NCBI GenBank assembly: GCA_937625935.1
Contig: OW569349.1
Coordinates: forward strand, 1-64,000
From: Tetramitus jugosus
Lineage: Eukaryota; Protista; Heterolobosea
Direction of reading: 5' to 3'
Length of the DNA stretch: 64,000 bases
Part shown: positions 1 to 64,000 of the stretch, piece by piece
Layout: each line of letters starts with the position of its first letter
How positions within the stretch are numbered: the stretch's first letter is position 1
Position numbers and translations under genes: made by a program
The notes under the pieces: generated by a model
Told to the model about the DNA's origin: nothing
Database searches by the model: none
Seen by the model: the letters and a program-made list of their open reading frames with translations, nothing else

Positions 1-821
1 CCAACCCAAACCCAAACCCAAACCCAAACCCAAACCCAACCCCAAACCCAAACCCAAACCCAAACCCACCAACCCAAACCCCAAACCCACCCAAACCCAA
101 ACCCAACCCCAAACCCAAACCCAAACCCAAACCCAAACCCAAACCCAAACCCAAACCCAAACCCAAACCCAAACCCAAACCCAAACCCAAACCCAAACCC
201 AAACCCAAACCCAAACCCAAACCCAAACCCAAACCCAAACCCAAACCCAAACCCAAACCCAAACCCAAACCCAAACCCAAACCCAAACCCAAACCCAAAC
301 CCAAACCCAAACCCAAACCCAAACCCAAACCCAAACCCAAACCCAAACCCAAACCCAAACCCAAACCCAAACCCAAACCCAAACCCAAACCCAAACCCAA
401 ACCCAAACCCAAACCCAAACCCAAACCCAAACCCAAACCCAAACCCAAACCCAAACCCAAACCCAAACCCAAACCCAAACCCAAACCCAAACCCAAACCC
501 AAACCCAAACCCAAACCCAAACCCAAACCCAAACCCAAACCCAAACCCAAACCCAAACCCAAACCCAAACCCAAACCCAAACCCAAACCCAAACCCAAAC
601 CCAAACCCAAACCCAAACCCAAACCCAAACCCAAACCCAAACCCAAACCCAAACCCAAACCCAAACCCAAACCCAAACCCAAACCCAAACCCAAACCCAA
701 ACCCAAACCCAAACCCAAACCCAAACCCAAACCCAAACCCAAACCCAAACCCAAACCCAAACCCAAACCCAAACCCAAACCCAAACCCAAACCCAAACCC
801 AAACCCAAACCCAAACCCAAA
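1..821. repeat. Telomeric repeat (CCCAAA)n, i.e. TTTGGG on the G-strand
   Basis: Near-perfect hexamer array from base 1 with a few variant units in the first ~115 nt; C-rich strand at the 5' end, as expected for a left chromosome end. Confidence 0.97.
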
Positions 822-3170
822 TGAACTTTCTTCCCAAAAATCAAAAATTTCATTCGAATTCAAAACAGAACCGATCTATCATCTAAAATCTGATCAAATA
901 AGATAAATGGAAGTTAAACCACTCGCCCCATTTCTATTTCCATCATTTGACATTCACTCCTCAGCTTTTGTCCAAAACAGAAATCTCCTCATAAAAAGCT
1001 CAACATCTGGAAAGCTTAGAGGCAATCAAGTGAGTCATATACACGTTTTACATGTAATCATTTCTATTTCTCTTCAGTAATGACAGGTTGTGTCTGGGTA
1101 TTCAACTCTGCATCCAAGGAAGTCTGAATAATAGAAATATATTTCTCTCACGAGCCAATCTCACTCCAAAATAGTATTTTCTGCAATATTTCTCAGTCAA
1201 TTACGTTCATAGGTATGAATTCTTATCAACAAGCAAGATCTACTCTTATTTTATGAAGATTGGGTCTGGACTATTACTCTGCACTCATCTTACGAACTGA
1301 GAAGTTTAAATCTCATTCTGCCTGTCAAATATGTCAAAATATTCCCTTCAAGAATGAAATCTCTCGTTCATCATCAATAATTCGGTACAAATTAGTTGAT
1401 TTCTCCAGTTCAAGAGTGTTTCATATGATTCACAAAATGAAATTCAAAAAATGAGCCTATTCGACCTAAACTATTTCATTCAACAATGAAATATCTCAAT
1501 TTTATCCGTAATATCTCTAAAACCGGTGATAATCTTCAGGTCAAGAGAATTTTAAGTCAATCAAAAGCCAGAGCACCGAAATGCAACTCAATATGTCAAA
1601 CAACAACAAAAAAGAACAGAAATAACTGAATTAATGCTTCAAATGAATACTAGAGGTCTAAAATTTCAGTCTAAAATCTGTAAAAACTGTTCTCTTATCA
1701 TACAGTCCAGTGATAATCTCAAGCTTTTCTGAAAAATCCTTTCATAGAAGTCTGTTGCAGTTTTTATCCTGTTGCAGAGAAAATCTGTTAGTTACAGCAG
1801 GGAGCGATCGTCTCTTCGAGATGATAGAGTTTTAATCCTGTTAAATCCTGTTAGAGCTCGTTGAGATGAAGTATTTGTACTGAAAATTCCTTCGGGTTGG
1901 GTCTAGACTTATGACATGAACCCCAAACTCAAACTCAAAACTCTCCCATATTTAGACAATCCTCTTCCATAAAAGGCAATATTTTGTCGGTTCAGAAGCG
2001 AATATAAAGTCCCAAACCCAAAACCCACCCCCCCAGAAGAAGAACTTTCCCAAGATTTTCAGTCTATAACATTCGTAAAACTGAATTGGCGTTCAACAAA
2101 GCTAGTACTCTCGATTTCTGACGGGTTGAGTCTGGCGTTTCAACTATAAACTCGATTCACATTTGAAACTTGACTATTTCACTGTCTTACAGGATTTTAA
2201 ATCGAAAAGTCTCAATAATAGATAAAACATCTGATCCTACAGTGATTATTTGATAAAAACTCTCGATTTTATCCAGAAAAACACTAAATCAAGTCAGTCA
2301 AAATTTCTGAAAAATCAGGTACTCAGAAACTGAGGCAAAAAATAAAGTTGGAAGATAATTATGTTAAAAATGATCAAATACTGTCTCAATACCCTGATTC
2401 AAAACAAAGAAATCATGTTTCACTCGTACGTCTTACCCCCAGTATAGAATCAAAGTCATCTAAAATCTGTTGCAGTTTTAACACTGTTGCAGATAAAAAT
2501 CTGTTAAATACAGCACAGATATATCGGCTCTACGAGCCGATAAAGCTCAAATCGAGTTGAAAACCACGCTAATCTCTTCATCTCATCTATCTGAAGCTCA
2601 TAGAGCAATAAAAAATCTCAAAAAAAAATTACCATATAAGGAAATCGTTTCCTTAGGTTGGGGAATCCTGGATGTATCCCCAAACCCAAACCCAACCCCC
2701 AGAGTCAATGAATATGTGAAAGAGTAAGAGAGAAATCTAATTCAGTTGTTAGATCTGAAATACCATCTAAATCAACTGATCTGTTAACTCGTAGTTCTGA
2801 AAAACGATTTTACTGAGCAAATGATTTTTTTTTGACCAAAAGCCAAAAAAAAAAGCTTTTTTTTACATGAAGCAGTTTTTATACTCGAAAAAATGACTTG
2901 TTTTTATGATTGAGACAAGAGGGTATGTCGTTACATGCTCAACTCAACCTACATCTTCCGCATTTTTTGTGCTCTTTCTAACAACACCAGCAGCATGGCT
3001 TGAAACCGCCTGGAAGTCTGGTTTGGGTCGTAGTATAATTACCACCCAAACCCAAACCCAAACCCTTCACACTCGCTCCCCCCTGAAAATTGTTGCAACC
3101 CCTACACCATACAAATTCAGCTCATAAAATTCGTTGGTGTCACACAAACCCAAACAAATCTTTCACCCCA
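822..3170. repeat. Telomere-associated non-coding DNA with interstitial telomere-like tracts and degenerate internal repeats
   Basis: No credible ORFs. CCCAAA-like tracts at ~1920, ~2010, ~2678 and ~3043; segment ~1750-1830 is degenerately repeated at ~2462-2550. Confidence 0.7.
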
Positions 3171-3176
3171 ATTGAG

Positions 3177-4677
3177 ATGTCATTGAAGGTAAGTGCTGAT
3201 GTTTGGCATGACATATTCACTTTCATTCCAATGCATGAACCACAGCTACACGACTTGATGCTTGTATGTAAACCCTTTTTTGATGTTTTATCAAAAATGG
3301 ATCAAGTCAAATGTTGTCAATTAGCTGCACACTTGGAACAAAGAATAGAGCATATTTATGAGCTTCCCTCATTGGACTTCTTAAAAACACCACAAGCGAG
3401 AAAGATAATGAAAGCACAAATGCGATTCTTAGGGTTTAATCAACTTTTGGATCGTGTATCATATCTGGTTCATTGAAAAGGTTGATTTTCAGTGTTTTGA
3501 AGTGGAAACATTAATATCAGATCTGAAAACATTATTTAGTAGATTGGATGATCTGACTGAAGAACAATGTCCAAATGTTGGAGAAATATGGACTTTATTA
3601 GAGAAATGCGAGAATTATTGTACGAAACGTTTCGAAAATCATGCAACACTTGTTCAGAGTTTCAAACCACAACGAGATTATATTGTTGACAGTGTTGCAG
3701 CTAAATGCTACTCGCTAATTATCGAACAGCAACTAAAAGATATCAACATAGATTATTGTATTTGAGTGCTGCAAACTATGGATTCTGGAATGATGAAGAG
3801 CCACATATTCTCGAATACATTCCAGAATCTCCAAAAACAGATGAGGAGATCGTACTGAAGTGCCTGCAGAACGATGGATATGCTTACATTTATGTTGATG
3901 AATCGTTCGCACATGACAAAATATTCAGATGACGAAGCAATGATATCATCTGCAGTAGAAGTGGATGCAGCTTTTATCGAGAACGCATCTGAGAAACTAT
4001 TGAATGACAGAGAGTTCCTTCAAAGAATAGTTACTGTTGAACCATACTGTCTGGAATACTTGCCGTTGATCGCAAGGAATGACAAAAGGATTGTGATAAA
4101 AGCGATTCGAGAGAATCCAGTCGTGGTGGAATTCGTGTCAGAGGAACTGAAAAATGATCGAGACATTGTAATGCGTTGTATGAAACATGAATTAGCATCT
4201 GTGGCTTTAAATCATCTTCCTGAATACTGGAGAGATGACTATGATGTTATTTTGACGGCTGTGACAAATTGTGGTCCAGCTTTACATTACGCCTCTGAGC
4301 CATTACGAAACAATACAACTCTTGTTGAAGCTGCAATCGAACATGGACAGTATTCTGTAATTGAATACTTGTCAGATGAGCTCAGAAATTGCAAAAGTTT
4401 AATGATGAAGCTAATTGTGGCATTTCCGGGAAGTACCTTACTGTTGGATGTGTCTGCTGATCTTAAAAATGATCTGGAGGTTGTATGGACTGGTGTTAAT
4501 ACAATGCATGAAGAAGAATATTTTTGTGAATACACTTCAGAGAATATCCAGAACAAAGTGCAAGAAATACAGAAATTGAATTCAGAAAAATCGATCAAAG
4601 CAGCAATTGAAGAACTCTGGAGACAATTCACAGATGGAAAGCAGGACATGAGCCAACCTTTCAATGAGTATAATTGA
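3177..4677 (+). pseudogene. F-box + DUF4116-like repeat protein, frameshifted
   Basis: F-box-like start (SADVWHDIFTFIP..LMLVCKPF); repeats of the type SEELKNDRDIV / ASEPLRNN; split over four overlapping ORFs (3090, 3454, 3705, 3874). Confidence 0.7.
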
Positions 4678-4841
4678 ATTGTGAGTTGTAGGCTTGAAGT
4701 CTGGAGAATTCCTTGATAGCCGTAATAAACATGTTCCTCCAACTGTTTTGGATCGGCCGGTGGCAAAAAAGTAAGCGGGTGAGGTCAATCACAACAGTCC
4801 ACAGTCCACGACCTCTTCTCCACACACAAAAGTCGCGAAAA

Positions 4842-5760
4842 ATGGCCTTGTACCATTTCTCGTTTTTCCAAAGTTGTCACCAAGAATGCAAAGGAGTGGG
4901 AGTGCCGATTTAATACACAGTTACAACATTACAGAAAATTCACCAAAACCAATATCCATTTGTGTGGATGTGAGAAGGAATGAGATTATCACCACCTCTA
5001 TGTTTGAAGGTGTCTTTGTGTACAACGTCAAAGGTGAATGCCTCCGTTTCAGTCCCACAGTGATGCGTTATATTGGTCCAAGTGTTGTGAATTCTAGTGG
5101 AGATGTGTTTGCTCCAAGCAATGGAATGTATATCATGAAACTGGATTCAAAATTGGCCACAAGTGTGACTTCATTTGGTGAGAAGGGAGATAAACCTGAT
5201 CAGTTTAAATGTGCCAATATTTTAGCAGTTGACAACAATGATAACATTTATGTGGGAGATAGAGACACGGACAAGGTTCAAGTTTTTAGACCAGATTTCT
5301 CCTTACTTCATATAATTGATCCACTTGAAGAGGCAGTTAAACGGTCCAGAAAACACAGCATAAGTGATATTGCCATCTATAATAATAAGATATATGTGTG
5401 TGATTCAAATCGAGTACGAGTGTATAGTCTCGATGGCAAGTATCTGTTTCAATTCAAAGTCAAAGCACCTATCACTGATTTAGAGGCAGCTGAACTGTGC
5501 TCAACTCAAAAGCATAGAGAAGCAAGTGGAATGACCATAACCAACCAGGGTGAATTGATTATATCTGATCGGTTTCAAAACTGCATTCAAGTTTTTGATG
5601 CTTACACTGGTGGTTTTATTGCTAGATTTGGTACGAGCAATGGAGGCTGTTAATGTTGACTAGTCAACATAGGGTGCTCACAAATGGCAATGCCCTATTC
5701 ACAAATATACCTCCATACAAGTAATTGATGTTTCCAACTGAGAAGATCCTGGTAGAGCCA
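4842..5760 (+). pseudogene. NHL-repeat beta-propeller protein, disrupted
   Basis: NHL motifs (FGEKGDKPDQF..LAVDNNDNIYVGDRDTDKVQVF; GELIISDRFQNCIQVFD); frame break near the start and a stop at 5653, with NHL-like sequence (IQVIDV) continuing out of frame. End approximate. Confidence 0.7.
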
Positions 5761-5928
5761 TGCTTATCACGCCAACACACCATTTGTTGGTGGTGGGAGT
5801 TTTTAGTATCTTCCCTTGTTTTTGTTGCATAGTACTTAACCAAGTCTATCGATTCCTGCTTTTGTTGTGAGAAGGAAGAAGGTATTGTGATAGACATAAC
5901 CTGAACTCAAGAGTTTATTCAAGAACAG

Positions 5929-7095
5929 TCACTCTTCCTGTAACTTTTCTCTTGACTTGTCGACCATTTTTTGAGCAACTACATCATAAGGCATCATAAG
6001 GATATTGATCCAAGTAATTAGAGAAAATAGTGAGTGCTTGCTTATAATCCCTTCAAGTGAAAGAAAGCCCTAGAGTACTCGAACCAAGTATCATTTTCTT
6101 TTGCGACATCCTGTGACAAATCCTGGGTCCATTCATCTGTGTTTCTGGATTCTCCCAGTTCATAGATGGACAGATCATTCGATGTCTCTATAGGACGTAA
6201 GTAGAAGAAATCTTTCATGGTTTGATAAACATCGTGAGTCACCATAATTCTTGTACCCCAAGTCTCATTCAAATGACATGCAGTGTGGGATTCAGTTGCT
6301 GCTCGCCCAACCACTGTGAATATTTTGGTTGATTCAGAGCCGATGTTTCCATAGAATGATGGACCAGAACTCAATCCGATTTGAATGTCCAAAAGTGGTA
6401 AACCTTTCAATCTCCAAATCTCTTGCAAACCTAGAGCAGCTCTCTGACAGCCAAGAGCAGTTTTTACCGCTCTGATTCGGTGGTCTGATTGAGCTATTAA
6501 GGTGTTCCAAGCGATGACGGCATGGGAGTGTGTGTGAGACACCAACTGAGCATTTGATTCTCTCACTTTATCCTTGGGCCAATTGAAGTAATTTGATAGT
6601 CTCAGCCAGTGCTGACAACCTCTTCAATGGAGCCATTAAACAGAAAGATGCCACAAGAGATATTATAACTCCCAGTAGTAGCAATACAAATGTTAGGCCA
6701 ACTAGGATTCCAACATCAATTTTGAAATCTCTAAAGAAGAGATCTCTCGGTAGAGCTTGCAATATGAGCCAATCCAAACCGTACTGATCTTTTAGCTCCC
6801 CAATGTTAAGCAGAAAATATCTTTGTTGAAACTCAAATATTCCATAAGCTGTTGATCCCATCTTCTCAGTTGGTGGCAGAATTTTGACCTGGAATAGCTC
6901 AGCATTTTCTTCATGAGTTCATTTTCACCAGTGCTTCCATCCAACCTCTTAATGGTCGAACCATCATTGGTGTAAACCAAAAACTTAGGATCGCTCGTGC
7001 TAATCAAGTGGCCGGTTGAACGCTCAATAATAACAATTTCGCTCGACCATTCAATCGATTTCTGATTCAAGAATAGTGAGATAGCTTCTGTTGAT
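5929..7095 (-). pseudogene. Receptor-type adenylate/guanylate cyclase fragment (extracellular sensor, TM, HAMP-like, class III cyclase)
   Basis: IGLSSGPSFYGNIGS..FTVVGRA cyclase motif; TM helix followed by PLKRLS; frameshifts, an internal deletion, 5' truncation and a 10-bp tandem duplication at 5982-6001. Confidence 0.8.
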
Positions 7096-7284
7096 TATTG
7101 GGTGATGTACTGGAGAATGAGATGTCTGAGCACGAAACTATTGTCAGTAAGGTCTGTAAATTCATCGTCCAAATAGCTATTTAGTTTTATTAAGTTTCGA
7201 ATAACAACACATAAACTCAATATCATTGAAATACGGTCTCTTATATCATTGATATAGCCTATATAATGGGTATGCACCAAGTAT

Positions 7285-8670
7285 TCAAATTATAGTATCA
7301 TAGTAGAATAAGAAATTAGATTCTTCTATTGGACAGTCTTGCTGCTCTGTTAGTGAATTCATAGCTTGTCGTAACATGTTGACATCAACACTATCATCCA
7401 CATTTGTCTGTGTGATACCTTCCAGCTCACGAGCTGCATTGGCTGCATCCTCAAATTTCGTTCTATTTCCTATATTACATGCTCTCAGAATCCATTCATA
7501 GAGGTGTTTTGATATCTTGTTACTTTCTTCAGGATGTGTCTCACAAATACAAGTAACACATTCTGCCATCACTTTTCCTAATGCAAATATATCTACTCTA
7601 AAAGATGTGCTGCGCGACCGTTTATCACGATACTTCTCAGTTTGCCACATTCCTTTATCTCCCACATGAGCTAATCCTCCCAAATCTATCAACCGTACCG
7701 ATATATTTTCTCCATTCATAGTAAAAGCAATATTATCTGGTTTTATGTCACCGTGTACTGATCTATGATATGAATGCAGATGGTGCACACACGATACTGC
7801 TCCATGTACAATAGAAACTATACTGTACAGTGACATCTGTTCTTCTCTTTTCTGAATTTTTCTCAACAAGTTTCCCAAAGTGTCACCACAATAATTGAGA
7901 ACAATAAAGAATCTGGGTTTAAATCTAAGTTCCTCATCATAGCAAATCCAATATGCATCTATAATTGCATTATAATGATTATTGGGACGATATGTAAAAT
8001 TAAAAACCTTCCATTCCTTAAAGAAATTATCAAATGGGTCCGTTTGATCAATTTTGAAAGGGTCTAAAGTATGAACTAACTCCTTTTCTACAACAAGCAG
8101 ATTGTGAACCTCTTCTAGAAAGTGTTGAAATATATCACCAACACTTCGTTCAACAGTGTCCGCTTTCTTGATATAAAATTCTTTTCTGGCATAAACCGTA
8201 TTGGGATCACCCTTCTTTTTTACTAGTTGTACTCTACCAGCACCTCCAGATGATACATTATCGTTCACAGGCCCAACACTAACATAATTATCATCACCTC
8301 TTGGTTGTATCAACTCATTATAAATATTCTGCTTGTTACATATCTTGATAACCCTATTCAGGAGATTAACTATGTCTTTTTTCATGTTTTCATTGATTTT
8401 TTGCAACATAACGAGCTCAATCACCACCTTATTCATGCTCTGATTCGAGTAGATTTTATTTCGTTCGAGTTCAATAGGAACCTTGATTGGGATTTTTCTG
8501 TCAACTATTACTTGAGTAAGATGATCAATTATCCAAAAAATAGCGCTGTTATGGGTATCATCATAGGTGATTAGTTGAAAGCCAAACCTGTTGTCCCAGA
8601 TTGTAGATGAACGATATTCGTCAATCTCTTTTAGATTGAACTTAATTTCGAGTGCGCGAATGTCGTTCAT
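7285..8670 (-). CDS. Divergent non-RD Ser/Thr protein kinase with unrecognised N-terminal domain (paralog of 20886-22229)
   Basis: SSGGAGRV, YARKEF, FLEE, HGDIKPDN, IDLGG, DIFALG; intact and intronless; first plausible ATG at 8670 (MNDIRALE). Confidence 0.85.
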   Translation of the reverse strand: MNDIRALEIKFNLKEIDEYRSSTIWDNRFGFQLITYDDTHNSAIFWIIDHLTQVIVDRKIPIKVPIELERNKIYSNQSMNKVVIELVMLQKINENMKKDIVNLLNRVIKICNKQNIYNELIQPRGDDNYVSVGPVNDNVSSGGAGRVQLVKKKGDPNTVYARKEFYIKKADTVERSVGDIFQHFLEEVHNLLVVEKELVHTLDPFKIDQTDPFDNFFKEWKVFNFTYRPNNHYNAIIDAYWICYDEELRFKPRFFIVLNYCGDTLGNLLRKIQKREEQMSLYSIVSIVHGAVSCVHHLHSYHRSVHGDIKPDNIAFTMNGENISVRLIDLGGLAHVGDKGMWQTEKYRDKRSRSTSFRVDIFALGKVMAECVTCICETHPEESNKISKHLYEWILRACNIGNRTKFEDAANAARELEGITQTNVDDSVDVNMLRQAMNSLTEQQDCPIEESNFLFYYDTII

Positions 8671-8962
8671 GTTGTGTTTTTTTCTGATGATTAGGATTCG
8701 AACCGAATAAAAATCAGCCAAAGGACTTTTCGGTTTCACCCCACAATCTCCGCCTCCAATTTTCATTTTTCCGTTTGGCGTTGGTTGCAACAATGTTGGA
8801 GATACGAAACGGTCGCTCTTCAACTTATCGGACATTTGGACATATCTCCGTGGTGCTGGATGCTCCACCGCTGCGAAAAACGCCGTCAAGTTTTTTTAAA
8901 CCAAGAAAGCAAAAACAAACTACTTTCAGCAATCGTTATTTCAGGACCCAAGAAGACATTTC

Positions 8963-11506
8963 ATGACTATTGACAATGCAGAAACAGACCAATTTTAACC
9001 CAAGTGAGTGATTCAAGACTCAACTATTGGAGAGAAGACTTGGATTGCACCAGAACAAGATCAAGAGGATGAAGACGATACCAACAGTGATGACAATCAT
9101 GATGAAAATAAGAATGAGTCATCATCTTCTGCGAGCTCCAACGGTTGCAAATCGTGCTAAAACCAAGGGAGAAACAAAGAATAGAACTAGCCGGAGTTTC
9201 TCAACGGGCACGACGAGTGCAGGGCGCAAATGGTTCTCCAAACAATTCGTTTCCAGTGGAGACGAGGGCAGTGAAGCATCGGACCGGTCAAGTGAAGCAT
9301 CGGACCGGTCACACATTAGTGTTGATCAGGATGATGATAGCACTGGAGCAACAGTGTCTTCTTCGACGACTCCTACCTTCAATGCTACTATTAGTTCCTT
9401 GGTCACACGGCGTCCGTCTTCTACTTCTCAAGAACCCTTAGGAAACAGTGACAACAGTGATGATGCATTCTCTGCATCCGCACCCATCAATGTCGACAAT
9501 GTAGATAAGAAGGAAGTGTTACTCCTGTTCCTTCTTCAACATGTTTGTCAACAGTTCACTCCTGATACAACCTATTTCAAGAGCATGTGCACTCAATTGT
9601 TAGAGTGTGGCTATCTGTCTGATTCTCGATCTGGATCACAATTGTCTAAAGTCTGTGTGCAAGGACTTTATGCTTGATGTTATTTCAAATTGGCCAGCCT
9701 TTTCCGAAGCGGCTCCACAAGGTGAGATTACATAAGGAGCCGCCTCGAAATCAAAGCTCCGGAGATCGGAATCTGTTGGTTCCTTCCTCTCTGGTCTCGG
9801 AAGAGACATGGAAATGTCAAGAAGTGGAAATCTACTCGTGTCATCAACAGTGCTTCCATTCTTTGATTTCATGTTTTACTTAACTTCTCGATTCAAGCAA
9901 GATTGGGGCAGCAAGGCTAAGCTAGGAAAGGGAGCCATTGGTTCTGTATTTCGGTCACGTCATCGCATCGATGGTTATGAATATGCCATCAAGAGAATCA
10001 AGTTCTGTTTCCGAAATAAGCTCGAACTTGAGCAAACATACGCAAAGGTTATTCGTGAGGTGAAGTTGTTGGCAAGCTTGGATCATCCGAATATCGTGCG
10101 ATACAATAAAGCATGGTTCGAACCTAGTTGGGAAGATACTGACTATGGCGAGCCAGAAAACAGCGATGACGATGAAGAGGATGACTTTGATTCAGAGAAA
10201 GTGGATGATTTCGAATACAACATCAACGATGGAAGCACTGTCAATAGTGGAAGCAGTGGATTTGCTAATATAGGTGTTGATGCAAATATCAAGAGGGCCA
10301 ATGACGATTGTGCGAATAATGTTCAGTTTAGTTTTGATGAAGAGGCTGACCCTGCTTCTCCCTTCACCCCGAGCATGCCGCTCAATTCAGATAACGTCAA
10401 GTTTGAATGTTCAAGTGATGACGATTCTGTAATTAGTCTTGTTCAACTCCCCGAAGAGCCACACCCATACGACAAGTATCAATCATCATTTATTGCTCCT
10501 TCCCCACAGGATATGAGCTACCTAGAATATGCCATCAAACAGAAGCAACAAGGAACAGCAACCAGACAACCAATAGTTCCTCACCGCTCCATAACTGAAA
10601 AGGTGACTAATTCCCCAGCTGTTGTTGACAATTCAGTTCAGCAAGCAGTCAAGAATCTATTGGCCGAAATGTTCAACGAGAAGAAGAACAAGTTCGAAAT
10701 GTTTTTATATATTCAATGCAACTGTGTCAACAGAATACGTTGGAGATTTACATGTGGAATCAAAATCGTGTCCAACAATGCGTTGTAGATTATGGTCAAT
10801 GCATGAACTTTTTCAAGCAAATTGCCGAGGGTGTTGCCTACATTCACAGCAAGGAGCTTATGCATCGAGATCTCAAGCCAAAAAATGTATTTATTACCAA
10901 TGATAACATTTTCAAGATTGGAGACTTTGGCTTGGCTAAATCAGTGAGAGACAACCTTGTTCACACAAAGTTCAACAAACATGGCACAGAACATGGTGAC
11001 AAACAAATTGTTCAACGGTCTCAGAGTCCAATTGGATCAGATTTATCGGAGCACACATGCTTCACCAGAACAATATGCCACATCCATGTATAATGATAAG
11101 GCGGATGTGTTCACCCAGTCTGGGTGTCATTCTTTTTGAGATGTTGCATCCATTTGCTACAAAATCTGAGAGCTCACATATTGACTGGTCTACGGTCAGG
11201 CAAGATCCCAGATTCTAAGTAAGAGAAATATCCTGAGGAGATGGAGCTTGTGAAGAGGTGTATCGATTCAGCTCCAATGTCACGTCCAACAGCGAGAGAA
11301 GTCCTCACCATAACAAAGGGCATCCTAAGCAGAAGAGAAACGTGAATGGACAAAAGTCATACGCGCATCTCGACAGCAGTGTGAACATCACTCACATTGC
11401 CCAAACGAACGACGAAGTTGTCACTACGAAACCAGTGACCAACGACTTGGATGTTCGAATGTTATTACAACAAAAGGATGATGAGATTATGCAACTTAGA
11501 GCATGA
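8963..11506 (+). pseudogene. eIF2-alpha kinase (HRI/EIF2AK1-like), degraded
   Basis: HRI-like LLLFLLQHVC helical segment; LGKGAIGSV, YAIKRI, acidic kinase insert, HRDLKPKN, DFGLAK, ASPEQ; C-terminal coiled coil; several stops and frameshifts, and the activation-loop GT is deleted. Confidence 0.85.
9270..9311 (+). repeat. Perfect 21-bp tandem duplication AGTGAAGCATCGGACCGGTCA x2
   Basis: Read directly from the sequence; gives SEASDRS x2 in translation. Confidence 0.95.
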
Positions 11507-11507
11507 T

Positions 11508-12197
11508 TTATTCAATACAAACATCAGTATCTTGCAACCGGTCAGTCACAACCAATGGAGGTGGTGCAATCTTTTCACACAACCTCTGGATCAACGCTCC
11601 TTCATAGCTGGTGATGGGCAGTGACGAGATACAGCTTGAGTGGCTCATGTCAAAACATACAAGTTTTTCAGTGGCCATGTAAACACCATACTGAATTCTA
11701 CCCAATCTCAGGTAGGTACTCAGCTTGCAGGATGTTTCTGGCACAATGCAAGTGAAAGAAGTGGTGCCGTGTTCTTCCAAAAACTGCTGTCCCGCACGAA
11801 TTTCCCTGATGTCCGTGCAGAGAAGACTCACAGTCTCCTGTGTCTCCACTTCCAACTGCATTTTTGCGTAAGTAACAAAGTGCACAACCCTGTGGGGATA
11901 ACGATCAAGTAGTGTGAGGAGCCTGGGACACGCGCTTCAATTGGACTTGAACAATCCATTGTTATGGGTGCACCGTTTCCTAACAACATAATAAAGAAAA
12001 GAGGTCAGATACTTCAATCGTTGTATGTCATTCAATACAACCAAACCAAATTTTAAGATGTCCACAACATCTTCAAGATTTTTCCCCGCCAGCAAGCATG
12101 ATACTCCGCTAAATTCCCTAACGGCGAGACATAGGATGGCAATCTTTCTTTCATTGAAAGACAAGGGTAAGCGAGGAGCCATTGTAATCACACCCAT
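11508..12197 (-). pseudogene. Uncharacterised protein, split in two ORFs (possible transposon cargo)
   Basis: Adjacent same-strand ORFs 11937-12197 and 11508-11885 with protein-like composition; no family recognised. Confidence 0.35.
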
Positions 12198-12451
12198 CGA
12201 GTCTGGAGTATCTTCCCTTTCAAATCGAAATGGCTCTCACGTCAGTTGTTGTTGAATTGGATGATGGAACGAGAAAGACATTTCAATGCATTTTGCGGAG
12301 AAATAGGTTCAATTTTTTCATTGCACTTGTTTTTTCCTCAAGTGCGAGTAGGAAAATCCCACGAATCAGCGATGTGGGAGTTTTACACAAATAAATTGTT
12401 GTATTCAAAAAAGTTTATAGCTTGGAAATAGAAGAATCGAGTAACCTACCT

Positions 12452-14858
12452 ATGACAATCAACGACCAACTCCTACAGGAAGGCATTTTTGGTCCTGTCT
12501 ATTCTACAAATGGTCAAATCTACGATATTACCAGTATCATGACTCGGAGAAGCCAATTTCCTTCGGAAACTAGAGAATTTCGGCAGTATGCAAAGAGGTT
12601 CTTGCAAGAGATAGACTCTTCATGGTCAGTGACCGGTGGAAGATACTACGTTTCATTGCGGGGGTATTGAGAGTGGCCTGTAAATGTCGTTTATTCTCAC
12701 TACTGGATGGATTTGCAGATTATTTTGAATCGAGCCATACTCCTAATGTTGCCACCGTCGCTAGATACTCCTCATTAGATCCCATTGATATTAGTAACAT
12801 ATTTTCGACAATAGAGACAGTGGGGTCGAGTTCCGGTGTGGGTATCCATAACATATTGCCCAATCGCCGATCAGAAACTTCTAGATTAAATCGACTTAGA
12901 AGAAAAATTGTTGTCGCTCTTGTGGATATTTGCAAGCCCTATCAATCCCGAAACATGCAAGAATATCCTATTCAACAGGCTATTCTGGATATATTAATAA
13001 TGTTCCTCAGTGGAAATACAGCATCTATCAGATCAAATGATTTAGTGACTGGTATTATCAATGCCCTGTGTACTAATTATGAAAACAGAGTCCTATCTAT
13101 TCGTTTGAAGGAGATCGACAATCAATTGAAAACAGTGGAAAGATTCCAAAGTTCCTGTGGAAACAAAAAGTCATACGTGTCAACAGTTCGAAAAAGTAAT
13201 GCGCTTTCATGATATTATCCCAAGCATGCTATCCAATAGCTTTTCGATGAACGAGGACGGAACCATTGCCATTAAGTTGAAGAAGTATTCTTGGCTTTTC
13301 AGTTGCGATACAAAACGAACGATGCCGTTTTCATCAAAGGAATTCCGAAAGGATAAAACTTTGGCTTGCTTGTTCCCACTATTTCTTGGAAACGCAAGAC
13401 CCTCCTTTTATATGTTCACGATTATTGCATACATGGAATTAACAGAAACCCAAAATAACATGCAGTGGTTGAATCGATACTTGTTCGAAAACTACTTTGA
13501 TGCGTTCAAGAAATACTATTTGTTGGTACAACGATGTGATGGAACTCGCGAACTAGTGTTGTTCGATCTGTTCTTATGTTCAGATTACAAAGAACTGGCA
13601 GCGTTCTTTGGGGAGCTCACGAAATCATGTCTTGGGAATCGATTTGGACAATAATCTTATTGGTCGCATCAAAACTCTCAATGACTACCCTACCTCAGCA
13701 TCTAAAACGTATGGGCCTGATCGGGTAGTCTTTGACATAACACATTGTTGCTCAGCAATTGGGAAAAGCTTGCGAGATCAGATTGTACATGATGCGATAG
13801 CAACAGACAAGTACCAATTTGTTCAACGTTTAAGGGACTCTTCAGTATATCAGCAATACCTGCGAACTGGAGATGCTTATAGTTGCGAGATCGTAGATTA
13901 TCAGTCATTTTTCAGGATATGCGAGGAGTATAACTACTCGTACAGTGTGTCAAACATTTTTGAGTCGGCAAATATCTTGTGTTCATTATTGAGTGAACGT
14001 ACTTCAACTGTACTGCCAACAGTGTTTCCAACCCTCATTATGGTTCAACAACTGCTCGATAGATTAGGCATTAACTTCGATGTTTTGTCTGAAAAAACAG
14101 CGACAAAGAGAATCATGACTCCATGCTACGCTGCTTCCTTAGTTCTGTTGATATGGCCAAAAATTGAATCAATGATTAAGAGTAATGATTGTGTATCAAA
14201 ACTGGCTATGCGCAAATGGATCGAAGCAATGAAAAGTCATTGCCCAACTCAAGATCAAGTTTCAAAAGTGAAGTACTGGGCTTCAGTTGCATTTGATGAT
14301 TGGTCTTTCTTCAAAAAGAGGGCATATCGTATGTTATCCAAGCATATCACAAACACTTTCATCGATGGTGTCAATAGCGGGTTGCTGCCATGGAAAATGA
14401 ATACAGAAGGAATAGAACGTCTTAACTTTATGACGAGTAATACCAAAACAAATCGCCGCACTCTTGACGATACAACGTTAGTTCTCTTTTTGAATGGTAC
14501 AGAAGAATTTCAAGATTTAGTTTTGGATGAAGACAATGAAATATCGGATATTCATCTGGGACCACATTACCTACTCCAGGTGTTGTCTAAATTTGATGTT
14601 CGATGTGAAGCACACAAGAACTACGATAGAACTCATAGTGAGTCTCTGACAACGACAAGAGTCAAGAGGCTAAGTCAGAGATTGGAAAAGAATAATGTAT
14701 CACAGTGGTCGTTGTTTGATCAGGGTATAGTTGAACAACTAAATTCTCAAGTTTCTAATCTCCAACATGGCATTAGACCAATTCGAGATGAACAGATGGA
14801 GAATACTTATCAGGTTGAATCAGACAGAGCTGACCTTGTCGAGAATAGTTGGGCATAG
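12452..14858 (+). pseudogene. Large (~800 aa) uncharacterised protein, frameshifted three times (possible transposon cargo)
   Basis: Four consecutively overlapping + strand ORFs (12422, 12622, 13157, 13608); no obvious introns; no family recognised. Confidence 0.55.
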
Positions 14859-14923
14859 TTAATTTATTTTTTTTGTATTGTTTTCTCGTGTTTTTTAAGC
14901 TAACGCTTTCACCAGCCTTGATG

Positions 14924-15650
14924 TTACAGTAGTATTGGTCGTCCATGGCAATCCTTAATGAAGAGCCGAAACTTCAACCGCAATACCAAATCTCCATTCA
15001 TACCATTGTGAAAATAAATATATAGTGGAGCACGGGAAGTACAATTAGTTCCATCCTTCCAGGTGCGCAGAGGTAATTCTGTCCAAAACAAGAGCGAAAC
15101 ATTTGATAGTTGGATGACTCTCTGTCGTTCAATGTCCGATCGAACTATTTTCCTTTGTAAAATAGCTCGAGGCAAATGTCCAAACAAGTGATCAAACATT
15201 TGCTTCGTCATCGGTACAGTGCTAGTGGTGACAAAATCGTCATAGGGATGAGCTTTCCTCATTGTGGATATCATTTGAATGATCGTTGTTCGCAATTGAA
15301 ATTTGAGTTCAAAAGCCAAAAATTCATCCACCTTTGGAATAGGATTTCGTTCAATAATTAACTCCTCTTGGTGTGTTCGCAAGCGAACGATAGCATCTTC
15401 GAAACTTACTTGTACCAGGTCTCTGAAGAAACTGTCTCTTTCGTCGTTGGTGTTCAAATCATAGTTCCTTTCAGTCATCTGCTTGTATTTTTCATAAACA
15501 CTGATGACGGAGACATCGTGACTTTCCCACTGCATTTGCTGGTTTTCACAAAGAGGAAAGCGCGTCATCAACGTTCCAATACTGGGATCAAGCTCGTGTA
15601 ACATAGTTGTGTTCTTTTACAGCTCCACCTCTCCAATCAAAGCCATTCAT
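14924..15650 (-). pseudogene. Uncharacterised protein, probable frameshift near the start
   Basis: 226-aa ORF without ATG start, overlapping an upstream MNGFDWRGG frame starting at 15650. Confidence 0.45.
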
Positions 15651-15829
15651 GTTGTGTCGTTGTTTTGCTTGGATTCCTTTATTTTTGAAAGAGGGACCCT
15701 CTATTTTTCGAATGCTGCACGGACTTTCAAAATGAATTGAAGAGAAAAGCAAAATTGTCGGGTCATTCGTCGGCAAATAGAACAAAATTTTGAGTAATGG
15801 GCACAAAATTTTTTTCAAGGAAAATTTTA

Positions 15830-16708
15830 TTGTATTGTCTTGATGCTAGTTGATGCTCTTTATGATCTTCTCCAGCCATCACATACAATGCAGCAATTGG
15901 AAAACATCCATGAAAAACTAACGCAATATGTGGTTGACTTTCAAGTGATTTATGGATCCAAGTATGTCACGTTAAATGTTCATTCATTAACTCAGATGCA
16001 TTGCGTCAAACTACATGGTCCACTCTTCTGTTCCAGTGCCTTTCCCTTTGAGAGTTTCAACAAGGTCATTCTCGGCTCAATCCACGGAATCAACAGGATT
16101 GAAACTGGAATCTTTGAGGCTACTCCCCTCTTTCAACATTTGCAGGAGAGACTGTACCAAGGCTACAGCAAGAATGTTGCCAAAGTTCTTGCCCAACTCA
16201 GTGTATGTACAGTTCATTCCTCTGTCCTGGAGACAATTGATGTACTAACTTACCTGCAGAAACATCGATTCAATCATCGTACGGATTCATATTTGGTTGA
16301 TGGATTCAGTTGGATTCAGTCTGTTTGGAACGGATAAGCGCAATGACCACTGCTTCAAATATGCAAAGAAGGATTGGTTTGTAGTCGAAGCGATCAATTA
16401 TGTGAAACAACGCATGAACAACAATTCTACCGTCAGACTCTCGGACAACAGGTATGATTTTATTCATTGGTTTGATTCGTTGTGACTCTACTAACAACAT
16501 CACGGATAATAGAGTAGTTCGAATAGTGAAGATCGTCAAATCTGACAACAGTGTTATAGTGCATGTCCAAGTGCTAAAGGATGTCTTTGTAGGTTTGGAG
16601 CTGTGTTCAATGCGAGAGGTCAAGACACCAGTCATGACACTATCGTGTGACAATAAGGTACTTGACTGTGTTGATGTGCTCAGCTGGCACTCCGTCCTGC
16701 TGCGATGA
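15830..16708 (+). mobile_element. CACTA/Mirage (CMC superfamily) transposase, C-terminal fragment, degraded
   Basis: YGSKYVTLNVHSL..HCVKLHGPLFCSSAFPFESFNKVI matches the H-x-L...GPL...SAFPFE-x-x-N signature of EnSpm/Mirage transposases; N-terminus absent, frameshifts downstream. Confidence 0.8.
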
Positions 16709-17871
16709 CTAACAATTCAAAGAAATAAAACATTCTTGAGTTCACACACTGCATTCTACTTTTCCTTCACGCAAGCGAACAATCCACTCTCACAACTCTG
16801 ACCTTTTCCTCAACTTGTTGACCTCCCTCTTTGTCAGGTGGTATTGCTTGTTCGACCTTGCAGTTTTCAATTTCCAAAGATCGCTCCAAAATTGACAATT
16901 TCGTGTCGCCTTGCTACGGATGAATCTGTAAGAATCGACTGTAGTTTCTGTAAAGTTAACTGACGGAGACTGAGGCAAAAAATCAAAAGTGTAACCTCAA
17001 AGGCAAGAATTTTTATTCGGGGAGGGGTGCATCGTGTGATATTACAGAAAATCGGTTACAATCGAGTGACTCAGCTTTGTGTCCATTCGCTTTTCGACTA
17101 TTGATCATGGGTAATTGCGCACTGCTTTTCCGTGTGTGTATTGGGAGAGTAGTGAGAGTATATGATGAGCTCTATAGATATGATATTAGGATTAATGCGG
17201 TTAATACAAGCTGTCATCAATGTGCGTTGATCTGTTAGGGAAACTCAGTGGTTTGTTGATAATAGATGAACTGAGATCTCAGTGTGAATTGAACAAATAG
17301 CAAAATGTAAATACCCAAGATATGATTTTGAAGAAAATGTATTGAGTGTTGATCAATAGTTTTTACCCTATATAGGACATTGTACATCGACCTCCATTCG
17401 TAGAGGTTGGAGTGTATTGCAAAATACCCCATATGCCATTACAATGTTGAAAGTTATGGACAGATAATTTCGCGGCAAATGAACACTCTTCATTCAACAT
17501 ATATAAACACTCTTTATGCGTACAGATGGTGTAATAATTATCTGGAATAAAAGATTAGCACTGTGAGAACTTGTATCATCATCAATGATACCATTTGTCC
17601 ACGTTGATTGTCCGTATGACCGCTATGCTACTTGTCCGATCATCCTGAGGACACATAAATTAAAAGAGGATGAACAATATCGACGCACTTTCAGATGGCA
17701 CATAGAATCTGCTGGATTGCCAAGGACTTTCCGCGATACAACACGCAACGCTCCAAAAAAGAAGAGAAGTAGCACAACGCAACGCAACCTCACAACGCAA
17801 TGCTGTAATATAAATATATGAATTACTTGTGTCAACAAACATAAGAGAACTAAAACAAAGAACAACTAACA

Positions 17872-18381
17872 ATGGGTAGATGGGAAGCACGTGGTTCACC
17901 AGAAGTCACCTCAGAGTTCAATTATAAAGGAATGCGCATGAGACGTGATTCACAGAAAAATATTGTCACGATTGAATTACTGGATGGTTCTTACAAGTCT
18001 TACCGTCAACGTGGTAGACGTATTGTTAACAGGGGACTCTGGAAAGATGCTTGGGATGAGCACCGTCATCATGAAAAGGGTTCATTCAAGTGGAGATCTC
18101 TTGATGGCATTGTCATTCCATTCAATATCAACGATGACAATATTGTGTTTGTTTTCAAGGTTGTACTCGATGATATTTGTACTATTGCAGGCGTACATGA
18201 GTTGACTTTCCATCAAGTTATGCAATCAGTACAATACCTTGGACAGAACAATGTGATCACTGTCTCCTTCTCCAGTGGCTCTCCTTCTATCACTATAGGT
18301 GAATCAGAGTTCCAGAGAGCTATGGGCTATGCCAACAATGAAAACAGTACCAAAGAGGCATGTACAATTGGTGCTCATTGA
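17872..18381 (+). CDS. Hypothetical 169-aa orphan protein
   Basis: Intact ATG-to-stop ORF with an A/C-rich leader and clustered ACAACGCAA motifs upstream. Confidence 0.6.
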   Translation: MGRWEARGSPEVTSEFNYKGMRMRRDSQKNIVTIELLDGSYKSYRQRGRRIVNRGLWKDAWDEHRHHEKGSFKWRSLDGIVIPFNINDDNIVFVFKVVLDDICTIAGVHELTFHQVMQSVQYLGQNNVITVSFSSGSPSITIGESEFQRAMGYANNENSTKEACTIGAH

Positions 18382-18462
18382 ACGAGAAGATGTTTGTATG
18401 TGATTAGTAAACGCGACTTAACGCATAACGCAGATTATATATTGTAACCATTCTACATCATT

Positions 18463-19079
18463 ATGTCCAAAAACAAAAAGCTGACAATATCGTGTTTTTC
18501 AGGACAGTGCCTGATGACATCAGTATTATTGCCAATGCGCTCTTACTCCTCCGTTTTCATCAATAATGACAGACTGTTGGTGGAAATAGGCAACATCTTC
18601 GGGATGTTTAGAATGCTCTTCCACATACTCTTCTTCTTCTTGTTCGTCGCCTTCTCCTATACTATACTGGACGAAGGACCCACAAGCCTCAACAAAGCAG
18701 GCAAGAATAGCAGATCATGTGCCGCACCGAGCAACACAATGCCCAAATACATCCTAAAGTAATAGATTCTGAAAATCTCTGATTGGGCAAAGTTCAAGAC
18801 AATAACACCAACAAGCTTGGTTGCTGTGATGCCACTCACAACACTGCTACCCATGTTCACAAGAGCATCTTCTGCTCTCTCCTTGTGTGATCCAGTTGCG
18901 GACAAGAAGCTCTTGGTTATGTGGACACAGAACTCGACAGATATGCCAATACTCATCACGAGATTCACGACTGAAAGAGCATTTAGATAGATTCCCCATA
19001 TTGCCATCAATGCCATCAAATGAATGTTAATCATCATGAGACACACGAGAATATAGATTGAACTGATTGGTGATGTCAA
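18463..19079 (-). pseudogene. NPC1: Niemann-Pick C1 C-terminal fragment (last TM helices), 5'-truncated
   Basis: [59 protein letters not shown]; all upstream coding sequence is missing; 3' boundary approximate. Confidence 0.9.
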
Positions 19080-19362
19080 TTACAGCAAGTTATGCGTACT
19101 ATCCCTTGCCCTTAATAATATAGTCACTATCTATTCGTGCTTGTTGAGAAAATGCTTCATGATAATAAATAAATGAACTTCTATGCAACAAGGATGGAGC
19201 AGAGATAGGCATGATGTGGTGAGCATCGAAGAGATGATAGAATGCTCTGCAAAGGCTCCATGCAATCTATAGAATTTATAAATGTAAGTCGTACAATTGA
19301 TTTGTAATTTGTAGGATAAGAAATGAGACTAGTGGCTGCCACGATATTACTTTAAATTCATT

Positions 19363-20688
19363 TCATAAGGCGTTCTTTGCACTTAGCTCAATCGTTACCG
19401 GTTCGCCATAAGATCTCTCAATCGTGAGTACATCTCCTATTTCGAAAGGTTGTTCTTCCTCGAGAGGTCTTCCAAGAGATTTTTCGTCTACTTGTCCCAT
19501 TTTCTTTAAATATATCCGTCCCAATGGTATATGACCTGTATTCCCTGACTTGACCGATACATTCAATCCATTTAATTTGAATATGATTGTAATGTCCTTA
19601 GATATATTCACGAAATTAAGTCCTATTATACTGTTTCCTCGTGCCATCGGGTCCTTTTTCATCTCGCATGCATATTTACACACAATAGTGTTCTTAACTA
19701 ACGGAAATGTCACAGATGAATAAACACTGATCTTTGTAGTATTCTTCGTATTGATTTGAGATGTTTCCTCAATGTTGTTCATTACTTGATCGAAAAATTC
19801 CAATAGATCGGTGTCGGTGCTATGCTGCTCGTCATTCAAAAACAAAAAAGGGCTATTGTTCCCACCTTTCATTGGTTCCTCAACCAAATCCAACAATAAA
19901 GGTGTATCGACTCTGTTCATCTCATCAAATCTCTTCTCCTTTTTATAGGTGAAGCGTGAAGTCACATTCTTAATACTGGTATTGATTTTGTCATGGACGT
20001 ACACTTCACTCATATCTTTCTTTTTCTTCTTTACTTGGTATATCTTGTATTTCATTTCCAAGAAGAATGACACTTCATGTTGTACTGTTTCTACCGGTTT
20101 TGAATACGCACCAATGTCGCAGGATGGCATACTTTGATCTTGAAACAGACTTTTTGATCCATCAGAATGATTACTCGATTCCTCCCTTGCTCTCTTGTTT
20201 TGCCTCGTAGTATGCACAATATCATCTCTTATATGAAATCCATCTATACATGTTCGGCTCTGTTGAGTATTGACCAATTCTATCTGATGAGTAGTTTGAA
20301 ATGGTAGTACAGTCGGAACCATTGCTTTGGGCTGATAATCAAGATCTGAACTTGTACTTAAATTACTCAGATTTGTGTACATATTATGGTTTGAAACTTG
20401 AATCACTGCCTGATCACCGGATGAACTTGCATGCGAACCTGTTTGCTGTAAACTAGGTGTGACGTTTGACTGTCGCTTCTTATTTTTCAACTGGGATGGC
20501 TGTCCTGACTTTCTTCTTTCTTCTTCCCTTTGGTTGATAAAGCATTTATGTGTAAAGCAACGATAGCCTTTGTGTACTGTACAGTATTGTTGATATTTTC
20601 CCTTCTCACACTCTTTGCAGTGATGGTTGTTACCATCAAAGTGGTCTGCGCGATTTGCTGAACATTCAGGATTGTTGCATCTTATCAT
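19363..20688 (-). CDS. Cys/His-rich Zn-finger + low-complexity linker + putative degenerate FHA-like domain
   Basis: N-terminal C-x4-C..HHC-x2-C..C-x2-H-x4-C-x2-H-x-C; C-terminal FPLVKNTIVCK..IGLNFVNISK..FEIGDVLTI resembles FHA strand order (by eye). ORF intact. Confidence 0.6.
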   Translation of the reverse strand: MIRCNNPECSANRADHFDGNNHHCKECEKGKYQQYCTVHKGYRCFTHKCFINQREEERRKSGQPSQLKNKKRQSNVTPSLQQTGSHASSSGDQAVIQVSNHNMYTNLSNLSTSSDLDYQPKAMVPTVLPFQTTHQIELVNTQQSRTCIDGFHIRDDIVHTTRQNKRAREESSNHSDGSKSLFQDQSMPSCDIGAYSKPVETVQHEVSFFLEMKYKIYQVKKKKKDMSEVYVHDKINTSIKNVTSRFTYKKEKRFDEMNRVDTPLLLDLVEEPMKGGNNSPFLFLNDEQHSTDTDLLEFFDQVMNNIEETSQINTKNTTKISVYSSVTFPLVKNTIVCKYACEMKKDPMARGNSIIGLNFVNISKDITIIFKLNGLNVSVKSGNTGHIPLGRIYLKKMGQVDEKSLGRPLEEEQPFEIGDVLTIERSYGEPVTIELSAKNAL

Positions 20689-20757
20689 CTTCGTCTTGTT
20701 TCAAAGTTTTCAAGTTGGAAAAAAATGTTGTAAACTACAATGTGGGTCGGAGTTTTT

Positions 20758-20775
20758 TTGCGTTGTACAACGCAA
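20758..20775. promoter_or_regulatory. Perfect 18-bp palindrome TTGCGTTGTACAACGCAA in a bidirectional promoter
   Basis: Self-complementary; lies between divergent ATGs at 20688 and 20886; the half-site recurs at 17773-17800 and 22983-23031. Confidence 0.6.
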
Positions 20776-20885
20776 CCTTTTTTGTCGAGTCGTCGAAAAT
20801 AAATAACGTCAAAGACGAAGTTCGTCTTTTGTGACATCGATTTTTTCGAAAATCAAAAAAATATTGTGATACCATCATCAGTCGA

Positions 20886-22229
20886 ATGAATTGTAACAAA
20901 CGATATGTTTGTACCAACTTGGGACTATTACAACAAGGTACAAATACATTTACACGAGATGGTCCTTCGTTTATGCAATTTCCAATAATTACATTCAATG
21001 ATGTTCATTTGCCTACTAAGGAAACGAATATTCTATCTCGTGTTATGGATGAACTGGCACAAGCTATTAAGAAAACAGATATTCCATTTGTGCAAGTTGT
21101 CAAAGAAGAACAACCAGATATAACGGTCATTCATGTTGTCTTATCTGAAAAGGTCTCTTACAAAGTACGGGACTATATCCGTATTCTGACAACTACTATC
21201 ATCAAGAAACACAATAGAGCACAGACTTATGCTAAAGTGATTCATCCGCGAAACAATGATAACTATAGTAGCATTGATTATATATCTTCTGGTGGAGCTG
21301 CGTCTGTAGAAAAAGTATACAGAAACGATGACCCGAATACTATTTACGCACGCAAAGAATTTATAAATAAGGATAAATCGAAGTATGACCCATCCAGCAA
21401 GCTATTTCGGAATTTCCTAGAAGAGACACAAAATCTGCTTGAGCACACTTTCGAAGGTCATCATGACAAAGTTCATCTGGTTCCAATAGTTGATGCATAT
21501 TGGACTTGCCGTGATGAAAACCTTGTATTCAGACCTCGTTTTTTTATTGTTCTTCAATATTACGATGAAACTCTTGGAAATTTATTGAGAAGTATTAAAC
21601 GCGGAGAGAAACGCAAATCACTTCGTGATATGGCTACTATTGTGTTATCACTGACTAGATGTGTATGGGTTCTTCACAGATCTGGTCATTCAGCACACAG
21701 TGACATAAAACCCGATAACTGTGCTGTTCGTGAAGATCTCACAGTTTGTTTGCTTGATGTCGGTGGCTTGGTTCCTCATGGAAACAGACCTAGATGGACT
21801 ACTGAAAGGTATTGTGATCCAGATATAACTATTACTGGAGCTACTTCTGACACAGACAAATTCGCGTTGGGTCTTGTGATGCGAGATTGTATTCAAGTTG
21901 TTTGTGAACAATTTCCTGATGAAAAAATCCCCAAAAGTCTATCTGAATGGACACTAAAAGCTTGTCATGTAGGTAACAGAGATAGATTTAAGAGCCCGGA
22001 TGAAATGTATTTTGCGTTGGAAAGTATATTGAAATCTTGGGACGAATTGATAGTTGATGAATCAAACATCCTTTTCATTGACAATCTACCAGAAGATACC
22101 AGTGTGTTAATATCAAATCAAGCGAATAATGAGGGAGATGAACCTATGTTGGCCTTAGGAAGAGGTGATGATTCAAGTTGGGAGAATATACATACAGACG
22201 AAATTATGTCATCATCCAACTCCCAATGA
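20886..22229 (+). CDS. Divergent non-RD Ser/Thr protein kinase (paralog of 7285-8670)
   Basis: SSGGAASV, YARKEF, FLEE, HSDIKPDN, LDVGG, DKFALG; intact and intronless. Confidence 0.85.
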   Translation: MNCNKRYVCTNLGLLQQGTNTFTRDGPSFMQFPIITFNDVHLPTKETNILSRVMDELAQAIKKTDIPFVQVVKEEQPDITVIHVVLSEKVSYKVRDYIRILTTTIIKKHNRAQTYAKVIHPRNNDNYSSIDYISSGGAASVEKVYRNDDPNTIYARKEFINKDKSKYDPSSKLFRNFLEETQNLLEHTFEGHHDKVHLVPIVDAYWTCRDENLVFRPRFFIVLQYYDETLGNLLRSIKRGEKRKSLRDMATIVLSLTRCVWVLHRSGHSAHSDIKPDNCAVREDLTVCLLDVGGLVPHGNRPRWTTERYCDPDITITGATSDTDKFALGLVMRDCIQVVCEQFPDEKIPKSLSEWTLKACHVGNRDRFKSPDEMYFALESILKSWDELIVDESNILFIDNLPEDTSVLISNQANNEGDEPMLALGRGDDSSWENIHTDEIMSSSNSQ

Positions 22230-22396
22230 AACTTACAAGAATAGACTATTGCATATTACAGGTGAACTTAGTAATTAAGAAAATGAATATTCCACTTATA
22301 CAACTTGGTATTGAAGAGCAAGAATCTATACAATATAACATGATTGTTGTTGTGTTTGTAAATGAAATTTATACTAATTAGTTGACAATGTTTTAT

Positions 22397-22942
22397 TCAA
22401 CGAATAGCAGGAACACCACTTGTGGCATCATACAATCTTCCTCGATTCTTGCAATTGACAGTGCTACAGTAACATATCTCGAAGAACGAGATTGATCCAT
22501 TCACGATATTAGAATTGTATTTGTGACTCATTCTTGACGAATGATACTGTGCTACTACATAATTGCTTCTTCTGTGAGACACTTTGGTTATGGAAGAGAA
22601 GTTAAAATCCACATAAGATAGAGTAATATGGTCAGTAGGATACCAGAGCATAGTTTGATGACATTCAATGCATCGAGGAGGTGAGTCAGGGCGATGTGAT
22701 TCAGGTGTCATTAGTATACTATCATTGCTTATGACCTCGTTTGCAGTAATTATATTTTCTCTTGTCAAATCATCAATTATTCCTGTCAAGTCAGGTTTGA
22801 AGAAGTAAATGCACTCTTGGACAGGGATAGTAAACTGAGAGAAAATCTTATTTCTAACACTATTCAATGTTTCGCTTCGATCTATAGTGATACCTCCAAT
22901 CGAACCATGACCCACCAATAAGACATGCACGCTTATGGACAT
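22397..22942 (-). CDS. Putative ubiquitin-like (beta-grasp) domain + Zn-ribbon protein
   Basis: ISVHVLL..IGGITIDRSETLNSVRNKI..YFF..II...E pattern typical of Ubl folds; CIEC...CSTVNC Cys pairs. Confidence 0.55.
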   Translation of the reverse strand: MSISVHVLLVGHGSIGGITIDRSETLNSVRNKIFSQFTIPVQECIYFFKPDLTGIIDDLTRENIITANEVISNDSILMTPESHRPDSPPRCIECHQTMLWYPTDHITLSYVDFNFSSITKVSHRRSNYVVAQYHSSRMSHKYNSNIVNGSISFFEICYCSTVNCKNRGRLYDATSGVPAIR

Positions 22943-23114
22943 TTTAGCTTTATTTTAAATATTCAAATTAAAACCGGTGTTTTTGCGTTGTGCTTGTTTA
23001 TTACATTATTAGAACATTGCGTTGCGTTGTGTTACCCCATTCCATTTTGGAACGTTGCGTTACTTACAAAAATCAACTAATCCATAGCATTGAAACAAAA
23101 CAACTTAACAGTCA

Positions 23115-23696
23115 ATGGGTAAGCAAGTAGCAGTCGCTCCAGACGTTTCAGGAGCTATTAGAGAATTCGGCACTGTTGTAAATTATACAACTAGACAGGG
23201 GTCAGAAGAGCTTGTAACTGCTAAAGAACTACAAGCAGAGCTTAATAATGGTAGCAAATCATTATTTCAGGATCTCTTCACTGGTAAAGAAATGATAGAT
23301 GCACATAAGGAGGGCCAGTGTTTCTTTATCCCTAGAGTAACAAAGGTAGAAAGCCAAGTTATGTCAACAATGGACGCTTATAGTAGTGCAAAGGTTAGTG
23401 GATGGTCCTTTGGTTTGGAATGCGCTGATTTTGTCCTTGGGGTTAAAGCACATAAATCATCTGCTTCAATTGGAATTAGAGGAGTATGCAAAAAAGGAGT
23501 TCTCTTTAGTGTTAAAAGCAGATGCATGTTCTGTGGCAAAGATGAAGACTATAATATTGATGATACCCTTCTTGAGCAATTTGCCCTCACTAAAGGTCAA
23601 GTTGGAGGGAATTTGATGCAGGCAGAAACTTATGATATTGCTGCTCTCATAGCCAAGGCTAAAGATGAGATCAAAGCTGAGATGGTAACAAAGTGA
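23115..23696 (+). CDS. 193-aa protein, tentative gasdermin-like pore-forming fold (N-terminally short)
   Basis: Intact ORF; CFFIPRVTKV...alternating Ser/Gly-rich hairpin...GVLFSVKSRCM resembles the second half of microbial gasdermins (by-eye comparison only). Confidence 0.4.
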   Translation: MGKQVAVAPDVSGAIREFGTVVNYTTRQGSEELVTAKELQAELNNGSKSLFQDLFTGKEMIDAHKEGQCFFIPRVTKVESQVMSTMDAYSSAKVSGWSFGLECADFVLGVKAHKSSASIGIRGVCKKGVLFSVKSRCMFCGKDEDYNIDDTLLEQFALTKGQVGGNLMQAETYDIAALIAKAKDEIKAEMVTK

Positions 23697-23879
23697 TTCT
23701 AGAAGTGTTGATTATAAATAAATGGTGTTTGGGAACTGTATTTACAATTCTGATACTTATGTCTGTAAGTTGCTCTAATCTAGTCGTTTAATTGTGACTA
23801 TTGAGGTAATAACATGTATATGGTGAGTACGAACTATGGCAATGTGACGACAAATCAGATCCTGCGAATCCTCAATTAG

Positions 23880-24897
23880 TCGATGCCCGAAACAGTTCTG
23901 ATTTGGTCATTCGAGACTTTCATAAGCGCAGAAAGAAGATTCCCTCCTTCTCATTCTTTGAAATTGCAGTCATGACACAATAGATCAAACAGTTAAAAAA
24001 TGGACTTCTATTTTTTGATGAGTTCGTGCAATCTGATGTTGTTCGAGTTCTAGTGCTTCGAAATGCCAGTGCCCAACTGGGAGTACTTAAGAGGAGGATG
24101 ACAATTATGTTTGTTAACATTCAATTCAGTTCCACAGATGATCTATCCCCAAATGTTGTTGCTAATATGTTGCAAATCATGTTCACTTCGTTGTCTCACA
24201 TTGTCACAACAGAAGGAGGTGTGATTGACAAGTATTTATCAGAAGGTTTCATGTGTTTATTCAATGCTCCATTGGATAATCATGAAGTTCGATCCATCCA
24301 AGCATCACTTCGTATGATCCAAAGAATTGAAGAATTGAATGATAACTGGACGAAAGACGGTCTTCCAACACTCTCAATCAATATTGGAGTGAATACCGAT
24401 GAATGTTATGTGGGAAATGTTGGAAGTCGAAAGAGAGTCAATTATACTGCATTAGGTGATGCAGTGAACGTTGCAAGTCGATTGGTACCTCTCAACATTC
24501 GATATGATTCATCAATCATTATTGGACCTAAAACACGAGAAACAGCACAACATTTGTTTGTCTGTAGATGGATTGCTTGCCTCCAGGTCAAGGGGAAAAC
24601 TCAACCAAGTATGTACATTGTATTTTGTTCACCACTTTCGATTAACTTCTCACACGTGTTTAAGTTGATGTGTATCAAGTAGTGATCGAGAGAGAGAAAG
24701 CTTCAGATCAACAGAAACAAATGGAAGCTCTCGCTTCGCATGTGAAGCAATCTATTGAATTAAATGATCTAGCTTCAGCTCACTCATTGGTTCTCTCTTT
24801 GTTGACAAGGTATCCGAATGACAAAGCATTGATTGAGTTGCAACAACGATTGGAATCTCCAAATTTTAGTGTTTCCTTGGAATTGAGCAGTAAATGA
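23880..24897 (+). pseudogene. Adenylate/guanylate cyclase 3' fragment (HAMP remnant + class III cyclase), intron 24609-24665
   Basis: GGVIDKYL, IGVNT..VGNVGSRKRVNYTALGDAVNVASRL, VKGK; in-frame stop upstream of the domain; 5' part missing. Confidence 0.8.
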
Positions 24898-25155
24898 GTT
24901 GTGGATGCTAGCGAAGAGTTTTCAATCCTCTTGTCATAAGGAGGTGGAGTAATACTTCGTACTGAGGACAACGGTTCTAATCCCTAACGGTCAATAAGAT
25001 AGATGAGTGCTGTTGGATACAACGCTTACAAATCAGCCGAGCAATGATTGTCCGTTAACGTTTCTTGGGTAAGAAACTCCGTGTCGGAAACGACATTCTC
25101 CTCTTTCGTCCAATTTATTTGTCCAACTCGGAGAAACAGAAGAAAGAGAAAAAAC

Positions 25156-26449
25156 ATGTATGCAATAATAACGTGGGCCGTGTGGCATGAAATTTTAACA
25201 TGGACTTCCATGATTGTTGGTTGGACCTATTTTGCTGCTTGGTCCCTGTCTTTTTATCCTCAGCGTAAGTTCACTCATCCTTCTTTGTTCGTTTTTATGT
25301 GAATAATCTTCTTGTTGCTCACACATGATTGATGATGCACACACAGTGATTGAAAATTGGAGACGAAAGTCTGTTGTTGGTCTCTCGTTTGACTTTTTGG
25401 TGTTGAACGTGATTGGTCACACGAGTTACTTGGTGTTCAATGCTGTCTTGTTCTGGGATCCATATGTCAAGTCTCTCTATCACAAAAAGTATCCTTCAAA
25501 GGGTAATCCAGTTGAAATTAATGATGTTGTCTTTTCGATCCGTATGTAGAAAACGTCGTCACAGTGCTCTATCGTATTGACTCTTGTTGTGTGATTATTA
25601 TTATTGTCGTGATCGATCAGTTGTCATGGTGTTTTGTGATCAACGATCATCATTTGGTCATTTATATTGTTGTTTGTTTCCATGTTGATCAAAATATCTG
25701 ACTTGCATGTTTTCATCAATTGCTATTGTTGTTGTTGTTGTTGTTCTTCTGTCAACAATGATATCATTCGAATGACACCTCACACAGATGCTGTGATATT
25801 GACCACCATTACCATTTTCCAGTGTATGATCTATGAGAGAGGAGGTCAAGTCATCTCTTGGACAGCTAGAATATTGAGCATGGTTATCATGTTGATCATC
25901 TCCATCTGCATATTTTTCACATTGTCTGATGTGTTGAGTTGGTTGGGCATGATGAACACTCTAGGTTATGTAAAATTGGCAATCTCATTCTTCAAGTATG
26001 TGCCTCAAGCCTGGTTGAACTATAGGAGAAGAATGACCATTGGTTGGTCCATTGGTCAAATCATTCTTGATCTGACAGGTGGTATCTTGTCCTTTGCTCA
26101 AATGTTTATCGATGCCATCAATAACAATAATTGGTCGAGTTTCGAAGGAGGAAATATTCCAAAGTTGGGTCTTGCGATCCTGTCGATTGTGTTTGATCTC
26201 ATTTTCATTACGCAGCACTACATTCTCTACAGTAAGAATAACGAAGAGTATCACGAGCAACAACAAGCTATCGCCAATTCGACCAAAAACTCAAGTAAAA
26301 AACAGAGTCGAGTATCTCGCGTCGAAGAGGAGGCAGATTATGACTATGAACAGGAGAAGAACTCGATGCTTCAGTACGATTCACTAAGACTGACTCGAGA
26401 AACAGTGATCAATACTCAACCTCACTTCAATGAAGAGTTGAGCGAGTGA
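25156..26449 (+). CDS. CTNS: Cystinosin (PQ-loop lysosomal cystine transporter); exons 25156-25264, 25347-25541, 25788-26449
   Basis: GWTYFAAWSLSFYPQ, NWRRKSVVGLSFDF, KYVPQAWLNYRR..GWSIGQIILDLTGG; GT-AG introns restore the frame. Confidence 0.95.
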
Positions 26450-26531
26450 GTGTATTCGTTTGGAAAGACTCTACTGCTCTTGACTCGATTATATTGATAT
26501 TTATACAATGTGATTACATAAAAAAACATCA

Positions 26532-28148
26532 TTACAAATCTTTGTCCTTGTATGAGTCAAGTATGACTGCACCAGACGAAGGGCCCGAAGAGAAGAGAAC
26601 CTCACTGCGCTTCGCATTCTTTGTCATCTCTTTGTCCTGATAATAGTACTGCCACAAGTCATCCATAAATTGATTTACACATTCGTTTCGTACAAGAGAC
26701 ACACAACATCCACCCCATCCTGCACCAGTCAATCGACTACCCAAACAACCAGCTCTTGATTGCGCGAATGAGGTAATCTGATTGAGTTCCGAGCACGAAC
26801 ACTCGAACAGATCTCTACAACTCGAATGACTATCGTTCATCAACTGTCCAAACTTCTCTGCAATATTGGCAGTGTCACTTGTGTGTGTACTACTACAAAG
26901 CTCGACAGCGTTCAAAACTCTTTCTGCCTCTGAAAATACATGAATAGCTCTTTGTCGCAATTTGAAACCCTCTTCATTAGCTAACACTATTGAACCAAAG
27001 TATCTCTGTCGTATGTCTTGTACAGAATCAAGTTGTAATAAATCTCTCACATCTTCCATACTGTACTCATCTTTCGTCAGGTGTGATTTACAGTGATCGA
27101 TCATTGCACTCAAAGGCAGGTGTAGCATATCCTCTTGGAGCCAATGCAGTGTGTGATATTCGCTCAGTACAGTGTTCACCAATGCTTTGCACAAGATGGA
27201 AGTAGCCAATCTGCATTCAACAACACGTCGATTATAATTGTGAGCTGCACTTTCATTCTTATGCGCTCCAACCAACGTATTGCTGACAACAAAGGAGACA
27301 CCTGATGGCAGACTCACAGCTTGATGATTCAACTTTGGTTCAAAAGTAATGTACTGTGCGTGGTCTTTTTCACCCAGAAAGCTAATCGCTTGATCCATTC
27401 CACCAATCTGCACATTCATTCCAAATCTCTCACTATCTGCCGCCAGCTGTCCAAAATCCTGTTTAGATATTTCTGTGTGCTTACCGAAGGCTCTACAGGT
27501 AGCCAGAGTACAAGCACATACAAGTGCACTAGAGCTCGATAGTCCACTTCCCATAGGAACATTGCCATTGATCATCAAGTAGAGATCAATCACAGAAGAA
27601 TCATCAGCAATCATCTTGGAAAGACAATCGCGCGTCACACGTGTCATAGCACCTCTCACTCCACACAGCACATAGTTACTCCAGTGATGATTCTCTCGAT
27701 CAATCGTAATGCACTGTCCAATATCACCACCATGAGACTCCTTCACTTGAAAAGTGTGAACTCTCTTGGCAAACTCTGACTCTCTTGAATTTCCAATGTG
27801 TACGTTGAGTGTGACACTTGTCTTGGATGAAAGTTCCAACTCTGTATTGCAATGATTCCTGATGTGAATCGCACATGCAACAACAGCATCGACTTCGAGG
27901 GCCATTGGCAAAACACCGTATCCACTGTAGTCAATGTGCTCTCCAATGAGATTGACTCTTCCAGGTGCACGAACAATAAATTGTGGCTCAGCACTCGACG
28001 CTTGTTGTTCGATCGATGAGGGGTGGAATTGGCTTTTGAACGATCGGATCAATTGATCATATCTCTGTTTCTCGACAGGTACTCTGTCTGGAGAATAAAT
28101 TTCACTCAGGGAGTGCACAATGGGAACATGACTGTCTGTTTGGGTCAT
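26532..28148 (-). CDS. GALK2: Galactokinase / N-acetylgalactosamine kinase (GHMP family)
   Basis: RAPGRVNLIGEHIDY, PMGSGLSSSSA, GGMDQ, GSRLTGAGWGGC. Confidence 0.93.
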   Translation of the reverse strand: MTQTDSHVPIVHSLSEIYSPDRVPVEKQRYDQLIRSFKSQFHPSSIEQQASSAEPQFIVRAPGRVNLIGEHIDYSGYGVLPMALEVDAVVACAIHIRNHCNTELELSSKTSVTLNVHIGNSRESEFAKRVHTFQVKESHGGDIGQCITIDRENHHWSNYVLCGVRGAMTRVTRDCLSKMIADDSSVIDLYLMINGNVPMGSGLSSSSALVCACTLATCRAFGKHTEISKQDFGQLAADSERFGMNVQIGGMDQAISFLGEKDHAQYITFEPKLNHQAVSLPSGVSFVVSNTLVGAHKNESAAHNYNRRVVECRLATSILCKALVNTVLSEYHTLHWLQEDMLHLPLSAMIDHCKSHLTKDEYSMEDVRDLLQLDSVQDIRQRYFGSIVLANEEGFKLRQRAIHVFSEAERVLNAVELCSSTHTSDTANIAEKFGQLMNDSHSSCRDLFECSCSELNQITSFAQSRAGCLGSRLTGAGWGGCCVSLVRNECVNQFMDDLWQYYYQDKEMTKNAKRSEVLFSSGPSSGAVILDSYKDKDL

Positions 28149-28231
28149 AATGGATGGTTGATCGCTTGAGAGCAGTGATGGGTGAAGGATTTTTTGTTTG
28201 TCAGGTGGATTGTTTGTTTGGTGGTGGATAT

Positions 28232-29515
28232 TTATGAATTGTTGTGGTTGGTCAGCAGGGAGAACACATGGAAATTACCTGCCATCACATCTACGACTTT
28301 TTTGTTCGTGTTGCTAGCAATCAATTCTGTGGGATAGTCCACTCTCATTTCCTTCTGCCCCAGTCCTAATTCTCCAAAGTTGCACACACCAAATGCAAAC
28401 ACACGACCAGATTCCGTCACGACAAAATTCGCAGTGGAGGTACAAGCGATGCTGACAGGTTTGTCATCACTCGAAATGAAATGATTCTTGTACAGGGTTA
28501 ATTCCTTCATCTTAGATTCATGGTGTATCACATACTTGGATGAAAGGTCCAACTTTTTGTTGATCATATCTTGCTCTGCAATGGTCAACACACGATCACC
28601 GGTGTCTGAGCTGGCAAGCTTCCTCACATATCTTGTATAACCCAGATTCTGCAAATCAAAACCAAATCCATATAGAGAGCCATCACTGGTGCGACACAGA
28701 AAGTGTTTAGAAGAAGCAGCAATCTCTTGCACCCTTCTACCACAGATGTTGCGACAAACGAACACAGGACTGCTAAAAGGACTATTCTGATCATTATCTA
28801 AAGTTGTTCTACCTCCCCATACATAGACTGACCAATCATCGGACAAGGCAATATTCACGTGTTCCTTTATAGATAATGATCGAACTTGCCAATCAACTTC
28901 TATTCTCTTGAAGAAGGTCTGATCACAGTGATCCCCATGTCCATTCTGACCATAATAACCATAGCCTGCTGAATACATAATACCTTTCGAATCGACTAGA
29001 ATGGTGTGACGAGAACCACAAGCTCCAAATGAAATGGACCTGTGTTTCAAATGGTCGACCAACATTGGCTCTAGAATCGAACAGTGCATACCGAGACCTA
29101 ACTGGTAATTGTAAGAATGTCCACACACGTAGACTAAACCCCTCTCAGTTACAAATACAGAGTGTCTATCCCCACATGATGCATGAACAATTTTCTGATG
29201 ATCAAACTTTAGAGCTGGTATAGGTTGAGGCTTTTCACAATCGTTTGTATGACCCAGCCCTAACTGTCCACTCTGATTTCGTCCAAATGTGTAAGCAATT
29301 CCTTCGTGAGTAATAATTACAGAGTGACTTCCACCTGTAGCCAAGTAACAGATATTTGGAGGAACAATAGATGAATTGTTGTCAAAACGAATGGCTATTG
29401 GTTTCTCAGTATCATCTCCTAGATCGTGTAACACCTGCAAATTATTCCAACCCCAACTGTAAACGTCAGTGTAAATCGGTTGAACTGAGACATTATTTTG
29501 ATTATCAACACTCAT
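28232..29515 (-). CDS. RCC1-repeat protein
   Basis: Repeated G-x-N-x-x-GQLGLG and CG-x-x-H motifs; probable start MSVDNQ at 29515. Confidence 0.9.
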   Translation of the reverse strand: MSVDNQNNVSVQPIYTDVYSWGWNNLQVLHDLGDDTEKPIAIRFDNNSSIVPPNICYLATGGSHSVIITHEGIAYTFGRNQSGQLGLGHTNDCEKPQPIPALKFDHQKIVHASCGDRHSVFVTERGLVYVCGHSYNYQLGLGMHCSILEPMLVDHLKHRSISFGACGSRHTILVDSKGIMYSAGYGYYGQNGHGDHCDQTFFKRIEVDWQVRSLSIKEHVNIALSDDWSVYVWGGRTTLDNDQNSPFSSPVFVCRNICGRRVQEIAASSKHFLCRTSDGSLYGFGFDLQNLGYTRYVRKLASSDTGDRVLTIAEQDMINKKLDLSSKYVIHHESKMKELTLYKNHFISSDDKPVSIACTSTANFVVTESGRVFAFGVCNFGELGLGQKEMRVDYPTELIASNTNKKVVDVMAGNFHVFSLLTNHNNS

Positions 29516-29678
29516 GTTTGATCGATGTGTTTTATTTTCGGTCCTTCCTTGAGATATATTGCTTGTGGTTTCTTCGTACTGCGGTGTTTCCTTCTGTAGC
29601 GGGCAAAAAACCGTTTCACACTTCCGATTATTTAGCTCTGCATTTTTTGTTTTGCAGAGGAATGAAATTGGCAGCGCT

Positions 29679-30847
29679 TTAATGAATGGTGACCAAGCTC
29701 TCCTCAAAGTGAATTCTTCTGATTGTCTCTGCCAAAATATTACCAACACTCTCAACAACAATCTTACCATTGCTATGTTGCAACAGAGTCACAACATCTG
29801 GATTCTGATGATGCAATGTATTTGTCACAATCAACTTCTCCAAATCTGAGGAATTGATCAACTCCTTCAATGTCTCGATATCGTTGAACAGTGCATGTGT
29901 GATGCAGGCATAAATTTTTTGAGCTCCACACCTCTTCAACTCCTTTACAGCAGCCAAGAGAGTCTTACCAGTATCGATCATATCATCCACAATAATACAG
30001 TCATAGCCTTGAACCTTACCAACGAGTTCCATGCCCAATGATTCATCATTCAACTTCCACTTGTTCATCACTGCAAACGAAGTATCGATATTCATCTGCT
30101 CACTAAAGTAGTTTTTGAATTCTTCTGCACGACTGCTACCAGCAGCATCAGGTGCCACAACAGTCACAGGATTCTTAAATGTGATTCTCTCCAATGGCTT
30201 CAACAAAACAGATCTCACAGAAATATCGTCTACAGGTATGGAGAAGAAGCCTTGAATCTGACCACTGTGCAACTCAACAGAAAGCACATGATCTACACCG
30301 GATTCTTGAATCAATCGGGCCATGAGAGAAGCAGAGATTGGCACACGAGACTTTGTCTTTCTGTCCTGTCTTCCATAGGCAAAATATGTCATGACAACCG
30401 TAATTCTCTTGGCTGATGCTCTCTTGAGAGTATCAACAATCAAACACAATTCCATCATGTTGTCATTCACAGGAGGGGAAGTTGGCTGAATCAAGAAGCA
30501 ATCACAACCTCTGACATTCTCCAAGATTTGACACCCGACTTCATTATCAGCAAACTTACTGACAGTCATCTTACCCAGAGTGACTCTGAGCGCTTTGGCT
30601 ACTGATTCGGCCAGTGGTGCATTGGCTGTTCCAGAAAAAATTTTCTATTCATCGCAACAAATATCGCCACAACAAGAGATGAAAACACGTTTCAAAGCAC
30701 AACACAAGAAGCCCGAAGAGCAAACACGTGATTCATTGTGTGTAAAAAGATCAAAATGATTTTGTTAATGTGATGTCAAGACGCAAGCCACACAATGATA
30801 AGGAGTTATCATCATCAGAGTACACATACCAACTCAAATCCCGACAT
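29679..30847 (-). CDS. PRPS: Ribose-phosphate pyrophosphokinase; exon 1 30830-30847, intron 30645-30829
   Basis: Spliced start MSGFEL|KIFSGTAN; YGRQDRK, LHSGQIQGFF, IIVDDMIDTGKT. Confidence 0.95.
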
Positions 30848-31125
30848 GTTTCTTTTGTTGTTGCTGCTTCGATCTGATTCCCTTGCAAGAAATCTCTCTT
30901 TGAATTTGCTCCAGGTGAAAAAATCCGCTCCCGCTTTTCATTTCCCCGCGAGCTTCTCCGAGTGAACGACATGTCGTGTATTCTCACGTGTTGTGTGCGA
31001 TGAGTGTATTTTACATCTCATTGAAAATTGGAACACAAACATGTTTACTCATTAATATTAGTCTGAGAAGCTTGGGTGCAAATTCTTCAATTAGTGGGTC
31101 ATTCATAGTAATAAATGCTCATCTA

Positions 31126-31761
31126 TTATATGGCAGCATTCACGGCACAATGAGAGAAATTCTCGTGTATATCCAAGTCAGTCAGTGGTCGTGAATCCTC
31201 AGTCGAGTGATCAGAATTCGTTAGAACTCTCTGTGCTTCTCTAATCCAAATTTCATACGTCTTTTGCGCATTTGCTGCACATGTGTTCTCAATAACAGAA
31301 GTAACAAGCGGTACCCACTTCTTGTATTCACACTTGATGGTCACAGTCATTTGAACACCAGTTTTGACTTGCACAGCGTTCCAATCGATATGAACCACGA
31401 GATTATCCTTGAGCAAACCACTTAGCATGTTCATCACGGTCACTCCATCCATTCTCTCTGGTGAACTACCGTAGATTGTCATGGTAGCTGTCGATAATCC
31501 CTTGACAGTTTTCAAGTTTAGAAAATTTTGGACAATTGTTGGTGCTTGAACAGGAGCTTCAAACGTAATCTCTCTCTGTATCACTCTGCTCTGGGTCTTT
31601 GAACATTGATCGAGTTGACACCATGATCCAACAGAGAGATTCGTTTGTCCCATAATCTCCTGCACGTTCTTTTGGAAGCTGGGATCAATGAACATGTGCC
31701 TCAGAAATTGTGACATGGTAGAATTGGGAAAGGTAGCAGTGACTTGAATTGTTTTTGTCAT
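31126..31761 (-). CDS. VASt/StART-like lipid-binding domain protein
   Basis: NLSVGSW..REITF..VTIKCEYKKW..SVIE pattern of helix-grip VASt domains. Confidence 0.6.
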   Translation of the reverse strand: MTKTIQVTATFPNSTMSQFLRHMFIDPSFQKNVQEIMGQTNLSVGSWCQLDQCSKTQSRVIQREITFEAPVQAPTIVQNFLNLKTVKGLSTATMTIYGSSPERMDGVTVMNMLSGLLKDNLVVHIDWNAVQVKTGVQMTVTIKCEYKKWVPLVTSVIENTCAANAQKTYEIWIREAQRVLTNSDHSTEDSRPLTDLDIHENFSHCAVNAAI

Positions 31762-32152
31762 TATTTGTTTGGATGTGTGGTGTTGTAGTGAATGAGAGAA
31801 GAGAGAATAGAAGAGAGAATTGAATTCGTTAGCAGCAGTAGTAGAGAAAGACTATTTTAAGTGGTAGTCGAAGTTGTTGGTTGGAGAGATGATCTTTGAT
31901 AGATTTGCAGTGAGTTTTACTTGCTCGAAAGGTATTTCTGTGTGTGAGTGGATGACAAAAACTTGAAGTTCGTTCGTTATACAGCCGACAACGTCCTTGT
32001 TATTTTTGCATTTCGCGAACCCATCCAAACAACTCCGCTCGCGCCCTTCATTTCACACAAGCAGCAGTTCATGGTGCAGCACCAAGAGCAAAACAACAAC
32101 AACCATTAAGAATTCTTGAGAGAGCTCAGAAGAATAACAACAAGTGAACTGA

Positions 32153-33062
32153 ATGATGAAGAACAATAGAGAAAAGATTGGTACACCAATGATTGATTGG
32201 AAAGAAGTGGCATTTGGTGCCGGTAAAAATCGAAGAAAAACCATTGGTTTCGGCAAGTATGACAAGAAGGAGAGACAATACGAAGATGAAATCTATATTC
32301 GTGAATTGTCAATTGTAGATGGTGGAATTGGTTGTGCCGTGTGGGATGCTGCCATCATTTTGACTCGTTGGATCTATGGTGCACCACAACTCTTTCAAAA
32401 TCAAGTCTTGTTGGAGTTGGGCGCAGGTGTCGGACTTCCTGGTATTTGTGCCGCGAGATTTGCAAAAAATTGTTTCCTCACAGATTACTTGACACCTGTT
32501 GTGGACAATTTGCAGTACAATATTGATATCAATGCTTCCATTGTTTCTGATGATGTTGATGATGATGAACACAGTGGTGATAGTGATGCCAGTGATAATA
32601 GCAATGAAGACAGAGAAAACAAGTATCAATCAAAGCTCAATGTAAAGAAGAGTGCAAAGGCTGTTTTGTTGAACTGGGACAATATTGATAACTTTGATTT
32701 GATGATTCAAGATGATTCAGGCGTGTTGGACATACCAAAGAGAGGTGTTGACATAATTTTGGGCAGTGAGTTGACTTATACGGGAAATGAAAACACAATC
32801 AATCATTTGATTCGAGTGATTGACCACTTTTTGAGACCATTTGGTGTGTTTGTTGAGCGATGATCGTGATGGAGTGGCTCAGTTCTTGGTTGATGTCAAG
32901 GCCAATGGCTACAATTATGAGATTATACCTGTTCATGAGAGATACCTGGGTAACTATAACACAAAACAGAAGGCAGAGACCTACAAGTTCTATGTGTTTG
33001 TCCGGGAGAACGAAATGGAGAACAATGAACTTTTTACTGCCACTTGTCAATCGATGAAGTGA
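32153..33062 (+). pseudogene. Protein-lysine methyltransferase (Methyltransf_16 family) with frameshift at ~32855
   Basis: GCAVWDAA, LELGAGVGLPG, LTDY, LNW, IILGSELTY; C-terminal SDDRDGV.. lies in another frame with no GT-AG intron evident. Confidence 0.7.
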
Positions 33063-33329
33063 AAGAACCAGAGTGGCACCACTTCTCCAAACCGAACACA
33101 CACACTCCACACAGTTTGAATAAATCACTGTAAAACCCAAACCTTCAATGGTTGCCGTTCATTCAGCCGCTCATTTAGAACATGGCATCGCAAAAAAAAA
33201 ACAGCCGACTCTGTCGTCATTGCGAAATCAAAACGAAAACATCAAGCAAAAAAAAAACAAACAAATCATTGATTGATTGATTGGATCGAAAAAACAAGAC
33301 ACTACTCTATTGTACATATTTTGTTTGGG

Positions 33330-34052
33330 ATGCTGTTCTTTACGATTCTCACCTATGCTTCCGTATATGCCTCCATGGCATTTGCCGCACTGTGTCTCGC
33401 CACTGGACTATACTACGTAGCAGAGTTGGCAGAAGAGTACAGTGTGCTCGCAAAGAAACTTCTCGAATATTCATTGTTCACTATTGTTGGTATCCATGTG
33501 ATATTGTGGTTGTTTGATCCATTTCCACTGCGATATATTGCGATTGGAATCATTAGTCACCTCGTGTATTATCAATTGTTGAAATCATTTCCGTTTGTGT
33601 CCTTTACGTCTGTTGGATTCATTCTGTCGTGCGTGTGCTTTTTTGCATCTCATTACGCATGGTACCATTATTTCACTGATCCGTGGACACCGGCATTTGA
33701 TTTCTATCAATTGTTTGGCTTCTTTTTCACGTGTGTGTGGTTGTTGCCCGGTGCACTGTTTATCACACTCAACATTAATGATAGTTCATTGCCTGGTGGA
33801 GTCTATTTGAGTGGTCAACCACAACAGACGAGAGATATTCTATCGTCATCGTCATCACCATCAAACATGACTGTTCGAGGAGGCAAACGACACAATAATT
33901 TGATTTCGTGGATCCATGACTGGTTATCATCCTTCCTCTCCAAATCCAAACGAAGACAGAGTGGCATACCGTCTCACCTCGGAGGCACAAACAACTTTGG
34001 TGGACTGGACAATGGATTCATCATTAGTGATCGAGGTGGTAAACATTTATAG
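33330..34052 (+). CDS. TEX261: TEX261/Svp26 ER-Golgi cargo adaptor
   Basis: LCLATGLYYVAELAEEYSVLAKK, FFTCVWLLP..LFITL..ND..LP. Confidence 0.92.
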   Translation: MLFFTILTYASVYASMAFAALCLATGLYYVAELAEEYSVLAKKLLEYSLFTIVGIHVILWLFDPFPLRYIAIGIISHLVYYQLLKSFPFVSFTSVGFILSCVCFFASHYAWYHYFTDPWTPAFDFYQLFGFFFTCVWLLPGALFITLNINDSSLPGGVYLSGQPQQTRDILSSSSSPSNMTVRGGKRHNNLISWIHDWLSSFLSKSKRRQSGIPSHLGGTNNFGGLDNGFIISDRGGKHL

Positions 34053-34645
34053 AGGGAGAGAGTATGTGATGACAATGATCATGATCGCCTCTCATCCCAC
34101 AGTGGGAACTCACTGTGCCCAATAAGAATGAAGTAATAAGAATGAATACAAAACGACAACATTTTATCAACTTGCAGAATTTTATGACCAAAATATTTAT
34201 CTATGTACAACAGTTTATTAACAACCTGAGAGTCAAGAAAGTTGACTATGTGCATGTAGTTTGTGTGTGATGGTGGTTGAATTCTTGATCATTGGTAGGA
34301 TGAATGAGTCAATCAAATGCTCAAAACACCGAGCTCTAAAATGCTTTTTGCGTGGACACATTCTTGGTAGTAGTAGCAGCAGCGAATAAGAGTGTTACTT
34401 GGGTGTGTCCTTTCCATTTTCCTTGTTTGTTGTAGTAGACTTTAGAGTCACATAATGTTGTTCCCTTCCTATTCCCAACATTTTTCTAATTACATGTTAT
34501 ATTACAACTTAATCTTGGTGTGAGTGCTCGTTTTTCTTGTGTTCGCGCGCTTGTGTTCAACTCTCAGAAAAAGCAGAGCTTTGCTTTCCAGAGAGAAAAA
34601 CACACGTGTTGCGCGAAGCGAACATTGTTACAGAAACATGACAGC

Positions 34646-34999
34646 TTAACCAGAGAAATCAATGATGGTGTCATATTGCTTGAACACTCTCATATTGTTG
34701 TGACGTCTGTTGGAGTGACCAGAGTTCATTCTTCCAGAGTGAGAAGCCACATGTTGATTCACATTGTGTTCCATGGAGTGTGCTCTCTGGTGCATGCTAG
34801 AGTTGGCATAGGAAGAGTTGTTTGCTTGTTGACCATTGTTGACCATGTTGGAAGAGGAGTCTGAACCATAGGAGGCACTCATATGGGATGAGGACAAGAA
34901 TGGCTTGTGAGAGCAAAAGCGTCTCAAAAGTTGTTGTTGTCCTACGAGGGACATTCTCTTGAAGGCAATGTTGGTAAGAAGTGGCAGTCGGGAATTCAT
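34646..34999 (-). CDS. Hypothetical small protein with mitochondrial-presequence-like N-terminus
   Basis: MNSRLPLL..KRMSL..LLRRF, then S/N/H-rich; no family recognised. Confidence 0.4.
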   Translation of the reverse strand: MNSRLPLLTNIAFKRMSLVGQQQLLRRFCSHKPFLSSSHMSASYGSDSSSNMVNNGQQANNSSYANSSMHQRAHSMEHNVNQHVASHSGRMNSGHSNRRHNNMRVFKQYDTIIDFSG

Positions 35000-35499
35000 G
35001 GCTAGTTTAAGAAGATTGTCTCTTGAGTGTACACTTAGGTCTGACTTATACAATTGGTTGTTGTGAATGGCAGGTGAGTCTGGCGAAGATAGGCTTTATT
35101 TTATCGTACAAGGAGAGTAAGAGAGTTCTCTTATGTGTTATGCCTTAGGTATCAAAAGTTGTGGTTTTGTTTTTTAAGTTGATGGTTGGGGGGTTTGGTC
35201 AGAAAGTTGATGTTTCGAGCTTTTTATACGCTGCTGCTCTTCCTCAAAGAGCCATACTGTTGTCTAAAAACGCTGACAGCCGCACCCGAAAGCGGCGGGT
35301 GCGCTCACAGGGGTTTTTTTGCACCACAGAAACACAGGTTCATCTGTCTGAAAATAACCGAGACACGCTTTACTGCCCATTACTACGCGCTGTGTGGCTA
35401 TGTCAGTGGCGCCATGTGCATGGTGGATATCTGGTTCTGGTCGATATTCAATATCAGGATGGAACAGTCATCTTGATGTTCGATTCGATTCTTCACTTT

Positions 35500-36600
35500 T
35501 CACATCGAAGCTCTGAGGATATTGTAGAGCTTTGTTGATGATGGTCCTGCAGGTCTTGTTCGAGCTAAGATGTGCTCCACTGATCTCAACGCTGCAAAGA
35601 GTTCGTCTCTGTCCTGTTGAAGAGAAATGATTTCTTCTTGCAAGTCCTGATTTGCTTCCAATTTTTGAATGAGAGAATCCGTGAGTTGTTGATTGGCTGA
35701 TTGTACCTTTGAGTGGAGATTTTCCAATGAAATCGAGTTCATATTTTCTGGTGAGTTCATTGGACGATTTGAAGGAGATGAGGAGTTAGGTGATGATGGA
35801 TGATTTGTTGATGGTTTTGTGCCCTTATGGAGCGTAGAATTGTTAAGCTGCTGTGATTGTGCAGGTATCGAGGATTGAAATGTCAAAATGTTTGTTAGAT
35901 TCCGAAGCGAGTGTCTCTTGGGTTGATATTCTTCTGGAAACATTGAAGAATGAGTGGCAGCGGTCGAGGAAACAAGAGATGAGCCGGATGATAGCAGCGA
36001 AGATCCCAGCACAGAAATTTCAGTATCACTCCCAGTCGAGTCATTTAGAGCACTATTCACATTTAACGCGATAGGAATCGTAATGGTTTTCACTGGACCG
36101 TCATTCTTCTTTCTATTGAGCTTCTGGGATCGAATGTTCATTGCTTGTTCGCGTCGTATTGATCCATGGTACTTGTCTAGAGCATTAGGGAAGTTCTTCA
36201 CTACATATGTGTAGCACCACTGTAGAAAATCGATATGATCGATGAACTATCAAATGAGTGACGTGTGAGACATCGTTTGTTTTGTTCAACACTTTGTCAA
36301 ATTTGTGTGAAGTGTCTCACTTACCATTGCCCTTGAAAGTTTGTTCACGGGCACAACTATAGGAATATTCAGTTTCCTCACAATTTTCTGCAACTTCTTC
36401 AAGTTTCTTTCGTAATCATCACAATGTTTAGCTCTAAAGTTAAATAGATGGAGAGGAACTTCGTCAGCTGGAAAGCATGCATCAAATATCTGGGCATAAG
36501 CAATCCCATCAGCCAACTCCTCAACTTTCTGATAGGAGGTTTCGAGAGCTTCATTCAACCAATTCAATAGCTCTCCCTTCCCTCTCTTGATGTTGTACAT
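35500..36600 (-). CDS. EB1/MAPRE-like calponin-homology microtubule protein; intron 36247-36324
   Basis: ELLNWLN..KVEELADGIAYAQIFD..N.KKLQ..FLQW; C-terminal coiled coil DRDELFAALRSVE. Confidence 0.85.
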
Positions 36601-36668
36601 GATGCGTTCACTTGGTTTTTATTGTTGACAAGGAGAAATTGGGTTTGGCGGTAATCGACTGATTCAAG

Positions 36669-37348
36669 TCAGCAGCGGCAAAAGATTGCACCCAATATTG
36701 TACCTATGAAAGCTGCCAGAATCACGCTACCCAAGACACTGCTGACTGCTATGGCAACACCTTGATGAAGCTCCATCGTTAAAGTGATACTGTGAGCACA
36801 AGTAGTGCAGTTCACTCTCTCCACCACAATGTTAATGTACTTGTTCTTAGGGTTCTTTGACGATGGTTCTATCCCTTTAATCAACTGTTCATATTTACCG
36901 TCAGGGGTAGGAAACTCATACTTGGTTGTACCATCGAACGAAAAAGGATAAAACGGTTCCCCCTCTCTGTTATCCATGTTCACACTTGTCATAAACACAT
37001 ACATATTCAATCTTCGATTATTCTCATCGAGAGAGGAAGCTTTGAGTCGCAAGTAGCTGGACACTCCACTCCATTGTTTGAAGTACCGAAATTCTCTTGG
37101 AAAGTTATCCCGAATGAACATTCTTTTCTCATACTGATAGGTTAACTTTGAATATTTTGCATAGGTTGTGTTCGAGGTATCGAACGATGGATTGCAATAC
37201 TACCAAGTGGGAAACCTTCCTTGGCGGTTGGAGAAGGATGTACAGTCAAAGTGGACATTGAACAGAATATCTCGCAGAGAATAAATAAAAGTACAACAAG
37301 GAGAAGTCGATATCTGAACCAATAGAGTCTTCCTCTCCAATCCCTCAT
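36669..37348 (-). CDS. Hypothetical membrane protein (signal/TM, luminal domain, C-terminal TM); possible intron 37200-37243
   Basis: Hydrophobic N-terminus and C-terminal TM; a 44-nt GT-AG interval joins the two ORFs in frame. Confidence 0.5.
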
Positions 37349-37511
37349 TTGTTCTCCGTTTTCTGTAACTCTGAAAAAAAACCGCTACTCCCGGAGAAAC
37401 AGAACATAGGATTCACTTGTTGAGAAAACTGAATTTCTTGGAGACAACAAGAAGAACAAACCGATCCAAAAACATTTCCTCTCAACAAAGCTCATTTCCG
37501 TCATCGTCATC

Positions 37512-40500
37512 ATGAGTGAACAATCACTCAGTCGTTCGAGTAGCAGACGAAAAAAGAGTAGTGATCATGGGCATGAAAAGAAGAAGAAGATAAAGTCCAT
37601 TGCCAATTATACATTGGGAGATGTGTTGGGTAAGGGAGGCTTCGGTGTCGTATACAGAGGCCTCAATCAAAATGATGGTTCTCAGGTTGCTGTCAAGCAA
37701 GTGTCACTCAAAAAGTGTAGCAAGGAACAAGTGGAGGACATTCACTCTGAAATTAATTTATTGAAAAAGTTGCATCATGACCTAATTGTAAGATACATTG
37801 ATCACAAACAATCAAAAACAAAGTTGTACATTATCATAGAGTATGTATCCACAAATCATGTAGCTACATTTGTGTGTGTGAGTAGAGTCTCTCTTTGTCT
37901 CTCTTTGATGCTGACATGAATTTTTTTCATGGTCGTTGTTTGTTGTTGTTTTTCAACATTTTTCATTTGTGAAACAACAGATTTGTCGAGGGAGGATCAC
38001 TACAGGATCAAATGAAAAAGTATGGTACCTTCAAGGAATCTCTAGTTGCAAAATATATTAAGCAAGTGTTGATTGGATTGAATTACTTGCACAATGAAGG
38101 TGTTATCCATCGTGATATCAAGGGTGCTAATATTTTGACGACAAAGGACGGTGGAATCAAATTGGCTGATTTTGGTGTGGCGGCTGCTCTGAGCGAAGCT
38201 GAATCAGAGAATCCTGTCGGTACGCCGTATTGGATGGCCCCCGAAATTATTGAAATGAGTCCAGCGACGCCAAAGTCTGATATTTGGAGTGTTGGAGCCA
38301 CTGTGATTGAGCTGTTAACGGGCGAACCACCATACTTTAAATTGGATCCTATGCCAGCTCTCTATCGAATTGTGCAGGATGAATCGCCACCTATACCAGA
38401 ATGTTCTAAAATTTGTGAAGATTTTCTTTACAAGTGCTTTCAAAAGGATCCAGATTTGAGAAACTCTGCGGAAATATTGTTGAAACATCCATGGATAACG
38501 GTGAACAATGGTGATGTGTCAAAAGAAGAGGAAGAAAAGAAGAAAATGGAAGCAGAAGCAGCCGAGAAAGAGAAATTAAGACTGGAAGAAGAGAGAAAGA
38601 AACAAGAGAGCAGAATGAGCGCAGAAAAAAAATTGCAACTCTTACAATTTGCTGAAGATGAAGATGATACTGATTCGTGGGGTGATTTCGGAGACGATGA
38701 ACCAATACCAGTTAACTTGGGACTGCAGTTCGAACGCCAGGAGGACATGAACAGTCCAAGCCCATCAAATGCCAGAAAAAGTATGAACATGCAGAATTTA
38801 AAGTTTGATAAGATATTAAATGCACAGAAGCAATTGGACGATGATGATGAGGATTCTGATTATGATGACTTATTTGGAGGTGATCCATTTGCGGACGATG
38901 AAGAAGAACTCGAGGACGTCGACTTTGCTCAAAAGTTGCGTCAAAAGATGACGCTAAACAACATTGATGACGATGACGATCCATTCCAGGATGACATGGA
39001 CGAATTTGCTGATTTTAACTTTGAGTCAACGCCCAAAGATGAAGAAATTCGTATGGAAACAAAGCTCAGAGATCTGTTTGCAACATTGGACATTAACAAG
39101 CACGAAGCAGAAATTGTTGATATCTGTACAAAATTGGTACGTAATTCATTTGGTGTTTTGCAATTATGGAAGAATTTTTACTCACACAGGTATTTTGTCA
39201 ATAGTGTGAGGGATTAAATCAGTTCCCAAAGTTGAAAACAAAAATTACTCAGAGCACTGGAGCCGCCTCGCTCCGAGAGCTGATGGAGAGCGACAATTGC
39301 AATGTACTTTTGCATACACTAAAGGTGATTAACAGTATCGTAATTGTCGAGGATATTTCACAAACGATTGAGAGTAGGACATTCTGTGAAACATTGTGTC
39401 TGCTGGGTATTATTCCTCCTGTTATGCAACTGGCTAGCGAATCATATGATATGCAATTGCGCCAAGAAACTTGTGCCTTCATTTATGAAATTTGTAATGT
39501 GAGCGCACTCACTCTGCAAATGTTTATTGCATGCAGAGGGTTACCAACACTAGTCAAGTTTCTAGTTCATAACGAAACAAACTTTAGCGAAAGATCAGAC
39601 ATTATATTTTCTGCTGTAGATGCAATACTTCGTGTCTTCAACATTCCAGATCCTAATAATACGAGAAAGCCAAAGAATGATTTTTGCGCACTATTTTGTA
39701 AGGCTCAACTGATGCCTCAACTCAGCAGTGTGTTGATACAACTGGCCAAAGATTCATCGCTGAGATCAAAGCAGTATCTTGATCGTGTTATTACTATTCT
39801 ACTTCTGTTCTCAAATGCTGGTCCAATTGTTCTCTCATATATGTCGCAGGGAGATGTACTACCAAACTTACTCAAGTCGATCAAACTGCTCGAAAATAAG
39901 GACATTAGACTGAACATGGTCAAATGTGTCAAGAATCTCGCTCTTAATCCAGCAACATTTGACAACTTTGTTAAATCTGATGGTATTCCAAGACTTGTTG
40001 AATTGTTGGCAGAGAGAGACGAAGATATTAGTAATCAGGTGATTGCAGCCTTGTACAGTTTGACTCTAGTGAATCGTGAACGACAAAATATCGCAGTGCA
40101 AGCTGGTATTGTTCCAGAGCTACAGCATGCGATTGAGACCGATAGTCCTCTCAAGTATTTAGCATTGAGTCTTATTTGCATGTTGGCTCATGCCAGTAAT
40201 ATTGCAAGAGAGGAATTGTGGAAGAATGATGGTGTTCGATTCTTCATCAAGATTCTCCGTATTAATGGCTATCAAGTGAACGCTTTGGAAGCTCTCAGAG
40301 AATGGATTACTGAAGACACGAAACGGGTACAGAACGAATTATGCAGAAAGGAGAACATTGAAGAATTGGTGAGTGTATTCAGTTCAGCTAGCAGAACAGT
40401 CTTTGCATCAATGCTTGAACCTCTCCAAAACATTCTGAACGTTTCCGTCAAGGTGAACAAGGCACTCAGCAATACAACAGAGTTTGTATCAAAACTCATG

Positions 40501-40722
40501 AAGCAATCGTTGCTGCAACCGCAACCTGATGCACAGATTAGAATCCGTGTCATGCAACTGAAGATTGTTCAATCTCTGTATCGATGGTGTGATCATCCTA
40601 AGCGCATGATGGCAGATTTGTATCCAGTCATCAAGCAAATTGCTCAACAAGAGAAGGGTATTCTGGTGAACGAAATTGCTATGAATCTATTGAGTGCTTT
40701 TGAGACCAATATCAAGCTGTAA
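37512..40722 (+). CDS. Cdc15/Cdc7(S. pombe)/MAP3K-epsilon family kinase with ARM repeats; introns 37841-37980 and 39137-39204
   Basis: [44 protein letters not shown]; [14 protein letters not shown] motif of this family. Confidence 0.93.
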
Positions 40723-40915
40723 AAAGTCGGTTCAATACAATTTGTCGTCTTTTTTTTCTCTTGTTGATTTTGTAAAGTGAGAGTCAACTTCATGAATTTT
40801 TCCGACACGCAAAAAAATGCTTCTCCGTCTGTGAAAAAGAAATAGACGTCTCATTTTTGAATCATCATCGTTACTGTTTGCGCTTGCATTCTTCCACACA
40901 AACAATTCAACAATC

Positions 40916-42970
40916 ATGCAAGCAGCATTGAGACTCGCCAAAATTTCAAGCAGGCAATCAACCGCCGCACCCTCAACAACATCATTCGTACAACGTTCCT
41001 ATGTCGTTGGTAAAATTAGAGCCAAACCAAGAGACGATGAAGCAGAACCCTCACTGATGGAAGAGATTGAAGAGGAAGAAGCAGTACCATCTGAATGGAC
41101 CCGAGCTCACTTTTCTGCAGAACAACTCAATGAGCTTGCTGATGACAGAACCATGGAAATTGAAAAGAGAATGGAAGCTCTGATTCACAGAGATCAAGCA
41201 TATGGTGATGCATATGCTTCAATGAAGAGAGGCACTCACATCACACCAGAAAACATCAAAACTGACATTGCTGATCCTCATGAATTGTTTGATTCACAGT
41301 TTGGAATGGATCGTGATATTCGTCTCGTCGAACGTCATCAATTGTTCAAAATGTCACAAAAGAATGGCTTGCCAGTATTGAAGAACAAGCCACGTTTCCG
41401 CTCTGGCATTCCAACAATGATTGATCCTGTGGGTGAAACATTTGCCAAGTTTAAGAAACAAACAAACTTTTACAACAAAAATCCATACCGATACGCCAAT
41501 GCTGAAAAATTGATTGAGAATAAGGAGTCTAGAGATGAAATGTCTCGCATTATTAAGCAGCAATTGCAGAAACAATCGACAGAGGCTAGATCCAGTGCTG
41601 AACAGTGGTTGGAAGAGGACATGGATATGAGAAATTATTTGTCAAAAGCATCTGTTGCAGAAGCCGCACGTATCGAAGCAATCACCAGTGGAGCTACCGC
41701 CGAGGAAGTAGAGGCAGTAGTCAATTCGTTTACTCAGGAGCGGACCAAATCAACACTGCTCGACAATGACGACTTGGATTCATATTTGGCCTCTCAGGAG
41801 AACGCTGATGAATCAGAAGAAGGAGGAGGCTTCCAAGTCCTTGATTCTCTTACTTTTTGGAATAACAACAAACAATTCAAGGAGAGAAAGTTTGATAATT
41901 TTGATTTGAATTTGCCAGTAGCACCTGAATTGTACTCTCTCACTGCTCCAAGGAACATTACTGAGGGAGAATTAAACAAATTGTATGTCATCAATTCTGG
42001 TGACTACAATACGTTCTTTGGAGAGTTGGGTTTTGGTGGAGAATTGGACAAGGTTTTTGAGAGAGTTGCACAGAGAGCTCTCATGATCAGAGAGCCTGTA
42101 TTGCCTGCTGTTGACTTGCTCACTCGAATGAAGGCCAATAATGGTAAGCGCACAGATTTAAATCAGAGAGGATTCGTTTTTACTGGTATTAGAGGTGGAG
42201 GAAAGACTGCATGTCTCTCAATTGTTGCCCATCATGCATTCAAGAATGACTTTTTGGTGTTTTATATTCCATCTGCTCATCATTGGACTCATGGACCTCA
42301 CTATGTTGAGCCGTCCGTCTTGTTGAAGGGATACTTCGATGTGCCAACACCATCTCTCGCCTTCCTCAGACAGTTCAGCAAAGCCAATTCCAAGATTTTG
42401 AAGAAGATGAAGCTTTCCAAGTCCTTCAATTTACCAGTCGAACTTGGTGAGAAGCAACCAACCAACCTGCAGGAACTGATTCAATTTGGTGTCGTTTCGG
42501 AAGATAACGCATCCATTGCATTTAAGTTATTAATGGACGAGTTGGTTGTCAATAATGATGTCCCAATGGCATTCATTGTTGATGATTACAACTTCTTCAT
42601 GGACACAACTGGCTTCTCTTATGGTAACTTGGCAGAGTTTGACACCAAGATGCCAGAACCTGTTCATGCTACACAGCTCACAATTGTTCGTGGATTGAAT
42701 CGTCTCTTGTTACAAAACAGTCCAAACAAGGTGTTTGTGGCCGCTGCTTCCAACAAGTGGAAACAACAAAACGAAACGAGATTGGAAGACTATCCACTCG
42801 AGGTTCTCAACGTTCCTCGTTATAGTGAGGTCGAGATGGGTACTATGTTGGATTATTACTTCTCCGCATATTATATTGAGGGTGTAGCAGCTCACACGGC
42901 AGAGGATTTGCTGTATTTGACTGGTGCAGTGCCAAGTGCTTTGTTCAATGAACTATCTGTGTACCATTAA
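40916..42970 (+). CDS. DAP3: Mitochondrial ribosomal protein mS29/DAP3
   Basis: Presequence-like N-terminus; ALMIREP, P-loop GIRGGGKT, FIVDDYN, VPRYS..E; its stop codon is part of the TTAA target site. Confidence 0.88.
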   Translation: MQAALRLAKISSRQSTAAPSTTSFVQRSYVVGKIRAKPRDDEAEPSLMEEIEEEEAVPSEWTRAHFSAEQLNELADDRTMEIEKRMEALIHRDQAYGDAYASMKRGTHITPENIKTDIADPHELFDSQFGMDRDIRLVERHQLFKMSQKNGLPVLKNKPRFRSGIPTMIDPVGETFAKFKKQTNFYNKNPYRYANAEKLIENKESRDEMSRIIKQQLQKQSTEARSSAEQWLEEDMDMRNYLSKASVAEAARIEAITSGATAEEVEAVVNSFTQERTKSTLLDNDDLDSYLASQENADESEEGGGFQVLDSLTFWNNNKQFKERKFDNFDLNLPVAPELYSLTAPRNITEGELNKLYVINSGDYNTFFGELGFGGELDKVFERVAQRALMIREPVLPAVDLLTRMKANNGKRTDLNQRGFVFTGIRGGGKTACLSIVAHHAFKNDFLVFYIPSAHHWTHGPHYVEPSVLLKGYFDVPTPSLAFLRQFSKANSKILKKMKLSKSFNLPVELGEKQPTNLQELIQFGVVSEDNASIAFKLLMDELVVNNDVPMAFIVDDYNFFMDTTGFSYGNLAEFDTKMPEPVHATQLTIVRGLNRLLLQNSPNKVFVAAASNKWKQQNETRLEDYPLEVLNVPRYSEVEMGTMLDYYFSAYYIEGVAAHTAEDLLYLTGAVPSALFNELSVYH

Positions 42971-45515
42971 GGTGGCGGTCTACCAACTCCTCGAATAAAT
43001 AGGGCTCCTCGTATAAAATGATTTTTGTTTGAGAAAAAAGAAGCAAGATGTGGGTCGATCAAAAAACATCAGAATCCATACACAAGTGTTAATCAGCCAC
43101 AATACTGTGAATTCTCGGTTACAAGCAACACTTTCGTGCTTTGTGATTTCTCTGCGGCGGAGGTTCGGGCTTCTTTATTTGGGCTAGTTGACAGGAACAT
43201 TGAATCTCTCTGGAGAATACAAAAACACACTTGGATGATTAGAGTCATCCACACGTTGTCATTAAACAAGTTCTGAGTCAAAGATGCAATACTTGGTAGA
43301 GTTTCATATTGGAGTCTCCTCCAGTAGATGATTTCGGTTGTTGTGTGTATTGGTTCAGAGGATGGACGATGGACGTTTTCTTTCAAGACGCGAGATTGAA
43401 CCACCCAAGAAGAAATAAAGCATTTGCCAAACGAGTAACGTCATCTTTCTGTTGCCTAAATCTCAGTTTCCTCTAAGCTGCGGAATTGGTGCAGTTGTAA
43501 AAATTTCCGTTGAGACTGTCTTTACAACGGCAACGGCCATCTACCTCGGTTTAAAAAGCGCTGTCTTTTTCGCTGTTTGATTCAACTCACACAACAAACA
43601 CAACACACAACAAATACAATAACATTATGCCACGAGGTGTGCCTAAGGACGGCAAGAGAAAGAGAAAGAGAGAGACTGTCAAAAAGGATGAATACTCATC
43701 ACATTACGTGGTCAAGGTCGGTCTGAAGTCTCTATTGTTGCATTGTCCAACTCTGTTACCAATCATACAAACTCAAGCTCTGGAGATTACAAGGATTGCT
43801 CTTCGACTCACAAGATTTATAAACATAATTGTTTTGAGGCACTTGGAGAACAATTGTGATATCCCTCTCTTGAATCAAGGATTTATTCAACGAATCGGTT
43901 CAGTGTTGTTTGGACGCAAGTCGAAGACAAGAGACGATAATGTCAACCTCATCAACGGATCAGTCAACATGGATGACGTAAAAATCAAGCTAAGGAAGAT
44001 TTATGAGAAGTTTTCCAAATCCATCAATTACGTTGCCAAGTCTCTCAATGTCAATATTTCTAACATGCTCAAGTTCACATTGGAACAAAGACTGAGAAAG
44101 TATTTGAGAGTGAGGATGAATCAATTGCACTATGATCAATCAATCCCAAGGTCTGAATACAGAAGAGTCATAGAATACATCATCAGAAAGTTGACATTCG
44201 TCACTCCAGTTTATGATTTTGTCAAACTGCCTCCAAAAGAGTTGATAGAGACTATTCCTGTGTTGATCCGAGAGGTTCGAACACTTGTTGGTGCTAAAAC
44301 TGACGAAGTGATTGATGAATCGTTTGTGAACAACAACACCAATAACATGCTGAAGTTTTACTGGCATGCTCAACAGTTTCTGATTGGCAATGGAACGAAA
44401 TCATTTGCATTGTTGCCCTTGTCCCACTTTAAATGTAGATGCATGGAGATTGGTACAACGGACCTGATAGACATGCTCCAACAGAAGAAGAAACCAGGAG
44501 GACAAAAGAAGGGTAATGTACAAGTTATTGAACCCATTGAATTGAAATACAATCTCAAGTGTTTGAATGTTGGAACAAAGAAGATTCAAATCGACTCTAT
44601 CAGAACTGACGGTATTCAGGCCTCTGTTGTTCTCAGACATCAACTCGTTGGCAATCACAAGAACAATAAGGCAAAGGAATCCAAGGGCCAGAAAGAAGCA
44701 AAGAAGAGAAAGAAAGAAACAAGTATGAACGAAGGTGCTGAATATTTGGTTGGGATTGACCCGGGTATTGTTACGTTGGTGAGTTGTGCAGATTCAGATG
44801 GCAAGAAGTGGGAGTTGTCTAACAAAACATATAGACATCTGTCCCACCATTCAAAAAACTCCAAGCGATTGTTGAAATACAAAGCAGAATGGAACGAAAT
44901 GAATGAGAAGAACTTGGATGAACTCCATAACTCAATCAAACAGGCCCGTGTACCAACAAGTGGTCTGTTCCTTGAACACATCAATTCTGTATTGAAAGTC
45001 GAGGATGATTTGTTGAATTTTTATTGCACCCCAAAGGTGAAGAGACTGAATTGGGATAGCTATATAATGAGAGATAAGACGATTGCCAATGTTATGAATG
45101 ACTTTCGAAAGAGAGCAAATGGAAGAAGCATGTTAATTGGGATGGGCAATGCTGGTTTCTCACATGAAGCCAGTCAAGCATAAGAGAATAGACAAGAATG
45201 GAACGTTGAATGTCTCTGTCGTCCGAGGAGTTAAACAGTGTGCAACCACTATATGTTTAGTGACTCACAACAGAGACATCAATGCGGTCAAGAACATGCT
45301 CCATCTACTGAGAACAGAAATGGATGGACAGTCACGTCCCGATGCCTTCAAGAGGAAGAAAAAGGTCGCAAAAGAATTAATCAAAATGGTGGAACACCTC
45401 CAAGGCTCACTCCATCAAGCTGCTATGTAAGTCCCGATTATGTAGGAGCGTTAAGGTGTCTTATCGGGAAACCATAATGTTTTTATTATGGCTTGATCGA
45501 CAGTAGACCGCCACC
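42971..45515 (+). mobile_element. Non-autonomous TIR DNA transposon carrying Fanzor1; 13-bp TIRs, TTAA target-site duplication
   Basis: TTAA(42967-70)|GGTGGCGGTCTAC(42971-83)...GTAGACCGCCACC(45503-15)|TTAA(45516-19); no recognisable transposase inside. Confidence 0.93.
43627..45430 (+). pseudogene. Fanzor1 (TnpB/Cas12-related RNA-guided endonuclease) with internal deletion/frameshift at ~45163
   Basis: N-terminal VVKVGLKSLL, IRTDG, RuvC-I VGIDPG, LSNKTY, IGMGNAGF; then in another frame VRGVKQC-x4-C and RuvC-III NRDINAVKNM...RP..F.R; RuvC-II E-x-x-TS-x-x-C-x-x-C is absent. Confidence 0.9.
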
Positions 45516-45539
45516 TTAAGGGACATCGAATAAAGCGAA
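45385..45539 (+). ncRNA. Predicted Fanzor omegaRNA (scaffold to the right end, guide from flanking DNA)
   Basis: Nested stems ATCAAG/CTTGAT (45414-19/45492-97), TCCCGAT/ATCGGGA (45432-38/45463-69), CCATAAT/ATTATGG (45472-78/45485-91) between the ORF end and the right TIR; boundaries inferred. Confidence 0.65.
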
Positions 45540-45706
45540 TCGAAATCAATTTTTATTGTTCCAGGAGTCGACTCTGCTTTTAGTTTGTCACCCAGGTTTT
45601 TCTCGCTCCGGACAAAAATGTCTTGTCGTCAAAAGACACCCGTTGAAGAATATAAACCTCTTCCTTGTTGCTGAGTTGCCTACATTCGACAAAAACACAA
45701 AGAGTC

Positions 45707-45934
45707 ATGGAACAATACACTGAACATCACAGCACAGAGGAGGAATTTACTAGATACAACGTGAGCAAACTTCAATCTCAAACCTCGAATACATCGCGAG
45801 CCAAGAGCATCCCCACCAAGAGGAAGGAAAGTTTCGATCTCGAGATTGGGTCCTTGAGCGAATACTATACCAGCGTGGGAAGTAAAGCCTTATTCGACGA
45901 ACCATTCCAATCCGGTCATGCCAGAGATTGCTGA
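45707..45934 (+). CDS. Possible small hypothetical protein
   Basis: 75-aa ATG-initiated ORF with protein-like composition only. Confidence 0.25.
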   Translation: MEQYTEHHSTEEEFTRYNVSKLQSQTSNTSRAKSIPTKRKESFDLEIGSLSEYYTSVGSKALFDEPFQSGHARDC

Positions 45935-46040
45935 CCGCGCTTTTTATGGGCAATTTATCCACCCGAGCCAGATCAGAACTCTCTCATCTCAAAATAAAGA
46001 ACTGATTTCTCTGTCACAACGACTTTTCTGCAACAAAATC

Positions 46041-47386
46041 ATGATACTAGCAAGTGGAAGTAACTCAATGGGTCAATGTTCAGCATCAGGTCATAAGACT
46101 GGTGCGAACTCACACTTGTTTCAATATGAGATTGAATCGGAAGTGGACGTCCCTTTCCCCACCAAATCTCTGCGTTCTGTCCACTGTGGAAAACAACATT
46201 CACTGTTCTTAACGAGTAAGTAATATCGTCAATCTCTATTTTGATACTCTTGAGATTAGACATTTTCACACGGGGAGTGTTTAACTGATCCCTCTTAGAA
46301 TGTGGACAGGTTTTTGCTTGTGGGAACAACCGAAATGATCAGTTAGGTTTCGGCGAAGAGATTGACGAAGTATTTGATGCTCAGAGAGTATCAAGCTTAG
46401 AATATTTCAAAGTTTCATCCATCTCCACTTTTTCTTCCTTTTCATTGTTTGTGACAAATGAAGGACAAGTGTATGGAGTTGGTCTCAACGATTCTTTTCA
46501 GTTAGGTCTTTCGAATACGAAGAGAATAGTGAAACCTCAATTAATTCCTTTTACTGTACCATCCCCATCACCAATCTCCAATAATGAAGAAGACGATACA
46601 GTGCCTATCATCCAATGCGCAGCAGGAGAGAACCATTCCTTGTTTCTATCGAGAGATCATCGTGTGTTTGGATGTGGAGACAACGAGCTGGGTCAACTTG
46701 GAATGGGTGATAATTTTGAAGCAGGAGAGGTCATATCTCCTGTTGAACTTTTGTGGTCAACGAGTTGGAAGGAAAGAGGACTGACAGTTGCAGCAAGTTC
46801 AACAGGAGTAAAGCACATTAGTACTGGCGCCCATCACTCGGCAATCATAACGAACGATAATTCTATCCTCGTGAGCGGTAGTAATACCTATGGCCAATGC
46901 GGAGCGGCATGGGACATAAAGTGTGTCACTTCCTTCCATTTGGTCACCACAGTTGACCATGCATTCTTGAAGGGCATTAAAATCTCTTGTGGAAGGAGGC
47001 ATACCCTGGTGTTGGACGAAGATCACAGAGTGTGGGCATTTGGGGACAATTCATTCGGTCAACTAGCGATCGACGAAGAAGAGAAGGGAGTGTGTTATCC
47101 GACAGATATCACAAATAGAATGGAGCATTTAATGGACACAGATGAGATCATAACAGATATAGAAGCAGGATTTAATTACTCCATGTTTATTACATCGAAT
47201 GGTAAGGTTATTGCCTGCGGAAGCAATGCGGAGCACAAACTGGGTGTGCGTGACCAATCCACGGGAGATAACAGTACCAAGATAAGGACCCCACACTTGG
47301 TCTATTCTCTGAAAGAAACTCAAAACAGGATTCATATTGCCTGCGGATTCTTCCACTCCATGTTGTATGAGGTTTCTCCTGAATAA
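46041..47386 (+). CDS. RCC1-repeat protein; intron 46216-46298
   Basis: GSNSMGQC, CGKQHSLFL, GDNELGQLG, CGRRHTL repeats; splicing restores the frame. Confidence 0.9.
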
Positions 47387-47492
47387 ATTTATCATCTTGA
47401 AGGATGCACAATAAATACACCGCGAACGCGCGAAACAAAAACTTCCACCAAATTTCGGAAGCCAGAAAACTTGTCAGATCAAAAAATCAAAC

Positions 47493-50400
47493 ATGGGTGT
47501 TCATGAACTGTTCAAGCTATTGGAGCCAGCAAGTGAACCAATCAAACCCAATGAACTGAATGGCAAAATATTGGCTGTTGATATCTCTGTGTGGATGCAT
47601 CAGTTCATACATGGAACTTTTTTGAGTGAGAGCGATCACCCGGATGGTGAAGATGAAGACAAGGTGGAGCACGACAATATTGCTGCCTATCTCCAAAAAT
47701 TGTTTCTTCGATTTTGTAAATTGTGGTTCTGGGGTGCAAAGATTGTCATTGTGTTTGATGGACAGACACCGTTGCTCAAGAAGAACACTGTTGCTAAGAG
47801 ATTGAAACAGAAGCGTCAAGATGAGAAAAAATTGCATCTCGTGGCCAAAAAGTTGCTCAAGAATCGGCTAGAGGGATTTGCATTGGATCGTGTCACAACA
47901 AAAACGACACCAGCGACAGCGCGAAAGCAACGGCCCAGTGGTGATTATTTGCGCGATGAAGAAGAGTTGGACGATTTTGCACTACCAGGTTATAACAAAA
48001 GGAATGAAAGTAGTGCTGCAAGTTCCTCTATAGTCGGAGAGATCAATGACAGTGTAGATGAAGCTTCCATGTCTCAATTGAGCACACCGGATAAGAAGAA
48101 GGCTTCTTCTGCACTCAGTGAATCAGACATTTATAATGATCCGAGGAATTGGGACTTTGGAGACGCAGCTGTAGACATTGAAACAGTATTTAAAACTCCA
48201 CCATCGACAAAGAGCTCCAAAACTGTGGATTCTGTGTCTCCAAATAGCCAGATCAATAACGATGCATACGACGAGGAAGAAGATCCTGTTTTTGATTACG
48301 ATATAGAGGATATTGATGAGGAAGTGTTCGCGAAGCTTCCAGCGTCCGTACAACAACAACTCTTGAAGAATATGCGTCGATTAAAGAGACGAGCACCGGC
48401 CACGAAAATCTCAACGTTACAAACGCATACACCGGACTCATTTTCCTCCACTCAATTGAGTAATTTTATTCAGGGAAGAAACGCACATCGAAAACTTCAG
48501 AAAATTATGCAGGATGCTCAGGAGGCGAGTCAATTAGAGAAACATTCAAATCTATTAACACCCAAACTCGAAGATCAGTTAGATAATATGGAGTTAATCG
48601 GTGGTCGCTTGGCAAGTGATGAGAACACTCGATTTATCCTGCTCACTACACCTGAAAAGTCTGCGGACAAGGAACAAGGTACCAGGCGCCTCACAAATCG
48701 TTCTTCTTCACAACTCCCTGCTTCTCAACAGTCCGCTTCGTACTCAGGAAATGATACTTATGACCCGCAAGATGAGATAGTTAGCGAGAGAGTAACGTCG
48801 ATAGACGATCGTGATATTCAGATCGATTTTGATACGTATACGCCTAATCCGTCACACGAAGCGAGAGATGATCAACAAATGTTGACAAATGACAATAATG
48901 GAGACGTGATTGTTGTCGAGGATGACAGTGATGATGATTTCGAATCAGTGGGTCTCAATAATGACGATATTGTTATGGAAGTGGACAATAATGATGATGA
49001 TGAATACGAGAGTGCTCTCAACACGACTATGTATGATGAGACGATCACAGTTGATCTAATAGCGAGAGAGTTGTTTCCTGCTTCAATGTTCGAAAGAGCC
49101 AATGTACAAGAGTCTGACATGTTTCCTGCTTCAATGTTTGAAAAACCATCCAACATTGACAGTAGTGAACTCAATCGGACCGAAGAAGTTGAGACAGTAG
49201 TCATAGACATTGTTGAGACAGAAGAAGAATATAGAATAACTGAAGAAGAAATTGGTAGTCAAGACACCGGAATGCAAAAGCTAAGAGTACCTGTCCAGCA
49301 ACAATTACCACTGGAATCTGATGTAAATAGTATCGTAGATAATATTGAGACGATAGCAGAAACTTCTACAATGTCTGTTTCGCGAAGTGATGTAGAGTCC
49401 GTGTCTCTTATACGCACTATTATCGAGGAGATTATTGATGTAGAGGACACAGAAGAAAAACCTGCATCATTTACGATTGAACTGGACGCTACGGAGGAAA
49501 AAATAGACAGGAAGGGTAAGGGACATGTGATTGATGTACATGAAACGGAAGACCGACTGGAGAGAGAGGTAGATATATCGGTTGCTCCTAATCAACACTC
49601 ACCTGTTCTATCTGAGGAGACAATACGTGAACGAGAAGTAATGATTGAACAAATGAGAGAGCAATTAAATAGTGAACAACAAGTGCTCCGAAAAGAACTC
49701 AATCGAGCCAAGAAATCAACTCAAGCCATATCAGAGCATCTGGTAGAGAAAACCAAGGCTCTCCTGCAGGCGCTCGGAATACCATATGTCGAATCTCCTT
49801 ATGAAGCAGATGCTCAATGCGGATATCTCAGTCAACATGGGTTGGTACATGGTGTAGTAAGTGAAGATAGTGATATGTTATTGTTTGGGTGTAGTGTGCT
49901 ATACAGAAAATTATTTGGTCGTGATGACTGCCAAGTTTATTCTTACAAGAATATAGAAGAGCGACTCGGATTGACCAGGAGAGAGTTGATACAACTAGGT
50001 ATGCTATTGGGTTGCGATTACAGTGATGGAGTCCATGGTGTTGGTATTGTGACAGGAATACAAATCTGTGATGCGTTTAACAGACTGGTAGATGCCAAGA
50101 GCTCGTCTCGCAAAAAAACGTTCACGATTACTGACATAATAGCTCCTCTGCAAAAGTTTGCTGAGTGGGTTACTAGCAAAGATGATATGTTTGATGATAC
50201 AGGTGGTTTTAAATTTAAGTTTAGGAATATTAAGCGGAATTTTGTTCTTCCACATGGGTTTCCAGATGAACGAATAGCTGATGCGTTCTTGAATCCAACT
50301 GTTGACAAATCTCAAGAAGAGTTTGCATTCGGTACGTTTGGATCTGACGAGGGAGAAGAAAACATGGTTGGTCTCGATATACAAACATTACATCGATTTG

Positions 50401-50663
50401 GTGCTGAGAATATGAACTGGAGCAAAGATACCATAGATCATCATTTGAATACCCTCGTTGGAGCTTACAAGAAGAAAACTAAACAGCAGAATTCAACTGG
50501 CCCCATGGATTATTATCTTTCGAAACCCACGAACAGAAACATCAGAAGCGAGGGCATTAAGAGAGCAGTGAAAGGGTTGACCTTCAAACGCAAACAGGAG
50601 TCACAATCGAATTCGGATTCATTGGAGTCAGAAGAGCCAACAACGAAAAAGAAGAGAAAATAA
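47493..50663 (+). CDS. ERCC5: XPG/Rad2 nucleotide-excision-repair endonuclease
   Basis: MGVHELFKLL..LAVDISVW..VFDG (XPG-N); long acidic spacer; PYEADAQC..SEDSDMLLFG, LLGCDY..GV.GVG (XPG-I/H3TH); C-terminal NLS. Confidence 0.95.
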   Translation: MGVHELFKLLEPASEPIKPNELNGKILAVDISVWMHQFIHGTFLSESDHPDGEDEDKVEHDNIAAYLQKLFLRFCKLWFWGAKIVIVFDGQTPLLKKNTVAKRLKQKRQDEKKLHLVAKKLLKNRLEGFALDRVTTKTTPATARKQRPSGDYLRDEEELDDFALPGYNKRNESSAASSSIVGEINDSVDEASMSQLSTPDKKKASSALSESDIYNDPRNWDFGDAAVDIETVFKTPPSTKSSKTVDSVSPNSQINNDAYDEEEDPVFDYDIEDIDEEVFAKLPASVQQQLLKNMRRLKRRAPATKISTLQTHTPDSFSSTQLSNFIQGRNAHRKLQKIMQDAQEASQLEKHSNLLTPKLEDQLDNMELIGGRLASDENTRFILLTTPEKSADKEQGTRRLTNRSSSQLPASQQSASYSGNDTYDPQDEIVSERVTSIDDRDIQIDFDTYTPNPSHEARDDQQMLTNDNNGDVIVVEDDSDDDFESVGLNNDDIVMEVDNNDDDEYESALNTTMYDETITVDLIARELFPASMFERANVQESDMFPASMFEKPSNIDSSELNRTEEVETVVIDIVETEEEYRITEEEIGSQDTGMQKLRVPVQQQLPLESDVNSIVDNIETIAETSTMSVSRSDVESVSLIRTIIEEIIDVEDTEEKPASFTIELDATEEKIDRKGKGHVIDVHETEDRLEREVDISVAPNQHSPVLSEETIREREVMIEQMREQLNSEQQVLRKELNRAKKSTQAISEHLVEKTKALLQALGIPYVESPYEADAQCGYLSQHGLVHGVVSEDSDMLLFGCSVLYRKLFGRDDCQVYSYKNIEERLGLTRRELIQLGMLLGCDYSDGVHGVGIVTGIQICDAFNRLVDAKSSSRKKTFTITDIIAPLQKFAEWVTSKDDMFDDTGGFKFKFRNIKRNFVLPHGFPDERIADAFLNPTVDKSQEEFAFGTFGSDEGEENMVGLDIQTLHRFGAENMNWSKDTIDHHLNTLVGAYKKKTKQQNSTGPMDYYLSKPTNRNIRSEGIKRAVKGLTFKRKQESQSNSDSLESEEPTTKKKRK

Positions 50664-50695
50664 AGTTGAATTTTACTCTGACTATTCTCAAGTGG

Positions 50696-51019
50696 TTAAC
50701 ACAAGTCACTGTCATCGCTCACTTCGTCGCTTGAATCCTTGCTGACCTCTGTAGAAGGATCCTGTTTTTTTTTACGCTGTCGAGTGTCTTGCAAAGATTG
50801 CTTCCGGAGCGAACTCAGAGTGCTCAGGATTGTATCAAATTGTCTCATGACTTCTCGATATTCATTCATGTACTCTGGAATCTTCTCAATCCACTCCTTT
50901 TCGAGCTTAACGAGCTCTTGAGACTCGATGTACCCGGTAGAGAATAATCCCAGAGCTCGTTGCACTTCTTTCATATAGTCTTCCGAGCTCAATGACTGTC
51001 GAGAGTTTTCATTTGACAT
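50696..51019 (-). CDS. Hypothetical 107-aa coiled-coil protein
   Basis: Intact ORF filling the gap between two genes. Confidence 0.5.
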   Translation of the reverse strand: MSNENSRQSLSSEDYMKEVQRALGLFSTGYIESQELVKLEKEWIEKIPEYMNEYREVMRQFDTILSTLSSLRKQSLQDTRQRKKKQDPSTEVSKDSSDEVSDDSDLC

Positions 51020-51100
51020 GTTGGCGGTGATATTTAGAGCTTTGAGAAATTTGTTTGTGATCAGTCGAGTTGTTCGGACATTTGATCGCAGCTGTCATGT

Positions 51101-54100
51101 CTATCCACCAAATCCAAGTGCTTCAGATATGGCTAGAATGGTCATCTGCAAGTAAAGAGACAAATTCTTTAGTTCTTTGGCCTTCAACCGACTACTTTGA
51201 GCATTATCGTCAGATGTGGTTGCCTGAAGTTCGCGATATCTTTTGAGCATACTACTCTGTATCTTGTGAATGACCTCGAGATCAACAGAATCATAGTTTC
51301 TCTTGACGATTTTCTGTCTCGATTTTTCAGAAGTATCGATTCTGAACACCCACTGTCTGGTTTGTGTGGCTTCCCTTTCTGTCTCGCTCAGTAAGTTTCG
51401 CTCCTCTTCTGTTGCGTCCTGCGTATATTCGTCAACAATACGCTTATTGCGAATCATGAGAGAATGTATTTTGTTTTCAATAGAATACCTGAATGGTGCA
51501 TACTCTTGGAACATTTCTCTCAATAATTGTACAAATGTAATCTGTCTCTCTCTCAAGAATAGAGTGATTCGAGCAAAGTCCTCAATGAGTGAATCTATGG
51601 ATGGATAGAAGGTTGACAGAATTGTTAGCACATTTTTGATCATATCGCCTCGCAATTGAAACTCTCCCATGGGTTGAATCTCCATCAATGAAGAGCGAAC
51701 TGCAGTTGTGTTGTTGACAGAGTTCACTCCAACATGCTGCAATAATTGTACTAAGACTTTCGGAAGTGGTGACTCTGCTTGAATCATTCCCACAAGGCAA
51801 TACAATGTTGTTACTAGATTTCCTCCTTCGAATAATATTGAAGCTTGATCAAATGCTGTACCGCATCCGTAGTAAGCGACAGTAAACTCTCTCATCTGTG
51901 CAAGATCCATCGCAAAAGGTATGGCTCGAATGTTGTCAATGTTGTAACTCACTCCTGAACGACATACAGGCCTGCTAGCAAACTGACAGCCAGGCAACAC
52001 TGGCAGTATAGTGTATTTTGCGAGAATAGAAAAGTAAAGATCACCGTGACCCTCTTCACTAATCAACTCCTTCCACTTATAGTTGGACAAATGACCACAG
52101 AGCTCAAACACAGTTTGATGTAAGGGATTGGAATCAAATGGAGAAACTTTCAATCGTTGATTCACCACTGATGATACATGAGCAGAATAGATATCGTGAT
52201 AGTGATCCAATGCAGAAGATGCGGTGGCATACCGTCTCAGATATCGATTCTGCTCTGTGTGATCCTCGGACAATGTCGTGTAGGACTGAGAGGCAATTGA
52301 CCGCTTAATGTTGCCTCCAAATCCTCGAGGGAGTGAATCTCCTCTACCTCGATAGAAAACAAATCGTAGGCGGTCACTCTCGCTCTGAATGCTCGAATTG
52401 AGCGTTTGCTCTAGTTTTCCAAGCTCGATACATGCGCGAGAGACTTGTGCATCGGAGCATAGTGCTGATCCATCACGTACAGAATCGGAGTATCCCAGCA
52501 TGACTGTAACAGTTCTATTCCGATAGTTTGTAATATATTGGAGTATGAGAGGTATTTCCAACAATTCCTTCAATATTCTCGGTGCATTTTTCAAGTCCTC
52601 AATCGTTTCATACAAGCCAGTGATATCTTGATGACAGACAAGCTCAGGTCCGCTGTCCGTTTGAGTCAGAGTAACCATTCCGCTCAATTTCAGTAGGAGC
52701 ATGACAACAAGGATATCAGATACATCTTGACACATGCTAATAATAAACTTTCCAACCATGTTTCTGTCAGTGTTTACAGCATCTGCGTAGATGAGTAGCG
52801 ATTGTAAAGTGTCTCTGGACAAGCGTGTCATTTGTGAAAGGAGACTCGGATCGAATTCTAAATCAGGTGATAAGATCAAATCCATGAGCATCCTTCTCTT
52901 CTTACTTTCATTCTCGCTCTTCAACTTGGCGCCATAGGGATGACCAATGAGATTCGCGTACTCTATTACTGTTGCTAGATTTTGGGTGCTCACTTGACGA
53001 AAATCCACCGAGCACATGTGCAATCCAAAAGTGTCCACAAGAATCTTCAAATCTTGCATCTGGGATCTCGCTTGGGACTTGCCATCATTCTTTATGAGAC
53101 TGTCGTACATTACATTAATATCTTCCATGAGCTCCTCGGACGAACTGTATCCAGAGGGACCAGTCAACGTCAGTGATAACAGTGGTTTTGTTGCCTCGCC
53201 TGTTCGATCAGCGATTTCAGAGGTACGATGGAGAGAGTTCGTCAATTTTTCGAGCACATATCTGAGCTTTGCTCGATAAGGTTCTTGGAATTTCACGGTG
53301 TCGATAAATGGAAACTTCTTTGCATCCATCTTCATGCTTTCCAAGAGTTCAGCACTCGCTCTTGAATTATTCAATGACGGTGTGATCATATCCACCATTG
53401 ATCGGACCAACTGAGTGTAGTATTGCAAGACGAACAACTTTTGTTCCACAAATGTTTGATTGGTGAAAGCAGCCGTGACAAAAGGATTACCATCTCTGTC
53501 TCCGCCTTTCCATGTAGAGAAGTGAATTACGGACTTTGAGAGCTTTGGTCTCGTAGGTAGAAGATGCTCCATTCCCAGCTGTCTAAACGTTTTCTTGATC
53601 GTAGACACCCTGTCAGCTCTTGTTGCCTTTGTGATACTCAACCAGAGTGAAGAGAATGTGTTGATCCAATTATTGTCTGATTGAGATATTATGGCTGCAT
53701 TGAACAACCAATACGCTTCCATGACCAATTGCTTACAAAACTTTTGATGCACAGGAAACGATTCAAATATGATTCTATACCGATCCATCAATCGTCTAGC
53801 CTCAGCTGTGACAGTGATCGGCTTGAGTCTCAACTGATCAGACTGCCACACAGACTCGATCTCTGCCTTAATCTTTCTTCTGAGTTGGTTGAGTTGCTCT
53901 CTTCGAATTCTATATTCTGGTGAGTCGAGTGAGATTCTTTGAATAGATACCCACTCTCTTCTCCATCGAATATAGAGATCCAGTATCCTTGTATAGTGCA
54001 GTAAATTAGTGGATCGCTCAGTTTCGTTGGGATGCACCGTACTTACGAGTCTCAGTCGACACTCATTCACAAACTGTTCAAAGGAACGAAATGTTGCCTC

Positions 54101-54724
54101 CAAATCTCTCCCATTTCTCTCATACTCATTCTCCAGATAGGCCATATAACTCTGGAGCACTAACTTTGATCGCAACTTGTTATCTTCGTCCAAACCACTC
54201 AAACTCTGTGATGAGTCATTTCTGGTCAACAACATCAATTTTCTTGGCTTCAAGAAAGCCATACTCTCTTCTTCTAGATCACTCAGATGGATCTTGATGT
54301 GAATTGCTCGAACAACACAGTGCAATATTCTGAAAGTTTTTTGCTTATTATCCAAGGATAGGATCTGATCAAAGCACGATTCTAAGCTACATGTGTCTTC
54401 TTCATCCAGAGACGAAAGAGAGGAGCAAGAGGAGAATTGATCAACAGCAGAGGCAACACTTCCAAAAGATGACGCAACAGACATGCGATGGATCATGTAC
54501 TTCGAGAGCTCCGCTACGTCCGGATCATCTTCATCCATCGACCAGATATCAATCTGCTTCTGAGACAAATTCTTCCAAATCTCCAGCAGTGAATGAATTG
54601 GCTTTGCAGTCTCAATGGTCTCTACATTCATGAACCAAAATTTATCAAAAGGAGCAGCATAGTTGGTGCGATTGAATTTTGCCCTTGTCGTGGGTGTGAA
54701 AGGTGTTGGAGATAGTTCACTCAT
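51101..54724 (-). CDS. ppc: Phosphoenolpyruvate carboxylase, divergent
   Basis: TVHPNE, WKGGDRDGNPFVT, EPYR, DFRQ, YETIEDL, VMLGYSDS, GRG, SRP..R, IRAIPF; probable start MSELSP at 54724. Confidence 0.9.
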   Translation of the reverse strand: MSELSPTPFTPTTRAKFNRTNYAAPFDKFWFMNVETIETAKPIHSLLEIWKNLSQKQIDIWSMDEDDPDVAELSKYMIHRMSVASSFGSVASAVDQFSSCSSLSSLDEEDTCSLESCFDQILSLDNKQKTFRILHCVVRAIHIKIHLSDLEEESMAFLKPRKLMLLTRNDSSQSLSGLDEDNKLRSKLVLQSYMAYLENEYERNGRDLEATFRSFEQFVNECRLRLVSTVHPNETERSTNLLHYTRILDLYIRWRREWVSIQRISLDSPEYRIRREQLNQLRRKIKAEIESVWQSDQLRLKPITVTAEARRLMDRYRIIFESFPVHQKFCKQLVMEAYWLFNAAIISQSDNNWINTFSSLWLSITKATRADRVSTIKKTFRQLGMEHLLPTRPKLSKSVIHFSTWKGGDRDGNPFVTAAFTNQTFVEQKLFVLQYYTQLVRSMVDMITPSLNNSRASAELLESMKMDAKKFPFIDTVKFQEPYRAKLRYVLEKLTNSLHRTSEIADRTGEATKPLLSLTLTGPSGYSSSEELMEDINVMYDSLIKNDGKSQARSQMQDLKILVDTFGLHMCSVDFRQVSTQNLATVIEYANLIGHPYGAKLKSENESKKRRMLMDLILSPDLEFDPSLLSQMTRLSRDTLQSLLIYADAVNTDRNMVGKFIISMCQDVSDILVVMLLLKLSGMVTLTQTDSGPELVCHQDITGLYETIEDLKNAPRILKELLEIPLILQYITNYRNRTVTVMLGYSDSVRDGSALCSDAQVSRACIELGKLEQTLNSSIQSESDRLRFVFYRGRGDSLPRGFGGNIKRSIASQSYTTLSEDHTEQNRYLRRYATASSALDHYHDIYSAHVSSVVNQRLKVSPFDSNPLHQTVFELCGHLSNYKWKELISEEGHGDLYFSILAKYTILPVLPGCQFASRPVCRSGVSYNIDNIRAIPFAMDLAQMREFTVAYYGCGTAFDQASILFEGGNLVTTLYCLVGMIQAESPLPKVLVQLLQHVGVNSVNNTTAVRSSLMEIQPMGEFQLRGDMIKNVLTILSTFYPSIDSLIEDFARITLFLRERQITFVQLLREMFQEYAPFRYSIENKIHSLMIRNKRIVDEYTQDATEEERNLLSETEREATQTRQWVFRIDTSEKSRQKIVKRNYDSVDLEVIHKIQSSMLKRYRELQATTSDDNAQSSRLKAKELKNLSLYLQMTILAISEALGFGG

Positions 54725-55346
54725 GTTCTTAGGGTGATGCAAGTATTCCTTTTGTTGGTGTTTTGTGCACTTGAGGGAGTTGTATTTCCAACAAAAAATA
54801 AAATTCAACTTACAAAAACTATTTCCGGAGTTGGTCAACTCTGATCCATCGCATGCGTGGGAGATCTCAGGAAGATTGTTCTACTTCCGCCCAAGAAGGC
54901 AAACGAAACGAGCGGATAAATAAGTTTTTGTAACTCGACGATAAATAATTCTAATTGGACGAGGAACCACCTTTGCAGGAACTCCATTTCAATTCCTCTT
55001 CAATGAAGTCGAAAAGGTTGCCATGGTTCATGCTGCAATTCGTTTCGCTGCCCTTCATATCCTCATAGCAGGATACGTACTTTTTGTACCTGTCTTCTAT
55101 GGCAATTGCACATTCCTTTTTTTCACACGTGGATCAGAATTTTTTTTGCTTCCTATCGGATCCGGTAGGAAAATTCCAGTTGCGCGCCCATTCCGTTGGG
55201 TATCGCAGCTTGCATGGTGCAGGGAGGTCTCTGCCAACGCACACGCACGAGAGTCTTCGAGTCCCTGAACACAAAAAAAAAATTGCATCGAAAAACTGTG
55301 AAAAACAAAAAATTTTCCACACCTCACACACCGCCACCCACTCATA

Positions 55347-56320
55347 ATGACAACACTCCAAGAATGGTACAACCAATATGAGGTCACCATGACTGAGCTT
55401 AGCAAGCGCAGTGGCTTCTTCATTGATGGATACCCTCATTCAGGCCCTATTGTTGCCCTTGTACTCTATGCTGCAATGCTGGTGTTTTTGCCCAAGATTT
55501 TGGCGCCAAAGAATGGCACAAAGTCATCTCCACCAGGCAAACTACTCAAGTTTATCATGGCATCATGGAACTTGTTACTGTCAGTAGTCAGTGCATTCAT
55601 GGTACTTGGTATTGCCATTCCATACAAGTCAATCTTGCAGGAGAGAGGATTCCTGGGTGGTTTGTGTGATGTGGTTCACGACTTGGACATTCACTCACCA
55701 AAGCTCTTTTGGATTCACATTATCGTCTACAGCAAGTACTTGGAGTTGGTGGATACCTTGTTGTTGATTGTGAAGAATCCATCGAGACCTGTTCCATTCC
55801 TCCACTGGTATCACCACATGACTGTGTTGGCATTCAGTTGGTACGCTGGTGTGTTCAAGTACACTCTGGGATATTGGTTTGGTACCATTAATTGCTTTGT
55901 GCACACAATCATGTACTTTTACTACTTTTTGACCGTATGTATTACGTTGTTTGTTCCTTGCTTGTTTGTTGTTATTGTTTCTGTTGAAATGAACTGTGAG
56001 GATGTATGCTAATGCAAAATGATGATCATTTTTCTCTGTGTGAAAAAAAAAACAAATGGACAAAATAGGAATTGGGATATAGACCGAGCTGGGCCATCGT
56101 CATTACCGTCATTCAAATCCTTCAAATGTTCATTGGTATTGGATTGAACATTATCTGGGCAAGGGAATGGTTGAGTGGCAAACAATGCTTCTGTCATGAC
56201 CCAATTGCAATGCTCGTTGCTGCAACGATCATGTACGGCAGCTACCTCTATTTGTTTGTCTCCTTCTTTGTTAAGAGATACTTTGGTGGATCAAGCAAGC
56301 CAAAGGCTAAACCTGAATAA
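55347..56320 (+). CDS. Fatty-acid elongase (ELO/GNS1/SUR4); intron 55935-56068
   Basis: SKYLELVDT, FLHWYHH, NCFVHTIMYFYY, ITVIQILQM. Confidence 0.95.
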
Positions 56321-56374
56321 ACGTATCCGAGGATATACATACGTCCAATTTAATAAACAAGATTTATTATCTTG

Positions 56375-58231
56375 TTAGTGTTGAGGACCAGAACGCATCA
56401 AGTCTTGAATCGCCTTGATAGTCTTTGGTGCGATCGACAATAGTTTTGCCCCTGTGCTCGTGACCAGGATTTCGTCTTCAATCCGAACACCAGTAGCTTG
56501 AGCAGCCAAAAATTCTGTGATTCTTGTGCTGTTGATCATGGCTTGTTGATCTGATGATAAGTGAGCGAGCTGGTATTCGTTAAAGTAAATCCCTGGCTCG
56601 ATTGTGACAAACATTCCATTCTTCAGGATTGTGGTGGGGTATACTGTGGTGTCATGCACATCCAAGCCCACTAAATGACCAATGCCATGAGGTTGAAATA
56701 CTTTGTGAATATCGAGCTTTAACGCATCCTCAACACTACCCGCATTGATAACTTGCAGCTTTCTAAGTTGTTCAATTAGGAATTCACTTGCTGAATTCTT
56801 AATATCTGTGAAGTTCGCATCTGGTTTCACTAGCTTAATTGTCAGCTCTTGTATTTCTAACACCGAATTGTACAGCAATGCTTGCATAGAGTTAAATTGC
56901 CCGTCAACAGGGTATGTTCGCGTAATGTCAGATGCATAACCTAGGAACTCTGCGCCCGCATCAACAATAATCAATTGACCCTTCTCTAGAACATCTCTCT
57001 TCTCAGTGTAATGCAAGACTGCCGCATTTTTACCAGATGCAACAATCGGAGTGAATGCTTGCGTTCTCATACCACAATGCTGACAAAATAGTTCAAAATA
57101 AGCGGATGCCTGATACTCTAATGTTCCATTACTAATCTGTTTCATCGTTTGAATGTGCGCGTGACTGCTCACCTCGTGAACCTTCTTCATAATTTTGATT
57201 TCTGATTCGGTTTTGGTATCCCTCATGAATTCAATGACCGATAGGAATGATGTTGAATTATCAGCCTCATAGTCAATTTTTTGATTATCGATCAGCTTCA
57301 TCTCCAACACTTGCAAATCTGCAGTAATCTTATAGGTTTTTCTGCTGTCGTCATCTCCAATCAAAAAATCATTCATTTCTGACTGATATCGAGTAGAGTT
57401 CACTCCATACAGTGCATTGATCTCCTCCAGTGTTTCCTCTGTGTTATCTATCCATGTGGAAACATTCTTGCTAACATCTGGTACAAACAACGTTGTCTCG
57501 CCAGTTGCCAAATCGATTACCACATCGCAATTCGGACGATCTACACCAGTCAAGTACAAGAAGGGCCTACTTTGACGGAATGGCACTACTCTCACATCAA
57601 AAAGGTCTTGTTTTTGTCCCTCGAAATGCACACGAACATTGGTGTCCTTGAGACTCTTGTGATTACTCTTTGAAAGCGTGACAAATTGTTGACGAATACT
57701 GCTGTGCATATCAGATAAGAAGCTCGCATTAAAATACGGTTGTTGAGCATGAGCACCCACACTCCGACTATTTTCTGCATAGTATTGATCCAAGAGAGGA
57801 CATGAAGCAATCTGTGCAAGCTTCCATATGGGTTGTGGAACAGGAGGTGGAGGTGACGGAGAGGGAGAGGGAGATGGTGATGGAATAGGCTTGATTGCTC
57901 TCGATCTTTGAACCATCATCACAAACAAACCAATAAACACAACCAACAACAGGGCCATCAGAGTATTGGACAGAATGAGTAACTTTGATAGAAAATCTCT
58001 CTTTCGTTGAGATTTGATGGCATCTTGGTGCAAGAATTGCAAATCTTCTTGCTCTTCCAGAAACAATTGATGAGCGTCATATTCTTCATCATCAGGGTCA
58101 ATTCCCAAATCGAATGACGGTGGTGCTGCTCTGTGGTCTGCACTCAACTCAAAATTGTGCAATGGTTGATCTCTGTTTTGTTTTTTGGTGTTGCTATCCT
58201 TTTCATCGTCTGAGGCAAATGGATCAAACAT
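56375..58231 (-). CDS. Xaa-Pro aminopeptidase/dipeptidase (M24B) with N-terminal TM anchor and Pro/Ser stalk
   Basis: FRQ..FLYLTG, LHY, DAG..YASDITRT, HGIGH.VGLDVHD, TIEPGIYF, GVRIEDE. Confidence 0.92.
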   Translation of the reverse strand: MFDPFASDDEKDSNTKKQNRDQPLHNFELSADHRAAPPSFDLGIDPDDEEYDAHQLFLEEQEDLQFLHQDAIKSQRKRDFLSKLLILSNTLMALLLVVFIGLFVMMVQRSRAIKPIPSPSPSPSPSPPPPVPQPIWKLAQIASCPLLDQYYAENSRSVGAHAQQPYFNASFLSDMHSSIRQQFVTLSKSNHKSLKDTNVRVHFEGQKQDLFDVRVVPFRQSRPFLYLTGVDRPNCDVVIDLATGETTLFVPDVSKNVSTWIDNTEETLEEINALYGVNSTRYQSEMNDFLIGDDDSRKTYKITADLQVLEMKLIDNQKIDYEADNSTSFLSVIEFMRDTKTESEIKIMKKVHEVSSHAHIQTMKQISNGTLEYQASAYFELFCQHCGMRTQAFTPIVASGKNAAVLHYTEKRDVLEKGQLIIVDAGAEFLGYASDITRTYPVDGQFNSMQALLYNSVLEIQELTIKLVKPDANFTDIKNSASEFLIEQLRKLQVINAGSVEDALKLDIHKVFQPHGIGHLVGLDVHDTTVYPTTILKNGMFVTIEPGIYFNEYQLAHLSSDQQAMINSTRITEFLAAQATGVRIEDEILVTSTGAKLLSIAPKTIKAIQDLMRSGPQH

Positions 58232-58426
58232 GTTCTCTGTGGTGGTTGTTGTTTGTTTAACTGTGTTTCAGTGAGATTCAAGTGTTTTTTGTTCAAAGGG
58301 AAGCACATGCGCGATGTGAAGGAGTTGTTCCGATCAGAGAGAACAGTGCCTTCCATTTTCGTGCTGGTAGAAATTCAAAGAAAAGAGAGAACGGTGTTGC
58401 ATGACGCACGTGGTTGGTGAATTATC

Positions 58427-59302
58427 TTATCGTTTTCTTTTATGTGCCTTGTGTTGTTGTGGTCTAGACAACAAATTCTTCTTCATCTGATGAGATGACT
58501 TCTTGACCTTTCCCTTGTGCTTGATGGCAAACAGATCATTCACTTCCTTTTTGCTCGGCTGTGCTCCCTTGGCACTCTTTGGTACTTTATAACGACCTGT
58601 TTTAGGATTAAACCACAATTCACTAAACTGCTGTGGTGGTTGTGTTGACACCTTCTTCTTGCGTTGTGCAGCACCATGTTGCTCACGAATGTGTTCCCGT
58701 GTCATTGACTTGAACTTTTCTCTCATGGACAGTTGTCGCTTGTGTTGTGAAGAAGAAGCACCTGTTCGATTGTACCACTTTCCTGATAACATCATATCAT
58801 CATCGTCATCACCATTATCAGCATAGTCATCAAAATCATCATGAGTCAAATTCATACGACGATAATGATCATTTCTATCATTCCACGTTGTAAGCTTATT
58901 CTTGTTATTGTGATCCTTCTTATGAATCCTATTATTGTTCTTGTCATGCTTCTTGCGATGAGAATATCGTTGTTCTGCTTCTGCTTCTTCATCTGATGAG
59001 TCGATAAAATCACGTTGAAATTTCTTCTTTAGCTCCTTGAAAATCTTCTTTTCTTGTTGTTGTCGTTCTTGTTGTTTCAACCGTTTGTCATTGTGCTGTT
59101 GTTGTTTATGATGATTACTATTCTTGTCGTTGTTGGTGCTGGATCGCTTCTTGTTACTGTTGTCATTTTGAATTTTTGACTTGTTTTTATAGTTACTTTG
59201 TTTGGTTGTTGTGGTGGTGGTGGAGGTACTGACACGAATTTCTAGGTTGGCAGTGCATTGAGCGAGAGCTTCTGTTGGTTCTCTTCTTCGAGTGAGAAAC
59301 AT
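58427..59302 (-). CDS. Hypothetical Lys-rich low-complexity protein
   Basis: Intact 291-aa ORF, highly basic; no family recognised. Confidence 0.6.
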   Translation of the reverse strand: MFLTRRREPTEALAQCTANLEIRVSTSTTTTTTKQSNYKNKSKIQNDNSNKKRSSTNNDKNSNHHKQQQHNDKRLKQQERQQQEKKIFKELKKKFQRDFIDSSDEEAEAEQRYSHRKKHDKNNNRIHKKDHNNKNKLTTWNDRNDHYRRMNLTHDDFDDYADNGDDDDDMMLSGKWYNRTGASSSQHKRQLSMREKFKSMTREHIREQHGAAQRKKKVSTQPPQQFSELWFNPKTGRYKVPKSAKGAQPSKKEVNDLFAIKHKGKVKKSSHQMKKNLLSRPQQHKAHKRKR

Positions 59303-59607
59303 TTCTTATTGTTGATTGTGCAAATGCAGTCTTTGTTGTTAGTTTTGCGGCAAATGAAAACGGGCTTTCCACCAAGTGCTCTCCAGGATTGAATGCAACA
59401 AAAGATCAGTACAAAATAGACTCCATGAGCTCTCTAGAGGTGATCTGACCATTTCCTTACTTCCACAATATTTGCTTTCATCTAAGTCTCCACTGCTGTG
59501 TGCATTCTCCAATCTCCACATGTAATATCTCCGCCCTCAAACAGCAAAAACACAAACTGCGGCGACAAAAAGAAAAAAAACAACAACGACAAACCCTATT
59601 CCAAAAA

Positions 59608-60975
59608 ATGAGTACATTTGTCAAGCGATCTCCCACCACAGCTCCACCCAAAAGCTCTACAACCACCACTACACCATCTCCACATCAACCACAAAAATCA
59701 TCATCGTCAACAGTACCCTCTTCACTACTGCCACTCTCTGGTACGAAGCCATCGGTTCACAATGGTCAACTTCTCATCAGTAGTGGTCTCGCAGATTTAG
59801 ACAGTCACTTGGGTGGTGGTATTCCACTCGGTTCTCTCATTTTACTGTTCGAAGACGGAGTTTCTAATTACTCCAATCATTTGTTGAATTATTATTTGAG
59901 TGAGGGGTTGAGTTGTGGTCACAAGGTGTTTTACATGGGAACACCCAGTGATTTAGAACAGAGTCTACCATTAAACTACACTCGATATCAAATGGACAAT
60001 CCATCATCATCTACTAATACTACTACTAATACTGCTAATACTACTAACAGTGGTAATAGTAATAGTCGATTAATGGAAAATAAAATGATGATTCAACAAC
60101 AACAGAGTGCCGATTTGAAAATATCGTGGAGATATGGTCAATTTGTTCAAGATCAAATTGCTCTCAAACAACAATCCATGAAGAATAGAACAGTGAGTGC
60201 CAATAGCAGTAGTAGTAGTGGAGGTAGTGGCAGTGGTAGCTCTAACAAGAAATTGATTGGATCGGTTCAGTGTCATGAATATGATTTGAGTAAGCCAGTG
60301 CAGCACGACCTCGTGGCAAAAGCGAGAGAGAGTGGAAAATTGGTGGAGCGGAGCATGTTTGAACAGGGAAAATTGACTCGATTGTTGCAATTGATTCAAT
60401 CGGAGCAGCAGAGTCAATTGTCTGATGATCAGGAAACTGGTTTTATGAGTCAGGTGAGTCGTATTGGTATTCGATCCATGCACATGTTGTTGGATGAGAC
60501 GGATGCAAAGAGTTTGAGCTCTGTGGCACAATTCTTTCACGTGTTGAAAATTTTGTGTCGCAAGAGTCTTTCGACAGCATTCATTACCATTCCAAAAAAT
60601 TATTCCAATCAGGCACTGGTCAAGACGATTCAAGGTTGTTGCGATATCGTGTTGCGCATGGATTCGTTCATTGGTGAGCACATTAATGTGTCCGAGTGGG
60701 AAATGAGTGAGTACACTGGTTTGTTCCATATTGAAAAGTTGCCCCGTATGAACACGTTGGCACCTTACTTGCCAGACACGCTCAACTATGCCTTCAAGGT
60801 CAAGAGAAGAAAGGTTTATATTGAGAAGATGAGCGCACCACCAGAGGAGACTAGAAGTGCCACAGTGAAAGACAGACCAAGATATCTGGTTGAAGGCAGT
60901 GGAACATCTTCTGCCAGCAGTAGCACTGGTTGTGGTTCCTCCTCAACAAACAAGAAGAATGATCTAGATTTCTAG
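59608..60975 (+). CDS. ELP4: Elongator complex subunit 4
   Basis: GTKPSVHNGQLLISSGLADLD..LGGGIPLGS, DLKISWRY, CHEYDLSK, AFKVKRRKVYIEK. Confidence 0.93.
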   Translation: MSTFVKRSPTTAPPKSSTTTTTPSPHQPQKSSSSTVPSSLLPLSGTKPSVHNGQLLISSGLADLDSHLGGGIPLGSLILLFEDGVSNYSNHLLNYYLSEGLSCGHKVFYMGTPSDLEQSLPLNYTRYQMDNPSSSTNTTTNTANTTNSGNSNSRLMENKMMIQQQQSADLKISWRYGQFVQDQIALKQQSMKNRTVSANSSSSSGGSGSGSSNKKLIGSVQCHEYDLSKPVQHDLVAKARESGKLVERSMFEQGKLTRLLQLIQSEQQSQLSDDQETGFMSQVSRIGIRSMHMLLDETDAKSLSSVAQFFHVLKILCRKSLSTAFITIPKNYSNQALVKTIQGCCDIVLRMDSFIGEHINVSEWEMSEYTGLFHIEKLPRMNTLAPYLPDTLNYAFKVKRRKVYIEKMSAPPEETRSATVKDRPRYLVEGSGTSSASSSTGCGSSSTNKKNDLDF

Positions 60976-61030
60976 TAAAATTCAATTCAACAAACACGAA
61001 ACAAGTCACTCATGAACGAAATCTGTAGGT

Positions 61031-62245
61031 TTACTTGGTCTTTTGCTTCTTCTTTGCACCACCAACCTTGTCATTCTTCTTGAATCTCTTCTCGACACGC
61101 TTCTTCTTGTTCCTCTGTTCCTTGGTCAAATTCGTTTGAAGTTCTGCATAACGATTGGCAACATAACCAGTCTCTGCTTCATCTTTGAGCAATTCGTCGA
61201 GGAAACTCTGTTGGCGATCTCTCTTATTCATTCGATCAGAATAAAATTCATGTGCACCTTCCTGTATGGTACCAATTTGGAAGAATTGTGGCAGACTGTC
61301 CTCCGCTGATCCATCTCTCGATGGCAATCGATTGTCTCTTGTCTTTTGATTGGCAGCTCCAGATGTAGCATGCTTCAATCTCAGTGCAATCAACTCTTGT
61401 CTCATCTCCTCTGTCAGTTCTGGTGCTTCCATGTTGAACCATCCTGCACCAGCACTCTTCTTACTTGATTTCCTTGTTCTTTCACTCTGGAACTGCTCGA
61501 GCTCATACTGCTTCTCAAACTCAATTTGCTCCTGCTTCAATTTCTTTTCGTTCAATCGATCAAACTCGTCCTCGTGTCCAAATCGAACAATTTGTTGTCT
61601 TGGAGCAGTCATTCGTTTTTCAATGTGATTGAGAACACCTTCACGATCGACATAGGCAGATGCATCACTCAAAATTGGATTCACAGCCTTTTCTCTGATG
61701 AGTGATTCATTGAGTGTAATCAACAGAGCTTGATGATGATTCTTGTCCTTTTTCTTCTTTTCTGCGTCTTCTTGTTTCTCCGCCGTAGATGATTTTGGCG
61801 GTTCGGAGAAAACAAGATAACCCTCACGAAACAGAGAAGTGTCCAATTCGAGTTGTTCTCTGTTTTGATTGGCCAACTCCAATGTCGTGGCCAAATAATT
61901 TTCAGTAATGAGAGGTATCTCGATCGGTATCAATCTTCTCATTTCTCTGTGAAACAATCGACTCATTTCACCTGTAATTTGATTCATAATGTTGGTCTCC
62001 ATATCTGTCATTTCTAGTCTTTGTTTATTGTGTGTCAGTGTGTCCAACAGAGAGTCATCAATGGTTGCAGGTGATGATGATGATGATGATTGATGAGAAT
62101 GGTTGTTATTGTTTTTCTTTCCTCCAGTAGAGGGAGTGAACACTTGTCCGAATAGTTCATTCAAGTATTCGTATTGCTTTTGTGATTTCTTCTTGCTCTC
62201 GGCACGTGGTGGTGCAGATGCACTTGTTGTTGCGTTGTGGCTCAT
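61031..62245 (-). CDS. FCF2: Fcf2/DNTTIP2 pre-rRNA processing protein
   Basis: SAGAGWFNMEAPELTEE..L, PQFFQIGTIQE...EFYSDRM....R...LDELL. Confidence 0.9.
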   Translation of the reverse strand: MSHNATTSASAPPRAESKKKSQKQYEYLNELFGQVFTPSTGGKKNNNNHSHQSSSSSSPATIDDSLLDTLTHNKQRLEMTDMETNIMNQITGEMSRLFHREMRRLIPIEIPLITENYLATTLELANQNREQLELDTSLFREGYLVFSEPPKSSTAEKQEDAEKKKKDKNHHQALLITLNESLIREKAVNPILSDASAYVDREGVLNHIEKRMTAPRQQIVRFGHEDEFDRLNEKKLKQEQIEFEKQYELEQFQSERTRKSSKKSAGAGWFNMEAPELTEEMRQELIALRLKHATSGAANQKTRDNRLPSRDGSAEDSLPQFFQIGTIQEGAHEFYSDRMNKRDRQQSFLDELLKDEAETGYVANRYAELQTNLTKEQRNKKKRVEKRFKKNDKVGGAKKKQKTK

Positions 62246-62667
62246 TGTCGTGTGTCTTCCTTGGTTGTGTGGAATTTATTTGTGAAATTTCGGAGTAATA
62301 TTTCTGGTTCAAGAGAGTGGTTGAACTTTCATTTTTGAGCATTGGAACTCACATGCTCTTGAAGAACTTCATGCTGAAGGAGGTTTACGTTTAAGTACAA
62401 ACCACACGAGAAAGGAGACCTCCACCAAGAATATCATCGCACTTAGGCAATGATAGGACGGAGATGAAGAATGTGATGAAGAGTTCCGCTGGCGAAAGAA
62501 ACTTTGATCTCGCCTCTCTCCCGAAGGGTTTTTTCACACAGACGTTGACAAGTGTACGGATCCACTCCAGCACGGCTGGCATATTTCACCGATCTTCTAT
62601 CGAAAACGAACACATTGTGTAACAAAACACGAGACCTCCCATTCCACACAAAGCAGTAACTCGAGAT

Positions 62668-64000
62668 ATGAAAGTTTTATGGATGAGGATGCAAGCTTCA
62701 AAGTTAAAGAAAATGTATGGAAGGGTATACAGAAGTCTCACCTCGTGCGCGCCTAAAGGTCAAAAATCTACTACTGTTGCTCGTTCAATTCTTCTCCTGT
62801 TCTTCTTGGTGTTGTTCCTGTTTGTTATGATTCGGGTTATGGGAAGCAAGAAGAAGGTGCCCATGGTAGCTCACCAAACAATTAATCCTCCCCCAGTCAT
62901 CGAACAACAAGCGCCACTCACTGCTCCAATTTCTACTCTGACCACTACTCCTATCGCTACGTCTACCACGTCTTCTACCACGTCTGCTACCTCCACCACG
63001 TCTACTCTTACTCCTACTCCTAATCCTACTATACCGACCACTCCTACTCCTCCTACCACAACAGATAAATCAACGACACCTCCACTTTCTCCTCCTCCAG
63101 TAGCAAGTAAACCTAAACCACAACCAAAGCAGGCAATACACTATATCCTTGGTTCAGAGGTCGCAAACTATGAGAAAAATCACAAAAAGTATCTACTGTA
63201 TGCAACTAAAAACAACTTTAAACAAATTGCATCACTGTATCATGCCATCCTGCAAAGTCGGAGAGAAAAGGAAGGTATTGAGAGTCAGTTACCAATAGAG
63301 GTGTTCCTCTATGGATATAATTTGAATGTGGATCACATTTCTTGGATATCCGTGTGGAAAAACGTATCTTACATTCAAATGAAGGACTCTGAAGTCGTAT
63401 ATCAATATGAAGAAGATTTGGAAAACCAACTGACCACAAAACAAATACACGATATCGTGCTGAGTTGTGCCCAGAGTGATTTTCCTGGAGTGACATTTAC
63501 TAACCCGAGCCCAACAGTTGACTCTATATTGGATATTGAGTCAAAAGATGTGAGTCAGTTATATGAACAAACAATGGCCCAATCTAAAAATTTCCCCAAG
63601 TTCAGTTCGTTGTCTCTACCTATCCAGGAGAAGGTGTTTGCTATTGTAGTATCGATCAAACTTCAGGATCCAATTCATCGGCTGATGGAAACATTATCGC
63701 TTTGGAACAAGTATCCGCTGTGTTCCTCAAGCGCACTATCAGTACCAACAGACATCATTTTCATGTTGGCAGGCAAGGAGAGATCGAAAGATTTAGAGGA
63801 TAAGATCTTGTTGCGCATTCAAAAGTCTCTTCCATGCTTGAATGAAATCTACTTTTATTATCCTACACAGCTGGCGTCCACAGTCAAGGAGATCCTGAGT
63901 CTTCCTCATGTGTACAACAACTATCGATACATATTCCTCACGAACTATCTGGTTGAACCTATTAGGAAAAATTGGTTGCAGCGATTGATCGACTTAAGTT
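62668..64000 (+). CDS. Type II membrane protein with Thr/Pro-rich stalk, possibly glycosyltransferase-like; runs off the window end (not in the ORF track)
   Basis: By manual translation the frame is open from ATG 62668 to the end: ILLLFFLVLFLFVMI TM, mucin-like T/P tract, then a globular region ending YRYIFLTNYLVEPIRKNWLQRL. Confidence 0.7.
   Translation, partial: MKVLWMRMQASKLKKMYGRVYRSLTSCAPKGQKSTTVARSILLLFFLVLFLFVMIRVMGSKKKVPMVAHQTINPPPVIEQQAPLTAPISTLTTTPIATSTTSSTTSATSTTSTLTPTPNPTIPTTPTPPTTTDKSTTPPLSPPPVASKPKPQPKQAIHYILGSEVANYEKNHKKYLLYATKNNFKQIASLYHAILQSRREKEGIESQLPIEVFLYGYNLNVDHISWISVWKNVSYIQMKDSEVVYQYEEDLENQLTTKQIHDIVLSCAQSDFPGVTFTNPSPTVDSILDIESKDVSQLYEQTMAQSKNFPKFSSLSLPIQEKVFAIVVSIKLQDPIHRLMETLSLWNKYPLCSSSALSVPTDIIFMLAGKERSKDLEDKILLRIQKSLPCLNEIYFYYPTQLASTVKEILSLPHVYNNYRYIFLTNYLVEPIRKNWLQRLIDLS

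Follow-up and report, generated by a model that had tools for sequence, protein, structure and literature searches.

Near one telomere of Tetramitus jugosus (Heterolobosea; contig OW569349.1), five genes, here called E, A, B, C and D, form a cluster that in our estimate stands an even chance of being a lineage-specific, co-regulated and kinase-centred subtelomeric module. All five are real open reading frames (ORFs) and are transcribed, D only faintly. Judged from sequence, the encoded proteins probably act together, because the genes have a private promoter motif in common and A and D share a peptide. To our knowledge, protists rarely have unrelated genes in co-regulated clusters, and we know of next to nothing on how heterolobosean amoebae regulate their genes or on their conflict systems. 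The locus represents a small testable unit consisting of a 9-bp motif, an 18-bp palindrome, a seemingly active kinase and an octapeptide present in two otherwise unrelated proteins.

Gene layout, transcription and subtelomeric setting

The window, i.e. the whole stretch of 64,000 nucleotides that was analysed, starts with the TTTGGG telomere at the contig start, and the genes E, A, B, C and D are located 17.7-23.7 kb inward. In agreement with the original prediction, A, B, C and D are four intact ORFs arranged as two divergent (head-to-head) pairs, A/B and C/D, with spacers of 197 bp (A/B, divergent), 172 bp (C/D, divergent) and 167 bp (B/C, convergent). The genes and their neighbours are as follows:

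7285..8889, minus strand: B2, a 534-aa paralogue of B with 42-44% identity and the same N-terminal domain, 12 kb closer to the telomere
17872..18381, plus strand: gene E, encoding an orphan protein of 169 aa, the fifth gene of the motif cluster (ORF, promoter motif and RNA contigs)
18541..19078, minus strand: Patched-like pseudogene fragment of 538 bp, copied with 97% identity from the 3' end of such a gene elsewhere (G000:C45:66002-66534)
19363..20688, minus strand: gene A, 441 aa, with a Cys/His N-terminus, an S/T-rich linker, basic runs and a beta-rich C-terminal part
20886..22229, plus strand: gene B, 447 aa, with an N-terminal domain of ~125 aa and a divergent eukaryotic-type protein kinase domain, non-RD (HSD)
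22214..22330, plus strand: remnant of one more kinase N-terminal domain, matching B residues 40-79 with 37.5% identity (E 0.003)
22397..22942, minus strand: gene C, a 181-aa orphan with CxxC (91, 94) and CxCxxxxC (157, 159, 164)
23115..23696, plus strand: gene D, a 193-aa orphan with the conserved core SSAKVSGWSFGLEC and RCMFCGK
23928..24895, plus strand: 5'-truncated adenylate/guanylate cyclase from a family of ~720-aa cyclases, the right-hand boundary

Transcription was assessed from RNA contigs of four soil metatranscriptomes from four studies, and such contigs cannot measure expression level. They are collinear across all of A, B and C without any joints that would indicate introns, so that the predicted intronless structure holds for these three genes, while D is barely covered, namely by a single 208-nt contig from one run. 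Contig ends coincide with gene boundaries and leave gaps over both divergent promoters; the spans are 17863-18431 for E, 19049-20699 for A and 20816-22977 for B, the last also taking in C. The original prediction had named missing transcription as an outcome that would count against it, and the RNA contigs over A, B and C, with the faint signal for D, show the opposite.

The region around the cluster is a patchwork that comprises the Patched fragment, the truncated cyclase, a C2-like block, the kinase paralogue and the kinase-domain relic. The ORF from which the Patched fragment was copied encodes at least 676 aa, and the abundant RNA contigs over the fragment carry the variants of this parent gene and leave the locus at 19078. 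On the right flank, the cyclase matches only the C-terminal third of its family with ~70% identity. Both flanking host genes are truncated, as had been proposed, but the cluster is not wedged between them: the Patched fragment lies inside the cluster and not at its edge, because the motif also marks gene E, to the left of the fragment. A 4.75-kb block in the region is 96-97% identical to C2, and the repeats stop at 17032. The subtelomeric surroundings also hold transposon remains. An ancient segmental duplication of a kinase plus a cyclase (B2 with the cyclase at 6042-6566; B with the cyclase at 24026-24682) was considered and rejected, as the cyclase domains are just 26% identical and similarity in the non-coding parts is absent.

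Compact, intronless and divergent orphan ORFs with a common upstream motif, together with a GC content of 0.35-0.38 that is slightly below that of the surroundings (~0.40-0.43), would also fit a relic of integrated foreign DNA from a giant virus or a large mobile element carrying its own private motif, an origin that would explain both the intronless ORFans and the kinase. However, we regard this origin as improbable. Viral hallmark genes are absent, and searches of IMG/VR and the JGI metagenomes with A and with a B/B2 profile returned only the contig of the organism itself, leaving A and B without relatives in IMG/VR. The 18-bp palindrome described below does not occur in IMG/VR, where the 15-mer gives only single chance-level matches. 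Besides, the codon adaptation of the cluster genes (0.69-0.71) equals that of neighbouring host genes, a diverged kinase paralogue resides in the host subtelomere, and the D family is old in the lineage, its dS being saturated. The mobility that had been suggested for the cluster likewise found no backing: A, C and D are single-copy in the genome, B has one diverged paralogue (B2), convincing terminal inverted repeats were not found, and codon use is host-like.

The promoter motif and the peptide common to A and D

The common promoter motif that had been predicted is clearly borne out. It comprises 9 bp (TTGCGTTGT/ACAACGCAA), with the 8-mer form TTGCGTTG, and six of its eight copies in the window fall within 17774-23030. 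Genome-wide, TTGCGTTGT occurs 251 times in 26.35 Mb, compared to 338 occurrences of a reversed control, and six of these 251 copies lie in 5.3 kb, every one of them in one of three promoters. In the window, the expected count of the 8-mer is 1.9 and the observed one 11, which none of 100 shuffles reached, and close direct pairs of it are found nowhere else in the genome. Each of the three promoter regions of the cluster holds at least two copies of the motif, which is rare in the rest of the genome:

17743..17800, minus strand: promoter of gene E, where three copies of TTGCGTTG overlap or adjoin one another (17775, 17780, 17793) and a degenerate copy lies at ~17743
20758..20775, strandless: TTGCGTTGTACAACGCAA, a perfect palindrome of 18 bp that lies in the divergent promoter of A and B and has no second copy in the genome
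22983..23063, plus strand: divergent C/D promoter, with TTGCGTTG at 22983, 23017 and 23022 and the variant TTGCGTTAC at 23055

In a related organism (L007), the motif precedes the D homologue as well, with different flanking sequence. It is further present at G000:C38, where another telomere lies 8.2 kb away and where it stands before another small ORF that gave no tblastn match to any of A-E. Since it also precedes unrelated genes at C38 and possibly at C31, the motif marks a small regulon rather than the cluster alone. Part of the promoter likeness could stem from local duplication of promoter DNA.

A second connection within the cluster is a segment of 26-30 residues common to A and D, which ends in the identical octapeptide GSKSLFQD:

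20137..20214, minus strand: segment of A, residues 159-184 (HTTRQ...GSKSLFQD)
23184..23273, plus strand: segment of D, residues 24-53 (YTTRQ...GSKSLFQD)

The codons of the octapeptide differ at five of eight positions between the two genes, and apart from A and D its back-translated pattern has no match in the genome, while the controls gave none at all. The longest common word of the two proteins has 8 residues, compared to a maximum of 7 in 20,000 shuffles, and their local alignment reaches z = 5.0, a value not attained in any of 400 shuffles. Significance is confined to the 26-30-residue segment, which led us to reject the idea that D is a shortened paralogue corresponding to the entire C-terminal half of A. 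The octapeptide is not kept in the L007 homologue of D.

Both connections have to be weighed against a simpler possibility, that unrelated young orphan genes are merely neighbours in a fast-changing subtelomere, with the motif being duplicated promoter DNA or a general condition-specific element and with no single pathway behind it. To this we assign an appreciable but clearly smaller probability than to a co-regulated module. It would fit the patchwork of copied and truncated pieces and the occurrence of the motif before the unrelated ORFs at C38 and perhaps C31; moreover, pairwise comparison of A, C, D and E revealed no similar pair except A-D. Synteny points in the same direction: a conserved gene neighbourhood, for which the original prediction had proposed a search, was not recovered, as the D homologue in L007, the only one with genomic context, has no C or B homologue alongside. 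Against mere neighbourhood stand the octapeptide, held at the protein level in spite of differing codons, and the motif, kept across species upstream of D-family genes with differing flanks. In addition, B and C have no coding SNPs between strains, and D evolves under purifying selection: dN/dS between D and its L007 homologue is 0.1-0.3, with saturated dS. The L007 homologue is split by a frameshift, and a more distant one in L026 contains two stop codons and a frameshift.

Kinase B and the orphan proteins

Among the domain calls of the original prediction, the kinase is the only one confirmed. B exceeds the cutoff of the Pfam model Pkinase (PF00069) with 35.2 bits against 31.7 (E 1.2e-8), and the catalytic residues K157, E179/E180, H271-S-D273, N278 and D291-V-G293 are all kept in B2. 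The arginine of the HRD motif is absent, B and B2 reading HSD and HGD instead, which makes B, as far as its residues predict, a catalytically complete non-RD kinase. Its best PDB match is the MAP kinase p38-gamma (E 3e-5). The relic of a further N-terminal domain sits directly after the stop codon of B, and it stops by about 22381, so that we discarded the idea of C being an antisense artefact of this relic.

None of the orphan proteins A, C, D and E matched a model in the Pfam, NCBIfam and PADLOC scans, sub-domains included, and PDB sequence searches returned nothing significant. Beyond close kin, A, C and D are without relatives: the word-based homologue search found no relative for A, only C itself for C and one relative for D, and the Atlas search gave no usable match for A. 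In A, the N-terminal Cys/His cluster consists of C4, C9, C24, C27, C36, H39, C44, H47 and C49, followed by a low-complexity S/T-rich linker that was called by eye. The FHA-like fold that had been assigned to A found no counterpart in the profile scans, as neither A nor its C-terminal 195 aa match FHA (PF00498) at E up to 10. For C, the supposed ubiquitin-like N-terminal part has no Pfam match, and its nearest ubiquitin-like PDB match is a designed ubiquitin variant at E 1.1. The Zn-ribbon call yielded no match in Pfam, NCBIfam, PADLOC and PDB sequences. For D, predicted to be gasdermin-like, there is no gasdermin match in Pfam at E up to 10, in PADLOC or among PDB sequences. D contains a conserved CxxC/Cys cluster and lacks transmembrane segments.

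On the level of strain variation, the RNA contig over A (19049-20699) differs from the genome by six SNPs, all of them non-synonymous and none synonymous, which by itself is not significant (p about 0.19). Three of these changes share one loop (G385D, P388Q, R391Q), and the contig carries an insertion of ~48 nt near 20324, inferred to be in frame.

Possible roles and comparison with known systems

If the five genes indeed form a co-regulated, kinase-centred module, a single transcription factor would turn them on jointly. A and D would bind a common partner via the segment found in both, a short linear motif; the simplest candidate for this partner is kinase B, with the segment serving as an S/T-rich docking or phospho-acceptor site. 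Because of the zinc cluster at its N-terminus and its basic runs, A is the putative DNA-binding member, which might act on its own promoter via the palindrome. Such a module could serve in responding to stress or to other organisms, or in telling self from non-self. Should the proteins act together, the locus would illustrate how subtelomeres assemble new, lineage-specific modules for signalling; should they not, it would be a clean case of how orphan genes arise and decay at the ends of chromosomes.

The original prediction went further and saw an immunity, allorecognition or cell-death module, in which kinase B signals to a phospho-reader A, with C as ubiquitin-like adaptor and D as gasdermin-like pore former. 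We rate this as a low probability, and D as executor, like the cluster as an immune or cell-death system, is speculation. By the language-model features of the Atlas, the closest neighbours of D are hypothetical proteins of fungi and clusters of Bact_GSDM (PF26164), with scores of 0.93-0.94, 179-185 of 256 features in common and a gasdermin family on 7 of 30 matches; however, the recognition value of the query is low (1852), below the 2300 under which the tool itself rates evidence as weak. Gasdermin pore domains comprise roughly 240 aa or more, and D with its 193 aa and conserved CxxC is shorter. When 1.84 billion representatives were searched in full by HMMER with a D profile, only close kin and one spurious repeat protein emerged, and D has no gasdermin, FHA or ubiquitin model match at E up to 10. 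The single-sequence AF2 models of D and C are unusable, with a pLDDT of only 35 and 32. Profile scans of A, B, C, E and the flanks revealed no protease family, and no other known trigger was found in the cluster. N-myristoylation of D was likewise dismissed, as Gly2 is not kept in the L007 homologue. On the other side, B is non-RD, D leaves hardly any trace in RNA, which would suit an executor, and A differs between strains by SNPs that all change amino acids and by the insertion. The sole hints of an immunity or cell-death role are the weak gasdermin-cluster likeness of D and this variation in A. Slightly less probable still is a self-contained heterolobosean conflict module that would combine a private transcription circuit (palindromic motif and zinc-cluster A), a non-RD kinase, a fast-diversifying sensor surface on A and a small, strictly silenced executor D with a gasdermin-related fold, with A and D coupled to the kinase via the peptide. 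If true, eukaryotes would have a kinase-gated system of cell death or allorecognition for which no relative has been described.

Compared to the gasdermin systems of bacteria, fungi and animals, D shows weak language-model similarity, small size and no transmembrane segments, but differs in having no sequence match, no protease alongside, a shorter length and a conserved Cys cluster. With the non-RD innate immune receptor kinases of the IRAK/Pelle/RLK type, B and B2 share the replacement of HRD by HSD/HGD and complete catalytic residues, whereas B has no receptor, death, LRR or TIR domain and a MAP kinase as nearest solved structure. The locus resembles the subtelomeric lineage-specific clusters of microbial eukaryotes in its near-telomere patchwork of copied fragments, incomplete genes and remnants of transposons and in its lineage-restricted genes, one of them fast-changing. 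In contrast to these, it encodes five different proteins instead of a large paralogous family, has a private cis-motif, and two of its products share a peptide. Unlike co-regulated clusters with bidirectional promoters, such as fungal metabolic clusters with a zinc-finger regulator, it contains no recognisable enzyme genes, and its motif occurs at one or two other loci as well. What it has in common with the fungal type are the divergent pairs, the motif in the cluster promoters and the zinc-cluster protein A encoded within, a putative DNA-binding protein with a palindrome in its own promoter.

Layout, chromosomal setting and transcription

The original prediction of four intact reading frames in two head-to-head pairs is confirmed by our coordinates and spacers (197 bp for A/B, 172 bp for C/D, with B and C convergent and 167 bp apart), and is widened from four to five genes by ORF E. 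At 37% GC, the lengths of ORFs A to D are far beyond chance, and a genome search found one copy each of A, C and D.

ORFs of the cluster and associated features (window positions)
7285-8889, minus strand: B2, paralogue of kinase B, 534 aa, 42-44% identity, 12 kb nearer the telomere
17872-18381, plus strand: E, 169 aa, fifth ORF, marked by the promoter motif 70-100 bp upstream
18541-19078: Patched-like fragment, 97% identity to the 3' end of an ORF on contig C45 (parent at least 676 aa)
19363-20688, minus strand: A, 441 aa
20886-22229, plus strand: B, kinase, 447 aa
22214-22330, plus strand: relic of the kinase N-terminal domain, ~40 residues, third copy, directly after the B stop codon
22397-22942, minus strand: C, 181 aa
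23115-23696, plus strand: D, 193 aa
23928-24895: truncated cyclase, ~70% identity, matching only the C-terminal third of a ~720-aa cyclase family

The telomere repeat is TTTGGG, and the contig starts with a pure (CCCAAA)n array (1-820, ~820 bp), and A to D lie 19-24 kb from this chromosome end in an assembly of 26.35 Mb and 56 contigs. Contig C38 begins with the same repeat. Repeats and transposon remains further left of the cluster stop at 17032; they include a 4.75-kb block (11000-15750) with 96-97% identity to contig C2 (66518-71585). This block holds ORFs that, in our impression, resemble transposase genes, and more repeat pieces follow up to 17032. The predicted truncated host genes are present at both flanks: the left one is a dead 538-bp fragment, from which abundant RNA contigs bearing the variants of the C45 parent depart exactly at 19078 and into which the transcript of gene A extends, and the right one is a 5'-truncated cyclase copy.

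Sequence near-identical to the window is present in soil metatranscriptomes from several studies, and contigs of four of these, each from a different study, were placed on 17800-23760; such contigs give neither expression level nor strand. B and C share one RNA contig of 2,152-2,160 nt (20816/20826 to 22975/22977), also found in a JGI sample (L008/L031), and A lies on another (19049 to 20693-20699). Small RNA contigs cover the E region (17863-18431), and D is represented by one 208-nt contig from one run. No RNA contig from the four metatranscriptomes covers the two divergent promoters, and the coverage as a whole has the look of transcription units, not of carried-over DNA. Since the coverage of A, B and C comes without reported joints, these three genes are transcribed and, as anticipated, intronless.

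A promoter motif shared by five genes

The motif TTGCGTTGT/ACAACGCAA, proposed as a shared promoter element, indeed occurs in the A/B and C/D spacers and additionally upstream of E. At 251 copies it is rarer in the genome than its reversed control (338 copies) and is thus no general promoter word. Six copies, all intergenic, fall within 17774-23030, where ~0.05 are expected per 5.3 kb. Two of them, in the A/B spacer, together make up a perfect palindrome of 18 bp, the sole instance in the genome, while the C/D spacer and the region 70-100 bp upstream of E hold two or three copies each. Direct 8-mer pairs at most 40 bp apart occur genome-wide only at this locus, and RNA contig ends suggest that transcripts start between a few bases and ~90 bp downstream of the motifs.

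Conservation extends beyond this species: a D homologue on L007, a JGI contig (2,988 bp) of a related organism, has TTGCGTTGT and a GCGTTG repeat run within its 200-bp upstream region. A looser paired pattern matches only the contig of the cluster (C6), C38 and one place on C31. The motif is thus a genuine cis-element, and its regulon is very small, with three promoters and five genes at this locus. On C31, an additional close GCGTTGT pair (262896-262925) stands just upstream of a 532-aa ORF, which may be another regulon member. The motif-bearing promoter of L007 (1988-2130) is 86% identical to C38:8233-8363, at a distance of 8.2 kb from a different telomere, where the gene downstream is another small ORF (124 aa counted from its ATG). 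The homology ends at the promoter/gene boundary, suggesting that promoters or genes have been shuffled between subtelomeres.

Kinase B and the orphan proteins

Among the domains initially assigned, only the kinase stands: B clears the Pfam Pkinase cutoff and retains the catalytic Lys, Glu, HxD, Asn and DxG, with HSD in place of HRD, and its closest solved relative is a MAP kinase (E 3e-5). B and B2 have in common an N-terminal domain of no assigned kind, and the relic behind B suggests a past tandem duplication followed by decay. Downstream of B2, a short cyclase-domain ORF (6042-6566, minus strand) mirrors the arrangement of B and the cyclase at 24026-24682. A common origin of both kinase-cyclase pairings was considered and rejected, as the cyclase domains are 26% identical and no non-coding similarity is left; the parallel is probably coincidental, given the many cyclases of this genome.

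Searches of Pfam, NCBIfam, PADLOC and PDB sequences with A (called Zn-finger/FHA-like), C (Ubl/Zn-ribbon) and D (gasdermin-like), as well as E, returned no match at E values as high as 10, and none of the four has a transmembrane segment. The first 49 residues of A include a Cys/His cluster, the protein also has basic runs, and CxxC pairs are conserved in C and D. A word search returned no relatives of A and only C itself for C. When 1.84 billion representatives were searched with a D profile, the matches were the L007 homologue (in two halves, collinear and split by a single frameshift), one more distant fragment and a spurious repeat protein, and nothing else. In the distant fragment (ENA contigs L026/L027, 925 and 687 bp; 40-49% identity), TAG and TAA stop codons and a frameshift interrupt the reading frame in the same way in two assemblies; this copy is likely a pseudogene in another relative. 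Judged from the comparison with L007 (dN/dS 0.1-0.3, saturated dS), the D family is old within the lineage and has evolved under purifying selection.

A and D have a peptide in common, [HY]TTRQ ... GSKSLFQD (residues 159-184 and 24-53); pairwise comparison revealed no similarity in the other pairs among A, C, D and E. The octapeptide GSKSLFQD is identical, although five of its eight codons differ and both serines switch codon family. This longest common word of 8 compares with a maximum of 7 in 20,000 shuffles (local alignment z = 5.0; hhalign E 0.016), and the back-translated pattern matches only A and D in the genome, with 0 control matches. In A the segment sits by eye in a low-complexity linker, and the L007 homologue keeps it only partly (G-T-V-Q-V-F). 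We infer a short linear motif.

Origin, interpretation and strain variation

The cluster shows no sign of mobility, which had been considered possible, or of recent foreign origin: its genes are single-copy without terminal repeats, codon adaptation resembles that of the neighbours, GC3 being only slightly lower, and IMG/VR yielded no relatives of A or B and only chance-level motif matches. An ancient fixed module is disfavoured, because L007, the one informative relative, has no conserved gene neighbourhood. The cluster is best explained as a subtelomeric module that is specific to the lineage, co-regulated and centred on a kinase. A role in immunity or cell death, or a gasdermin identity of D, is a low-probability reading with no direct support. 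In an Atlas feature search D adjoins Bact_GSDM clusters along with fungal hypothetical proteins (0.93-0.94) at a low recognition value, a lead that gives a gasdermin-like fold an outside chance of being right. The AF2 models made without alignments had a pLDDT of 35 for D and 32 for C, too low for use.

Compared with the soil strain, B and C coding sequences have no variants, while A differs by six SNPs, all non-synonymous (R59I, E297K, T314P, G385D, P388Q, R391Q). This proportion is not significant alone (p about 0.19); that variants are concentrated in A is mildly significant by our own calculation (p about 0.03). Soil-strain transcripts of A also contain an insertion near 20320-20324, sized at ~48 nt from the contig offsets. 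This length polymorphism, presumably in frame, falls close to residue 122 within low-complexity sequence. A is either diversifying or weakly constrained, with its reading frame kept.

Upstream of the D homologue, L007:44-1340 is 73-96% identical to a repeat on contigs C48, C27, C1 and C11 of T. jugosus, probably a transposable element common to both organisms.

Follow-up and report, generated by a model that had tools for sequence, protein, structure and literature searches.

The window analysed here, a 64,000-nt stretch of the Tetramitus jugosus genome, holds an element of 2,545 bp that is bounded by perfect 13-bp TIRs and flanked on each side by TTAA. The TIR GGTGGCGGTCTAC lies at 42971–42983 on the forward strand and at 45503–45515 on the reverse strand (13/13 match); by chance 0.28 matches are expected on average at two or fewer mismatches, and three were reached in none of 100 shuffles. 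The TTAA copies occupy 42967–42970 and 45516–45519, and no transposase gene was found within the element, so that the preliminary description, which had claimed perfect TIRs, paired TTAA and no transposase, is borne out. The insertion point is the stop codon of a host gene for the mitochondrial ribosomal protein DAP3/mS29 (40916–42970, forward strand, 684 aa; Pfam DAP3, E 1.5e-32). Since the TAA stop, as read at the empty site, sits within the left TTAA, the DAP3 protein is left intact. Empty alleles with one TTAA at this site occur in two public runs (X2 and X4), where the joint 42966→45516 skips 2,549 bp, the element plus one TTAA. The multiple copies of the element and these empty alleles rule out an assembly or chance artefact. 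By Fanzor1 biology (PMC13565253), the TTAA at 42967–42970 is also the predicted TAM when the allele is empty.

The left TIR is of the type termed A here, starting with 5'-GG, and the right TIR is its type-A counterpart. The left TIR is followed on the forward strand by a subterminal motif found by left-end alignment, CG-W-ATAAATAG...CTC...C-x-TATAAA (42984–43030), which is common to both end types in the genome and to transposase-encoding elements. The region resembles the left end of one such element, L050 (76% over 55 bp), and is likely the transposase-binding region. Next comes a type-A-specific internal segment (43031–43462); longer copies (3.4–4.6 kb), which were checked for a transposase, hold a Vps35 fragment and other cargo here instead. 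The forward-strand segment 43463–43626 is common to all Fanzor copies, as matches of about 15 copies start at element position 493, and is likely the promoter or 5' leader of the Fanzor gene.

The gene itself begins as a forward-strand Fanzor1 ORF at 43627–45183, truncated to 518 aa relative to the 637–642 aa of intact copies. This ORF contains the TDG and GIDPG motifs, with the RuvC-I aspartate codon at 44758–44760. Global alignment to five siblings places a 125-bp deletion at 45155–45157 (junction 45155/45156), with which went the RuvC-II glutamate (DE-x-MTS) and the zinc finger's first CxxC. All motifs listed in the preliminary description are present, but because of the missing 125 bp the distal ones (C-x4-C, NRD-x-NA, RP..F.R) are out of frame with the ORF. 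They fall in the distal coding part (45157–45430, forward strand), which comprises the second half of the zinc finger, the RuvC-III aspartate codon (45275–45277) and the stop (45428–45430). Judged from its sequence, the window copy is nuclease-dead, having lost the RuvC-II glutamate and its reading frame. It would make no active nuclease, yet could still be mobile and serve as a guide source for protein supplied by intact copies.

Among the 20 copies read, 16 encode a Fanzor1 of full length, as defined by a published pattern (Yoon et al.) that comprises a RuvC-I DPG, a glutamate lying six residues ahead of the zinc finger and a RuvC-III RD. The same 16 copies and four metagenome homologs match this pattern and none matches that of Fanzor2; the window copy fails it through its deletion. 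The repaired protein envisaged in the preliminary description is not needed, because natural intact copies exist. Placement as Fanzor1 follows from this pattern and from best-hit ranking by sequence and fold; the length of intact copies also fits the roughly 600–700 aa of a Fanzor1 with its enlarged REC. An intact sibling matched SpuFz1 (8GKH) and nothing else in phmmer (E 1e-15 over aa 131–614), and a Foldseek search with a predicted model of pLDDT only 45 returned SpuFz, GtFz and PpFz at the top (E 2e-12 to 7e-6), with weaker matches to TnpB (4e-3) and Fanzor2 (0.22). The earlier Fanzor1 call therefore holds, and Fanzor2/IS607 identity was rejected. A metagenome scan with the Fanzor alignment gave one short locus, and viral contigs carry two distant Fanzors at 22–24%. 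The dN/dS among the genomic copies is about 0.2 (0.09–0.31), showing purifying selection on Fanzor1 in intact copies. Siblings are about 98% identical and the insertion site is polymorphic, as expected of the young family that had been proposed.

Dozens of related ends are present in the 26-Mb genome. The genome search for the TIR, suggested in the preliminary description, recovered copies, TTAA duplications and intact Fanzor ORFs, but revealed two end types rather than one: 37 type-A and 19 type-B exact ends with TTAA, both with GG..CC termini. TTAA precedes 26 of 26 exact TIR matches, and complete copies read have it on both sides in all but L036, where the right side is TTGG. The same Fanzor occurs between TIRs of either type. 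Copies combine Fanzor halves and end types in different ways, as gene conversion predicts.

For both end types, matching ends occur in other assemblies on elements whose product is a DDE transposase bearing Kolobok motifs. In the T. jugosus genome a broken transposase, spotted as an ORF remnant, adjoins a type-B right end (L044). Its relatives P0007–P0011 carry D(F/Y)RWSQRR, HDQD, D-x-GH, a zinc finger and TQ-x-IE-x-G-x-N, the same motifs one by one as Kolobok_5_TrFo (supplement of PMC9587614) when compared by eye, and P0009 scores above the PF20700 cut-off. One of these elements from another assembly, L049, is complete and TTAA-flanked, with type-B ends around P0011, and is 84% identical over 165 bp to the left ends of type-B Fanzor copies. 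TTAA-GGTGGCG ends lie beside transposases at L051 (P0008), L050 (P0007) and L056 (P0010), likewise in other assemblies. Kolobok belongs to the clade of IS256/Mutator and hAT transposases, and a structure model of the transposase matches members of both groups. Searching PDB sequences with the transposase profile brought no real match, and a metagenome scan with the transposase alignment brought none. The Kolobok assignment is based on the ends, on motifs compared by eye and on a single Pfam match.

These shared ends support mobilisation of the Fanzor1 element in trans by a Kolobok transposase. An intact copy of that transposase was not found in this genome, where the best-scoring candidates in one haplotype are broken remnants on C1, C47 and C50, and because of this we infer the trans step. 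The autonomous partner sought since the preliminary description is accordingly represented by matching elements in other assemblies, but by broken copies only in T. jugosus; its Kolobok-like carrier is upheld in the TTAA, the GG..CC ends and the DDE partner, with the mobilisation in trans left as a deduction. No element encoding both Fanzor and transposase was found. The family has moved recently, although only broken Kolobok transposase copies were found in the genome.

Folding predicts an omega-RNA scaffold at the right end (45416–45519, forward strand; z only −1.3), consisting of a small hairpin over the stop codon and then a long hairpin. The latter is predicted to be closed by an internal TTAAGGTG (45451–45458) pairing with the TIR end and the TTAA duplication. 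The internal GTTAAGG is kept in six divergent right ends, with a predicted closing stem of 6–10 bp, and is missing from L044, a right end with transposase only, where the predicted stem is 3 bp. Right-end folding z-scores of −1.2 to −1.5 are weak alone, and for the six right ends RNAalifold found neither a supported consensus nor covariation. In one RNA run (X10, contigs only) depth is greater at both element ends than in the ORF. The SpuFz1 RNA reaches 14–15 nt beyond its element's end (PMC10432273); by analogy, the predicted guide is the first 15–16 nt of the right flank (45520–45535, forward strand), which matches the empty allele behind a TTAA.

The distribution of ends bears on what such a guide might do. 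Verified type-A ends number 24 right and 12 left, a 2:1 excess. Three of six left-truncated copies read have TTAA plus 9–16 bp of the right flank duplicated, the duplications measuring 16 bp (L031), 13 bp (L039) and 20 bp with one mismatch (L043), each found only at its two junctions in 410 kb. The remaining three (L032, L040 and L042) show no extended duplication, and in the 16 complete copies the duplication at the junctions never goes beyond TTAA. Fanzor1 cuts at 14–17 on the non-target strand and 14–21 on the target strand (PMC10432273). Scars of this kind would be expected where homing after a Fanzor cut stops short, and they suggest that the cutter may help the element copy back into empty sites. 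Ordinary gap repair after excision was rejected as an origin of the long duplications, since both ends survive such repair and no right flank is copied leftward.

The element is therefore probably a non-autonomous Kolobok transposon in which a Fanzor1 and its omega-RNA replace the transposase, moved in trans and capable of homing that leaves scars at truncated copies. A Kolobok transposase would excise the element and reinsert it at TTAA. The right end would give rise to the omega-RNA, with the TIR and the TTAA duplication as part of its scaffold and the adjoining 15–16 nt of the flank as its guide. Fanzor1 would recognize TTAA joined directly to that flank, a target that exists only at the empty allele, and cut some 14–21 nt downstream. 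The filled sister or homolog would then serve as template for repair of the break, with copying from the right end of the element onward. If completed, this repair would restore or spread the element; if cut short, it would yield left-truncated copies in which TTAA and 9–16 bp of flank are duplicated. A more ambitious version, slightly more likely than not, is that a Fanzor1 lineage captured by Kolobok swaps between the two end types and is homing now, that the TTAA-plus-guide duplications are footprints of cleavage in vivo (in one case or more between homologs), and that the variable duplications seen with Chlamydomonas Fanzor elements have the same explanation.

A different origin of the scars is improbable: the element would be a Kolobok-Fanzor1 element as described, its long duplications arising from one-ended or aberrant transposition or from LINE-type retroposition of element RNA, and the Fanzor having another role or none. 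Retroposition typically gives 5'-truncation with 7–19-bp duplications, such duplications in Chlamydomonas Fanzor elements have been read as one-ended transposition (PMC3627910), and there are only three scars beside three truncated copies that lack them. All three duplications, however, start exactly with TTAA at the TIR boundary and stop 9–16 bp on, within the Fanzor1 cut window, and the scarred copies lack a poly(A) tail. The first right-flank bases must also have been present on the left broken end, which transposase excision does not yield, and purifying selection acts on the Fanzor.

With homing by a Kolobok-borne Fanzor1 as the preferred reading, two other sources of the ends were weighed and rejected. 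It is very unlikely that a resident piggyBac transposase moves the element and that the Kolobok-like ends are a relic. Like Kolobok, piggyBac is TTAA-specific. The genome has piggyBac-type transposases with long open frames (653–968 aa), whereas the Kolobok copies found are broken. None of the 13 PF13843 (DDE_Tnp_1_7) matches in the genome, however, lies at type-A or type-B ends, and these ends and their subterminal motifs are homologous to those of Kolobok transposase elements. The GG..CC termini follow the RR..YY rule that sets Kolobok apart from piggyBac (PMC9587614), whose ends would start with 5'-YY (CC). A TA duplication with AGG..CCT ends made by a Tc1/mariner-type enzyme, the alternative raised in the preliminary description, is hardly credible: such genes occur in the genome and the empty-site joint cannot separate the TTAA from the TA reading because both give the same empty site, but the outer T and A, which a TA duplication would leave free to vary, never change in the 26 exact type-A ends and do so in only one of the type-B ends read, the DDE_3 (Tc1/mariner) matches are mostly broken and lie elsewhere, none at these ends, and the transposase found between such ends belongs to the Kolobok/MuDR/hAT clade.

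Several known Fanzor systems resemble parts of this arrangement. Spu-1 of Spizellomyces punctatus, which encodes SpuFz1 (PMC10432273, PDB 8GKH), likewise has a single ORF of about 640 aa between TIRs, no transposase inside, many intact copies and an omega-RNA region, a predicted one in the present family, of 75–105 nt from stop codon to right end. It differs in its 30-nt inverted repeats and CATA TAM, in contrast to the 13–15-bp GG-ended TIRs and TTAA seen here, and no partner transposase was found for it, whereas here a Kolobok-type partner can be named through shared ends. The insect-virus Fanzor1 elements HVav-1, SFav-1, PUgv-1, HAgv-1 and HAmn-1 (PMC3627910) and mollusc TIR Fanzor2 elements (bioRxiv 2023.08.09.552727) also have 13-bp TIRs, 4-bp duplications and no transposase, with TIR and duplication within the terminal stem of the RNA, as predicted here. 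Their duplications are TTAN and no superfamily could be assigned, in contrast to the strict TTAA of the present family. GtFz1 of Guillardia theta (PMC10432273, PMC11423790) is a Fanzor1 for which a TTAA TAM was shown experimentally; its loci lack inverted repeats and transposase association, and identity in the fold alignment is 13%.

The carrier side is represented by the Kolobok superfamily (PMC9587614), with which the family shares the TTAA duplication, RR..YY ends and short TIRs, and the partner transposase shares the DDE triad, the C/DxxH signature (D-x-x-H here) and a zinc finger before the last E. The T. jugosus Fanzor elements are set apart by being non-autonomous. Accessory proteins listed for Kolobok comprise KolX, a DEDDh exonuclease, a lambda-like exonuclease, a RecQ helicase and a His-Me nuclease, with Fanzor absent. 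Conversely, Kolobok is not among the Fanzor carriers in the literature searched, in line with the earlier remark that the pairing could not be placed among well-characterised Fanzor systems.

The scars have their closest counterpart in the Helitron2-Fanzor1 elements CRe-1/2/3 of Chlamydomonas (PMC3627910), which show the same 3'-end excess and 5'-truncated copies with 7–19-bp duplications right behind the target tetranucleotide. There the carrier is a Helitron and the target TTTT, and the pattern was interpreted in 2013 as one-ended transposition. Its recurrence in a DDE/TIR element suggests that the Fanzor, and not the carrier, may be the common cause. The working model follows TnpB restorative homing in IS200/IS605 and IS607 (PMC13565253), in which an RNA-guided cut at the empty site is repaired from the filled copy. 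The demonstration of that process comes from bacteria, where the carriers are of the HUH or serine-recombinase kind, whereas here a eukaryotic DDE element offers sequence footprints only; for eukaryotes homing has been proposed rather than demonstrated (PMC10530073, PMC13565253).

The footprints of this family fit the homing proposal for the host role of Fanzors. Kolobok is added to the Fanzor carriers with a named partner transposase, which was not possible for earlier, similar TTAN/TIR Fanzor elements. The family also offers a natural test bed: intact nucleases are numerous, the TAM (TTAA) is predictable, guides can be read and sites are polymorphic. If the reading is true, eukaryotic Fanzor homing would be directly testable in a host with known guides and both filled and empty alleles. 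The 637-aa Fanzor1 may be a further candidate editor, its predicted TAM being TTAA, which is already known from GtFz1.

The Fanzor1-bearing element of the window spans 42971-45515 (2,545 bp) and has the perfect 13-bp TIRs and the TTAA on each side that the preliminary description had observed. The window contains two exact copies of the TIR; even with two mismatches allowed, the number expected by chance is 0.28. The 26.35-Mb assembly (56 contigs) is gene-dense and eukaryotic, with the window on contig 6; a CCCAAA telomere array occupies window 1-820, leaving the element 43 kb from the chromosome end, and an RCC1-repeat gene lies downstream (46445-47386, Pfam E 1e-53).

The Fanzor ORF of this copy (43627-45183) ends at an early stop after 518 aa. 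Five siblings, about 98% identical, carry 125 extra bases at 45155/45156, a piece that specifies the RuvC-II glutamate together with the first zinc-finger half. Without it the reading frame changes, which puts the distal motifs of the earlier reading out of frame. Judged by its sequence, the window copy cannot encode an active nuclease and is a broken representative of a young family. In 16 of the 20 copies read, a 637-649-aa Fanzor matches the published Fanzor1 pattern and not that of Fanzor2. An intact copy carries PF07282, and its only PDB sequence match is SpuFz1 (E 1e-15, residues 131-614); in a fold comparison with a low-confidence model, three solved Fanzor1s rank above TnpB and Fanzor2. 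Motifs, best match and predicted fold thus identify the nuclease as a Fanzor1 member. Among copies dN/dS is 0.09-0.31, and close homologs (59-85%) come from a few metagenomes only.

Two TIR types surround the same Fanzor1. A genome search with the window TIR, as had been proposed, recovered 37 exact type-A ends with TTAA, including all 26 exact matches of the bare TIR. The type-B TIR, GGATGTAGTTCG, again has TTAA and GG ends (19 exact matches); it also encloses a Fanzor of a second, much more distant Fanzor1 family, frameshifted and near a contig end (L041, G000:C32:2808-4989). Fanzor gene halves and end types are reshuffled between copies. Complete copies span 2.2-4.6 kb, the long ones carrying host fragments, including part of Vps35 (E 1e-43), and no transposase among this cargo. 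In L029 (3138-5570; also L027-L038 and L040) the Vps35 fragment of the pack-type cargo has an open frame of 189-234 aa; this cargo also contains a tandem 135-bp repeat and, on the opposite strand, an ORF resembling by eye an F-box plus chromodomain, with no Pfam confirmation.

The probable mobilizing partner is indicated by L044, a type-B right end in this genome that adjoins a broken non-Fanzor ORF. A search of 1.84 billion representatives identified its full-length relatives, P0007-P0011, in other assemblies. In these proteins three acidic motifs occupy RNase-H-fold positions, the signature D-x-x-H is present, and a zinc finger precedes the last glutamate; compared by eye, the motifs parallel those of Kolobok_5_TrFo (PMC9587614 supplement); P0009 passes the PF20700 cut-off, and the transposase model best matches ISCth4 (IS256/Mutator) and Hermes (hAT). 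L049 is a complete TTAA-flanked element whose type-B ends enclose P0011 (frameshifted near its end), with 84% identity over 165 bp to the left ends of type-B Fanzor copies. L051, complete around intact P0008, has ends 11/13 like type A. L050 and L056 start with TTAA-GGTGGCGGT, and 55 bp of L050 match the left end of the window's element at 76%. The shared ends of these four loci link transposase and Fanzor elements. The defining features of Kolobok, in contrast to piggyBac, are a TTAA duplication and RR..YY ends (PMC9587614). By duplication, ends and partner, the Fanzor carriers are best classed as non-autonomous Kolobok elements, and homology thereby supports the earlier suggestion of mobilization in trans. 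A candidate autonomous partner was found in other assemblies, but in this one all transposase copies found are broken (C1, C47, C50). The longest remnant, with stops and frameshifts (G000:C1:696954-698296), lies 16 kb from a Fanzor-bearing type-B right end.

A Tc1/mariner transposase at the ends, which would have pointed elsewhere, was also sought; Tc1/mariner and piggyBac genes are present in the genome, none of them at type-A or type-B ends. Long piggyBac-type frames (582-968 aa) occur at G000:C34:198515, C18:150044, C30:266267, C18:38735 and C39:393561, with two pairs apparently duplicated. The Fanzor carriers named in a 2026 review (PMC13565253) are Mariner, Sola2, MuDR, Harbinger, Helitron, Crypton, hAT, EnSpm and piggyBac; Kolobok is absent there, and a search of published papers for both terms together returned nothing else relevant. 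Fanzor1 and Kolobok are each known kinds, and their pairing appears to be unlisted.

The insertion lies at a DAP3 gene (684 aa) whose stop codon sits inside the left TTAA, so the host protein is unchanged. At least three copies (window 42967-42970, L026, L039) have their TTAA target at a host stop codon; several others lie 10-46 bp past one, and a few interrupt host ORFs (e.g., L025, L028, L029). An empty allele of this site exists: in two public runs, contigs pass directly from 42966 to 45516, leaving out the element and one TTAA. In X4 (groundwater) this joint accounts for all local depth; in X2 (organism A), possibly the run behind the assembly itself, its depth is 1,179 where the left flank reaches about 3,050, contig depth not being allele frequency. 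In X8, a single contig (depth 4, divergent strain) shows an empty allele whose predicted guide-matching stretch (45520-45540) contains some 15 additional bases, possibly a cut-resistant allele or plain slippage.

The Fanzor stop codon and the right end are separated by 85 nt, and together with TTAA they give a long predicted hairpin, closed in the model by an internal TTAAGG(TG) paired with the TIR end and duplicated TTAA. The same RNA arrangement is described for an insect-virus Fanzor1. Six divergent right ends retain the internal stem motif (6-10 pairs), which the transposase-only end lacks; right-end folding gives weak z-scores and no covariation support, and the omega-RNA structure is accordingly a predicted one. 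Its guide would consist of the 15-16 nt past the right end (45520 on), and the empty allele has TTAA followed by exactly this sequence. In a soil metatranscriptome (X10), one contig extends from DAP3 into the element by 23 nt, not enough for bridging (41800-42993); the two element ends (41800-42993, 45424-45574) have high depth and the ORF a depth near zero.

Verified type-A ends number 24 right and 12 left. In three of the six left-truncated copies read, the truncated left junction duplicates TTAA and the start of the right flank, over 16 bp in L031, 13 bp in L039 and, with one mismatch, 20 bp in L043; each string occurs only at its own two junctions within 410 kb. In complete copies the duplication is TTAA alone. 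To yield the longer duplications, the left broken end must have included 9-16 bases of the right flank, which places the break a short way downstream of an empty TTAA site, where Fanzor1 cuts: its published cut sites lie at 14-17 and 14-21 nt (PMC10432273). Fanzor1 would cut the empty allele just downstream of TTAA, and repair would copy from the filled allele, beginning at the right end and, when ending early, leaving a left-truncated copy. Repair between homologs or later mutation would fit the L043 mismatch. The duplications may instead come from retroposition or aberrant transposition, and three scars among six copies are a small sample. Chlamydomonas Helitron-Fanzors show the same pattern, a 3' excess with 7-19-bp duplications behind the target tetranucleotide, which Bao and Jurka read as one-ended transposition (PMC3627910). 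A literature search found no paper showing eukaryotic Fanzor homing, and the scars bear on this question.

Fanzor homologs at about 64% identity in L045 (2437-4560) and L046 (1631-3900) have differing right ends, in which no GG/TTAA end was found. Their internal stem motif is altered to match these ends, and the same Fanzor lineage may be present there on another carrier.
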